The notes beneath the pieces were generated by a model that saw only the letters and a list, made by a program, of their open reading frames with translations, was not told where the DNA came from and searched no databases. A stretch of 64,000 nt of DNA, from the NCBI GenBank assembly GCA_946965045.2, contig OX337233.1:2046001-2110000 (forward strand), read 5' to 3'. A program made the position numbers and the translations under genes. Source of the DNA: Epithemia pelagica (lineage: Eukaryota > Protista > Bacillariophyta). Of the stretch, positions 1 to 64,000 are shown piece by piece (the first letter of the stretch is position 1; each line of letters opens with the position of its first letter).

Positions 1-88
1 TGTAGAGTTGTACCAGATCCTACGTAATCTTTTTATGCGACTAAAATAACCAAAAAAAAAACGTGAAGTATTTTCTTTCAGGAGGGAG

Positions 89-350
89 TACTCCTAGTGC
101 CTTACCTCCGGGTGTGCCCATTACGTGCGAAAATGTCCCGTTGGGCACAACATTTTAGGTAGATAGAACTCGATCAATATTAGCCCTACGACAATGATCT
201 GATGCATCTTACCAATCTTTAAGGCATCCTCTGTCACCATTTGATGCCCCATTTGGCCTACATAGGACATATGGGGGTCATAGGAGCGCCTCTACTAGAA
301 GCTTGTGGTGTGTGCAACGTGTGTGGGCACATTATGGGCACATTATAGAA
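89..350 (+). repeat. Left imperfect terminal inverted repeat with TGTGCCCA sub-repeats
   Basis: Shared blocks with the reverse complement of 8235-8508: GTGTGCCCATTAC, CCGTTGGGCACA, TAGATAGAAC, GATCAATATTAG, CATCCTCTGTCACCATT, GGTCATAGGAGC, TGTGGGCACAT. Confidence 0.85.
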
Positions 351-386
351 ACTCATGTAAAGCTCGGCTTTTAGACTTACTACGTC

Positions 387-1001
387 CTAGTATTCAAACT
401 TGTAGGCAACACTTGGCTCCTGAGTCTCAGAGAACTCAAAGGACAGGTTGCTATCGACACCAATTGACGAATTGCGCTTTCCAAATTTGCTGGACAAGTT
501 TTCATTGGATGAATCATTTTCATTATTGTCGTCATCAAAGTTGCTTGGCATTTCCACGGACTTCCTTACAGTATCGGAACATTGCTGATTGTTGCATGAT
601 GTCTCAATGTTCTTGAAGCGCATCGTCATCATCAAGTCAAAGCAAGGGGGGGACGGAGATGAGGACAACTTCTTCTCGGGTGCTGGATACAAAACAGCAA
701 CATGATTCTTTTGGGGGACAATCTTGGCATGCACCGTCTTGGCTTCCATATCCTTGAAATCTGAAACGTCCATCGCCACCTTCTCCTTTGCCTTCATGTT
801 CTTTTTCTTGGTTGCCACTGCCTTCTTAGTTTTCGTCGTCTTTTTGCGATGCGACAACCGGGACGCGGGTTGGTTGGAAACGGAAACAGAAGGAGCAAGA
901 ATGGAGCTTGTGCACTGCGAAGCTGCATCAGCTCCTGAGGCTGCTTTGATGCGCGCTTGATAGCGCAAACTTGTACGACGGCCGTTGATAGTTGTCGACA
1001 T
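387..1001 (-). CDS. Hypothetical Lys/Ser-rich 204-aa cargo ORF starting in cassette copy 1
   Basis: Open frame starting MST from the same CCACCATGTCGAC context as the CRD-only ORF. Contains a basic NLS-like stretch. No recognisable domain. Confidence 0.35.
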   Translation of the reverse strand: MSTTINGRRTSLRYQARIKAASGADAASQCTSSILAPSVSVSNQPASRLSHRKKTTKTKKAVATKKKNMKAKEKVAMDVSDFKDMEAKTVHAKIVPQKNHVAVLYPAPEKKLSSSPSPPCFDLMMTMRFKNIETSCNNQQCSDTVRKSVEMPSNFDDDNNENDSSNENLSSKFGKRNSSIGVDSNLSFEFSETQEPSVAYKFEY

Positions 1002-1245
1002 GGTGGTATTCTCTTTCGCGGTGGTGTAACAGGAGATCCACGGAAAATATGAGGCAGATGTGGGTCGTGTCGGTTGGAATAGGTTCCGAACGGACCAAAT
1101 GTCACGCCAGCCAACAAATTTTCCTTAATTAAGAAGTGCGCCATGAGGCGCGATGCCCGCACTCACAAATCTCAAAACGAACACACATACTAGAACTAAA
1201 GCAAACAAGAACAACAAGTTCTGGAGTAGTGCTGCACCCATCGAC
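993..1245. repeat. Duplicated bidirectional start cassette, copy 1
   Basis: Near-identical to 2959-3236. Provides a minus-strand ATG at 1001 (MST...) and a plus-strand ATG at 1153 (MPALTNLKTNTHTRTKANKNNKFWSSAAPID). Confidence 0.9.
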
Positions 1246-1812
1246 CGCCCCACGTCCCGTCGTGGGTGCCGTACAGGCCAAGAGGACTTTGGCCCATCCT
1301 GGCCACAAACCTTTGGGTGTGGCCGCGGACGAATAGTAACTGGTTCCCACCAAGGTGGATTCTTCTTCTTCGCCTTCATTGCGAATGATGGCGGTGGTAC
1401 GGCCAACAATCTCATAATGCAATTTCAAGCCGACATGCTCAATATTTCCGTGGTCAAACCCAAAATCAAGGAAACCACGTCGCTTGGTGTCGCCTTTTGT
1501 GCCGGATTGGCCATGCGAGTTTGGGACAGTATCGATGAAATAAAAACCTTGTGGGCCGTGTCCCAAAGCTACCTGCCCCGCATGACGGAGACGGAACGAC
1601 ACCGCAATTGGAGTGGATGGAACAAAGCGGTTTTGAAAAGTCTGGGGTGGATCGATCACAAAGACGAGGAGGAACAAACCGACAAGAGACTACGACTACC
1701 GCCCGAGTGGAGCAATTCACCCGTGGCAATCGGAACCGGTTCCTCCAGAACTGGTTTGGTGCTGGCTGGCTTTTTGGAGTCGTCGATGTGGTTGCTGCTC
1801 ATGACCGAATGA
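1153..1812 (+). pseudogene. Chimeric ORF: cassette N-terminus fused to a captured glycerol kinase C-terminal fragment (about 1355-1660)
   Basis: DGGGTANNLIMQFQADMLNISVVKPKIKETTSLGVAFCAGLAMRVW...WNKAVLKSLGW matches the FGGY_C end of glycerol kinase. The N-terminal catalytic half is absent. Confidence 0.8.
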
Positions 1813-2254
1813 CTCTTGCCATTCTTGGCTGCCGGAATCGCCTTGTTCTTGATGGGTTTCTGTGGCACTTCTTGCCGCAGACAAGACGGCTGTGGTGTCA
1901 TCAAACGACTCTTGTCGTTGATGTTGTCGTGGTCGTTGTTGCGGCTGTGGTGCTTCTTGGTGACTTGGACGTCGTTGTGTCGGTTGTGGTGCTTGTTGTT
2001 GTGGTTGTGGTGCCTTGTTGGAGGAGGAGACAAGCGCCAATTCGGCAGCCAATATCATTTGCTTGGTATCCTGATTTTCTTGAAAATATTTTTGCGCCAA
2101 CACATCGAGAATTTTTCAAAGAGTATATTGCGTTCGTCTTCATTCATGCCCGTGTGGTGGAATAGGACGGAACTTGCTGGACGACCCCTTGATCGTTTGA
2201 CTTGGCGACACTCTTGGTATTACTTTGGTGGGCCACCTTTTTGCCTATGTCAAT

Positions 2255-2960
2255 TTCAATATGACAATCAAGAAATTGACTATGTAGATATACTTGTAGT
2301 TCGAACTGTATGGATGTAACTTCAAATAGAACTATGTATTGGTCTTACCTAATCATGTATTGTGTATTTTCATTTTCATACTAAATCATAGAGCAATCGT
2401 CGTGAAATCAAGCTGTGTTCTGTTGTTGCATTCGGAATCTGTGCTCTTCAACACAGGTGCGGTTCATCCCAGGACGAATCCTGTTACCGTTGCATAGTCC
2501 AATACCTTTGATGGTCTTGATGATCTCGTCCGTTCCCGGTACCTTGCGGGTCTTCGTTTTAGCAAGACAAACAGGATGTGCGCAAATTGCTCTCGTCTTC
2601 ATAAAACAGATGACGCATCGACTTGTGCTTGGTTGTTCGTTGCCATCCGCATCCTGGACTTGTTCGGGATTTGGCATGGGCCTGTGAGACAAGTGAGACA
2701 AGAATCCAGCTGGTGGATCTCCAGAGTGGCAAAGAAGACACGACACAGTACCATCATCCTGAACTGTCAATGACTCTGCTGGGGAAACACTGGGGAGCGA
2801 ATCAACAACTGAAATCGGAGGGCATCTGCTCGAGCCAGCACCAGCAGTTGAGGCCCCGAACTGAGCCATAAACGCCTCCTCCGGCATCTTCTTCGCGTAT
2901 CGCATGGCCTGTTCTGTAGGCGACTCAGCGTCGACGACATTGGAAGCAATATTGGGGCTT
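2255..2960. repeat. Diverged internal duplicate of 3890-4645 (transposase 3' end plus downstream region)
   Basis: 2297-2436 is identical to 3940-4079 over 140 bp. The adjoining coding part is clearly diverged and has in-frame indels. Confidence 0.9.
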
Positions 2961-2968
2961 GTCGACAT
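2408..2968 (-). CDS. Stand-alone transposase C-terminal Cys-rich domain (CRD) protein, 186 aa
   Basis: Paralogous to the last ~200 aa of the transposase. Retains CVIC, CxHPxC, GLC and TCVEEH. Its ATG comes from cassette copy 2. Confidence 0.6.
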   Translation of the reverse strand: MSTSPNIASNVVDAESPTEQAMRYAKKMPEEAFMAQFGASTAGAGSSRCPPISVVDSLPSVSPAESLTVQDDGTVSCLLCHSGDPPAGFLSHLSHRPMPNPEQVQDADGNEQPSTSRCVICFMKTRAICAHPVCLAKTKTRKVPGTDEIIKTIKGIGLCNGNRIRPGMNRTCVEEHRFRMQQQNTA

Positions 2969-3236
2969 GGTGGTCTTCTTCTCTTTTGTGGTGTTGTTGT
3001 TCCTGTAACAGGAGATCCACGGAAAATATGAGGCCGATGTGTGTCGTGTCGGTTGGAATAGGTTCCGAACGGACCAAATGTCACGCCAGCCAACAAATTT
3101 TCCTTAATTAAGAAGTGCGCCATGAGGCGCGAAAAACTCGTCCATGCCCGCACTCACAAATCTCAAAACAAACACACATACTAGAACTAAAGCAAACAAG
3201 AACAACAAGTTCTGGAGTAGTGCTGCACCGATCGAC
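2959..3236. repeat. Duplicated bidirectional start cassette, copy 2
   Basis: Matches 993-1245 with an 11-bp insertion. Minus-strand ATG at 2968, plus-strand ATG at 3144. Confidence 0.9.
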
Positions 3237-3926
3237 AGACACAGTAGTTCTTTGGTGGAAAGACGGCACGACGGCAAGTAAGTAAACAATGCTGTTAGAA
3301 CTGTCTCCCCAACAAGCACTCACACTTGTTGCATCACTTTGTCCAGAAAGATGAATTCAACGAAAGGAAGCAAGAGGTTTGAGACGATGAAACTCGTCAA
3401 TGGGTTCACAGTGGTTTGTGATGGTGGTCAGTCGCTTGAAACAAAGGGGGAAACAGTGACAGTGTTTGGAGAAGCGGGGGTGAATGTGTACCTGAAGAGT
3501 GCCGGAGAATGTTCTGCTGATGGTCGGTTGATTGTTGATCGTGGTGTGTTGCTGTTGCAGCGAACTTATTTGTCTCGAGTCAACACGAATGCAGTCTCAA
3601 TTCGCTTCTTTGACCGCACCAAAAAGGATGATTCTGTCCCAGAGCTCGTCATCCCACTGCAATATATCAACAATCAACTTGATACGACGATTCTTCAGTC
3701 AAGTAGTGGCAAAGTTGTCAAGAGCAAGATCGTGATTGCTACGACACACTCACTTAACACCGTGATGACAATGGAGCCCATGGTTGTCACGGTTAAGATG
3801 AGTGTCGTTGGAGCCACGACGTTTCTGAAACTTCTCAACGAGAAGCTAGTATGCAAATCTGTTGAGGGAAAAGACGATGACAAGACTGCCAATATTGCGA
3901 TCAAGAAACTGACTACTCCTATGTAG
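3144..3926 (+). CDS. Two-exon hypothetical beta-rich cargo protein (~237 aa; exons 3144-3277 and 3347-3926)
   Basis: Open frame from MPALT at 3144. The GTAAGT donor at 3278 and CAG acceptor at 3346 join it in frame to the 3339-3926 ORF. No family recognised. Confidence 0.55.
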
Positions 3927-4050
3927 GATATACGTGCACTAGTTCGAACTGTATGGATGTAACTTCAAATAGAACTATGTATTGGTCTTACCTAATCATG
4001 TATTGTGTATTTTCATTTTCATACTAAATCATAGAGCAATCGTCGTGAAA

Positions 4051-7000
4051 TCAAGCTGTGTTCTGTTGTTGCATTCGGAGGATCTCCATTTGGAATCTGT
4101 GCTCTTCAACACAGGTGCGGGTCATCCCAGAACGAATCTTGTTATCGTTGCATAGTCCAATACCTTTGAGGGTCTTGGTCTCGTCCGTTCCCGGTACCTT
4201 GCGGGTCTTCGTTTTTGCAAGACAAGCAGGATGTCCGCAAAGTGCTCTCGTCTTCATGCGACAGATGACGCATCGACGTGCGCTTGGACGTATCTTGCCA
4301 TCCCCATCCTGGACTCGTTCGGGATTTGGGATGGGCTTTTGAGAAAAGACTCCAGATGGTGGAACTCCAGAGTCGCAAGGAATACACGCCGTGGCATCAT
4401 CATCCTGAACCGTCAATGACTCCGTTGGGGAAACGATGGGGTGCTGTGTGGATTGTAAATCAACAACTGAAATCGGAGGACATCGGCTCAAGCCAGGAGC
4501 ACTAGCAGTTGAGGCCCCAAACTGAGCCATAAACGCCTCCTCCAGCATCTGCTTTGCGAATTGTGTGGCCTGTTCTGTCAGCGACCTTTGCTGAAGTCCA
4601 GCAGTACCATCCTCAGCTTCAACGACATTTGAAGCAATATTGGGGCGGGCCTGACCTCGACGGTCAAGGTTGTTGTTTAACTGGTTGTGGGAAAGATCCC
4701 ATGCCAAACAATCTGCAAAATACTCCACTCCCGACGAGACTGGAGACTGCCTGCCACCCAAATGGTACTTGGTCGCCAAAAAACAATCAACCACCGTGAT
4801 ACCGATTATCGTGGTGATAAGCCTAAACCATGGGTTTGGCGTTTTCCACAGCATTTCAAGCCGCAACACACCCTGTCGAAGGTGATTGTGGACATCAATG
4901 AGATTGGCCGCTCCAAAATAGACAGACAAACATTTCGGCCGTAGGACGCGGCGCTCTCTGACGTTGCCATGTTCATCAGCGAACCTGGCCACGTAGGGGA
5001 GGCCAGGCTCCGTAGTCTCCGCATCTCTTGACATGGCGAAAAAGAGAGTCTTGCGTGAATTGTATTTGTATGCGATGGCAACCAGGTTGACGTTGGTACC
5101 TGGTGCCACGCTCTCCATCACAAGATACGATCCCGATGGAAAGGGTTCCATCTCCTTTTTCAATTCTTCTTGGGGGAACAAGCCATTGTTGGTTTTGATG
5201 GAACAAATGACTTCGGGCGCATCCTGGTTGTTCCCCCGCACTTTGTCTACACACAGAGTGTAGGTCCGACGATCACGAGCTGTCGGCTCTCGTGGTTCAC
5301 GGTACATGCACTTCATGGCTTCGACAAGCTTGACGCTGCCAAACCAAGAATCTGCACATACAAGGGGCCTTGTGCTTCCTTGGCTCTGAGCTTCAATACG
5401 CTCAAGCACTGACTGGCCAGAATATTCCGAGCCTTCCACCAATCGAAGCGACGTTCCTACCGTCATGCCTCCATCTGCCATAAACTTCTTGCGCCGCATT
5501 GGGATCTTCCCTTCCTGTATCTCAAGGAAGAGAAGACAACCTGTTGCTGTGTCACCAGAAACCTTTTTGAACAAAACAAACGACAATCAAACGGATGAGT
5601 TGGTCACCTGCAAAGGCAGTCAGTTTGGAAAAGCAAACATTACCTTGAACTCCGTCCCCAATGGTTTGGGTTTGCGTTGGACGTAAGACAAATGGGGGAG
5701 TGCTGATGTCTTCGTTGTCCGTGGTTGGAACGCGCACATTGCCTCATCCAACGTAATTGTTGATGAGGCGGCAACTGTTTTCCGACGGTTGCTGTTGAAA
5801 CCGTCAACCAGCGGTTTGATCTGGTTCCATTTCGCACCGTGGTTGTCCCCTTCAAAGGCACAGGGAAGAATCTCCTTGATGTCGAAGAACCGAGTCTTCG
5901 ACATGAGATCCATGCCACCTTTGCTGGCATTCACTTTCGGAGAAAACTGACGATGTGAAGTTGACGACGTATCATCGAAGAGCCGAATACCACCTTTGTG
6001 GCAGGGTGCCGCTCCGATAAGAATGCCCCACCATGCCCACCACTCATGCTCTGTGACGCAACGGATATGGCGGCTTCGGACTCTGCCCTGATTGCGTTCG
6101 TTGATTGCTTCATTCAACCTATGCAGCTGCTCTCGCCAACTCCCTGTAAGACAAACACGCCATTAATACTGAGACCCTTTTCACTGTGACACCAACAGGA
6201 AACTCGACAATCAACGACTTACCTGGCCACATGTGGATCAGCAGACGCAGGAATGGAAAGTCATAGCGTTGGTTTGTTGTAGACAAGTTGCTGTGAGCAA
6301 ATGACTGGCGAAAGTCAAAGCCAACAACACCAACACTCTCGAATTCTTCAACAAGGTTGTCGGGTACTGTATCGCCATCAACAATTTGCCAAGTGAAACT
6401 CCGATTGTCATAAATCTTGCGCAGGTCATTCCGGCCTGTAAGCGCTAGTGTCTCTTCCTCGTCTCCGTCGAAGAGCACATTCCACAAAGGAGTGCCAGGG
6501 ATACTATCCGGATGCTTTTCAACCACAATTCCGAAACGTGGATTGTTCCTTTTGTTCTCCCGGACTCTGTCGCCAATATCAATACCATTTTCGCTGGGTG
6601 GCTCGAGGGTCACTGTCCAGTTTTCTTCTATCAGTTGTTTCTTTCTGTTTATATAGTTTGTATACCTGTTCCTGTGCTCCTCCCTGCTCTCAATTTCGTG
6701 TGCGAGTGCCAAACTGTTAGGATCAATGGCATCCTCGTCGTCCGAAAACAAAAACAGATAGTCCTCCAAGTTGTTGAAGTAGTCATCCAACGACACGGCT
6801 GATGCATTATCCTCATCTGTTGTGTGTTGGAAAGTGCGACCAGAAAGGTTCTGGTCATTCCTCGCGACTTCACGTTCCTGCTGCTCCACTGCTGGTGGAC
6901 CAGCAATTCCAACGTCGGAAATCCAACTCCGGTCGTCGTCGTCATTGAGAATTGTCTCGACCACGTTGTGCGCGTCCTCACGAGTACGAACGACAGGGAC

Positions 7001-7798
7001 GGTATCACCACCACGCTGACCGTCACCACCTGCATCCCCATCCATGACTTGGGTGGGTTCACTCCTGGTGTTGCTCGAAGTGTTGTTTGTGTGTGTCGTG
7101 TGTTCTCGTTGTTCGGCGCTCGGGCCTGCCATTGCACTGTCCTGCCCGTTGTTGTTGTTGTTGTTCTGCTCATCTTCATCCTGAGCCTGTTCACGGTTGC
7201 TCAATGCCACAACTTCAAATCCCTCGTCATCATCTCTTGTATTCTTGGCCGTCATGGCAATGTGTTCTTGTTGTTGTGTTCTTTGATGTTACTGGTTGTG
7301 GTTCTCATTCCGCTGCTGCTGCTGACTACCACCCTGACGAGCAACAAGAACTTCAATACCTGTCTGATTCTCCCCTCCTTCTTGTTGAGGACCCTCGTTG
7401 TTGGCTGCACCAGATGATGCAAAGCTGTTAACAACAACCAAAGCCTCCTCCTCATTTGACGAGCCTTCTTGCTGTTGTTCTTGCCGTTGCTGTTGGTTGG
7501 AAGCAGCAGTGGTGGTAGTTGCTGTTGATGTTGGTGCTGTTGTTGCAGTTGTTCTTGCCACTGTCTGCTGCACTCGGTATTCCCCAGGAAAGCTATCGCC
7601 TCGTTGTATCTTCTTCAGCTGATAAGAGGTCTTGTTCATCAGCTCACCTGTTCTACTGCCATCCCTCTTGTCAAGCCGCTCAACTTCCCATGACTTGTTC
7701 GCAAGGGCTCGGACAATTATCACAGGTTCCTTGCTGCCTCTGAGAAATGCCCTGGACCCAGGACCCAACCGACCTGTTGTTCCAACACCTGCTGGCAT
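4051..7798 (-). CDS. piggyBac-family (DDE_Tnp_1_7/PGBD-like) transposase; exons 7798(or 7255)-6223, 6143-5644, 5562-4051; one in-frame TAA at 7289-7291
   Basis: Motifs TLDEAM...RKPKPLGTEFK, ADSWFGSV and IDVHNHLRQ give three candidate catalytic Asp, followed by a C-terminal Cys-rich domain. Two GT-AG introns (79 and 81 nt) restore HMWPGSWREQL and EFKVSGDTATG. Confidence 0.9.
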
Positions 7799-7886
7799 TT
7801 TCTTTCAGTGTCCTCGTGCTTGTTGTTGTTGTTGTTGTTGTCGTCGTCACCTGCACCTCGTTGTCCTTGTGCTCAAGAAATTGACA

Positions 7887-7915
7887 CTTTTGGTAATGAT
7901 CCTCATTACCAAAAG
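7887..7915. other. Perfect 13-bp stem, 3-nt loop hairpin upstream of the transposase ATG
   Basis: CTTTTGGTAATGA-TCC-TCATTACCAAAAG. Confidence 0.7.
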
Positions 7916-8234
7916 GTTCGATCTCATGAGCACATGCTCTTCATGATGAATAATCCCGATGGGGACTGTTCAAATGGAGGGAAAAACATGTAACTTGCCA
8001 TTGTGTGGTCGTCTGTCGTCAGTTGATCGTCACAATCTTTTCTACAAAAATTCCCCCCTGGTCCCCCATGGAGTTCCGATTGGTTCCGAATCAGCGCGGG
8101 TCCAGAGGAGTCCGGGACACGTTGAGAAAGCCGACCATGGCACAAAAAATGGCGCGAAAGTACTGCTTTGGATGCAGGTAACATCACGACGTCCTATCAT
8201 CGTCATAGGACTGTCATAGGACCTGCCGAAGCAA

Positions 8235-8508
8235 TGTGCCCACTATGTCCCCACATGTGCCCACATGTGCCCACATGTCAAAAATCGAGCACAACCCCCC
8301 AATGGAGATGCTCCTATGACCTAGATATGTCATATATGGGTGTCATGTGGTATCCAATGGTGACAGAGGATGTCTTGAAGAAAAAGTTTGGGCATCCACA
8401 TGTTGCCGTAGGCCTAATATTGATCATGTTCTATCTAGTTGAAAATATGTGCCCAACGGCCCATTTTGGCGTGTAATGGGCACACGGCTAGAGGAGGCAC
8501 TAGGAGTA
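8235..8508 (-). repeat. Right imperfect terminal inverted repeat; tandem ATGTGCCCAC units at about 8234-8278
   Basis: Inverse of the left TIR. The repeated TGTGCCCA-like motifs are candidate transposase binding sites. Confidence 0.85.
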
Positions 8509-8713
8509 GGAGTAGGAGTAAAGAAGAGAGACTCTTCCTTCGTTGGACCATAGCTGACATAGCTTTGCACGGTAGCTCTCCCACCATCCAACCCCAACTC
8601 CACTCCAAGCGGTATGCCCTGTCGACGATTTCATTGTCGAGGATCTGCATTGTGTCTTCGGTCTTTGGTGAGAAGGCGTTTCTATTTACCTACACCAACA
8701 TCTTCTTTTTCTC

Positions 8714-10086
8714 ATGGCATATACCCGACGTCTCTTGATTGGGTTGATCACGTCTCCTGCTGGCCTTTTTCATCGATCCCTCCGACCAGCCACATTGTCA
8801 AAACAGTGGGCACAATCGCATCTACACCATTTCCCGCGGAGTACAACAACCCCTTCGTTCTTTAGTCAGGGATCACTGAAGCGACGATCACACCCGAGCT
8901 CAGCATCCACTTTCCCGTACTACTCAACGAGTACAGCGTTGTTCCAAGCGAAAATGGGAACGTCCTCCAAGAAAAAGGTTTATGCTGTAGCGGTTGGTCG
9001 AAAAACTGGAATCTTTGACACATGGGATGAGTGTAACGCGCAGGTGAGTTAATTAAATATCCTTGATGACCTCCTGTCATCTACGAATATGTGGATTCAC
9101 TCTATGTGGTGTTGATGTACCTCATTTCATTGCAGGTTAAGGGCTTTTCGGGAGCAAAGTACAAATCCTTCCCTAAAAAGGAAGAGGCCCAGGCTTTCAT
9201 TGATCAAAATTCGGCATCCTCCAGTCAACCAGCAAAGAATGGATCGAAGAAACGAAGAGCAGATGACAAGGACGAAAGTCCACTGGAAGACACCAATGGT
9301 CGTAAACGTCGTCGGCACCTTCCGACTCCAACCAAAATCGTTCACGTCAAAATCCATGTCATGTTTGATGGTGGTTCCAGAGGCAATCCAGGAAAAGCGG
9401 GAGCAGGAGCGATTGTCACGTCTATGGAAACGCCTTTACAATCTATCATCAAGTCAGAGACAGCGGGGACACCACCAAAACCCGAGGTTGCCACAAAAGA
9501 ATGGCAAAATAGATACGTGACCAAAATTAGAGACTACCTGGGTGACAGTGGAACAAACAATCAAGCCGAATATCAAGGCCTCTGTACTGGCTTGAAACAG
9601 GCAATTGACGATCTACATCGTGTTGTCCAGAGCTACGACTCGTCATCATCCGATGATCACGTCATACACTTTGATGTAGAATGTATCGTGGAAGGGGATT
9701 CGGAGCTCATCATACGTCAGATCACTGGAGAGTATAAATGCAACGATAAACTGAAGCCGTTTCTCAAACGGGCTAAGAGATACGAGGAAATGATGAAGAC
9801 GATGTTGACCACTAACGAGAACAGACAAGGTTCGGTGGACATTGTGTTTCAACATGTGGAGCGAGCCCGAAACTCCATTGCAGATGGTATGTGTCTTCTC
9901 TTTTGATAGAGCTGGGCATGATCCTTTGACTCATCCCTTTTCTACGTCGGTTTACTGTTACCTGTTCTTATTCTTTACTTTCTTTGGATCGAGACAGGAC
10001 TAGCCAATGAAGCAATGAGCGCACGAAGAAGTTGGTCTACCGTTACTGTGGACGGAGAGGAACTAAATGAGCGCAATGATGCCTGA
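8714..10086 (+). CDS. Ribonuclease H (viroplasmin/hybrid-binding N-domain plus RNase HI-like domain), 3 exons, with putative organellar presequence
   Basis: VYAVAVGRKTGIFDTWDECNAQ|VKGFSGAKYKSF; FDGGSRGNPG, TNNQAEYQGL, EGDSELIIRQ, RNSIADGLANEAM. Introns at about 9043-9135 and 9888-9996. A second in-frame ATG lies at 8954. Confidence 0.9.
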
Positions 10087-10518
10087 AAGACCAGACATCG
10101 GTATTAGAAGCATACGGCATTGAAAATCATCGATGACCGACATGCTTCGACTGGTCCTAAACGCTACTTTGTGCAAATGTGAGAGCTCCTGTGTCTCATC
10201 AGGAAACCTTTTAGTTGCGGCTAGTAGCAGATTATGTCGTGGCTGTACATGTTATGCTAGGCTGGTGTTACCCAGGATGGTTGCAAATGATTCATTCAGA
10301 TGCCCTCGCTTTCCCCCGAGCACATGTGACATGAAAGCAAACCCATCCGCACCAGGCAACATAAAAATGAAATAATTTCTTACACAAGATAGCAAAAGAG
10401 AGTTGAAAAGAAGAATAGGCAGAGCGATAAAAACATTGGGTACACAAACAACAGATGTAACGATGCAAGTTCAATGTCCAATAGTTCTTTCAATGTGTAG
10501 CAACAAAAGCAGAACGGC

Positions 10519-12530
10519 TTAGTTCCTCTGTGTAGCGGAAAGGCAGGGAGGTGCGATATCTCCTCCTTGGGACAAGAGCAACAACAAATTGGCAGCCGAG
10601 TTTTCTGTCTTGAGAGGTCTTGTTTTGGGTGCCGGTGCTTGGGCGGCACAACAAGGAGTTTCTTCGTCGGACTCGGACACCACACCCACACTATGGTTAG
10701 ATGACGAAATGCTCGTAGCATCACATGCATTGGCGACACCCTTTCCATCGGTAGTAGACGCTGTGTTCTTGGTGCAACAGGACTCTTCCACTTGCATGAC
10801 GACAACGTCCTGTGGATCATTGTTCGTTGATCGGGATTGCTGTTCCTGCGGCTGAGCTTCCGTAACTGGCTCTTGGTTTTGGTGTTGTGGGACCGAAATA
10901 ACCATTGGAGCTACGGCAACAGTAGTGCTCTGTTCTACGGGAGCGATCGAGCATGTCGCCGTGGCCTTCTTCACCTCAAGGGGTTCCACTTGCATCTTCT
11001 CAGTCGGAATCTTTGGTGACGAAGACACTGCAACTTCACTTGACGGCTTGCCTTTGGAGGTTCCAGTAGGCGTTACCACAACAGGTGGTTGTGCCACAAC
11101 ACCCGTAGTATCAGAACCATTGTTGTTGCCGACAAAGTTGAGCAACGACTGGATTTGTTGTCGCTGCAAGAGACTTGTAGAAACTTGAAGATCTTCTTCC
11201 ACAGTATTCAACGCCATGACTTTGCGTTGTCTTCGGCCTTCTACGGTTTTGTGATCTTCATTGGGTTCGACACGACGCAGTGTCAAAATAAGACTCAAGT
11301 CATCGGGATCGACCCCTCCGTCTTCCGCATTGCCGTGCACGGCAGCCGCCACCTCTTGATGGACCCACAATGCGGTGGTGGTAGCGGCGGCTGTATTGGA
11401 AAAGCTCCGGACATGGACAAAGCCATAATAGTTGAGCTGTCGACGAAAGGTCTTGAAGTTGCGAGTATTAAAAAACTTGGGCAGTATATGCTTGGCAAAG
11501 GTGGCCGTGGAGTGCAAGACCAATAGTCCTCGGCGCCATTCTACGACTCCCTTATCCTTCTCGGACTTGACCATATCGTACAAACGTCGGACAAACTTGT
11601 TGAGACGAAAAATGGTAGCCGTATTGCTGCTGGAAGTGTTGGACACTGCAGTGTTGCCACCGCCAGCTAGTATGGAGAGTGCTTCTGAAGACTGTCCTTG
11701 ACAGAGGGATGCTCTCCTATTATCATTCGTAGTCGTGGAGGATGAGTTATCTAAGAATGATAAAAAGGCATAGAGAGCGAAAGTGTGAGTATATGACCTC
11801 ACTGACAACACACCAAGAAATCGAGTTTGATCTTACCTGTCCCGTCAGATGAGATTTTTTCCTTTTGCTTGCTCGCCGCTTCTTTGGTGATTCTCATGGC
11901 TTCTTTGGCAATTTCTTCAACACTCAAGTTTGCTACCTCGGCCCCAATGGGAAATGAGATGGAAGATAGATTGGGTGTGGGTAGAGTCATGGAGGGCGTA
12001 GTGGTAAGAGGAGGAGAAGACGTAGAACCAAGAGGAGGCAGCGCATTGGTCCTTGTAGTGCAGGGTGTCATGAGGGAGGCTGGAGTAGTAGTGGGTGGGG
12101 GCATGGATGAGCTTGATGGTGCCAGAATGGGGGATGCTGCTGAAGTGTTGAGAGATGAGAGTTTTGCAGTCAATGAAGAGGAGGAGGAGTGATTTGTATC
12201 CGTGGATGATGACAAGAGCGGCACAAGTTGTTGTGCTTGGGCATGAAGTGAGGACGCCAGCGCACTGGCTGCCGCTGTGGATGGAGGATGGGGTGCCAAG
12301 GATGCATTGGGCATGGTGAGACTAAGAATGGAGCTATGTACTTGAGCCAGGGTGGAAGCAGAACGTTGCAACAGCTCAAAAAGGTGAGGATCCAGAACAG
12401 CAGGTGGCTGCGGTGGTTGTGGATGTGGATGAGATTGTGAGTCGAGGAAAGCATGATGATGAGGATGATGGTGTAACATGGGCGTTCCATGTTCCGCTGG
12501 CTTGATGGGAAGATGGTCGGATGACATCAT
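10519..12530 (-). CDS. Heat shock factor (HSF)-type transcription factor, 2 exons
   Basis: KFVRRLYDMV...ILPKFFNTRNFKTFRRQLNYYGF HSF DNA-binding domain. A GTAAGA...TTAG intron at about 11752-11836 joins a His/Pro/Ser-rich first exon. Confidence 0.88.
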
Positions 12531-13540
12531 AGATACCTTCAGGACTCTTTGCTTCGGTCGTTATGAAACAAATGCTTCCAAGCAAAGAAGAAACAAGCAG
12601 GTGCACTTTGATTTCAACCTGTCAAGGTTGCTTTGATGGAAAAAATGGCGAGGTATCGAACAGAATGGGCAGTTTGATGCCTCGTTGGAATACCAATGCT
12701 GCTAGTTTCTGATGGGCCCCTCGTTGGTTGGCTTTTGAGGTCTGTAGAGACCGAATACACGGTCCCTGCACTCTAGACTTTGAATGTGGGAAGGCCACAA
12801 GGCGCAAAACGAAGTGGCCAACCATGAAGGGGGAAGGTCCGAACCGAGAAGACTTGACACTCGAGAACAACATCCGATTTCGTATTTCGTGAGCACGATC
12901 TTCGATTTTTCGCCTCCAAGTTGTCAGGGAATGTCTGATGACTGTCGCATTGCCAGACACTTCGCCAGCATGGCGAACATATGCACTCCCAAGCGCTTGG
13001 AAATCGATATGTTTGAGATAGGTAGCGACAACTCTACGTAAAAAGCATCTGTCAACGCTGCCGAATTTAGAACGGATCGACGTGGTGTACTGAAAGGTTC
13101 AGTGCAAACGACGTTGAACCTGTGATTGCCTTCTGTCATCAACAAAGAACGATTGGGTAAGAAGTCAAGTGTGAGTGGAGTACAACCGAAACCATTCAGA
13201 CACAAAGATACAGGAGGTGATGAAGTTCCCTCACGCAAGCGAACTTGCGACGGCACCCAGCATACGTCACAGCGTTTCGATCGGTGTCAAGCGTTCACAT
13301 GGCAGCCACATAATTGTGATGGCCCAACTACCGATCGGTAATCAGGAAATCTGGGAAAGATGCAAATTCAAGGACATAAACCACGACTGAAGCGCGAATC
13401 AAAAGCGTCTTGAAGTTGCATTTGGTTCCAGTTTTTCGTCGATGTTCATTTTTTTCTCCTCCTCCAGACCATGCTTTGCACCGTTTTGTTACAACGGATC
13501 ATTTCGAGATTAGAGAAGCAAGGATCGTAAACAACCAGCA

Positions 13541-14491
13541 ATGATTGCGACAACTGGAGGTCGGTTATTAGCTAGGCCGGACGTGACGAAACGCACTTCC
13601 TTGACCAATGCCATTTCGACGATGGCAAGCCGCCAATTGTGGATGTGCAGTCGTACGTTTGGTCACGACGACGACCACAATAAGGACGGCTCAAGAAACT
13701 ACGATCGTATCATGGAATTTTCTCTGGACGGTTCAAGGAGATATTATTCCGAGATTGCAGCTGCTCTGGCTCACCCGAGCAACAACGTCATGGGTTTGGG
13801 ATGTGGTTGGACGTGTGGTTGCACCTCGTGTTCCAGAACCACCTTGTCGCGGAAATCCACGTTTGGAATGGAACAACAAAGGCGATTTGCATCTAGTGGT
13901 GATTCGCCTCGTGATTCTTCTACTGGACCAAGTGGTGGGACAGAAGCAGTGTCCTCTTCTCCAATGGCAAGGGAGGAGGAGGAGGAGGAAGCATCGGCCA
14001 CCAGCAGCAAGGAGGAAGAATCGCCTACTACTATTGGAGATGGAGGAGGCTTGACGGACCTTCCAGGCACTCGCGTCAAACATTCAGGGCGTCAATTGGC
14101 CATTGTTTTCACCTGCACTGTTTGCAATACACGGAGTGCCAAGCAATTTACCGAAAATGCCTATCGCAATGGCGTGGTGTTGGTCCGTTGTCCGGGTTGT
14201 CAAAATTTACATCTCATTGCGGATCGTCTGGGGTGGTTCGATGATATGGATGGCAAAACCTTTGACATTGAAACCTATCTTGCCGAACAACAACAACAAC
14301 AACAAGCCAAGGGCGGGGGCACTGATAGCCAAGCCCCAAACCGCATCCCGATTCGAGATGGGTTTCGCACAGTGACCAACGACAATGTGACAGAAATCAC
14401 AATGGAGGAATGGATTGGATCCGATAAAATGAATCAAGTCATGGGTCAAACGACCAATAGCTCCAATTCGGATGAGTCGGTTCCTCGATAA
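13541..14491 (+). CDS. DNL-type zinc-finger protein (Zim17/Tim15/Hep1 family), mitochondrial
   Basis: [46 protein letters not shown], with an Arg/Ser/Thr-rich presequence. Confidence 0.92.
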
Positions 14492-14840
14492 CACCACATG
14501 GATGAAATCACCCAACCTTGGAAAGGCGACTTGTAGGTACCAATTTACCAATGTCGAACGAATTAATTTCTTTTCCGAATGTACATAATAACAGCCTCGA
14601 CATGAAATAGTGCGGAGGTGATAGAACGATGAAAACGCCAGGCCATGCCATTCTTGCAATATCTATTGTTCATTTCCCATGCAATAGCTTTGCTGCTAAT
14701 ACTTGCGCGCTATGTTACGATAGCTGTAAGCCAATCACTATCTACATTGCTCACGTCCAAACGAGGCTGGGAGGCGTTTCGAGTCACACCACCACACAAC
14801 TCTTGTCCAGTAGTCTTGTCGTCGTCGTGTTCCATTCGTT

Positions 14841-15695
14841 TTACTCGAGTGCAAAGGGTTCCACGGGTTTGTCCCACGCATAGCTGGATTCAATGGTGGG
14901 ATCAAGGGCGGACAAAATTTGTCGTTCCGTCTTGGGCGAGGTCAAGGCCGCCAAGACCAAGCGAGCGACATCTTCGCGATGAATCAATCCCAAGAGTGTC
15001 GGATCGGCCGTCAAGACGGCTTGGCCCGTCATGGGTTCACTCTTGAGGCCCCCCGGACGAATAATGGTCCAGTTGGAATTGGTGTAATACTTGATGAGCA
15101 AGTTTTCTGCCCTATTCTTGGCTTCAATGAGTTCCTTGAGAACTTCGTAGGTCGAATCGGGTGTGGCGACCCGACTGCTGCCACAGCCAATCGTGGTCAC
15201 CAACACGATGCGGGTCACCCCCAAAATACCAGCCGATTCAATGACATTGGAGTTGCCGGTATAATCGATGCGTCGATCGGCCGTACTTCCACCCAAGGTG
15301 GAAATGGCGGCATCACAGCCATCCATGGCATTTTCGACCGTTTTTTGATCCATGGCATCGCCGACAATGGCCGTAATGGGGGCCGTTTCGGTACTGAGCG
15401 AATTCAAATCCTTGGCCACTTCGGGATCGCGCACCAAGGCGACGACCCCCGTTCCATCGTTTTGAGCCAATATTTGATGGACAATTTGACGTCCGACGCC
15501 CTTGCTCCCACCCGCCACAAAAATCTTTTGGTAGGCCGCCGCCTGTAATTGCGTCGTGCTTGGGGACGCCGACCTTGTCGTCGTGGTTGTGGCTTGTCTG
15601 GCACCCCAACCAGGTGTCACAAAGGCCGCACTGGCAGTAAACTGCAAAAAGAGGAGACAGGCTGGAAGAAACAACTGCATCATTCGTATAGACAT
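14841..15695 (-). CDS. Plastid-targeted NAD(P)-binding Rossmann-fold protein (atypical SDR)
   Basis: Signal peptide then ASA-AF transit start; IFVAGGSKGVGR, NVIESA, WTIIRPGGL, IHREDVA. Confidence 0.88.
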   Translation of the reverse strand: MSIRMMQLFLPACLLFLQFTASAAFVTPGWGARQATTTTTRSASPSTTQLQAAAYQKIFVAGGSKGVGRQIVHQILAQNDGTGVVALVRDPEVAKDLNSLSTETAPITAIVGDAMDQKTVENAMDGCDAAISTLGGSTADRRIDYTGNSNVIESAGILGVTRIVLVTTIGCGSSRVATPDSTYEVLKELIEAKNRAENLLIKYYTNSNWTIIRPGGLKSEPMTGQAVLTADPTLLGLIHREDVARLVLAALTSPKTERQILSALDPTIESSYAWDKPVEPFALE

Positions 15696-16167
15696 TCAAA
15701 GCGACCACAAATGGAAGAGTCCGATGACAAGAATGGAGAAACGAAGAGGACGACGAGATCCAACATCCAACATCAACTTGCGCGTGGGGTACGTGTTCGT
15801 GAGGATTGATGCGACTGGAAGTCCTTATAAGCGACTGATACTCTGTATGTCCGTCGCACCTCCGCAGACTCGCACGCGGATGGTGTGTACCAGCGCGATG
15901 ACGTGCATCTGGGGGTATCTTTTCGATCATTTCTGTATCTTTTCCATCTTTCATCGGCAGTAGTGGCATTGGTCCTATGGTCTTTGTTATTGGGACCGCT
16001 CGGCCACCAGAAAACATCAGATACGAGTATACACAAAGCCAACATGAGTAACAGCTGCAACAGGATTGCGTTTACTATGCGTTGCTACAAGAAGAATGAC
16101 GACGATTTGTCATTCTTTGGGTTCCGTGTGGGGTTTGGATCCGACCCGACCGTAATGCAGATTCGTT

Positions 16168-18158
16168 TTAATAGGAAAAGACTTCGTGATGAACATCGAG
16201 GGACACTCCTCCGCACAACCCGGTACTACTACTGGAACGACGACACTCGTGTCGAACCGAATCCACCAAGGATGGAGGACCACACGTCAGGACCGCCACA
16301 CGACCAATGCCTTGCTCTTGTGCCGTGGCCACGATTTGTTGTACCAAGTGAGACAGGTCGGGACGACCCCGCTGGACCAAACCCGGCCATGTCGTCTCGA
16401 GGGTATCGGCCAGTGCCGTTTGATTCGGATCTTTGTTCTTGGTCCAATACACTTGAGGAATGTACTTTGGGATCGTCGTTTTGTTGTTATTGTTCAGGAT
16501 GCTAGAAGGAATGCCTTCGTCCATGTCCAGGACGTGTTCATGGTCCTCCATCGCTGTTTCGTGTGTCATGGAAGTGGTTGACATGCTTCCATCCGTCACA
16601 ACAGTCGGATAGTCGTGCACCAAACGGAGATCTCGCACCACCCACACAAAGCGCATCTGTACCAACGGACAAGGACGACGACCCTCTTTGGATTCGGACA
16701 AGACTTGTCGGGCAATGCTTTGGCACGGCTGCGTCCAACCCAATCCCAATCATTCACCACAACACAAAACGAAGAAATCATTATGATCCACAAGACACAT
16801 ATTGGGTGAGCAACACGTTCTCCTGCAGCACGCCGACGACGACGAGGACACCACGTGCATGACAAATGCGCCAGCAGCGGCGGAGGACTTACCGTGACAC
16901 CAATTCCGCCGGCAATACACACAATCATGGAGTACTGATCCAAATCCATGGACAAGTGGCCATAGGGACCATCCACCAACACACTCACCTCCTCTTGAGG
17001 AGGAGGATGATTGTCATTCTTCTTGTTGGTCCGATCCACCAAGGCCTGCGACCAGCCACCACACGCCTTGATGTGGAGCGTGGCACACGAAGCATCATCA
17101 CAGGGCGACGACGAAATGGAAATGGGATGGGAGGAAAACTCGGTCATTCCCACGGCCGGAATGGCAATGCGCACGTATTGACCCGCCTGATAGGGAGGAA
17201 AGGACGTGAATTGAATCTTGACCACGTCGTTGGTGCAGTTGGTCAAGGTCGCCGTGGCCGGAAATTGACCACGAGCCTGCCAAAGATACCGCAAACAACC
17301 ATCCATGATCCACCAAACCAAGGGGAGAACCAGCAAGGTGGCGTCGTGCAGGTATCCAAACAACAAGGTTCCCATGGCAAAGGCAATGTGCGAACACAAC
17401 CAGGGTTCGTACAAGTACTGACGCACCACACGTAAAAAGGACAACAAGACGAGGCCGACCATGCACGCCGTGGCCATGGATCCCGTAAAGTTGGTAGTGC
17501 CATCCCACAAAAATTTCCACAACTGGGGGTCTGGACCGTAGAGACCATATCGACTTTCCGCATCGTCGCTGGATAAATGACGACGTTGTCGGTCGTCTTT
17601 GCTCCCACCTTCATTGTCGTCGTCGTCTTCATCGCCAGACACATAGGCCACGTGGAGATGAAAGACCGAGGTAATCAGGGCGAGACACGCGTAGAGATTG
17701 TGAATGGGAACCAACCGTTCATAACTAATCCCCAACAAAATGTGGAAGATCGAGTTGGACTTGTTGGCCGTCAAAAAGGCTGCCACAATGGCATATTCGG
17801 CAATCTTGCCGCTTCCATCCGTGCTGGGATCACTCCCCAAGGACTTGTGGTAACTGGCCAGAAAGATGAAAAGCCAGGGAAGGAGCAACAACACATGACC
17901 AACTGTAATGTACGGGACATGCTTTAGGTAGGGCAAGGGGATCACGGGGACAAGAGATGGAAGCAGTGTGACTTGCATCGGACGAGCGAACCAATAACGG
18001 AATCGGAGAATGGTGCGAAGGAGTGGCTGCGTCCAAGGATCGGCCTTTACGGTCGAGGACGAACGAACTGGTTCGTCATGGAATTCAAAAGGGCGGATGG
18101 TCGTTGCTTCAGACTCGGTGTGGTACGTAGAAGGTACCTGCTTCATGGTCGTTATCAT
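16168..18158 (-). CDS. Ferric reductase / NOX-family flavocytochrome, 2 exons
   Basis: Heme His pairs (PIHN...FHLH; SHI...YLH), FAD motif HPISISS, VDGPYG, IAGGIGVT|P, and C-terminal FVWVVRD and HEVF. The 5' end is uncertain. Confidence 0.88.
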
Positions 18159-18959
18159 TCTCGTCAAAAGCAGGGGCTGGAGTCGCTGTGTGAGTGGTAT
18201 GATTGTTGTCCGCCTGAATTATTATTTGTGAGACGGTTGTGGATTTCGCCCACATTGCATCGCGTCCTTTTGGTTCGTGGTTGTGCGAAAGATTTAGCCG
18301 TCCATATGATGTCTTAGGGTTCTTCACAAGACTAAAACCCGGATATTGGCCGGGGTCCCACACGGTTTCGGGTCGCATGACCATGAGAGACGTCGTCTAT
18401 CTCTATCCTCCAGTTCGCCTCTTACCTCTAGATAGAGCAATATCACATCTCCTCATCTAGAGAAGTACGAAAAACGCTAGAGGTACAAGCAAGAGCAATC
18501 ATGTTGTGTGATGCACATCCATAGGGTTTCGAGTTTCAAGACGCACCATTCTGGATGAAAGGTGGTGACTCTTGAATGAGGCTTGAATGAAAAGAAATAT
18601 CGAAAAATTCTCGTGCAAGTTAATGGTTTTTATGAAGAAAAGACTAAGAAACTTCCATGCCAAACCAGAGAGGTGTCATGCCGCTGCGAGACAGCATCAG
18701 GCTGTTGGCGGAACCTCGAGTCTTCGAAGGAGGGAGAAGACGAAAACAAGCACATGGATCCTCCATCCATCCATCCACCCAAACTATTTCCAACCACCAT
18801 GAAAACACTGACACACACACAAACATAGACACATTCTTTGGACACTTTAAAAGATGCAATTTGGGTGGTTGCGTGGCACCGACGACCCTCTCTTGAACTC
18901 GTTGGATGGGACGTCACGCCCAACATCGTTTCTCACTTTTAAAACAAGAGCTTTCTTTT

Positions 18960-20393
18960 TTAAAACAAGAGCAAACACAAGACCACAAAGGAGGCTAGCA
19001 TGAGCAAAATGCGTGACAAGAATTCTGTAGCATGACCATTGTGGGTCAAGGAATCTTGTTGTTGTTGTTGATGATGATGCCGCAAGAGGGCTTCGGCCGC
19101 GGCATTGCCATACCCTTCGGGTCGATGCAATCGAGGAATGGCAAGAGTAGAGGCCGCGGCGGCCGCCGCTTGCGCTGTACTGGCGGTGCTCGCGGTTGGT
19201 CGCAAGGCCCGATGCAAGCTCAAGGCCAATCCTTGACTCAAGGCCAGTGTACGATTCAGAGTGGTCGATGTAGGATTGTTGTTGTTGTTGTTTTGGAGAT
19301 GAGCTGCTTGTTGTTGTTGTTGTTGTTGCAAAATTCCCACGGCATTTTCGGATAGCGATCGTGGTCGATGAGGAGAGGGTACCGTAAAGGCTGTTGTGGT
19401 GGACGATGAAACTGTACTGGCCATGGGAATGGGCGGTGGTGGCCGTGCCGATTCGTCCGCTAATATGGAAGAAGAGGAGGTTTGTTGACGACGCAAGTAT
19501 TGTCGTTGTCGCTCTTGCAGTGCCGAGAGCGCAGCGGCGGGTGGTGGCGGTGCGGGGGTGGTCGAGTTAGTGGTGCGAGAGGAGAAAGCCCGATTCGCCG
19601 CAGCGGCAGCAACTCCACTTGGTTCGCCCGTGTGATTCGAAGCTTCGGAATTTATGGGTGGAACCGTTGCTCCTTCATCCTCTCTTTGAGTGATTTCACC
19701 CGATGTTTCAAGAGACATTGTTGTCGTAGTTAATTCTGGAATTAGCTCTTGATCATCGTCCTCCTCTTCTTCCTCTTCCTCCTCCTCTTGCTCTGTAGCA
19801 ATGGTGGAGGAAGAGCTGTGTTTATCATCTTCTGTTTCCTCCACAACTTGTCGTTGTTGTTGTTGTGGCTCTGCTGCTGGTGATTCTTCCATCCGATTGG
19901 TCGATGCTGCAAATGGAGGTTGTTGTTGCGCATGAGAGGATCCCTGCTGTTGATGATGATGATGAAGAGGAGGAACGTTGCAAGGAAGGGTTGTTGCTGA
20001 TTCTGATTCCACCAAGTTGGGCAAGGAAGCTGGTTTGCCTTCCTGTGATTTGATGGGTGCAGTCGAATGGTTCGTTGTTGTTGGTGGTGGTGTTGCAGCA
20101 GTAGGACAGGACGCTCGTACATAAATGGGAATGAGATTGGACACCCCACAGGGTGATTTGCAAACGGGGCATTGTCGCTGAGATGCCGTATTGGTAGTAT
20201 TATTATTGCTGTTGTTGTTGTCCATCCAATCGTGGTGACAGGGCACCAATCCGAGCGATTGTCGTTCGGCGGGTGTCATGCCCGGTTCCAGCCATTGAAA
20301 CAAACAAGGCCAACAATACAAGTGGCCACATTGCGTCACCACTGGTTCTTCGGCCGATTCCAAACAAATGTTGCAACTGAATCGTGCGTCCAT
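18960..20393 (-). CDS. C3HC4 RING E3 ligase, RNF5/RNF185/RMA1-like, tail-anchored
   Basis: CNICLESAEEPVVTQCGHLYCWPCLFQWL...CPVCK...LIPIY, with a C-terminal TM segment FLSRILLMLASFVVLCLLLF. Confidence 0.9.
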   Translation of the reverse strand: MDARFSCNICLESAEEPVVTQCGHLYCWPCLFQWLEPGMTPAERQSLGLVPCHHDWMDNNNSNNNTTNTASQRQCPVCKSPCGVSNLIPIYVRASCPTAATPPPTTTNHSTAPIKSQEGKPASLPNLVESESATTLPCNVPPLHHHHQQQGSSHAQQQPPFAASTNRMEESPAAEPQQQQRQVVEETEDDKHSSSSTIATEQEEEEEEEEEDDDQELIPELTTTTMSLETSGEITQREDEGATVPPINSEASNHTGEPSGVAAAAANRAFSSRTTNSTTPAPPPPAAALSALQERQRQYLRRQQTSSSSILADESARPPPPIPMASTVSSSTTTAFTVPSPHRPRSLSENAVGILQQQQQQQAAHLQNNNNNNPTSTTLNRTLALSQGLALSLHRALRPTASTASTAQAAAAAASTLAIPRLHRPEGYGNAAAEALLRHHHQQQQQDSLTHNGHATEFLSRILLMLASFVVLCLLLF

Positions 20394-21884
20394 CCTGAAT
20401 ATTGCTGTTGTTGTTGTTGTTGTTTCGGCACTCAAAACCTTTGACAATCACGTTTGGTCACACAAAGAACGAGAGGAAGATCGACAAGGCCGCCCGAGAG
20501 ACAAAAGTGGGAACACTGGATATGCAGAAACGGTACTTTCGGAGCGCTGCAACAGCGGTGCAAGCGACTTGTTGCGAACCAGGCAACCACAGCCCTGGCT
20601 CGGTTGCTTCCGCCGCAACCAACAAAGGAACTGTTGTTCTTGAACTGCCAACAACAAGAAGAAGACTACTGCGGCCACCTCGGAAAATGGAATATTGAGG
20701 TTGACAGCACTCCTTCTCACTCTGTAATAGACTATTACTAGTTTTGGATTCGGTATCGAATGAGGAATCCTCTAACACGATTGTCCCAAATTTTCAGAGC
20801 GAAGCGGCCATGTCTCCCTCCCTCACTCGAGTCACTTTTGGGGAGTGTTGCCGTAATGTATAGTTGTGATGTATGGTGCGGTGAGAACCGCGAAAGCTTT
20901 CTGGTCACTTTCGTGTCTGTTGATCGTGAGAAACGAAGCCACGAGAAAAGTTCAAGAGTTCCACCACAACAAGCGCAACTTTCTCGCTCTCTCTCTTTAG
21001 ACAGAGTTGAGAGTGCGCGGTGCATGTCTGTGCGTGCGATGTGTAGTTTTGTGGGAACGCCGTCGCGTCTGGCCGCCTCTTCCCTCATTATGCGCAACGC
21101 GGAAACGTACGATTGCCCAACGCCCATGCAGCCCGGCCGTCGCGCCACCCCAGTCTGCCTGCCTGTCCTCTTTCAATCGCTTCACCCCAAAACCCGAGAG
21201 GAGTACCTCTACGGTTCTTTCGAATCGAGCTTCAAGGGCGTTGCAATCATGCGCTTGATGACGACGTCAACAACAACGGCAGCGAAATGATTCGGATTGT
21301 GTCCTGCAGGGACAAAAGAATGGGTTTCTATCGAGTTTCGTGAGAGATTGGCTTGCCCACAGGAAAACAATCGGCTAGCCAACACGAACGACTTTTCGAT
21401 TATGGAAATACTTTAGCTGACAGAGACGACCCTTCAAGAAACGTTTGGTGGGCACGGAAAATGTCTCGATGGGGTCTCCGCCGGAATCTTTTGTAGTTGG
21501 ATCTTGGAACATCCCCAATGCAAATTCAAGTGCAACCACCGCTCCATGTTGTTTCCAATCCCATCCTTCTAGTGGCCGTCATTTGTACAGAAGGCACGGA
21601 AGGGAAACAGCATCGTTATGGTCGAGTTTGTGGAGTACTTCCGGGGGAAATCCCAATAGATAGGAGTATATGGGTATGGGTAGACGGCATTCTACTTAGA
21701 CAACTATAGAATAGAACATATTTCAATCCCGAAAATCAAACAGGACTGAATGCAAAGGCGAGTGACGTCATCTTTCATCTTTCTTCTCATTTTTGGCGTC
21801 AACCACCATGAATGCCGATGACATCGTGAAAAGTAATCTTACATTTACATGGCTCGACGACAGAACAGCAAAAGCAGAATCAAC

Positions 21885-22607
21885 ATGTTATCGCATCAAT
21901 CAATTCTGCAGCGTTACGCTCTTCTGGCCCTTCTGCTTTTGGAACCAGCGTCCTCTTTGGTCCAGCCTTCAGTTCTCTTCCATTCACGACAAAACGTACT
22001 TGTCGGTGTCCAATCACAATCGCAACTGTACTCGTCTCGGCATATGGAAGATGAGGACAATACCATTCACAACCGCGACGAAACAGTGGAAAGTCTTGGT
22101 GGTCGTCGAGGATTTTTGACCAAGTTCGTTCTGGCGGCTACATCCTCCTCCATGGTGTTGTGGTCCGGCTCGGAAACAGCTCTGGCGGCATCGGATCTTC
22201 CCATGATTACAACCGAAGAATTTGGTATTTTGTTGCGCCAATCGGCCCAAGCCATTCGTGTTGTGGAATTTAGTGGTCCCCAAAGTGAAACCGTCACGGT
22301 CCGATTGGTGGATGGAACCGCCTTTGGTTTGTCGGATGTCATTGAATCCCCCGTCGATCCTCGATCCCCGCTCAAAATTGCGGCTCAATGTCGGGAAAAT
22401 CGTGTTCCCACCCAATTTGTCGCCCTCCAAGCCGCCTTGGCCAAGGCACCCAAACGCAACGTGTTGTATACCAACGAACGAGTCTTGGAGGCCGCCCAAA
22501 AGGAACGAGAAAAACAAGCTCGGATTCAACAAGATGAATTGGCGCAACTCTTTCAGCAACAACAGCTACAGGAACAACAACAACAACTGAAAGAGAAAAC
22601 TCCATAA
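21885..22607 (+). CDS. Plastid, probably thylakoid-lumen, hypothetical protein with twin-arginine signal
   Basis: Signal peptide, transit region, RRGFL plus hydrophobic stretch ending ALAA, then a small alpha/beta domain and a coiled-coil tail. Confidence 0.65.
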   Translation: MLSHQSILQRYALLALLLLEPASSLVQPSVLFHSRQNVLVGVQSQSQLYSSRHMEDEDNTIHNRDETVESLGGRRGFLTKFVLAATSSSMVLWSGSETALAASDLPMITTEEFGILLRQSAQAIRVVEFSGPQSETVTVRLVDGTAFGLSDVIESPVDPRSPLKIAAQCRENRVPTQFVALQAALAKAPKRNVLYTNERVLEAAQKEREKQARIQQDELAQLFQQQQLQEQQQQLKEKTP

Positions 22608-22913
22608 AAATAAATAAGAGGGAAAGCAAATATTCGTTTTAACTCCGTTTCTTTTGCTCTGGACAGGATTCCGTGTTAGGAAGACCCACATAGTCCCACT
22701 CGTTGACGTTTCCATTTCCCACAGGAACCCAGTAGGCCAACCAACAATATGAACAAACGTCTAAAACATGCTTTCAACAAATCATATTCTCAAAACCTCA
22801 TTAAGAGCGAAGAACCAACCATGTCGGAACAATGATTTCTAGAAGGAAAACGATCATCACTCAGTTCTTTCCTGTTGTATCATCATTCTGTTGGTTTCGT
22901 TACTATGTTCGGT

Positions 22914-25900
22914 TTAGGTATGATCCTTTAATCGCAATCGTGGGAGTACATTCATGGATTGCAATTCTTGAAACAAGAGTTTACAGGCATAGGGGATGCG
23001 AATGTCGGCCACCTTTTCACCCGACCGACAATACTGACACCAATTCTGATATTGCAACAGACCACAGGTCAAACACACATTGGCCGAAAAGGCATCGGAT
23101 GAATGCATCAATCGTTCCATAATTAAATTGGAAGCACCGTAGGCAATCAAACAATCCCGCTCCATCTCACCCAGACGCAAACCTCCATCGCGACTTCGAC
23201 CTTCCGTCGGCTGGCGGGTCAAGACGGCACGGGGACCACGAGCTCGGGCATGGGCCTTATCCAAGACCATGTGTTTGAGTTTCTGGTAAAAGACGGGGCC
23301 GGAAAAGATAAAACCATCCAAGGGCTGGCCGTTGGCACCACTGTAAAAGGCATCCTTTCCAGTATAATTCATGCCATTGCGAATCAAGGCTTCCGATGCG
23401 GCTTCCGCCGTATCGGCTGACCCAAATTCTTCCCCAAAGGCCGACGAATAAGCTTGTCGACCCTCCAAAACACCCGCCTTGCCCACAAGCAATTCCAACA
23501 ACTTGCCCACCGTCATGCGGGACGGAAATCCATGAGGATTCATGATCAAATCGGGACAGTGACCATACTCGTTAAAGGGCAAATCTTCTTCGTTGACAAT
23601 CAAACCACAAACACCCTTTTGTCCATGCCGAGAGGCAAACTTGTCTCCAATCTCCGGACGACGGACTTGTCGAACCATGACCTTGATGAGAAATTGTTCA
23701 TTTTCGTTGGAGGTAATGACCACCTTGTCCACGTACGACGGTGCCGAACTCTTGTATGATAAAGGGCATGGTTTGTAGGGTACGGACCGAGCCGCGGCCG
23801 CTTGTCCTTGCGCACCAAATCCAAATTCGGCGCCTCCCAAGTTACTCGTGGTATCGGTAGGCGATTGCTTATTCACCATAATGGCACCACTCTCCAAGAG
23901 TTCGCCCACGCAACAAATGCCGTCATTGTCAATAGCCTTGTACCGTTGAAATCGTTTGTCATTTTCTCCGTCGGAAAACAAGTTGACGTCCGGTGGTGCG
24001 CAGGTTTGGTCCATGGTCCCATTGGCATAGCGACGAACGCTGGTTTGATGTTTGCGCAAGACCATGCAGCGACCAAATCCTCGATCAATCGCGGCCTTGT
24101 TCAATATAATGGCATCTTCAATATCGTAGCCACTAAAACTCATGACGGCCATGCATGCGTTTTGACCACCGGGGATGTTATCAAAATTCACCAAATCCAA
24201 GGTGCGACTCTTACACAATGGTTTGTGTGGATAGACCAATGTATAAATGAGACCATCCATGCGCTCGTATTCGTTCATGGCAATGCAGCCCATGGCTTGC
24301 TTGGCCATGGCCACCGTATATGTATTTCGAGGAGACTGATTGTGATGGGGAAACTGATTTGTACCGAACCATGGCATGAGAAATAGGCCACACAGCAAAC
24401 ACAACAGCCGGACAAAATGAGCTCACAAACAAGCAAAGTTCACTTACCGGAATAACACCTCCAACGACACCCAAGACGGTAAAGGGATCAATTTCCAAAT
24501 GTGTAAACCGTTGTCGTTGTTTGATAATGGCGGGTGGCGTAGGGATTGACCCGGACGAAACAAATTGTTGCTGTTCGAGTTGTTGTTGCAGTAGTTGTTG
24601 TTCATCTTGCTGCTCCAGCAACAAGGCTCGTTCCAAATCTCGTTCCGTCACGGCAATCAATGTATTGTTTTCTTCGTTACAATCCACGTATTCTACCAAT
24701 CCCTGATGCAACAAATCACGAATGGTCAAAGTTCCCATGGCCACAGCCTCGATATGACGTTGTTGCAACTTGGCTTGCCCCGTCCCTTCTTGATCGACAA
24801 TCAACAAGGGTCTGCAGACACGTCCACCGTCTGTGGCAATATGGACGGCACATTGTTCCTCATGCAAATATACAGATACAAATTCCCCCGTCAATCCCCG
24901 TCGTCGCATGGACCGTAAGTTGCGGACCAAGGTACGTGGACGATTGTGGACGCCCAAAATCAATCCATTCAAAAATACCAAATAGTTGGACTGGGCCGAA
25001 TCATCCTTGTCGTTTTTATCGTTGTTGTTGCTTGCGAGGCGTTCGGCCGGATTGGCGGAATGGTCTGGGACCATTTTGGCATTCATTTCATGGCCCGTGA
25101 CACGTGTCACGGCCTCCACGCCCAAATCTCGACACAAGCGTTCGACGGGTTGCGTATCATCTTCCCCGGTAGTAATATGTGCGAGGAGTGCTAAATTTTT
25201 GACCAACCCACAGGCTTCTCCTTCGGGTGTATCGGCCGGACACAGCATACCCCATTGACTGGGCTGCAAGGATCGTGGTCCCGATACCTTGCGGGTTTTT
25301 TCAAACTGCGAATTGATCCGTGTCATCATTCCTAGGGCAGACATGTACGACAATCGACTCAAGACTTGTGTCACTCCAGCGCGGTCCATACGGAATCGTT
25401 TCAATACCCAATTACCCGTGGCAATCGCATTGATCATACCATTGGTAATGGTATCGGGTCGAATGGTTTTCACGACATCAAAAGCCGTGGCACGATTGGG
25501 TTTGGATAGCACCATATCGGCTTGTCGTTTCAAATCTCGATTAAACAATTTGAACAAATCTTCAAACAAGAGAGACAAGAGACTTCCGGCTAATTCCAAT
25601 CGTTTGTTCCCATAATAATCCTTGTCATCCAACGGAATTTTCCCCAAATGAACCAACAAGACACGTCGGACAATATGACCAATGTAAATGGCCTTGGCCC
25701 GGAAATCAAAATTTTCCACTGGTACATGACTCAATACGACATTGGCCAAAACTTCACGAGCTTCATCTTGCGGAAGAAGGTGCGCTTTTCGAGGCATGGA
25801 ATTGGAGGCAGGACCACCCGCACTACTGGCCATGGCTCCTCCACCACCACCGCCCTTGCTTCCTCGAATTTTGCTTCCAATGTAAATAAGGGCTTGTTCT

Positions 25901-27198
25901 TGCGTATATATCCCATGCCGGGCTGGTTCTTCCAAACTCAATGCCATGGCATGCAACAAATAGGGTTCTCGACCCACCACCAATTGGACCATTTCGACAT
26001 CGGCTTCCATACCCATGGCCTTGAGACAAATGCAAATGGGAATGTCTTCTCCCAGGGAATTGGATTTGAGATAGACTCGGCCTTGTTTCCAAAAAATATA
26101 AGCCTTGGATTTGCGTTCGTGGGTGGAGGAGGTGATGGAGGCACTGACACTATCAGTCTTGGCATCGTGTTCGACAATGACACGATTTTTGGACAATTGT
26201 TCTTGAATCAAAATGACTTTTTCGACTCCCTTAATGATAAAGTAACCACCAGGATCGTAGGGACATTCCTTGAGTGCCGCCAATTCATCGTGCGATTTGT
26301 TGGTCAAGATGCAATTGTGACTCTGCAGCATAATGGGCATGCGTCCAATCAAGACATTGCGTTTCACCACAATTTGTCGTCCCCTGGTATAGCGGACATT
26401 GACATAAATGGGTGCCGAATAGGTACAATCGCGCAATCGACAATGAAAGGGCGTAATGGTTTGCCATTGATAGGCATCTTCTTCGACGGTGGGTGTGGTG
26501 GCGACCCAACAGGCTTCGTACCGCAAGTAAAATTTGGGATCGTATTCGGACCGAATTTCACAATTGCTTGGAGAAGAAACAATTTGTTGCAATTCGGTCG
26601 TGACAAAATGATTGTAGGAATCAATGTGTTGACGCAACAAACTCCGCAATCGCAAAAAGTAGGGCAACAACCGCCATTTGGCTCGCAAGGAGCCGACTGG
26701 TGCATCGTCGGGGGTTTTGGTACTTCCGTAATCGTCGTGTCGAATGTTGGTGGTTTTGGATGGCGCTTGGTCATCATCATCGTCATCTTGTTGCACTGTT
26801 TTTGTATTCCGACGACTCGCCAAGGGCATTTGATCGACTTGATCCATGACGGCTTGTCCATGATGATGATCAAATCCATTGACTGGAAATTCCAACGGTG
26901 CCAAGTTTTGCCTTCGCCAGTCACGCCACAAAGCATCTTCCTCGTCATGTGAATCCTCCTTGATCGGGCTGATCTTGGCGTGGTCGTCATCGTCCTTCAG
27001 CTGGTTGTTGTTCTGGTTCAAGGATGCCAGGCAGGCACCGGGAGGTGTGCCACGGACTTGTCCCCAGTGACTCGACAAGGGGGAGACGGTGCTGGTATTG
27101 TACTGGTAAGCAATGGAAGCGGCTGCTGTACCAGTCGGGAGATGGCGGCTGCTGTGCCGACTCCCTTGTGTTTCTTGTTTGGGCAGTCGCTTCTTCAT
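22914..27198 (-). CDS. RPC2: RNA polymerase III second-largest subunit, 2 exons (intron 24354-24447)
   Basis: [79 protein letters not shown]. Confidence 0.95.
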
Positions 27199-27518
27199 GT
27201 TTTTGTTGGACCGACCGAAGGTATCACCACCACCACCACACTACCTATAAACGCTGCCCAACAATCGATGGAGCCCACTGTCAAGCGAACCAGAGAAAAC
27301 CTGAAAGCGACACCAAGATAACACAGGTATGAGTCAAGCTGTTCTTGAAAGTGTCCTATGGCCGCATTGTCCTCGTGTTTTAGGCCTTGTCTCGGTCTCT
27401 CGATCTTCTCGGTTTCGAGACACCCCAAAAGATTCAAACACGGGCGTCCGAAACGCGACCTCCTATCCATTTGGGTAGCGTTAGGAACGCATTTAGAAAA
27501 GTGGATCCATACGGAAAA

Positions 27519-29274
27519 ATGACCATGATGCGCTTGAACTCTAAACTGCTCATAATATTATGCTTTACGCTAATTCACAGCATTGTTCCAGTCATACCCA
27601 GTGTGGATCCACTGGAGGAAGTCGAGGTGGGCGCCCTTCATGCCGAGCCTCCTGTTGACAACGTTGATTCGTTGTCGACGCCGTCACGGTGCTCTCTGGA
27701 CTGCTTCAATGGAGGAATCTGTGTCAATAAGAAAACAATGAGAACAACGGAAAATCCAGTTGCTCGCGATATAGAGGGAGAATTTGAATGTCAGTGTACA
27801 GAAGATTTCACAGGACCGTATTGCAAAGTGGATCGTCGAAGACTCGACACAACAAACTGCGGCGCTATGCAATGCTTGTAAGTGTTGGTGTTGGACATGC
27901 GATTGACCTGCATTTCTTGAGAAACTTGTTTCCAACAGTCCTTCTGTTTTGCTTTTGGATACATAAATAGAAACAATGGAGAGTGTGCTGTGGGTCAAAG
28001 CTACGATTCATCATATGCGTTGTGCGATTGTTCGACCGCCATTGAAGTTGTTGGTACTGCCCCAAATTTCGGGCTTGCTCGCTATGTAGGCAAGTACTGT
28101 CAGATTGAAGTGAAAGCCAATGATTTTTGTAGCCGTGATATTGATATGTTCTGTGTGAACAATGGTTTGTTTCGTGTGCAGGCCATTGATTTTGTGGATC
28201 AACCCTGCGATTGTCCAGATGGCTTCACTGGACGGCATTGCGAATACATGGCGGAGCATGTGCAGCAGATGTTGTGTCCACTTGAGTGCTCAGGAGTTGG
28301 AATGTGTCAACATGGAATCCACCCATATAATGGAGCAAATGGAGCATTGGATCTGAATGGTGGAGGAACTACTGACTTCATGCATTGTGTCTGTAGCGAA
28401 GGCCATGCTGGATTGAATTGCCAGTACGACCACATCGAATGTGGAGGAAAGAGTAGATTCTGCTTTCATGGGTCCCAGTGTGTCATGAATGGAGCGACCA
28501 CAGGAGAGGAGGTCTGCGCATGTAGCAATGACAACGGAGTCAGATGTAAGTCTTCGTTGAGGTTTATCATCGTTGAGCAAGTATTTTTCGTTCTGTCTCA
28601 CCTGTGCTTCTTGTGCAGTGGTTGGTGCTTTCTGTGAATTCAAAGCAGCAGATCGTTGTAGAAATCCGACACCAATTGATGAGGTTTCGGCTCTCCAACT
28701 TTTCGACTCATCGAACAAAATGTCTTCGGCCGAGATTCCGTTTTGCGTCAACAATGGCATCTGTTACAAGGTTGCTGGAAGCGATGACCATTACTGCTCC
28801 TGTGATGCACCATCCTGGATTGGAAGGCGCTGTGAGATCCCCATGAACATAGTATGGCCCATCCAGGCGACGCCTTCTCCTACGTCGGCGGGTACTGGAA
28901 TTGTGCAATCTGCTCCTTCGGGTCTCCGTTTTTCCCTGTCCCCAGTGCCTTCACCGACTCCTTCTCCTACTCCCACTGGTGCGCTGGTAGCGGCCGCCAG
29001 AGCGGTTTTGCCCAATGCCGAAGGAATGTCTGCGGGAGGAAAATTTGGAATTGTGCTCGTCGTGTTTGGAGGAATTGCCTTTATTACTGTTATGGCCATT
29101 TACTTCCACCAACGAGCGTATTTCTTTGAACGAGTTGTGTATAAAGGTACCAATACCAGAGACAACGTGTTTCGCGACAACCATTCCCATTTTACGGTCC
29201 CCGACTCTCATTTCGCGCCGCCTGAAGCCCACATTTTACCACCTGAGAAGCATTCTCAATTTGGACCACCGTAA
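27519..29274 (+). CDS. Multi-EGF-repeat type I membrane protein, 3 exons; frame stays open after the TAA to 29520
   Basis: Signal peptide, repeated C-x-NGG-x-C...CxC-x-GxxC EGF motifs, Pro/Ser/Thr stalk, TM segment FGIVLVVFGGIAFITVMAIYF. Introns at about 27878-27970 and 28546-28618. Confidence 0.85.
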
Positions 29275-29891
29275 GATAGACACTCCCCTTACCCTCCACC
29301 ACCCGAAAGGCATTCTGACTACCGTCCACCTGAAAGACAGTATCCGACACCGGACGGATCTGAAATGGAAATGACGCCTACAAACTATGGTGAGAACGGT
29401 GAGCGGCCCAATAGTCTACATTGTTTGAATGGACTTCGGAATGGTGGGATTCAAAAACATTTGTACACACCCGCACGGACGTCGGAAGAAAGAGATTTTG
29501 CTAACGTTGAGTTGGTGTGAGTTTGGCATTGAAATGCACTAAGTGATGGCAGTCTTCTTTCTATCCTTTTACGTCGCGTTCCATGATAGGAACCATCTTC
29601 GAGCAACGCGACATCTTGTATATTTTCGACCGGTTGTGGACACGTTGTTGGAGCATCCCATTGAAATGGCCTACTCCTAGAACTACGAATCCCATACATC
29701 ACAGTGGAACGACATGCGAATAAAATCTACACCGACGACAGTGCCAACAGAAAAAGCCTGGTCATAGCAAACCCTGTTTGAAAAGTATCAACAATCGACT
29801 CTTTTGCTGGAGCCAAGTCCTCTGTCCAAGCTACTCCTTTGAACACTGCACCCTGCACCTCTAGACTCAGGATTCTACCAACGAATTAGTA

Positions 29892-31092
29892 TTAATGACG
29901 AGGTGCGAGGGCCGCCAAGAGTCGATCCATCTTTTGTTCCAACCGATCCAGTCGAGTTTCCACCCGTCTGGCATAGGCATCAATGCGAGATGACAAGTTT
30001 TCTCGAGTCAATGCATGATTGTTGCTTACCAAAATCATGAGGGTCAAGAGATTCTCGTAAATGGCTTCAATTTCGGCACTGTCGACCAAATCTATGCATG
30101 GAAAGAAAATAACAAACAATACCAAAAAGAAAAAAAACAAGGAAGATAGATAGGAAACAAAACATCAACTGGTGGTTAGAGACAGGTGACAACAAAAAGA
30201 GGCTCTCCATACAAACCGGCCAGGCCCATCACCCAAGGAGCACTGACACACACCAACACGCCAGCCACAGCCACAGTCGCCTTTAGTAGTACGTACTGTC
30301 ATGCAAGGCACATCCATGGACATTGTTTTCGGACAAGAGCAGGGTGACAGCCGCCGCACCGGCTGCGGCACAAGTTCCGGCCGACACGACAGGGGGACTC
30401 CCATCGCACACGGCCTGAAACCCACGATAGACTGATTGGGCCAAGGATAGTTGGAAAAGGTCATTGGCTTCCGACCTCGTATCGCATCGATCGGCCAAAA
30501 CGTTGGGACCCGTCAAACGATCAAAGATATTGCCCGTAAAGCCAAGTTGATTGTACAAAAGACTAACGTCGTCGCGGACTGGATAGGAGGGTGGGAAAAA
30601 GTTAACGCGCAATGTTTGTAGGGAACGCTTGAGCTCTTCTTCTTTTTGTTGTGTTTGCCGACGTCGTTGTCTTCGACGTCGACCTCCTCCTGGATTCGTG
30701 GCTTCAAACAGATTATTATCCCCATCCTGATTCGAGGCTGGTTCTGCCTCGTTGGTTTCTGTGGTGTCGCTGCTGTTATTACTGTTGGGGAGTGGGTTCA
30801 AAAGAGAAGTTACCACTTGTGTGCAGTAAAGTTCGTAGAGGAAGGGATTTTGGGCATTCAACAGGGTGGCCACTTCCAGTGTGATTTGAGATGTCCATGT
30901 CGTCGTCGTGTCGTTGTACGCAACGGTGGTATTGTCAAAGTAATGAGCAACGAAAAAATCCAATTCCACCAAACAGTCGTAAAGATCTTGATCGCTCAAG
31001 GCTTGAACCACCACAGACGACGAAGAGACGGAGCACAACAAAATGATTGCGGCAAGCCAAACTTGAAACCATCGTGATGATAAAATCATCAT
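29892..31092 (-). CDS. Secreted hypothetical protein with polybasic/RSL motif and C-terminal coiled coil, 2 exons (intron 30092-30296)
   Basis: Signal peptide MMILSSRWFQVWLAAIILLC. The spliced junction reads LHD-N-LVDSAEIEAIYEN. C-terminal heptads. Confidence 0.7.
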
Positions 31093-32070
31093 CGGGGACT
31101 CTCTGTGGATCCTGCTTCGAGTGGAACCCCAAAAAGTGTCTTGTTGGCATGGAATCGGTTCATTCTCACACAAGCTTTGTCGGAATAAAAGGTGGATTCT
31201 TCTCTTTTGGTTGATCAATGCTGGTAGAGCTGTAAACTAAGTGGATGCAAAACTTTTGCCGTATCTTGGCCGCCAATCATACTCTGTCGTTTTACATCCA
31301 CTGAACAGAACGCCCACACCGAAAAAGTTGAACGGACGATTGCTTTGTGGGAAGAGATCTCCAACCGAGATACTCCAAGTACCTGTCATAAAGGATCTGT
31401 TCTGCTCTTTGTGGGAACGATGCAATCGACGGGGGCGCATCTTTGAGAATGGGGCGTTTACGTTTGCTAGATGACTGGGCAATTGAAATGTGACCCGCAA
31501 TCCCCGTCCCAAATCACTTTTGCTTCTTGTTTGTGTATGAATCTCTCTGGGGATTTGGGAACGTGATCCCACTTTCTTATGAGAGGCTATAGTAGAGGGG
31601 GCAATGTTCCCGTCAAAATCCGACATGGGAAATTTTACGAGGCAGCGCGCGCGCGTTTGGAGTTCTGACCCCAAAACTACGGGTACAATACAACTAAAGA
31701 GTACAGTACGACTCACATTTTCTTGCTTCGGACTTGTCGGATGGAAGATGGATGCATAGCATAGAGGGAAACCAAAAAACCGTAAGGGATTCGGTCAGAA
31801 TACCTTGGCTAGTCACTTCCTCTCGGGACCTATTATGAACAGAAGGTGTTGATCCTTGGATTCACTGTCAATGTGGACTCTTATCCTGCTAATGGTCCAA
31901 CATGACGTAACATGGGAGTAAAAGAGGGCCGCTTAAAATGACCTGCCCTGGCAACAAGACGTTTTGTGATGAGACATCTATTCGTACCTGTAAAAGTCGC
32001 TCTGTCGCTCTGTAAAAAGGCCGACCGCTGTGGCATTTGCTCCAGAAGCTACACTAAAGAATCTGCTATT

Positions 32071-33513
32071 TTACGATTCACTTTGGAGTTTCTTGCAGGC
32101 GGTATCAATCCAACCGTCGTCTTCACCTTCTTGCAGCTTTCTCACATTGCCCATATCAAAAACAATTGCCGTTTTCAATTTGATGCTAGACAACGTTATC
32201 CCTATGTTGCGCCAAGACACATCTTCATGAACCAAACCTGATCTGTGGTAGTCGTTTGTCAAAGTCTCCCGAACGAGAGCAACGGTTGCCGAATACTCAG
32301 CTTTCGGAACCTTGGTAAAATGCGGCATCCTCAAAGCTGGTTCTCCGCACCATTCTTCGCGAAAGACTGGAATCGTGGGATACACCGTTTTCCATACTTG
32401 GAGCTCTTCATCGAGTCCTTCGTTTTCGCCATTCAGCGCGAATTTGAGTACGCAAACGGCCCCAGTGTAGCCACACATAAGCCAAACGCGTCCATGAGCA
32501 CCATACCCCAAATCCTCAATCGCAAAAAGATGTTTCTTGGGGTTGGCAATTGTGTTCCATTGAGGGCCATTTTCAAGTGTTAGGTGCGTCCATGCAGCTC
32601 CTTCGTTGCCTTTTATGAACTTGAGTATGGTGCGCTCTTCCAGCCGTGCGAACGGAGACTCGATTGGAGTTCTCTTTACCTTTAGCATTTTCAACAGAAA
32701 CGAAGCAACGGCACGCGTTAAAACTCCACCAGTCTCTTCTCTATGGAAGATGCGAGAGACACAAAGGGCTCTGCGACTTGTTTCTTCATCCTGCGACGGA
32801 GCAACAACATTGTCCGACTCTGGCTCGTCTTGTTCCAGGATCAAGTGTGGCTCAACGGTGGTGGTGACTGTATCTTCATACTGACCGCTATCTTCCGGAT
32901 ATTCCAGTTCCTCAGATGCAGCCGCCAGTAGATTGGTCTCTTCATCAGGAAACCACGCAAACCGCCAGGAGTTCATATTGGTCAAAATACCCAAAGCCGG
33001 ATAAGCACCGTAGAAATTTGGCAGATGCTTCATAAAATCGTAGAGTTCACCCAAAACATTTGGGTGTTCCAGAGCCAAAAACTCTTGTCCGCGTTTGTCA
33101 GGTTTCTTGACCTCGACGACACCCACTGGCTGTGAACGAACCGTGATACTCCACAAATCAGGCCGCAATTGGAAAGTTCCAACTTGGCTGTCGACGCCAA
33201 CCGTGTCGAGTAGTCCCATGGCGTCCAAAATACTTGTCATATATCGTTCTACAAGCTTGGCAACGTCGTTCTCGGTGATATAGGAGACGATACCGTCTCG
33301 AAGGTCAAATCTTGTCCGATAGTGTTTGATTTCTTGGAAGGTCTCGTCGCCCAAGAGTCCCATCTCCTTGACAACGGCGCTGGTGATCTTCTTGTGGTCC
33401 TTATCTGTCGGAATGGAGGGGCCCGTTTCAGAAACACCGAATCTCTTTAGAGTTGGTGGGCCCTCTCCCAACATGGGAGGAGTATTATCATACTTGCGCT
33501 TGACTCTAGGCAT
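32071..33513 (-). CDS. Crinkler/RHS-type restriction-endonuclease-fold plus protein-kinase-like fusion
   Basis: PD-(D/E)xK motifs (TENDV, RPDLW, VEVKK, GILTNMNSW) followed by kinase motifs (LGYGAHGRV, CVLKF, HEDVSWRNI, DMG). No introns. Confidence 0.72.
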   Translation of the reverse strand: MPRVKRKYDNTPPMLGEGPPTLKRFGVSETGPSIPTDKDHKKITSAVVKEMGLLGDETFQEIKHYRTRFDLRDGIVSYITENDVAKLVERYMTSILDAMGLLDTVGVDSQVGTFQLRPDLWSITVRSQPVGVVEVKKPDKRGQEFLALEHPNVLGELYDFMKHLPNFYGAYPALGILTNMNSWRFAWFPDEETNLLAAASEELEYPEDSGQYEDTVTTTVEPHLILEQDEPESDNVVAPSQDEETSRRALCVSRIFHREETGGVLTRAVASFLLKMLKVKRTPIESPFARLEERTILKFIKGNEGAAWTHLTLENGPQWNTIANPKKHLFAIEDLGYGAHGRVWLMCGYTGAVCVLKFALNGENEGLDEELQVWKTVYPTIPVFREEWCGEPALRMPHFTKVPKAEYSATVALVRETLTNDYHRSGLVHEDVSWRNIGITLSSIKLKTAIVFDMGNVRKLQEGEDDGWIDTACKKLQSES

Positions 33514-34514
33514 GGAGGTATGTACGTGAGACGATAGCGTATGGAGAATGCTCAAATTGTTGGAGCTCACCGGAATGTTATCATCTCAACACAATAGAGC
33601 CTGTGGAGTCGTTGCTTTTTCTCGGAAGGGTGCGATTGGGGGGGTACCTTTGTTCGTCCGTCATCCGAAAGGAAAAAAATTGTCTCGTATTTTTTCCCAA
33701 AGCGCCAGTCGGGTGATATCGCCAGCCTCCCTTCGATCGTTCGAAATCGACGCGCCGGTCACGCCTTGTATTGCAAGCACAAGGGCCAAGAATCGTCTCA
33801 CTTTTCGTGTAACACCACAAAAGACGACCATGAGCACACCAAAAACCAAAAGAAAACCATCCAGCCGAACAAACGACCACAGAGACAACTTTGTGGTCAA
33901 AACCATCCACGTAGATCACAGGTGAAGGCGGAATGCATCAAAGGAAGGATGACAACATGAAACATGACAATCAACCACTGCAATGAACAATCAACTACTG
34001 CGCAATGATGAAGCCAAGGTTTGACAGCGTCATCATGGGGTATATAAGCCCAGGAAGCAGGAAGCCTAAACTAGTAGTGGACTATGCTTTTATATTTCCC
34101 ATAGACAAAGTGCCAGGAGCTTGTGTTGATACTCCTAGAGGTGCATTGCACCATGTGCCATGTGTGTGTATTTCATGGTTTGGTGTGTGTGTGTGATGAT
34201 TCCGTGAAGCTTGATCCACTACTGCGTAAAGAGTACTGGCTTCGGAAACAGTATAGACTATAGAGTACAAAATGGGCTTGTAAATTTCTTTGTGCATGTC
34301 TCGTCACGTCTCACGCCCACGCGGTTCGTGCATGAGCGCAAGCGGCTACACAATAGGACCAAGCCAGTTATTACAGTTGGCTTGGACGTTAAATAATCAA
34401 ATTGGATAAACAGCAAAGAGTGTGGAGGCTAGTTTAGGTTTTTCTATCCAAAGATTTTGGAGTGTTCTACTTCCCGCTCGCTAACTCGCGCGCCAGCAAG
34501 CCACTTCGGATGGA

Positions 34515-36236
34515 CTAATCTACATCCACTCGCACCCGGTCGCCGTTATCAACTACATCGGTGGTCAGGGCATCAACGATAGGGAGCTCCTCTAGTTTGC
34601 CGTCATCCACAATGAACACTGGTGGAGTGTCTTTGGGAGTGCTGAATGCAAATCTAGCTTGGAGCCCCCGTCTACGTCGTTCTTGGTAAGACATGGGCGG
34701 GATCGCATCCATGATGCTTTCACTCCTCATGTCTGTGCCCTGGTCCATATCGTCATTTGCAGTTGATAGGTCGGTGGGGGAGATTGATGAGGAGGTTGTC
34801 CATGAGAAAACCGAGGACCTTGAGCTTACCGAGGTAGTCGAACATGGGCGGCAAAGGAGGACCCTTTCGTCGTCGTCCAACTCATCAGTGCTGGTTGTTT
34901 TGTTGTTCTTGAACCGGTGAAATCTCGGCTTATGGCGACAGGCGCCGTAAACCTCGTTGCACTTGTTAATTGCCAATTTCGGGTTCTTTCGTGTGAATTT
35001 CAGTATCTCTAGCCTCTCTTTCGCGCAGAGTTTACAGTTCCGTGTCCCAAACGTCTTGACTGTGGATAGTGGTTTGCCTTGCCATAGGATATCAACTTTG
35101 AGTTTGACGTGTTGTTTGATCTCTTTTTTCTCGATGCCTCGTGGGACAAAGCACGCAAAATGACTCGCGAAAGAGTCTGATTGTTTGTTTTGGAGTACAA
35201 GAGCCTTGACGTCTTGTACGTGTTGCTGCAAACGTTTCTTTACGTGTTGTTGCGTGTTCCCAATGTACTGTTTACCTGTTTGGAGGCAGGTAGCTCTGTA
35301 GACAACTATCGATCTCCTGCAGCGGCCACCGTACGGGCATGCCTCTCTATTCCTGCAGTTGCAGTCGAGGTCTTCGAAGTCCAGTGAATTGAGGCCGTCT
35401 GCTAGTTTTGAGTTCAAGTCCCCTTGAAACAGTTCGCGGATGTTATTGAAGCGGTGGTAGGACATGGATATGCGTAGCCACGAAAGGGAGGGGAATTTGG
35501 ACTTGATCTCCTTTATCACTTTGTGAATTGGTTTTCTCCAAAAGTCTGTGAAACCGATCTTGAAGTAGATCGCCCTCTTACGGTCTCGCTCTCGTCTCTT
35601 CTTCAACGCTTGTGATGCCGTGTCTTCCTTTTCCTTTGCCATTTTTTCTTTGGACTCGCCCAGAGTAGGAATTTGTTCGGGTTTGATGAGTTTGGCATTG
35701 TTTAGGGCTTCGAAGTGGGTAGGATAGAGTTCGGAAAGCTTGCAGTTGGTGTTGTCGTTGTCAAGGGAGGTAAGTTTCGTGAGTCTCTTGAAGACGCCGC
35801 TTGGGATTGCTTTGAAACACCCAGGGGTGTGAGCGCTCCCCTTGTTAAGGTATTTCAACTGTTGGTTTTCTTTCAGGTGGACCTTGAAGGAGAGTTTGGA
35901 GTTGGAGTTCCAAAACATCTCCATGTCTAGGAAAGGGAAGGATTCGGACTTGGCAATCGTCGCACTGGGGGACTCGATTGTTTCTGGATCGTGGAGGTTG
36001 GTTGGATCCCAAATTACGGCTGTGAATTTGAGGAATTCATTTCCCGCTACATCGTTAATGTCGGTTTGAAAGGCTTTGAGCCAGTCTTGGATTTGCTTCG
36101 TTGAGAGTTGGCCCTTGAATACTGCTAGGCCATCATCTCGGTACATGCCGAAATAGTGCATGGGGTCGTGGATAGAATCGTAGGTTGCTTCTAGTAGGAA
36201 TGACATCACTAGATCTGCCAACCAGGCTGATTCGTA
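34515..36236 (-). CDS. Partial Penelope-like reverse transcriptase / GIY-YIG endonuclease ORF
   Basis: Uninterrupted frame of about 570 codons with RT motifs from B onward and the endonuclease. Confidence 0.85.
   Translation of the reverse strand, partial: YESAWLADLVMSFLLEATYDSIHDPMHYFGMYRDDGLAVFKGQLSTKQIQDWLKAFQTDINDVAGNEFLKFTAVIWDPTNLHDPETIESPSATIAKSESFPFLDMEMFWNSNSKLSFKVHLKENQQLKYLNKGSAHTPGCFKAIPSGVFKRLTKLTSLDNDNTNCKLSELYPTHFEALNNAKLIKPEQIPTLGESKEKMAKEKEDTASQALKKRRERDRKRAIYFKIGFTDFWRKPIHKVIKEIKSKFPSLSWLRISMSYHRFNNIRELFQGDLNSKLADGLNSLDFEDLDCNCRNREACPYGGRCRRSIVVYRATCLQTGKQYIGNTQQHVKKRLQQHVQDVKALVLQNKQSDSFASHFACFVPRGIEKKEIKQHVKLKVDILWQGKPLSTVKTFGTRNCKLCAKERLEILKFTRKNPKLAINKCNEVYGACRHKPRFHRFKNNKTTSTDELDDDERVLLCRPCSTTSVSSRSSVFSWTTSSSISPTDLSTANDDMDQGTDMRSESIMDAIPPMSYQERRRRGLQARFAFSTPKDTPPVFIVDDGKLEELPIVDALTTDVVDNGDRVRVDVD
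34849..34893 (-). ncRNA. Minimal type I hammerhead ribozyme candidate
   Basis: GCA-CUGAUGA-GUUG(GACGA)CGAC-GAAA-GG(GUCCU)CCU-U-UGC. The core is conserved and stems II and III form, but stem I is only 3 bp. Confidence 0.6.
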
Positions 36237-36903
36237 TAATGTGCAAAATCAAAAGAAATTTGACAGAAATAATTTTTACATTTTTCAGGAAAATTTGGGA
36301 ATAACCGTATGGACAGCAGACGGGAGGTACCCCCGCAATCGGAGGGATTCTATTGTATGCCTCCAAGGAAAAAAAAGGTCTATTTTAACGCTGCCGCGCG
36401 GACCCGCTAGAGGGTGCCGTCGACCGACGCGCCTGCCCACCCGCTGATCTTATCCGCGACTCAAAGTACACCTTGCGGTTCGTGTTGAGTGTTGACGTCA
36501 TCCTTCACGGAGGCGAGCAGACGTTTTTCTTTCTGGATCTTTGCGGGAGGAGGACTCGGCATTTGACTGTATGCTGGAAAGTACAAGATACCGCGACTGC
36601 AACCCCACACTCGACCACACGCCATGATAATGATACACAGAGCACATGGCGATCGCAAAAAGGGACAAAGAACAAACTGCTTTCTCGAGTATCATCATCC
36701 CCAAAGAAGAAGACGAAGGGGTACCAAAGAAGGTGGAAAGAGTCAACACTTGTGTAGGGACTACCGCACAATCGAAACAGCAACGCAGTAACAGGGCACT
36801 GTTGTGACTGGGCAGGAGAAGAAGAAGAGTCTCTTGCCTCTCGTTACGTAGACTTGACAACCACAACCACAACCACACCCAACCATTCTTCTACCAGTGA
36901 ACC

Positions 36904-39834
36904 ATGAATGTCCCATGTTCGGCACTGAGACCACCATGCTCCGCACCTTTGCAATCCGGGTCATTTTCTCGGAGCAAGTTGCTCATGACAGCTGCGTTAT
37001 GGGCATACGGTGTCATGGTCCTGACACGGTATAGCGAGTCTTCGGTAGGGGACTTGTGGTTATTCTATCCAATGCCAGTTCCAAGGAGGAGTGCCACATC
37101 CTTCGCTGGTTCACTCGTTGTGACTGCCTTGTCGGTGACGACACAACCAAGAAGGAGAAGAGGTCGAATCCATTTGAACTCTAGACGACAGGACAACGAT
37201 TTTTCAAACCCAACCAGAATGAGAAGGTCATTGAATCGCCGCAATCCAAACCGTTTCACAACACCACAACCAACATCCACATTTGTTTCCCCCTCTGCCT
37301 TGTCCGCTGCCTCGTCTTCATCTTCTTCCTCCTCGGAGAAGGAGTCGATTCGACCGCGGCGTCGCAATGACACTACCAACAATAGTCCCACCAAGAAGAA
37401 ATTGCAACCCTGGACCACCAAGGATTCCACCTTTACGCGCGATACCTTGCTCCAACATGAGATTTTGACCATGGAGCAAGAACAAACCTTGGGACGAGCC
37501 TTGCAACGGGCCTTGGCCATTCAACGACGGATGCAACGCTGGCAAGAACAACAACAACAAGCCAACACCAACACCAACAAGAGCAGCACCAACAACAATT
37601 TTTCCCAATCTCCAAAGGGGACCAAAAAGAGAAGCAAACGTTTGAGAAAGCCCTTGTTGCAGTTCCCCAATCAACCATCGCAACCATCCTTTGGTCCCGG
37701 TATTGGCACGACAACAATCACCACCACCACACGGTCCCGATTGGAACTCATTCCTCCCAAGGAAGCTCATCGCCGGCAACAACAGCAGCAGCAGCCGCAA
37801 CCAGTTCGGTCCTCCAACGAGGCGGACAGCAACAACAACGACAAGGACGCCGTTGTAGACTTTACAGAAGAAGAATTGGTCTTTGAGTTTTTCGAGGAAC
37901 AGCAAGACGAGGATGACCATGACGCAACTCACATGACCATTTTGCAATTGCAACAGTTGCAAGAATTGGAGGAATGGAACAAGGATCATCAAGAGATTTA
38001 TCAAGAGTTGCTCTTGGAACATCCAACACGTGTGCACGATCTACAAGATGATGACGATGATGATGATTCGGTAGACTATGAATATTCGTTCCTCCAGGGC
38101 GACGAGACGGATCCAATCCTCAATGGCCGCCATTCCACCACTGGGAATGTCTTCCAGAATGGCTTTGTTGCAAATGGCCGTGTGGCAAATGGTATTCACA
38201 AACATAATGGCCATACTGTCAATGGTGCTCGGGAGAAGAATGGATACTCTGTGAATGGGGCCCCGAACAAGAATGGACACTTTGTGAATGGTGCTCCGGA
38301 CAAAAATGGTCACGCTGTCAATGGTGCTTGGGACAAAAATGAACGCTCTGTGAATGGTGGTCAGGACAAAAATGGATACTCTGTCAATGGCGTTCAAGAC
38401 AAAAATGGTCACACTGTCAATGGTGCTCGGAACAAGAACGGACATGCTGTCAATGGCGTTCAGAACAAGAATGGTCACGCTGTCAATGGTGTTCGGGACA
38501 AAAATGGATACTCTGTGAATGGTGCTCAGGACAAAAATGGATACTCTGTCAATGGCGTTCAAGACAAAAATGGTCACGCTGTCAATGGTGCTCAGAACAA
38601 GAACGGGCATGCTGTGAATGGCGTTCAGAACAAAAATGAACACTCTGTAAATGGATATCACAAAAAGAATGGACATTCTGTAAATGGCCGTACAGGGAAT
38701 AGGACTGAAAAGAACGGGTTCAAGAATGGGCATGCAAATGGATATTCTGATCAGGAGACGATTTATGCCAATGGCAAGGAGTACGTTAATGGAAACCATC
38801 TTCTGGACGATTTGAATAACAGCAATGGATATGACAATAATAATGGATCGGGCAAAAGTCGTGAGTTTTCCTTGTCCGATGAAGACGTGAAACTTCATTT
38901 GGGATTGGCGGGTGGCTACGCCGAACTGCAATCTATATTGATGGAAGGTGCGATTGCTCGAGATACTTTAATTCGGAATAATTTGCGTTTGGTTGTTAGC
39001 ATTGCCAAGAAATGGACGAAACATCATCACAATTTTGGCAATTCGGATGTACCGTTGCGTTCGTCGTACGAAGGAACATGGGATCGACCCAGTCTCGACG
39101 AAGCGATTCAAGAGGGCATTATTGGTTTAGCGGAAGCAGCTGATCGCTTCCAACCGGAAAAGAATTTCAAATTCACCACATATGCCACCTTTTGGGTCAC
39201 CAATTACATTCGGAGATGCTTCCAAATCGCCTCGACCAATGGCCTGCGAGCTCCTGATGTCTATTATCAAGTGCGACGAAAATACAATGCCTTGATCAAA
39301 TCGCACGTTGAAGCGGGAGAGTCGGTCCCGTCTGTGTCGGTGTTGGCCGAGGCGCTGGAAGTGACACCCAACCGTTTGCAAAAGATTTTGCGGACCACGC
39401 AATCGCATCGATCTATTGATACAAAACTGGGGAATGCTCCGTTCACAGCTGCAGGCAAGGCGGGAAACCAAGGTGGTGACGGGAATGGCGAAACGTTGTT
39501 GCGAGATACCTTGATTGATTCGAACGAACTGTCTCCGGAGGATCATTTGGAACTTGGCATGTTGCGACAAACACTGGAATTGGCGTTGTCCTGTGAACTG
39601 ATCCCCTGGGAACGAGAAGTGGTTAAACTACGCTTGGGATGGGACGATGGCTTTAGTCGCACGGTGCCCCAAATAGTTCAGGAATACGGTGGAACCGTGA
39701 GTCATAGAGAGGTCCGATCCGCCGAACATAGGGCCTACAAGAAATTACGCTCGCCTCATTCCCTTTCCACATACAGACTCTTGGCCTATTTGGACTTTGC
39801 AGGCATTGATCGAGCTGATGCATTGTTGAGATGA
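36904..39834 (+). CDS. Nuclear-encoded plastid RNA polymerase sigma-70 family factor with a very long N-terminal extension
   Basis: Region 2: NNLRLVVSIAKK, EAIQEGIIGL, RFQPEKNFKFTTYATFWV. Region 4: EREVVKLRLG...AYKKLR. The true start codon is uncertain. Confidence 0.9.
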   Translation: MNVPCSALRPPCSAPLQSGSFSRSKLLMTAALWAYGVMVLTRYSESSVGDLWLFYPMPVPRRSATSFAGSLVVTALSVTTQPRRRRGRIHLNSRRQDNDFSNPTRMRRSLNRRNPNRFTTPQPTSTFVSPSALSAASSSSSSSSEKESIRPRRRNDTTNNSPTKKKLQPWTTKDSTFTRDTLLQHEILTMEQEQTLGRALQRALAIQRRMQRWQEQQQQANTNTNKSSTNNNFSQSPKGTKKRSKRLRKPLLQFPNQPSQPSFGPGIGTTTITTTTRSRLELIPPKEAHRRQQQQQQPQPVRSSNEADSNNNDKDAVVDFTEEELVFEFFEEQQDEDDHDATHMTILQLQQLQELEEWNKDHQEIYQELLLEHPTRVHDLQDDDDDDDSVDYEYSFLQGDETDPILNGRHSTTGNVFQNGFVANGRVANGIHKHNGHTVNGAREKNGYSVNGAPNKNGHFVNGAPDKNGHAVNGAWDKNERSVNGGQDKNGYSVNGVQDKNGHTVNGARNKNGHAVNGVQNKNGHAVNGVRDKNGYSVNGAQDKNGYSVNGVQDKNGHAVNGAQNKNGHAVNGVQNKNEHSVNGYHKKNGHSVNGRTGNRTEKNGFKNGHANGYSDQETIYANGKEYVNGNHLLDDLNNSNGYDNNNGSGKSREFSLSDEDVKLHLGLAGGYAELQSILMEGAIARDTLIRNNLRLVVSIAKKWTKHHHNFGNSDVPLRSSYEGTWDRPSLDEAIQEGIIGLAEAADRFQPEKNFKFTTYATFWVTNYIRRCFQIASTNGLRAPDVYYQVRRKYNALIKSHVEAGESVPSVSVLAEALEVTPNRLQKILRTTQSHRSIDTKLGNAPFTAAGKAGNQGGDGNGETLLRDTLIDSNELSPEDHLELGMLRQTLELALSCELIPWEREVVKLRLGWDDGFSRTVPQIVQEYGGTVSHREVRSAEHRAYKKLRSPHSLSTYRLLAYLDFAGIDRADALLR
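38203..38697 (+). repeat. Coding minisatellite: 15 x 33 bp encoding KNG(H/Y)(A/S/T)VNG(A/V)x(D/N)
   Basis: Counted directly from the translation, HNGHTVNGARE through KNGHSVNGRTG. Confidence 0.95.
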
Positions 39835-40277
39835 TGCTGTGAAACCAACTTGCGACAAATTCTATGAACTCTTTTGCACATTTGGTCAAACCGAAACATG
39901 AAAGACACGAATGAGGCATCAGAACCACAAGAGATCCAGTTTCGTGACGCGTCACTGATACAAGACACTACGAAAGACGGACGAACTGGACTCTTCCAAA
40001 ACATATTGAGATACAAAACTCATACACACAAACACGAGAGATTAGAAGGAAGAAAACCTGTAAAGGATTCTAAAATTTTTGTCCATGAAAAATCAAATAT
40101 CTTCTGGTCTTCGATGGACGTTATATAGACATAAAATCACTAGAAGAAGCATCAGGAACAGTTCAACAATATTGAGGCATGTGCAAGAGCACTCAAATTT
40201 ATGTATCATTTTGATTTGCTACGGTTTCATTTAGTATTTGATTTGCTTTCCAAAGCGCTACCAGAGACTGTGTTGGT

Positions 40278-43636
<3,359 letters not shown>

Positions 43637-44953
43637 GTCTCTCCTTGATCGATGGTATCTTTATGGCCAGAAAAGGTGCTTGTCTGAATATACTCCACAA
43701 ACCAGTGTCTTGGCGTTGCTTGTTCTTTCTGTTGCTTCTTCGTTACCTCGACAAAGAGAACACAGAGAGAAGCAGACCAAAATCCTCAAAAGATCTGGAA
43801 GGAAAACAGAGACACCAATCACCAATGCACAATGCCGTTGGGTGCTGGGCAAAGAAGAAGGACAGGGCGAAGAAAGGAGAGCCCTCTGTTCCCAGCTGAA
43901 GTTGGACATCACTACGACATTCTTCATGAGCGTACGAGTAGGGCGATCGCCTCAGACCAGCATGAGGTAGGCCTGCGTGGTTTTAGCGCCTGGCGACCGT
44001 TCCAAACCCCGCCAACATACTTCTCAAAGACATCCAAGCAAATTTGGTATTGTGGTGGTGTAGATGGTGATCCCATGGGTCGAAAGGGGTTTTGGTCTGT
44101 GACAAACAGCGTCCAGTTGTCGGCAAACCACCACAAGCCAAAGAATTTCCATTCCCCTGTACAGACACAATCCATTGGCAACTGGGGCATCAATCTTGTC
44201 CCCGTCGTTGTCGGGCTGAGATAGAATCTATCGACAAGCTGGAAAATGAATTTACTCCTCGGAGGAGAAGTACTACTGTGTACTTGCGGGAAGAAAGACA
44301 ATTGTGTACTCCTAGTAGTGTCAGGATGATTCCCCATTGGCCACTGCCATCACCATTACTGCCCCAACCAAAGAAAGAAAACCATTGTATGACGGTGAGC
44401 AGTGTCAAAAGTGGAGGAGGCAACCACAATGGCTTCAGCAGCGTCATGATGAATCAACAGGATATAGAAGTGCTTGTCTTTTCCTCAGCCCAGCAGGACC
44501 GCCAGGGAGGACTTTTGTCATCACCACGACCCAATAACAGCAACCACAACAAACCTTGCCAACCAACACTAGTTCCCGTGCTGGTGTCAGTAGGAGTACC
44601 GGAACATACCGCATAATGCCGGTGGTCAATTCCACCACCACCACCACCACTCAGCAGCCCACACCAACAAGCCACCATAGTTTCTAACAAGGCCACAAAG
44701 TGTTGTGGTTTGGCAAACGAAAACGTGAAAAATAGTTGTACTGCATGCGGTTCATCTCGAATTCGAACGTTCAGCGTCCAAGGTGGGTTCTACCGTTGAG
44801 AAACCCTGCTCGATTTTCACACGCCAAGAGTTCATACGTAGTATTCTGTCATTGTACAGTGTGCTAAAGCTCTCGCACTGTGTCTTGGAAATGATTTTAG
44901 ATGATTACATATGGCTCGTTTCGCCTTGGCAAGATAGAGAATGTGGGATACTA

Positions 44954-46291
44954 CTAATGTGGACCATCGAACAGCGAGGTCAAAAAGATCCGAACTTCAT
45001 CGGTTTCAACAGAGGCTATTTTTTCATGAATCTCCTGCTTCGAGAGTGCATTTCTTTTAGGTGCTCGAGGAATAGTATCGAACATCTCCAGTAGCGTTAC
45101 AGCAAGAAGGTACATATCTGTCTCCTCTTTTGCCTCGAAGCCACCATCTGTGGGATAGTACTTCATTGTGCATTCTCGAATTGGATCCCCGATTTTGACG
45201 GCTGCTCCGTAGTCACCCAAATAGCATTCCTTCTCCAAAAGAAAAATGTTTGATGGCTTAACATCCAAATGACAATATCCGGACGTATGTAGTGTAGACA
45301 CTGCCTTGTGCAGCTGCTTGCCATAACGAAGCAATGCATCTGGAGGCAATGCCATTTTGCACTGTGACAACGTCGTTGGAAAATGCGTCATCAGAAGACC
45401 ACACCTGGTTGCAGGGTGATTCAAATGTTCTGTGAAGTCGGAAGACTCAAACTCGAGCAGCTGCACTTTGACAAGGAAAGTATTTTCATCATGGCTTGCA
45501 GATGAAACAGCACTGAAAACATCCCACTCATGGCGAATAGACTTGCCCGTCGCAACCTTAATAATTCGCGGTACTCCATTATCCAGTGCACGCAAAAGGA
45601 CCGCCTTGGAAGGATCGGGCCCGCGAAAAACGCCAGCCACCTGAATGCCTTTCTCTTCAAGAGCAACTTCGGTCATTGAACGAGGGAGTAATGCTGCCTC
45701 ATAGTACAGATCACGAGCTTGATCCGGAGAATAGACCAGAAAGGCCCACGATGCAAAATGTTTCAGGATCAGTGTCATCACAGATTCGATAGGCGTTACA
45801 TTACACTCTCGAAGCAGCTTTCGGAGTTTTGCTTGCGTAGTCAAACGCGATGGCGGTCCATAACAGATAGATTCTGTGTTCAAACTAGTAATCTGTCCCA
45901 GGTTTTGAGATGGTAGTCGCTGTTGCTGCTGCTGCCGTTGCTGGTGGACCCAACGTGGACGTGCCGCCATAAACGAGAGAATGAAAGTCAAGAACCTGAA
46001 GTGAGAACGAAGGTGAAAGGGAAAAGGCAAAAAACAACAACGAACACAATACCAGACACACAATCACAAATTCTGACTCACTTGTGCCGGTGCCGCCTGG
46101 ACAGGTGGACCCAGCGTATACGTGCTGCCATGGACGAGGGAATCAAAGTCATCAACATTACCCGCCATGCTGTGAACGAAGCACGCTACCCCATACCGCC
46201 GAAGTTTCTTGTCGAGTCCTTCATCACTGCCGACAGTTTCAACATGTTCAATTCCACTCGCATCAATAACGTTGATCGTCTTCGGTGCCAT
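44954..46291 (-). CDS. Crinkler-like Ser/Thr protein kinase with small N-terminal header exon (probable intron 45941-46081)
   Basis: RIIKV, HLDVKPSNI, GDYG and TDMYLLAVTL kinase motifs. The header exon ends DFDSLVHGSTYTLGPP. The exon structure is inferred. Confidence 0.75.
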
Positions 46292-46677
46292 TGCGACTGT
46301 CGTTGGTGCTTCCTGGAGTTGCTGCTAAACACTGGGAGGAGGCGGTATCTCCGTAGTCCGTAGGAGTTCCTTGACATTGACATGTACTTCAGGTTTACCT
46401 GAGTATTCTTTGTTTATTATGTTCATATCCGTATGCTCTCTTGCTATTTGAAATCTGCTCATTTTTGATCCCCTTCATAAAACCCAAAGTACACGTACCT
46501 CCAAGCGGTGCGCGATTCGTGCAGTTTCGTGAATGAACTTCAAGACCACTCACTAGACACCACGACTCAACCATCCGCTAGGAGGTACCACCAATTACTC
46601 CAAATCACGAGACCGAACACAAAAATGACAACGGCAGCCCATGGACACGTACCATAAGAAAAAGAGGACGGACGCTA

Positions 46678-47643
46678 ATGGAAATTGTGCATAAAGAAGA
46701 AAAGAAGGAGGGCGCGGAGGATATTGTTGCGGGAGCAAAGAATTGCATAAGCGACAACAATCACGAGGACATCAATGACAACGACGAGTTCCTGGAAACG
46801 GATGTCGAGGAGTTGGTGGATCTCCCCTCTGAAATTGCCGAGAAAATTGGTAGAGAGCGTTCTTTCGAAACGGAGGAATCTCTCGTAGACGCACTTGAGG
46901 AGGCTGGGTTCGGAGATCTTCCAGTTGTTCTTTTTGAAGGAAAGCCACGATTGATCACGCCGTCGGATCAACACAATGCATTCACAGCGACATATGATAG
47001 AAATTTCACTCTCAGTTGGGCAAAAAACCGATGGGGGTTGTCGACGGCAACGCACAAAATCCACCTGCTCCCTCAAGGACGATCTCGTGATCCTGATTTG
47101 AGCTTCTGGGGTTATCCTCGATGTGTTCGAGACGAAGATAATGACTTGACACTTGCTGTTCCAGGATCTGTTCCAGGATCTGTTCCAGATGCCATTATTC
47201 AGTTCTGTTGGCAAAATAAAGCAGCATACGAAGAGGAAGCTATCAATGATATGATGAACCGATCGCTAGAAAAGAAGCATGGCATCTTATCGGCGTCTCG
47301 CCCAAGTGTTGGTTACCTCATCAAAGTACGATTCTCAAGAAAGAGAACTTTGCAAAATGCAATCAAGGGCTCCAAGACACAAGACATGGAAGGTCTAGAC
47401 ATTTATAGACTACCTCATGGTACTACAATTTCTGATGCGCGAAACCCAAACAATTCTGATGCCCAGCACTGGCGCTACGTTCCAGGTGGTCAGGAGGTGT
47501 ATATTTCCATTACTCCTCAAGAGTTGGGCATCACTGGATTCTGGGCGTGGATTTGCGGTGAATACAAGATCGCAGCTTCAAGGATCTTTGAAAGATTGCA
47601 AAAGTACCATCAACAGCGCCAATCAGAGGGTCTCGCAACATAA
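46678..47643 (+). CDS. Uma2-like PD-(D/E)xK nuclease-fold protein
   Basis: Acidic N-terminus, then PSDQHN, RDPDLSFW, PDAIIQFCW and VGYLI, in the order expected for the Uma2 fold. The usual ExK/EVxS is replaced by QxC. Confidence 0.55.
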   Translation: MEIVHKEEKKEGAEDIVAGAKNCISDNNHEDINDNDEFLETDVEELVDLPSEIAEKIGRERSFETEESLVDALEEAGFGDLPVVLFEGKPRLITPSDQHNAFTATYDRNFTLSWAKNRWGLSTATHKIHLLPQGRSRDPDLSFWGYPRCVRDEDNDLTLAVPGSVPGSVPDAIIQFCWQNKAAYEEEAINDMMNRSLEKKHGILSASRPSVGYLIKVRFSRKRTLQNAIKGSKTQDMEGLDIYRLPHGTTISDARNPNNSDAQHWRYVPGGQEVYISITPQELGITGFWAWICGEYKIAASRIFERLQKYHQQRQSEGLAT

Positions 47644-48495
47644 CTCTTTTTATGTCAGGACGATGCATCAGCAGCGCCAAGCAAAGGCTCTTTCAAGATG
47701 TCATTCGAAGCCCACACTTTGAAGGTGGCCTCGGAGTTACCGGTGCGACGACGAGCCTCTTCATGAACCAACTCGAGAATGGGTGCAACGGATCCATAAA
47801 TCTTGCACTTTCCCTGTAGAAACTCAGGACCTTGCTCGAGAAAGTACTTACGAGACTCCTCTCGGAAAATGACATTATGCTTCAATGGGTCAAAGCCAGA
47901 ACACCCAGTGACTTTATGCAAATGATTGGGGTGATGTGCCCCGATATCACGACCAATGGTTGCCGGGCCCCTAAAGGCTCTTTTCTTCTTAAAGATTCGT
48001 CTCTTGTTTTGCGGCTCGCAACATAAGTGTTGTAACTCTTTCTATGTCAGAACGATTGCTTGACGCAACGATCAAGTTTTCTGACCTTCCAAACAATTAT
48101 CCTGGGCAAAAAACAAAAAGAACGAGCAAGAAATCTCACACACTTGTAGTATGTCTGGGTTTATATTATATGGATCGATTTTTGAGAGTGACATTTCCCA
48201 CCTTCGCGATTGTACAACCCTCTGTATCAGTGTCCAATAGAGCTCTTACCCGCGCTATGGATCAGCTGATCGGATCAACTGATCCAAGGATCCGCAGTCC
48301 GCACCGATTGACCACCCCGAATCATCATCATCCGGTGACTCTCAGGGTGAGCGATCATCCGCCGTTCCATACTGTCTTCTTCCTTTGTCGCTCCATGGTC
48401 GCTCTTTTTGCTTTTCGTCTCAGCGAAGCACGAACATTGAGCTTTGTGGTTGATGCAGTTGCCCTTTTCGTCCACGAGTATCACGAGACATTAGT

Positions 48496-49539
48496 ATGCG
48501 TATTACAGCAGAATTGTTGCAACAGGGTGCCGAACAACGGACCAATCCACTGAACGAACGTGAAATGGTATTGCGGGGTCATGGCATTGGCGTGTTGGAA
48601 AATTTGGGTGCCTTGGCGGCCAACACTTCGTCGTCGTCATCATCCTCCTCCTCCAGCGATGGCTCTTTGGATGCCTTGGACTTGTCCAACAACCGTTTGA
48701 CAGCCTTGGGTAATTTCCCCAGACTCCCTCGTTTGACTGCCTTGTATGCCTCACACAATCCCATGGGTGGTGGCGATGCCGCCGCCGCCACCAGTGCTTG
48801 TCTGGCCGTGTCTAATTTGGCACGCAATCTCCCTCATGTTACCACCTTGACCTTGTGCTACAATCGCATCTCATCCTTGGCTACGATCGTGCAATTGGCG
48901 CAAGCCTTTCCCAACTTGACCTTTCTGTCGCTCCGGGGCAATCCAGTCACGCATCAACCACACTATCGGCTCTGTGTGATTTGGCACTTTTTGCAAGAGC
49001 CACCCAACACTTCCAAGAATGGGAATCACCACCGTACCACGTCAACAAAAAATTCTGTTGGTTTGACTGTCTTGGATTATCAACGGATTCGTCCCCACGA
49101 ACAACAACAAGCCCGAAAATGGGCGACAAGTACGGTCGGTGCCACAGTCCTGGCGCAAATCGCGTCCGTATTGTCGTCCACCAAACCAAACAACAGCAAC
49201 AACAACCAAAATGAGGACACGGTGAAAACCTTTGTACCAGGTCAAGGATTGGACGAAGAACGACAATCCACGGCTCCCCAAAACACCATTGCTAATTGGA
49301 CACCCGACCAAAAGGCTATTTTCAAACAATTGTTAGAAACCGCCAAGAGTGAAGCCGAAATGCAAACAATTCAACGTTCCATTCTCGAACAAGGCATGGC
49401 ACCGGAAGCCTACCTAGCAAAACAACAACAAACTACGGATGCCTTGAAACGTCCCATTCCCAAGGAGGAGGAGGAGGAGGAAGAAGACCAAGGGAATCCC
49501 AAACGAACCAAACTCAACGAACAGGACGTGGCGAAATGA
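48496..49539 (+). CDS. SNRPA1: U2 snRNP protein A' (LRR plus LRRcap)
   Basis: MRITAELL...NPLNEREMVLRG, DLSNNRL..LGNFPRLPRL, HYRL.VI, LDYQRI. Confidence 0.9.
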   Translation: MRITAELLQQGAEQRTNPLNEREMVLRGHGIGVLENLGALAANTSSSSSSSSSSDGSLDALDLSNNRLTALGNFPRLPRLTALYASHNPMGGGDAAAATSACLAVSNLARNLPHVTTLTLCYNRISSLATIVQLAQAFPNLTFLSLRGNPVTHQPHYRLCVIWHFLQEPPNTSKNGNHHRTTSTKNSVGLTVLDYQRIRPHEQQQARKWATSTVGATVLAQIASVLSSTKPNNSNNNQNEDTVKTFVPGQGLDEERQSTAPQNTIANWTPDQKAIFKQLLETAKSEAEMQTIQRSILEQGMAPEAYLAKQQQTTDALKRPIPKEEEEEEEDQGNPKRTKLNEQDVAK

Positions 49540-50327
49540 GGATTTGTGTATGCCTACGAAAAGACCCTCTCCGATCAATTCAGTTTGACTATCTCGTGCC
49601 CTGGATGCTGCGACAGGGGACTGTTTTGTTTTCCGCGCGCATATCTCGAACAAACAAAACAGAAGGGCATATCGTGGTGTGAGAGCAATGAAAATGACGC
49701 CAGTTGAGAACACACCAATCATGGCATCACTTTCCCGTCTACTGTATACTGCTTTGGATGGTATATCCGCTTTCCTACTTTTTAAATGGGCCTGGCACTG
49801 CCTGACTATTATCCCTAAGCAAATGTCTTTTCCATTGTATTTGATCTTGAATGTTTCACAAATTCATTCATCACTGTCTATAGGTCAAACCCACTCGCTC
49901 ACGTTTTCATTGCATTAGAAAAAGTCAACGATGCGCCAGTCTATTGGCAACCATCCAACTGTATCTGGTCTGGTGCACCTCGGGCGTTTGATCGGTTCTC
50001 AATGACAAGGTAAACAGACACACATGGAACTGTCGAGTGTTGTCACGCAAGGAGAAAAAAAGAGACAAGATCCATAGCAGAAAGAGAGAAAATTGTCATT
50101 GTTCAATACCTCCGACGAACAAAGAGATTTCGCCAAAACGTCCCACTGTCACGATGCCCTCATCTCCTCGTCCCTATCAGCGGTGACTGCCAGGATGACT
50201 CAACCATAAGTTGTTCATGTTCGTTTTCACGACTCTCATGAACACATATGGGACGGCAGCTCCCATCGACACACATGTGCAAGAGAGGCTTGGGACAGAA
50301 TCCTGTTTCGTATAGAGTTTCATTTTG

Positions 50328-51059
50328 TCATGTGGGGGTGGTGGTGGAGGACGAAGCAGCCGTGGACGACGATGGTGGTTGCAAGGACGGTGCTCCGGTT
50401 GTGCACGGAGGTGGTGGGCCCAAGAGAAATTCGGCCACGGCCAATTTGTTGCTCCCATCTTCTCGTCGTCGAATCAAACAGGAGTTGCGACGTCGAACAC
50501 TTCGTTTGGGATTGCTATCCTCCAGGGGTTCATTTGATTCGCCGGCTGTCGTTGTTGCAGTTTGTGTTGTGGTGGTGGTGGAGGGGGTAGCACCTTCGGG
50601 TTGCAAGGGAGCCGTTCCTGGAGGCTCCTTGTCTGCAGGTTGAGAATGATAAAGAGTCATGGACGAGCGTTTGCGTTTCATTCTAGACTTTCCCTCGCTG
50701 GTTGCTTCCAGCGGTGGTGCTTCATCATTTGATGGTTGGCTCGAATGTCGGTATGCTGGACTGATTGCTTCTTCTTGTTCTGCTGGTTGTTGTTGTTGTT
50801 GCTGCTGCAGCAGCTCGGATGAATGGCTCTGTACCAGCGATTGTCGCATTGACCGTCGTGCTTCGGAAGAGGACCGACGCACCGTGACACTTCCACCACC
50901 TCTTCCATTGTCGGCTTCGCCATAGCCATAATCGGTGGCATCATCGTATTCATAATACGATGGTTGTACGGTCGACGGGGTTCGCGCAGCGTCGTCATGA
51001 TCCGCCTCTGCCACGGGAGGTGGCTTTTTCTCGGCCTCGTCTTGATCGTCGTCTCCCAT
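50328..51059 (-). CDS. Hypothetical low-complexity protein
   Basis: 243-codon ORF with acidic, Gln and Ser tracts and RRRNSC. No domain recognised. Confidence 0.45.
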   Translation of the reverse strand: MGDDDQDEAEKKPPPVAEADHDDAARTPSTVQPSYYEYDDATDYGYGEADNGRGGGSVTVRRSSSEARRSMRQSLVQSHSSELLQQQQQQQPAEQEEAISPAYRHSSQPSNDEAPPLEATSEGKSRMKRKRSSMTLYHSQPADKEPPGTAPLQPEGATPSTTTTTQTATTTAGESNEPLEDSNPKRSVRRRNSCLIRRREDGSNKLAVAEFLLGPPPPCTTGAPSLQPPSSSTAASSSTTTPT

Positions 51060-51823
51060 GACCAAAACGCTTTTCTTGCGGACGATTGTACCACGTTTGG
51101 TTTCGGTTCAGAACGCTCTTTTGGCTTTCGAGTGGATTGTGATGAGACTGAAATTGTTGTTGCAAAACGACTTTTGCTTCGTCCCGACGTAACAATCGAA
51201 ACCTTGGAAGCAAATTTCGTGAATAAAGGGGCCTGTTTCTGTTTTTCTCAACACCTCTGGTTCATTCTCTTGGTTCTGCTCTTTATTTGGGTACTCCAGA
51301 CAATCTATACTGTTGATGTGTCAATCGACGGCCTGTCGAATTTTGATCTTGTTGCGTGTTGCCTTGAGTGCGGTCTTGGTTCGAGCTATTCACGGCAGCT
51401 AGAGCGAGTACTTGTTGCTGGTTTGTTACTTCTTCTCTTGTTCTTGAAAACGAAAAGACGAGGGGCGACGATGACGACTTGACGAGAGAGTACACAAACC
51501 GTCGCCACAAGCCACAAAGCACGCTCGCAATTTTCGTTTGTCCCTACGGTTTTGTTTCGTTTCCCCCACCATCCGGTGAAGATGCCGCCGGCACGAGGAG
51601 ATGCACGCGATTTCAGCCACGGCTCGTTTGACGGTGACTGAAACGCGATTCATCCGAGTCGCGGATCCGACGTGTCCACGCACGCACGTGGTTTCGTCTC
51701 GTCGGTGGCACATTTGGGGTGCAAAGAAAAATGATGCGAGAGCGTCGACGAGAAACGTGGATTTCTTCATTGTATTGTCGCGATCGTTTGGAAGGGTACC
51801 AGTTAAAATAAAAGCAGCACACC

Positions 51824-53005
51824 ATGAGCAAGTTAGGTTCGATTTCGTCTTTGGTATTGGTGGCACTCTGCGCCCTGCCAGAGGTGGCAGGATTTTCCGT
51901 GGGCGGTTCCTTCTTGAGTCCTTCCCAAAAGGCTGCCTTGGAAGAAACGGCAGCGGCCGTGGCTACACCGGGCAAGGGCATTACGGCCTGTGACGAAGGT
52001 CCCGGGACGATTGGCAGCCGCTTCGAAGAAGTAGGTATTACCAATTCCGAAGAAACTCGCCGACAATATCGTCAAATGTTGTTCGAAGCTCCTGGGTGTG
52101 AAAACTACTTGTCGGCCGCTATCTTGGATCCCGAAACCTTGTATCAGCGATCATCTTCCTATCCCAATTACTTGTTTCCACAAGTTTTGACGGATAAGGG
52201 AATTGTTCCGGGCATCAAACCCCATTTGAAAATCTATACATTGCCAGGTACCAATGGCGATACGGTCATGCAAGGATTGGATTCCTTGGCCGTCCGATGC
52301 AAGGAGTATTACCAGGCTGGGGCCCGTTTTGCCAAATGGCGTTCACCCCTCGTCATTGACATGGCCAAGGGATGCCCGACCGACTTGGCGATTCGAGCCA
52401 ATATGCACGATTTGGCCCGATATGCCCTCATTTGTCAATCCGAAGGACTCATGCCCATTGTCGAACCCGACATTAGTTTGTCTGGTAGTCATACTCTCGA
52501 AGAAGCCGTCGACGTCAATATCCGTGTCCAATCGGAACTCTTCAAGGCCATGATTGATCATGGTGTTTACATGCCGGGTAGTACATTGAAACCCAATATT
52601 GTGAATCCGGGTAAAAAGTGCCCCGTCTCGTACACCGTCGAAGAAATTGCCCAAGCCAATGTCTATGTGTTGGAACAATCCTTCCCTGTTGCCATGAAGG
52701 GTGCCAATTTCTTGTCGGGTGGACAAACTTTGGACCAAGCGGCGGCCCGTCTCAGTGCCATGAATCGAGCTAACACCAAGGGACCCTGGAATTTGAGTTT
52801 TAGTTGGAGTCAAGCCTTGCAATTGCCCCTTTTGGATTTGTGTCGGGGAACAGGACAGTTGCAATTGGACGCCATGAGTCGTTTGTACGTGGAAGAATTG
52901 CAAGTGGCCAGTGCCGCCGCCAAGGGAGAATACCAATGGAGTCCCGGACAAGGAAATCATGTCGCCGCCGAGGCCGCACAACCACAACCGGCCATGATGT
53001 ACTAA
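51824..53005 (+). CDS. Class I fructose-bisphosphate aldolase, plastid-targeted
   Basis: Signal peptide plus AG-F transit start; GKGITACDE, GIKP, FAKWR, PIVEPD, Schiff-base LKPN, FLSGGQ, and a terminal Tyr. Confidence 0.93.
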   Translation: MSKLGSISSLVLVALCALPEVAGFSVGGSFLSPSQKAALEETAAAVATPGKGITACDEGPGTIGSRFEEVGITNSEETRRQYRQMLFEAPGCENYLSAAILDPETLYQRSSSYPNYLFPQVLTDKGIVPGIKPHLKIYTLPGTNGDTVMQGLDSLAVRCKEYYQAGARFAKWRSPLVIDMAKGCPTDLAIRANMHDLARYALICQSEGLMPIVEPDISLSGSHTLEEAVDVNIRVQSELFKAMIDHGVYMPGSTLKPNIVNPGKKCPVSYTVEEIAQANVYVLEQSFPVAMKGANFLSGGQTLDQAAARLSAMNRANTKGPWNLSFSWSQALQLPLLDLCRGTGQLQLDAMSRLYVEELQVASAAAKGEYQWSPGQGNHVAAEAAQPQPAMMY

Positions 53006-53450
53006 GCAGAAGAATGTCCTCGTAACAAATAAACACAAATCTTTTGTAGTAAAGCTTCTAGAATAAATCTAGTCTCATTTCTTGGAAAAGAATTACACAC
53101 AAACAGGGAACGGATGGGTTGCAATATCCGTACTTGAATCATGTTCAAGTATGGCAAAACAGTCAACAAGGGCAATCGATGTTCACTTGTTTTACCTAGG
53201 CGTAGGGCACGTACTAATGTCGTCGCGGTTTTTACTTTTTACAACGAGTGACATTGCGTGATAATTTGCAAAGATTATGTGAATGTGCTGATGGCCCAAT
53301 CTCGAATGCATTTTCGAGTGGTTAGTTTATTTATAGCTACTGATAGTTTTGTTTTGTACATGTAATAGAACAGAGTCTTGCGCCCCACAAAAGTAGTTAA
53401 TGTGTTGGCATTCCTGTGTCGGTTGTTTGTGGTACTGTTGATGGCTGGTA

Positions 53451-54611
53451 TCAGTTCATGGACTCTAAACTGTTGGAGGAGGAGGAGGGGGAAAAGAGGG
53501 CTTTTTGGAGAGCTGGGGGAACTGGTTCTTGAATGTGAATGTACGTGTTTTTCAAACGAACGTCACGGGTAATACGCACCAAACCATCGTGGTACAAAAC
53601 TTGCAATTCTCCCACGGCATTGGGACCCAAGGTAGAATCGGAGGACGACAGATCCAACACGGACCATCTTTGAGATGGGGACGACGACAACGACGACGAT
53701 GATGATTGCATTCGGGGTGGGACTTGTTCGGGGCAGGTTCTGCCACCACCCCATCGAAATTCCAGACCACAAATTTCTACCGTATACGACGAGGGATTTG
53801 GATCCATCGTTGAAAACGACGACGACGACGACGAGGTTGGCGACAATCGGGCTTGACCCACCATGCGCAAATTGCCCAAGGCTTTCCAATACACTACATT
53901 TTCGACACGAGTACCGTCCTCGTTCAACACTTGCCATGACGGTCCACCCAGGACCATGGACGGTGGTTGCTGCGCCAAGGCTCCCCACCATGAATGGGCC
54001 GTGACGGTGCTCCAAACCAAACGAGAGGAGGATCCGGGTCGAAGGGGACGACGAAAACTACTGGAACTCTCTAGCCACTTCTTCTTCTTCTTGTGCCCAC
54101 GATCTCCTTCTTGTGGGGACCAAGTTGCGTCCAACAAGGCTGTTAAACATTCCTGGACCCGTTGTCGATTGTGCCTGGATTGAGGCAGTGCTGCAACTTG
54201 GAGCAGGGGGAGAACAAGGGGATGCAGTGGCTCTTGTGGTGGTGGTGCTTGTTGTTGTACGGATGACCGCAATGCGGTACTGAACCAGGATGGTATCTTT
54301 GTACGAGGCTCGACCAAGTCATGTTGTTGTTGTTGTCGTCGTCGTCTGGATAATGGTCCCATCTGTTGCCTATCATGTTTTTGCCCGGTGGACACGGTGG
54401 TGGTTTCGACTGGTGCTGACACAATTGGCCGTTTCAAAACCCATGATTTGGTCGGACTGGTGCTGCTACCTCCAGACACACGAAAGGCCAAGGTTGTTCT
54501 CGGAGCGAGCCAGGAAAAGGAAAGCAGGGACACCAACACTAGTGTCAACCTTGCTCGGTTCATCGGCTGACCAGTGAGCCGTGGGGAGGACAACGATCTT
54601 TGTTGTTTCAT
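53451..54611 (-). CDS. Plastid-targeted PAP/fibrillin-like protein
   Basis: Signal peptide ending LA-F, RLVWST, and C-terminal VLYHDGLVRITR resembling the fibrillin YLDxxLRITR motif. Confidence 0.6.
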   Translation of the reverse strand: MKQQRSLSSPRLTGQPMNRARLTLVLVSLLSFSWLAPRTTLAFRVSGGSSTSPTKSWVLKRPIVSAPVETTTVSTGQKHDRQQMGPLSRRRRQQQQHDLVEPRTKIPSWFSTALRSSVQQQAPPPQEPLHPLVLPLLQVAALPQSRHNRQRVQECLTALLDATWSPQEGDRGHKKKKKWLESSSSFRRPLRPGSSSRLVWSTVTAHSWWGALAQQPPSMVLGGPSWQVLNEDGTRVENVVYWKALGNLRMVGQARLSPTSSSSSSFSTMDPNPSSYTVEICGLEFRWGGGRTCPEQVPPRMQSSSSSLSSSPSQRWSVLDLSSSDSTLGPNAVGELQVLYHDGLVRITRDVRLKNTYIHIQEPVPPALQKALFSPSSSSNSLESMN

Positions 54612-55088
54612 GATAATGGTCAAGTCTATTTTGGAAACAATGATATTGTGCTTGTTACGAGGGTAAACAGTCGATAGTCGATGTCGATGCTCTTTGTCAG
54701 AAGTCCTGGTGATGAGATTGCTCTAAGCCCACCATCGACCCATCCCCACAGAGACACACGGCCGACACTACTATGCTTTCATCAGCGAATGACTCAATCT
54801 GTGTTGTCTCAGCTCATCAGATTCGAATTTTGCCGTCGTCGTCGTCGCTGTCGTTTCTGACTCATCCCTCTAGCTAAGGAGCAGGAGTAGCTACGGACTC
54901 CAGATACTCATAGTATCCATAGCTTCTTTCACGCGATCTATAAGCGACTAAGGATATCTTTTCGGGTTTCGGATCTGGGATTTCTCGCGAACCAAAGATA
55001 TCCTCTCGTCGTCGGATTGTTCCATTGATCCAGAGACCACCCACTTCATAACCAAACTGCCTTGGACAAGAGTGTTTTTTTATCTTCC

Positions 55089-56015
55089 ATGACACCGCAC
55101 ATGATGTATCGCCATGCGGTTTCCCATGCTTCGCGAAGTGGCTTTGGGAAACCTTCCATGTGGAACAACAACGCACTTCGACGATGCCACTCCATTTTGG
55201 TGACTGGTCGTGAGCATCTCGACGGTACCAGTTCTTGTGCAGTTCGTTCCAACGTGAATTCGAAAGGCGGCATCCCTTTCAACCCCTGGAATCCTCTCTC
55301 TCCATGGAAGATTGTCAATCATGATGACTCAAGAATGGATTCGGGCGTTCGTTCGTTCCATTCTACAACGACACGCAGGGATGAGGATTCCGCCAAAGAT
55401 GCCTTGGTGGATATTTTGGAACGAGAACACGAGGAAGAGAAAATGAACAATAGTACCGACATGCCACCAGTTTTGGTCGAACTCAAGGACAAGATTGCCA
55501 AAGATTGGAAAATTGTGGAAGATGATAACATGGCTACAATACGCATGGTGCGGAACGACTCGACATTGAATCTCAAGGTTCAAATTGGGTTTCATTGCCA
55601 GGATACTGTAGAAAATGAAGGCGAAGAGGAAGCCGCACAAGAGGAAGGAGAAGAGGAAGACTATGAGGAACCCTCCATGCCGATTCGCTTCACGGTCACG
55701 GCGAGCAAGGCGGGAGAAACCTTGGTCTTTAGTTGTCTTTCCGCCGAGGCCATGGCACAGATTCAAAGTGTAGCCGTTACCAGTAGCGACGATGATACAC
55801 AGTTGCTTCAAACAGGAGCGGTGCCGGCGGCGGACTATCAAGGACCCGAGTTTTTTGAATTGGCCGAAGATTTGCAAGGAACCTTTCAAGAATTTCTGGA
55901 AAAGGACTTGGGTATCAATGATGATGTGGCATCCTTTGTGGCCATGTACACCGATTTCAAGGAGCAGCAACAATACGTCAAGTTCTTGGAGCGGGCTAAA
56001 CGGGTCCTGTCGTAG
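55089..56015 (+). CDS. Mitochondrial acidic matrix protein MAM33/p32 family
   Basis: Presequence; LVDILEREHEEE, YQGPEFFELAEDLQ, GINDDVASFV, KEQQQYVKFL. Confidence 0.9.
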   Translation: MTPHMMYRHAVSHASRSGFGKPSMWNNNALRRCHSILVTGREHLDGTSSCAVRSNVNSKGGIPFNPWNPLSPWKIVNHDDSRMDSGVRSFHSTTTRRDEDSAKDALVDILEREHEEEKMNNSTDMPPVLVELKDKIAKDWKIVEDDNMATIRMVRNDSTLNLKVQIGFHCQDTVENEGEEEAAQEEGEEEDYEEPSMPIRFTVTASKAGETLVFSCLSAEAMAQIQSVAVTSSDDDTQLLQTGAVPAADYQGPEFFELAEDLQGTFQEFLEKDLGINDDVASFVAMYTDFKEQQQYVKFLERAKRVLS

Positions 56016-56664
56016 AGGACAAGCGATGACGGAATGCAGAGGATGAACGGGAACAGGCATAGTGTAATGTGTATTATGAGCAGGTGAACGCTTCGTATCC
56101 TTTCTTGAAACACCAAATCTTTTAGGAGTAGTTAAAATCTGGAGCATACATCTTCTTACTGAATATATGAAGCACTTTTCCTTCGTAAATTCCAAATCAT
56201 GCTCGTGGCAGTAGAATATCTACGGCTAGAGGTCCTCCTTCTCAACCTAACCCATTATACTCGACGAAGGAGGGGCAAAAGTTTATTCCTTTTGAATCGT
56301 ATTGGGATGGGATATGTCACCCTGCCAACTACTTATTATCTTAGGCCCAACACCCAACCAGACACGAGTGCGAGTGCTCACATCATTGAAATTGGCACAC
56401 GTTCTCAGGCTTGGCCAGCGTTATGGGGGATTTCGTGAAACAATATTTCTCGAGAGTAATTCGAAATCTATTCCTATTTTTTGCTATTTGCAATTTGCAC
56501 AAGTACGCGTATTAGGTAGGTAATCCTCTAGGAGAAGTAACGTTTTCTGAAATAGGAGTAAAAAAGTTTGGTCTCTATTCGTATGTATCGCTGTGTATGC
56601 ATAGTGCGATGATGAAATATGTGAAAGATATTGGTGAATAAAGGATAGGAGGAGGCGGTCAGGG

Positions 56665-57218
56665 TCAAGCAAGCATATTCTTGATGATTTCATTGCTGAT
56701 AGTCTCGTATACTTTGTCCCATGCATCGACATCAGTCTCTGATATGGAATCTTTGCCCAGCACCTCCTCAAATGTTTCCACAAAGGCTTGTCCCATGTAG
56801 GATAAGAATGATGGTAAAACACCCTTGGATTTGTGTTTCGCGGCGATTTGGGCCAATATTGTTTCTGCGAATTCAACATCTGGTCCCAAGATTTGGAAGA
56901 TGGAATCAAAGAGATAAACCAAGGATACAGCGTGAATAGATGTTTGTGCTTTACCAACTTCTTCGCTGATATTGTATCCAAAGACGATCTTTGTCTTGGG
57001 TTGCAGCTCAAACAGTCTGATCATAAAGGAAGTAAAGAAGCAAGGAAAATAAGAGTCTGTTTCTGATACATCGTCACAACTTCATGGTTACGGAGCACGA
57101 ATCCTTACCTTCTGAGTACTATGGATCCAAGTTCTTCGTCTTTCATCAAGCCGCGGAGTTTGTTCCAGAGCTCCAAGGCTGTCATGATTGTATCGCAATT
57201 CAGTGTCTGCATGGTCAT
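56665..57218 (-). CDS. Single-domain 3/3 globin, 2 exons (intron 57017-57108)
   Basis: W(A12), RLFELQP (B/C), F(CD1), distal IHA, proximal AKH..KGV, and AW in helix H. Confidence 0.88.
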
Positions 57219-58388
57219 GGTTTCGTCTTGTTGTGTTTTGGAGCTCGGTGTCGTCGGACCAATATGAAATTTGTGAGAGGAAGATGAATGCTTCTACCTT
57301 TTTTCTGCTGGACAAGGCAGACTTCCCCTTGACACTTGACTTGATCATCGCGACATTTTTGTCATGTCTATTCCTTTACTCCAGTGCAATGTTTTCCCTG
57401 CTTCTCATTTGTGCAATGCCAGTGGTCGGACGGTAATCCCTGCTTCTCCACTTGGGAACCTTCACCGCCCTTCGTTTGCATGTCGTAATAAAATGTTGCA
57501 TGTGTTTTGGTCGCTGATGATTTAAAGCACCCTTCGTCATCGATGCTGCCTGAACTTCTCAGACACAAAAGAAGAAAGACAATAAAAAGGCAAAAATCAG
57601 TCAAGCCTTGTGTGTATCATGAATCTTTAAGACTTCTTGTTTCCTCTAGCACAATAAGCTGAATTCAATAACCGAACTTGGTATTCGTACATATCTGACC
57701 TATATTGTTTATGGATGGACAGGATAGGTGTTCGCATTCTCGTCGATGAGAATGAGGAGTCCTCCGTTTGTGGTCTGTGGCTTGATATACTCGTTGGAGA
57801 CTCGTAGTTGATAGTGAGTGGTGTGAAGTGTGAATTGTAGATTTCGGAGTAATAAAGTGAAGAGTCATTATCCGTATGGACTATGGACTATGAACCAGCC
57901 TCTACCTCTCCTCTAGTGCCACTAGAAGAAATTCCTAATCGTAGACAAAGAGTTCAGAGGTTTTCCGAAACAGCCCAGAAAATAATACGAACAATAAGTT
58001 CCATTGTTCGTCTCGGATGGTATCCACTGGAAACGAAGTCCAGGGAGAGTGACAATGCCTGAGTGGATGTCTCTGGGACATGAAGACAAATGTGTCGGGG
58101 GATATGCAGTATCCAGTCCAAAGTCGAATGCACTATTCTGCTTACAGGCTTTGACTATTCTCTCTGTGTTTTCCACTACGACGGGTTTTTTGCAGTATCG
58201 AAGACGATTAGGTAGATGTCCATCTGTCCAACCAAAGAATCCAGTGATGTATCCTTGAATTCACAGTGACGACTAGAAACAACTACCCGTGCCCTCAAAG
58301 GGTCAGTTACCAACAGTTTCTCCTAATGTAATCTGTAAGTCACAGAGAGGCAAGGACATTTGACGACAAATTTTCGACAACAATGACT

Positions 58389-59012
58389 TTATCGGCTGTC
58401 ATGATTCAATTCTTGAGGGCCATCAGTTGGCTGGTCCTCTTCCTCTGAATGACTCAATGGAAGCTGTAATCTAGGCTTGAGAGGCGGGCGGGGCACGTAG
58501 GTCGATTCCCAAACATCTTCTTCCAAGGTACACTTGTCCGTGGTATGGGACCGTATCTTGTTCTTGATAATAAGAGAAAGAGCTGGTTTGGGAATTATGG
58601 CACCAGATTTCTTCGACACCCTCACTCTAGAGCCATCCTCCATATATTTTCGTGTAACACGTGTGGGTACGTTGAGGACAGGATCCAGTAGCATGACGCT
58701 CCAGTAGGGAATCGATCGCTCCTTCTCAATCATCTTGCCCCCTGGAATACCCCGTTCAGGATCACCCTTAAGAAACTTTTTTCCCATGTTGACACCTTCA
58801 ACGACGAGCCGATCAATCTTGCGAATTACTTCCTTGACAATTCCTTGTTTGCCACGTTCCTTGTGTGTCCCAATGACTTGTACCGTGTCACCGCGGACGA
58901 TGTTCCATCTCTTCTTTGTCTTTGCCGCTTCGACGACAGGCTTAAACTTTCTACGGACATTTTTCTGAACGATACTTATCAAACGCTGACGAGCACTGAA
59001 GGAAGGCGGCAT
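58389..59012 (-). CDS. MRPL24: Mitochondrial ribosomal protein uL24m
   Basis: WNIVRGDTVQVI...GKQGIVKEV...VVEGVN (KOW), then SVMLLDP...PTRV and RVRVSKKSGAIIPKP. Confidence 0.92.
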   Translation of the reverse strand: MPPSFSARQRLISIVQKNVRRKFKPVVEAAKTKKRWNIVRGDTVQVIGTHKERGKQGIVKEVIRKIDRLVVEGVNMGKKFLKGDPERGIPGGKMIEKERSIPYWSVMLLDPVLNVPTRVTRKYMEDGSRVRVSKKSGAIIPKPALSLIIKNKIRSHTTDKCTLEEDVWESTYVPRPPLKPRLQLPLSHSEEEDQPTDGPQELNHDSR

Positions 59013-59485
59013 CTTCTGAGTCTGGGCTTTCTCACGTTCTTCGTTAACACTTCTCGTAAAGGAGGGGAACGGTATCTTTTGTGGTCTGGGATGATCCCAT
59101 CGTTGATGGCCGCACGCCGCACCCAGGATCTTCTTGGCTGTTAGACGGGCAGCGGGCGGACGGCGAATTTCGTTTCAGAACGAAAACGCGACTGACTTAA
59201 AGTTACTACTCTCATCTTTTATGACTGCTGGGACTATAGATCTTTAAGTAAGTTGAAGTGGTTGATGTAGAGGGGAAGTGCATTTTTGAAAAAAGAGCGC
59301 GGCGGTCGGACGACCACCGATAGGCCTTATCCTTTCTGTCAAGGAAATTGGTGGGAGACTCATGCTGTGCTTGGACAGCGGCAATGGCAATGGAAAGAAC
59401 GAGTCTGAGATCTTGTTAATTGACCTGACTTTTCCGCATAGGAGAACGCATAGAGAGAAAATTGCATAAGGAAGATCGATCTATC

Positions 59486-60814
59486 ATGAGTGCACAGGTC
59501 GAGACAAGCATGGATGCTAGCAATGATACAGCCGCCCACCAACAAAGTCACAACAGCTCTGGTGCAATGGGCAGTGCCAATGATAGTGGCGTTGGATTGA
59601 CACCGGCACAATGGACCACAAATATGACTGCCAGCACTCTTACATCGGCTACTGGAAATTCCTGTTTGGATGACCAAATTGAACGGTTAAAGCGATGCGA
59701 GTACCTACGTGAGGGCGAAGTCAAGGCACTGTGCTTACGAGCACGAGAAATTCTCGTTGACGAATCGAACGTCCAACGAGTGGATGCACCCGTTACGGTA
59801 CGTTGAATGCTGAATGGAAGGATTCCTGGATTGCTGCGACGTGCCCTGGTGCGGGTGTTGGCGGCTGGCATGCTCCTACAGTCGGAGAGCTATCTCGGTG
59901 CCAGGAGCCAGGAACCAAGACTTGCATCATTGCTTGGAAATCATACCTACTCACTGATTTTATTTCTCTTATTACCTTCTCCTTTCAATCACAATAATTG
60001 GACGGCACCTTGCACTCATGGATATCTTTTCATAATTCAGATATGCGGAGACATCCACGGCCAATTCTACGATTTAGTAGAGCTCTTCAAAGTTGGAGGT
60101 GAATGCCCCGATAAGAATTACCTGTTCTTGGGTGACTTTGTTGACAGAGGATATTATTCTGTGGAAACATTTCTTCTACTCTTGGCGCTTAAGGTTAGGT
60201 ATCCTGACCGAATCACCTTAATTCGAGGAAACCATGAAAGTCGGCAGATCACACAGGTATATGGCTTTTACGATGAATGTTTACGAAAATATGGCAGCGT
60301 CAACGTATGGAGGTATTGTACCGAGATATTCGACTACCTCTCGCTTTCCGCCATTATCGAAGACAAAATATTTACCGTACACGGAGGACTATCACCTAGT
60401 ATCAACACGTTGGATCAAATTCGTGTCATTGACAGAAAACAAGAGGTACCTCACGATGGAGCCATGTGCGATTTAATGTGGAGTGACCCAGAAGAGCTGG
60501 AGGGATGGGGATTGTCACCTCGTGGGGCGGGATATTTGTTTGGGGGAGATATCGTGGCCATGTTCAATCAACGCAATGATCTGAATCTCATTGCTCGAGC
60601 ACACCAGTTGGTGATGGAAGGTCATAGAAGTATGTTCAATGATTCATTGGTCACCGTATGGAGCGCACCCAATTATTGTTATCGATGCGGTAATGTGGCT
60701 TCCATTTTGGAATTGGATGAAAATTTGGAAAAGTCATTCAAGATATTTGATGCAGCTCCGCAAGAAGCACGAGGTGTACCTATTAAAAATCCTCCGCCGG
60801 ATTACTTCTTGTAA
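59486..60814 (+). CDS. PPP4C: Ser/Thr protein phosphatase 4 catalytic subunit, 2 exons (intron 59798-60040)
   Basis: [41 protein letters not shown], terminal DYFL. Confidence 0.9.
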
Positions 60815-61032
60815 AGTACAGTTATTTTCGCACGAACGCATGAAGCATTTCACCTCGATAGAAAAAAGGTTCGTATACTTCACAATCACCCGGCCCCGAG
60901 ACTTTTGTCAGTAGTTTTGCCGCAAGAAGGAGGCTCCAAACTAGGATTCTACCCCTACTACCCCAAGGAAATGATGATGCTGATCTATCAAGGTTAAGGC
61001 TACAGAAATGAAGCAATCTCAGTCACGAATTA

Positions 61033-62494
61033 AGGGAATAGCGAAATGACAGACTTTCATGACAGACTTTCGGATAAACTTTCAAAATGTTGACTGTTAT
61101 ACGGACAGACTATCCGGTTGCACTCCATGTCACTGTTGCTCTTCCACATGCACTCTTCATTTAAATAAAATGGCATTTTACTCCAAATGGCATTTTACTT
61201 TAGCCCTTCTTGTCTCGTCAGTGCCACTTCAAATTCATGACGAGGATACCCCGTTTAACCCTAACTCTAAAAACGAATGTTTACCCGAATGTCTGTCATT
61301 TCGCTATTCAGGCCTGAAAAAGTGAAATGACAGACTTTCGGGGTAGTTGTTTGACAGACATTCGGAGTTTCAGGTAGCTTTTTGACAGACATTCGGAGTT
61401 TCAGGTAGCTTTTTGACAGACATTCGGGAAAACTTTTTATTTTTGTAGTATCTTTTATTTACAATACAAAAAAATGTTCCCAACCAACATCATATCTACA
61501 CATGATAGAGAGAATATTGCCTTTTAGTGTCTTGATTTCCCGTAATCAGACTGCTCGTTTGGACCCAACAATGATGGAACAATGATGGAACCAACCACGC
61601 CAAGGAAGCAGCAAACAATCACCTACCAACTACTTGCTGCCAACGAACAACGAACAATGACAACACTCGGCAACAACAACAAAAACAACCCGCACGCAAC
61701 AATCAACTACTCGTTGTCACCGAACCCAGTGCACGAGACTGTGCCCGTCAATGACAACAAGAAGCAACAACGACATGCGGCGACTGCAGCAACGACATGC
61801 GACAAGACAGCAAGCGTCGACAACGACGGCGACAACAACAACATGCGGCTACAACAACGACAGCGACAACAACAACATGCGGCTACAACCACAAGAACAA
61901 CATACTCAACAATCAACTCCTCGTTTCTGCCCAACGGCAAAACAATCGGCGACGACGGCATGGCAACAGCACCATTCGGCTGCTTCCGATAACACAGTTC
62001 GAGTGGAAGAAGGAGTGGACGCCGTAAACGAGAGCACCTTATCGAATCTTGACACTCTTACTGGATGGTGAAACAACAATAAACAAAGACAAAGACAAAT
62101 GGATCGATGCAGGCAAAAGACAGGATGGTGAACGAGGATGGATGGACGAAACGATTGCCTACGAGTATGACATATACAAGTATGTACAAAGCTAACTAGT
62201 ACATGCTCTCACTCAATTAGTCATGTTCATACAAGTAGAGGAGGCGGGTTGATTGCTGTTGTGTTAGAGCCTCCTCGCCATGGTGTGTGTGAGGATAGTT
62301 TGCATATCTTGAGATTGAGCATCTCATTGATCGGTCGGTCCATGTGAGGGATGAGGGGCAATTCATCTTAGTTTTTTACTTCGGGAAAATGTATAAAGTG
62401 AATCTCGTTGGGCCGAAATTCCCTCTAAAGTTGAAAGTTTATCCGAAAGTCTGTCATGAAAGTCTGTCATGAAAGTCTGTCATTTCACTCCCCT
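61033..62494. mobile_element. Non-autonomous Mutator-like (MULE) element, ~1.46 kb
   Basis: Inverted termini AGGGAATAGCGAAATGACAGACTTTCATGACAGACTTTCGGATAAACTTTCAA and its near mirror. Direct target duplication CACGAATTA (61024-61032 / 62495-62503), extendable to the 11-bp TCACGAATTAA. No transposase. Confidence 0.85.
61327..61430 (+). repeat. Subterminal 31-bp-period repeats carrying the TIR motif TGACAGAC(A/T)TTC
   Basis: Units start at 61352, 61383 and 61414, with a further motif copy near 61328. Confidence 0.85.
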
Positions 62495-62562
62495 CACGAA
62501 TTAAAGCATATCTTTCGACTCGAGGTTCGAAGTGTCAAAGTGCAAGAAGACAATCGGCAACC

Positions 62563-63900
62563 ATGGGTAATGCTTCTGTCTCTGAACTTAATGGTACCAT
62601 GCAAGAAGAATCCTCGGGAACCCCAAACGACCGTGATGGAGAAAGTATGGCTACGAAAACCACAACCGCTGCAGCTATGGAGCATGCTTCGTTCTCATCA
62701 AATACTGGGGCGACCGAGAAGTCGGAAGCTCTCAATGGCGAGGCAATGGGGGAAAATGCGGGAGGACCATTAATCACGAAAAATGGCTCTCAGTCCATCG
62801 ATAATGTTACCGTGGACGACAAGGTAGAAACAATGGCAACAGCAGAAGATGTTGTCACTGAAAAATCCCAGGACAAAGCCCCCGAATCTTCTTATCCAAC
62901 GGAAGCACAGACTGAATCCAACAGTGCAATGGAATTGGATAAAGGAGAGCACTTGGTAAAATCGTCTGAAGAAAATTCCAATGGAAAGGCATTCAGTAGT
63001 GGCACTGAGGGGGGAACCGCAGATCAATCGGCTTCTCAAGATCCAACGGATACTCGTTGCAAGTCTTACGATCCACAAAAGATGGAAGTGCATGCGGAAC
63101 AAAACCCAGGACCATCGTGTGAAGGCATACTCAATGGAGAACCGGGTGTTATTGCAGATCAAGAAAAGAAGTCAGACGAGTCTTCGTCGCAAAATCCATC
63201 CCAGGACGGGAAGTACGAAGTGAATAACAATCAGTCGAAGGATCTTCCATCCAATGAAGCGATGGATATCGACGAGACAGAACTGAAAGAAAAGACTCCA
63301 AATTCGCCGGAAGATAAAGGATCACCTCGCACTTCTGGTGACAACGGTGGCTCAGAGAATCAGGCGAATTCAGGTGACGCCGACTGCAATCCTACCATGA
63401 AGTATCCCGTTTTCACAGTCGTGTACAAGGTCAGTAGTCTTGGTTTTCTGCCTATCTCTGTATTGCTCCGATAGGTCTTGTTAATCGTTTGGTTTTGATA
63501 CAGGCCTTTGGTGATGAACACTATTTTGGCTTCGTGGAAACTATTTTAGATGAAGAAAAATGGTATAGCGTTCGGTATGAAGACAATGATGTTGAAGATC
63601 TCGACGAAGATGAGATGGATAAGATTGCGGTGACGTTTGAAGAGGGGGAAATTGCACTCATCTCGCCTCTTGATGAAGAAAACACGAAAACCAGACTAGT
63701 TGACCGTTTGACCAAAGGGACAGCGGACATTGTCAACTATGACAAACGCTTCAAGAATTTGAATTACGATTCTTTGGCTCGATACATTGAAAAACGTAAA
63801 GCGCAAGAGCTTGGGGCTCAAGAACAGGACGCAGAGCCCGAAAAGCACGAAAGCGAGGCTTGGTCCCCTGCGTGGGAACTCGGGGATGTAGTTTGTAAGG
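62563..63900 (+). CDS. Tudor-domain (PTM/DIR17-like) chromatin protein, partial at window edge
   Basis: Long acidic disordered N-terminus. The spliced YPVFTVVYK|AFGDEHYFGFVETI...WYSVRYEDNDVEDL Tudor is followed by a second WELGDVVCK start before the next intron. Confidence 0.75.
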
Positions 63901-64000
63901 TACGTGGGTCATGTGGTTTGGAGCAGCATTGACGAAAGCTGGAGTTCTCTGATTGCTTCGATTTTCTTTCTATCAGTTTTTCCCTCCCAACTGGTTCTTT

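Follow-up and report, generated by a model that had tools for sequence, protein, structure and literature searches.

A duplicated module with captured host gene fragments in a CTAG-flanked piggyBac-type transposon of the diatom Epithemia pelagica

Introduction

The piggyBac transposon is usually described as a single-gene element that inserts at TTAA. Multigene DNA transposons are familiar from PIF/Harbinger (a Myb-like ORF plus the transposase), MuDR (mudrA and mudrB), and En/Spm, and the KP repressor of the P element is a regulator that consists of truncated transposase. The Cys-rich domain (CRD) of the piggyBac transposase binds transposon ends sequence specifically and is essential for transposition (PMC5861402, PMC7351741). 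Capture of host DNA is described for the Pack-MULE, Pack-CACTA, and Pack-TYPE elements of plants, which are nonautonomous and show many different captures per family (PMC8903248; reviewed in PMC13317346). Teratorn is a piggyBac-like element fused with a herpesvirus, its cargo being a viral genome of 40 to 180 kb (PMC6431247).

Here, we analyze a piggyBac-type element in a 64,000-nucleotide stretch of the Epithemia pelagica genome (contig OX337233.1, positions 2,046,001 to 2,110,000), referred to below as the window. The original prediction for this locus was a reusable gene-shuffling platform, in which a bidirectional start cassette launches exchangeable cargo genes.

Results

The element spans positions 94 to 8503 of the window (8,410 bp) and has the sequence CTAG at both edges (94 to 97 and 8500 to 8503). 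Its terminal inverted repeats (TIRs) are imperfect and about 56 bp long, with subterminal inverted similarity over about 250 bp; when inverted, the right end matches the left 250 bp at 73%. There are seven genomic copies on five contigs, all of which align from 94 to 8503 and have flanks that diverge directly beyond the CTAG. The copies form two subfamilies: five copies of ~99% identity constitute subfamily A, and two further copies (~86%) constitute subfamily B. The placement of this stretch inside a piggyBac was correct, as it has a DDE_Tnp_1_7 domain, a C-terminal Cys-rich domain, TIRs, and seven copies with unrelated flanks. CTAG is found on both sides of every copy and TTAA on neither side of any, so the TTAA target site duplication is absent from these copies. 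No empty insertion site of the element was found; CTAG may be a duplicated target or part of the element end.

The transposase gene lies on the minus strand. Its last exon (4051 to 5586) encodes the C-terminal half and the Cys-rich domain, the exon at 5620 to 6117 matches DDE_Tnp_1_7 (PF13843; E = 4.1e-8), as do relatives L059 and L063, and the N-terminal region occupies 6119 to 7804. The exons are open in four of the five subfamily A copies, while the window's copy alone has a stop codon at 7289 to 7291 (TAA, versus CAA in the other four). Compared with a relative on contig 11, the last exon has 70% amino acid identity and a dN/dS of 0.11. No Pfam model matched the Cys-rich domain; its Cys/His pattern (cross-brace zinc finger) is common to five transposases and to the CRD-only ORF described below.

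Two accessory genes, which start back-to-back, accompany the transposase. ORF204 (387 to 1001, minus strand) encodes a basic, low-complexity protein of 204 aa with the motifs INGRR.SLR (N-terminal) and DSNLSF..TQEP (C-terminal). It is intact in all seven copies and has homologues in the same position in L015, L016, L059, and L060 (dN/dS, 0.28 to 0.47 versus relatives; 0.65 and not significant between subfamilies A and B). The second gene (3351 to 3926, plus strand; 191 aa), within an ORF listed at 3339 to 3926 on the same strand, is convergent with the transposase. It had been read as a ~237-aa beta-rich protein acquired as cargo, which does not hold: this accessory gene is ancestral and has diverged together with the transposase (amino acid identities of this protein and the last transposase exon, 70% and 70%, 62% and 56%, 45% and 41%, and 40% and 42%). 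It is intact in all seven copies, with a dN/dS of 0.27 between A and B (P = 0.0018) and 0.13 versus the contig 11 relative, and substitution patterns point to clear purifying selection on this gene only.

The AF2 model of this protein (pLDDT, 86; pTM, 0.81) predicts strands followed by a helix at residues 152 to 171. In VIA-align, it aligned with PH-superfold domains over 100 to 126 residues (Z, 9 to 11.7), the matches listed including RanBD, EVH1, Dcp1, pICln, TFIIH p62, and GLUE; Foldseek E-values ranged from 1e-3 to 0.1. The predicted fold, a seven-stranded beta sandwich with a C-terminal helix cap, thus resembles solved PH-like domains, and we refer to the gene as the PH-like gene. None of 23 family members had a Pfam match, and a profile gave no PDB sequence match; the protein fits none of the described families.

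The order ORF204(-), intergenic region, PH-like gene(+), and transposase(-) recurs in relatives that have a single unit: L015 and L031 in this genome, L059, L060, and L063 in assembly ERZ21939226, and L067 in GCA_051400955.1. The lineage is likely one of autonomous, CTAG-flanked piggyBac-superfamily transposons with three genes, namely, a transposase(-), a PH-like gene(+), and a gene for a basic protein of ~200 aa(-), a reading that goes together with the history proposed below.

Within the left part of the element, the predicted layout is real, and the cassettes, the 140-bp block, the divergent ATGs, and all of the named ORFs are present where they had been placed. The cassette of ~250 bp occurs at 992 to 1252, ending just short of a 5'-untranslated region (5'-UTR) intron, and at 2959 to 3243, which is the ancestral position ahead of the PH-like gene. 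The copies pair as 992 to 1027 with 2959 to 2994 (78% identity), 1025 to 1153 with 3004 to 3132 (98%), and 1153 to 1252 with 3144 to 3243 (95%); by BLAST, identity is 93% over 1025 to 1245 versus 3004 to 3236, with two 12-nt indels. The divergent ATGs, expected to be 150 to 175 bp apart, are separated by 152 bp in copy 1 (1001[-] and 1153[+]) and by 176 bp in copy 2 (2968[-] and 3144[+]). The cassette is the ancestral intergenic region between the two conserved accessory genes, and the same region is present in single-unit relatives in this and other genomes.

A noncoding core of the cassette (1050 to 1140; in the second copy, about 3030 to 3125) is 89% identical to that of relative L015 over 80 bp, though the synonymous sites of the neighboring genes are saturated (dS, 1.6 to 1.9). 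The distance between the ATGs of ORF204 and the PH-like gene is 310 to 390 bp in five lineages and 267 bp in L060. Copy 2 is followed by the GT-AG intron that had been predicted for its plus-strand unit, a putative 5'-UTR intron of the PH-like gene at 3278 to 3346 (69 nt). It has a GTAAGT donor and a branch-like motif, CTCAC, and its CAG acceptor lies 4 nt upstream of the PH-like ATG at 3351; all three elements align in subfamily B, L015, L031, L016, and L059. Divergent genes with under 1 kb between them and a conserved core and 5' intron are what would be expected of a bidirectional promoter, and we infer that the ~350-bp intergenic region, with its conserved core of 80 to 90 bp, is a shared divergent promoter and that unit 1 is probably transcribed. 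The prediction of the cassette as a conserved divergent start region is supported, and the 5' intron is kept in relatives.

Its supposed shared MPALT leader does not stand as a conserved coding exon. With the intron removed, the ATG at 3351 would be in the MPALT frame, and in subfamily A, this frame runs open into each of the downstream ORFs. In both subfamily B cassettes, however, it has stops, in L015 and L016, it is frameshifted, and in L031, the ATG is missing; we rejected the leader on these grounds.

The repeat continues on the 3' side. The second 3' block (3940 to 4079) is the region in which the 3' ends of the PH-like gene and the transposase gene converge, and it includes the last nine transposase codons. 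Its counterpart belongs to a segment (2258 to 2436, aligning with 3897 to 4079) that consists of a remnant of PH-like coding sequence (the last ~25 nt) and then the first 3' block (2297 to 2436). The two blocks are 100% identical over 140 nt, as predicted, and the adjoining sequences (2437 to 2958 and 4080 to 4646) are homologous at 82 to 93%, a discrepancy that requires an additional gene conversion event. At the junction at 2958/2959, one side lies in codon 4 of ORF204 and the other in the transposase, with no TIR or CTAG at the junction. This is exactly what a head-to-tail tandem duplication of cassette, gene, 3' block, and CRD part predicts, and that element of the original prediction fits without adjustment.

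The duplication junction carries the predicted minus-strand CRD-only ORF (2408 to 2968; 186 aa). The ORF reuses the ATG of ORF204 and joins MST, from the first three ORF204 codons, in frame to the last 183 transposase codons, its transposase content being the Cys-rich domain only. It is intact in all seven copies, and every Cys/His position is kept; of 30 positions that do not vary among five transposases, 27 are retained and three are changed. The dN/dS is 1.2 between A and B (10 differences, giving low power) and 0.96 versus the resident transposase, and with a divergence of 2 to 3%, chance alone would be expected to leave a frame of 186 codons intact. At this power, the ORF appears to carry no sign of constraint.

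Between the first cassette and the first 3' block, the interior of unit 1 is a patchwork with five junctions, drawn at 81 to 88% identity from two unlinked host genes on contigs 3 and 16. A fragment of the contig 16 gene (588-aa ORF) lies at 1240 to 1384 on the minus strand (83% to L056 1188 to 1338), antisense to the plus side of the cassette. It is followed at 1387 to 1708 by a sense fragment of a glycerol kinase gene on contig 3 (689-aa ORF; 88% to L055 1501 to 1829), at 1708 to 1871 by the adjoining stretch of the kinase gene, which is inverted in place (84% to the reverse complement of L055 1837 to 2003), and at 1874 to 2249 by a second minus-strand fragment of the contig 16 gene (81% to L056 1501 to 1887). 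Cargo replacement had thus been proposed correctly for unit 1, where captured host DNA took the place of the interior, and incorrectly for the beta-rich protein. Exact matches of 21 to 55 nt link unit 1 to both host genes. A putative unit 1 RNA would be antisense to the contig 16 gene and would contain sense and antisense kinase pieces.

The predicted glycerol kinase fusion is present as ORF219 (1153 to 1812, plus strand; 219 aa), a chimera of the MPALT leader, the antisense contig 16 fragment, and a 97-aa C-terminal kinase fragment (Pfam FGGY_C at aa 76 to 121; E = 1.9e-9). It is intact only in the five near-identical subfamily A copies; those of subfamily B have stops in the leader and keep an open kinase frame, but with no upstream ATG. 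The kinase fragment has a dN/dS of 0.17 to 0.25 versus the parent gene and 0.74 between A and B. As the former values are below the prediction for simple neutral decay, the true donor may have been a different functional allele or a different species, or constraint may have acted on the fragment temporarily.

The subfamilies form a mosaic. The left module is 90 to 97% identical between A and B (dS, 0.016 to 0.14), whereas the transposase part is only 50 to 78% identical (dS, 1.1 to 2.1); the same module sits on two very different transposase backbones.

Discussion

The explanation that we favor, and consider likely, is that of a three-gene transposon that underwent duplication, capture, and module exchange. 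What the analysis shows is the structure with its donors and junctions, the number of copies, purifying selection on the PH-like gene, and the subfamily mosaic. In the ancestor of the seven copies, an internal tandem duplication of ~1.7 kb would have copied the first 10 nt of ORF204, the promoter, the PH-like gene, the 3' region, and the last 183 transposase codons, yielding a second promoter copy and the in-frame MST/Cys-rich DNA-binding domain ORF at the junction. Filler DNA of about 1 kb, copied with four template switches from the two unlinked host genes, would then have replaced the coding part of the upstream copy of the PH-like gene (contig 16 fragments antisense; glycerol kinase part sense, part inverted). 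Duplication before replacement is the most economical order. Recombination between elements would finally have placed the finished module on two transposase backbones with a dS of >1, followed by spread through transposition (five copies at ~99% and two at ~86%).

The duplicated module might instead be kept for the benefit of the element, as a CRD competitor, as a source of unit 1 RNA for small-RNA pathways, or as both. The competitor would act as a dominant negative like P-element KP, which the CRD-only ORF resembles in retaining just a DNA-binding part of the transposase; it differs in consisting of the C-terminal Cys-rich domain, in being the product of a duplication junction, and in showing no apparent selection signal. 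This reading agrees with the integrity of the ORF and its own start region copy, with the role of the piggyBac CRD in end binding and transposition (PMC5861402, PMC7351741), with the presence of the module on two backbones, and with the exact matches to both host genes. We nevertheless regard it as unlikely, given the near-neutral dN/dS values of the ORF (one of them from 10 differences, at low power), the chance expectation of an intact frame, and the three changed invariant positions. A more elaborate form, in which both start region copies are used, copy 2 for a Cys-rich protein that tunes transposition and copy 1 for a chimeric RNA that feeds small-RNA regulation, and recombination passes the module onto two transposase lineages because it helps the element, seems to us quite improbable. 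If true, a piggyBac clade with a PH-like cofactor gene would have built a regulatory add-on from duplication and capture.

Under the platform proposed originally, the cassette and the 3' block would repeatedly take up new cargo and express four proteins, two of them with an MPALT leader. There is one real capture, of fragments of two host genes, and it sits precisely between cassette and 3' block; subfamily A also has an MPALT frame that continues without a stop into each of the downstream ORFs. The capture is, however, one and the same in all seven copies, and searches of this genome with the cassette and the 3' block returned just these copies and single-unit relatives with only the PH-like gene, with no other cargo behind the cassette or before the block. 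Together with the broken leader frame in subfamily B and the relatives, the 97-aa size of the kinase piece, and the autonomy of the element, which Pack elements lack, this makes the platform very improbable. The structure reads as the record of a single duplication-and-capture accident, not as a reusable cargo system. That the internal repeat reflects an assembly misjoin, a chance match, or a deleted element nested in a full one is suggested by nothing except the repeat itself and can be dismissed, because the layout recurs in seven copies of two subfamilies, at different loci on five contigs, with unique flanks and identical internal junctions, and no TIR or CTAG marks 2958/2959.

The accident as we reconstruct it has a parallel in Pack-MULE, Pack-CACTA, and Pack-TYPE elements (PMC8903248; PMC13317346), in which fragments of unlinked host genes likewise form a chimera inside a cut-and-paste DNA transposon and multiply along with it, and in which patchwork junctions suggest template switching during repair. 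Unlike in those elements, the carrier here is autonomous and piggyBac type, a single capture is common to all copies rather than differing among family members, and the captured DNA took the place of a duplicate of an accessory gene belonging to the element. The locus provides a concrete example of Pack-like capture beyond plants and beyond the Mutator and CACTA superfamilies, with a likely order of events in one sublineage (internal duplication, host fragment capture, and module exchange between backbones). As in Teratorn (PMC6431247), a natural piggyBac-type element carries nontransposase genes, but in place of a viral genome, the load here comprises two small genes of cellular type and ~1 kb of host gene fragments. 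The stand-alone Cys-rich domain offers a natural test case for a restraining effect of such a product on piggyBac-type transposition, and the compact, conserved, putative divergent promoter might serve as a tool for diatom transformation.

The lineage departs from the usual picture of piggyBac in its CTAG flanks and in its two accessory genes, whose codivergence with the transposase spans lineages down to 25 to 40% protein identity. Further conserved genes that travel and coevolve with the transposase are also seen in PIF/Harbinger, MuDR, and En/Spm, which belong to other superfamilies; the PH-like and basic disordered proteins match no described family. Our guess, drawn from an analogy to the second ORFs in Harbinger and MuDR, is that the accessory proteins may act as transposition cofactors. 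In L064 to L066, a PH-like homologue adjoins a SET-domain gene.

Genomic copies and the carrier element

We searched the genome from which the window comes (60.5 Mb, 23 contigs) with the cassette, i.e., the divergent start region, and separately with the 3′ block. The gene content and spliceosomal introns are consistent with a eukaryotic alga. Retrieval of genomic copies, as proposed in the original prediction, gave the same 14 places with both queries, forming seven pairs. All seven fetched loci align to the window across positions 94-8503. CTAG is found at both ends, with imperfect inverted termini inside, and the flanks diverge immediately outside. As seven aligned copies have different flanks, the arrangement belongs to a mobile 8.4-kb piggyBac-type element rather than to one locus. 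The copies form two subfamilies: A (n = 5, ∼99% identical; the window, one copy on contig 9, two on contig 4, and one on contig 2) and B (n = 2, ∼86% identical to A; one copy each on contigs 2 and 1).

The window copy has a TAA at 7289-7291(−) in the N-terminal transposase exon, where the other four subfamily A copies have CAA, and it therefore probably lacks the capacity for a full-length transposase. The subfamily A copy on contig 2 (about 1606500-1614890) is split by a nested LTR retrotransposon of 8,382 bp at a site equivalent to window position ∼1845-1851; its LTRs (781 bp) are 99.87% identical, and it is flanked by repeated GTTCTTG. Shorter derivatives, ∼1.6 kb where both ends are seen, combine the left ∼360 bp (92-94% identity) with the right end of the element. 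Among the matches listed, they lie on contigs 7 (3526006-3527608), 1 (1315952-1317556 and 3950873-3952456), 13 (1144184), and 3 (3192043-3193641), among others. They look like nonautonomous relatives, as they share the ends of the element and lack its genes. A hairpin with 32-nt arms (84% complementary) and a 3-nt loop lies at 7868-7934, close to where the transposase region begins. In an Rfam search of positions 1-9000, the cassette had no match, and the sole matches were subthreshold, microRNA-like, and located at this hairpin.

Duplication of the unit

The repeated layout described in the original prediction is present. The cassette occurs at 992-1252 (unit 1) and 2959-3243 (unit 2), and the copies match in two blocks (95 to 98% identity) that flank a 12-nt indel; another indel of 12 nt lies close to the left edge. 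Both copies have divergent ATGs, at 1001(−)/1153(+), 152 bp apart, and at 2968(−)/3144(+), 176 bp apart. The 3′ block is likewise repeated, with 2297-2436 and 3940-4079 identical over 140 nt. Past this block, 2437-2958 and 4080-4646 are still homologous (82-93%) and contain the minus-strand C-terminal Cys-rich part of the transposase, of which Pfam recognizes DDE_Tnp_1_7 in the minus-strand exon at 5620-6117.

At the junction between the units (2958/2959), the Cys-rich region abuts the tenth base within the gene for the basic accessory protein ORF204, found intact at 387-1001(−), as predicted for a head-to-tail duplication of the segment that now occupies 2959-4646. A nested insertion of unit 1 was ruled out, as there is no TIR or CTAG at the junction. 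The duplication junction fuses the final 183 codons of the transposase in frame to the ATG and three codons of ORF204, and the resulting Cys-rich-domain-only ORF, 2408-2968(−), is intact in all seven copies with every Cys/His position kept. Its dN/dS ratio, 1.2 when A is compared with B (10 differences) and 0.96 when the ORF is compared with the resident transposase, gives no evidence of selection, and the power of this measure is low. The ORF had no match in Pfam.

Captured host sequences in unit 1

Unit 1 retains the cassette to about 1245 and then, from about 2258, the last ∼25 nt of the coding sequence of the PH-like, beta-rich accessory gene that is complete in unit 2 (3351-3926, plus strand). 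Four captured pieces lie in between. The first (1240-1384) is antisense to a contig 16 gene with a 588-aa ORF (83% identity), and the second (1387-1708) is in sense orientation from a glycerol kinase gene on contig 3 with a 689-aa ORF (88%). The third (1708-1871) is the next segment of the same glycerol kinase gene, inverted in place (84%), and the fourth (1874-2249) is again antisense to the contig 16 gene (81%). Microhomology amounts to 6 to 8 bases, imperfect, at the first junction and to 0 to 3 bases at the remaining ones. Such a patchwork is the expected outcome of template switching during repair, the mechanism proposed for Pack-type capture.

The predicted kinase fusion (ORF219, 1153-1812, plus strand) does match the end of the FGGY carbohydrate kinase C domain in Pfam. 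It passes through antisense contig 16 sequence before entering 97 codons derived from the kinase, and it does so only in subfamily A; in subfamily B, the kinase frame is open without an upstream ATG and has an in-frame 18-nt deletion. The dN/dS ratio of the kinase fragment is 0.74 between the subfamilies and 0.17 to 0.25 against the parent gene. A C-terminal fragment of just 97 residues cannot be a kinase.

The history that had been put forward, a duplication followed by replacement of the interior with captured host DNA, is supported and now has named donors, but its functional half, a cargo system, is not supported. Rather than a reusable platform, we found a single capture that is common to all seven copies, and of the four supposed cargo ORFs, one is an ancestral accessory gene and two show no constraint. 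In a limited literature search, we found no published piggyBac element with captured host gene fragments or a PH-like accessory gene, which is weak evidence of absence; as far as this search shows, the element is the first clear case of Pack-like capture in a piggyBac-type transposon.

Origin of the cassette

Single-unit relatives of the element occur in the same genome on contigs 4 (L015) and 11 (L031) and elsewhere in ERZ21939226 (L059, L060, and L063) and GCA_051400955.1 (L067). Their order is constant: the left end, an ORF204 homologue (−), the intergenic region, the beta-rich gene (+), and the convergent transposase (−); for L063 and L067, the order was checked for the gene-transposase pair alone. 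Further single-unit relatives are among the matches listed in the same genome (e.g., C2:132869, C1:660198, and C8:181708). The PH-like gene of L015 (C4:1196559-1199637) is frameshifted, and L016 (C10:1794548-1797635) is a deletion derivative in which the first ∼20 PH-like codons are joined to the middle of the transposase.

Alignment of the intergenic regions revealed a conserved core of 80 to 90 bp (89% identity with L015 over 80 bp), a short conserved CTCACAAAT-type motif, a GTAAGT-type 5′ splice donor, a CTCAC branch-like motif, and a CAG acceptor that precedes the ATG of the beta-rich gene by four bases. Because synonymous sites in the genes on either side are saturated at the same distances (dS, 1.6 to 1.9), the core is under constraint. 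The cassette is therefore the ancestral divergent start region of the two accessory genes, and we infer that it acts as a promoter.

The common MPALT leader of the original prediction is not conserved as coding sequence. Its frame stops at codon 12 in both cassettes of subfamily B, is replaced by a different frame ending in a stop in L015 and L016, and has no ATG at that position in L031. The most likely start of the beta-rich protein is therefore 3351, which gives a length of 191 aa. The 237-aa spliced product has an open frame in subfamily A only, with the exons examined separately.

Accessory proteins

A three-gene architecture with a coevolving PH-like partner remains of interest. The PH-like gene is intact in seven of seven copies, and its dN/dS ratio is 0.27 between subfamilies A and B (15.5 nonsynonymous versus 15.5 synonymous changes; P = 0.0018). 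Against the contig 11 relative, the ratio is 0.13, compared with 0.11 for the transposase over the same distance. Across relatives, the protein and the last transposase exon diverge in parallel (70/70, 62/56, 45/41, and 40/42% amino acid identity, respectively).

A word-based search returned no more than seven close proteins; exhaustive profile searching yielded 30 representatives among 1.8 billion. A first structure prediction from a 6-sequence alignment (pLDDT, 34) was discarded; adding distant members from the profile search made a usable model possible. With 23 aligned members, AlphaFold2 predicted a beta sandwich followed by one long helix (pLDDT, 86; pTM, 0.81). Against 48,161 solved chains, VIA-align gave Z scores of 9 to 11.7 over 100 to 126 residues, and the matches listed are PH-superfold domains (Ran-binding, EVH1, Dcp1, pICln, TFIIH p62, and Vps36 GLUE). 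Foldseek and the ESM Atlas agreed weakly with this assignment. An ESM Atlas feature search gave no lead (scores of ≤0.81), and no match came from Pfam or from searching PDB sequences with the family profile.

In GCA_051400955.1, a convergent, intron-containing transposase of the piggyBac type follows a PH-like gene of 25% identity (L067, 8001-11813), so the pairing is old and not limited to one species. A 24%-identical member in ERZ21939226 (L064 to L066, 8001-8558) belongs to a multicopy element with six identical copies; a 986-aa SET domain gene adjoins it at two of three examined loci. Another member from the same assembly (L062, 8001-8498; 33% identity over 116 matched residues) lies among ordinary cellular genes with no transposase nearby and may be a relic or a host or domesticated copy.

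ORF204 is also intact in all seven copies. Its homologues in four lineages are 26 to 46% identical with conserved termini, and dN/dS ratios against relatives are 0.28 to 0.47. Pfam gave nothing beyond a subthreshold low-complexity match (SR-25).

Module exchange between lineages

Also of interest are the natural stand-alone Cys-rich domain and module exchange between lineages. The left 3.9 kb are 90 to 97% identical between subfamilies A and B, with dS values of 0.016 (Cys-rich-domain-only ORF), 0.04 (ORF204), 0.05 (kinase piece), and 0.14 (PH-like gene), whereas beyond about 3990, the identity is only 50 to 78% and the transposase dS is 1.1 to 2.1. Strong constraint on the left module was ruled out as an explanation, since pseudogenic and synonymous sites are equally similar (dS, 0.016 to 0.05). 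The similar module beside a divergent transposase instead shows that recombination exchanged the module between two transposase lineages; the breakpoint lies where the PH-like gene ends. Within subfamily A, the complete identity of the 140-nt block beside its more divergent neighbors (82 to 93%) suggests recent gene conversion; of the corresponding subfamily B blocks, that of unit 1 shares 95% identity with the A block and that of unit 2 shares 85%.
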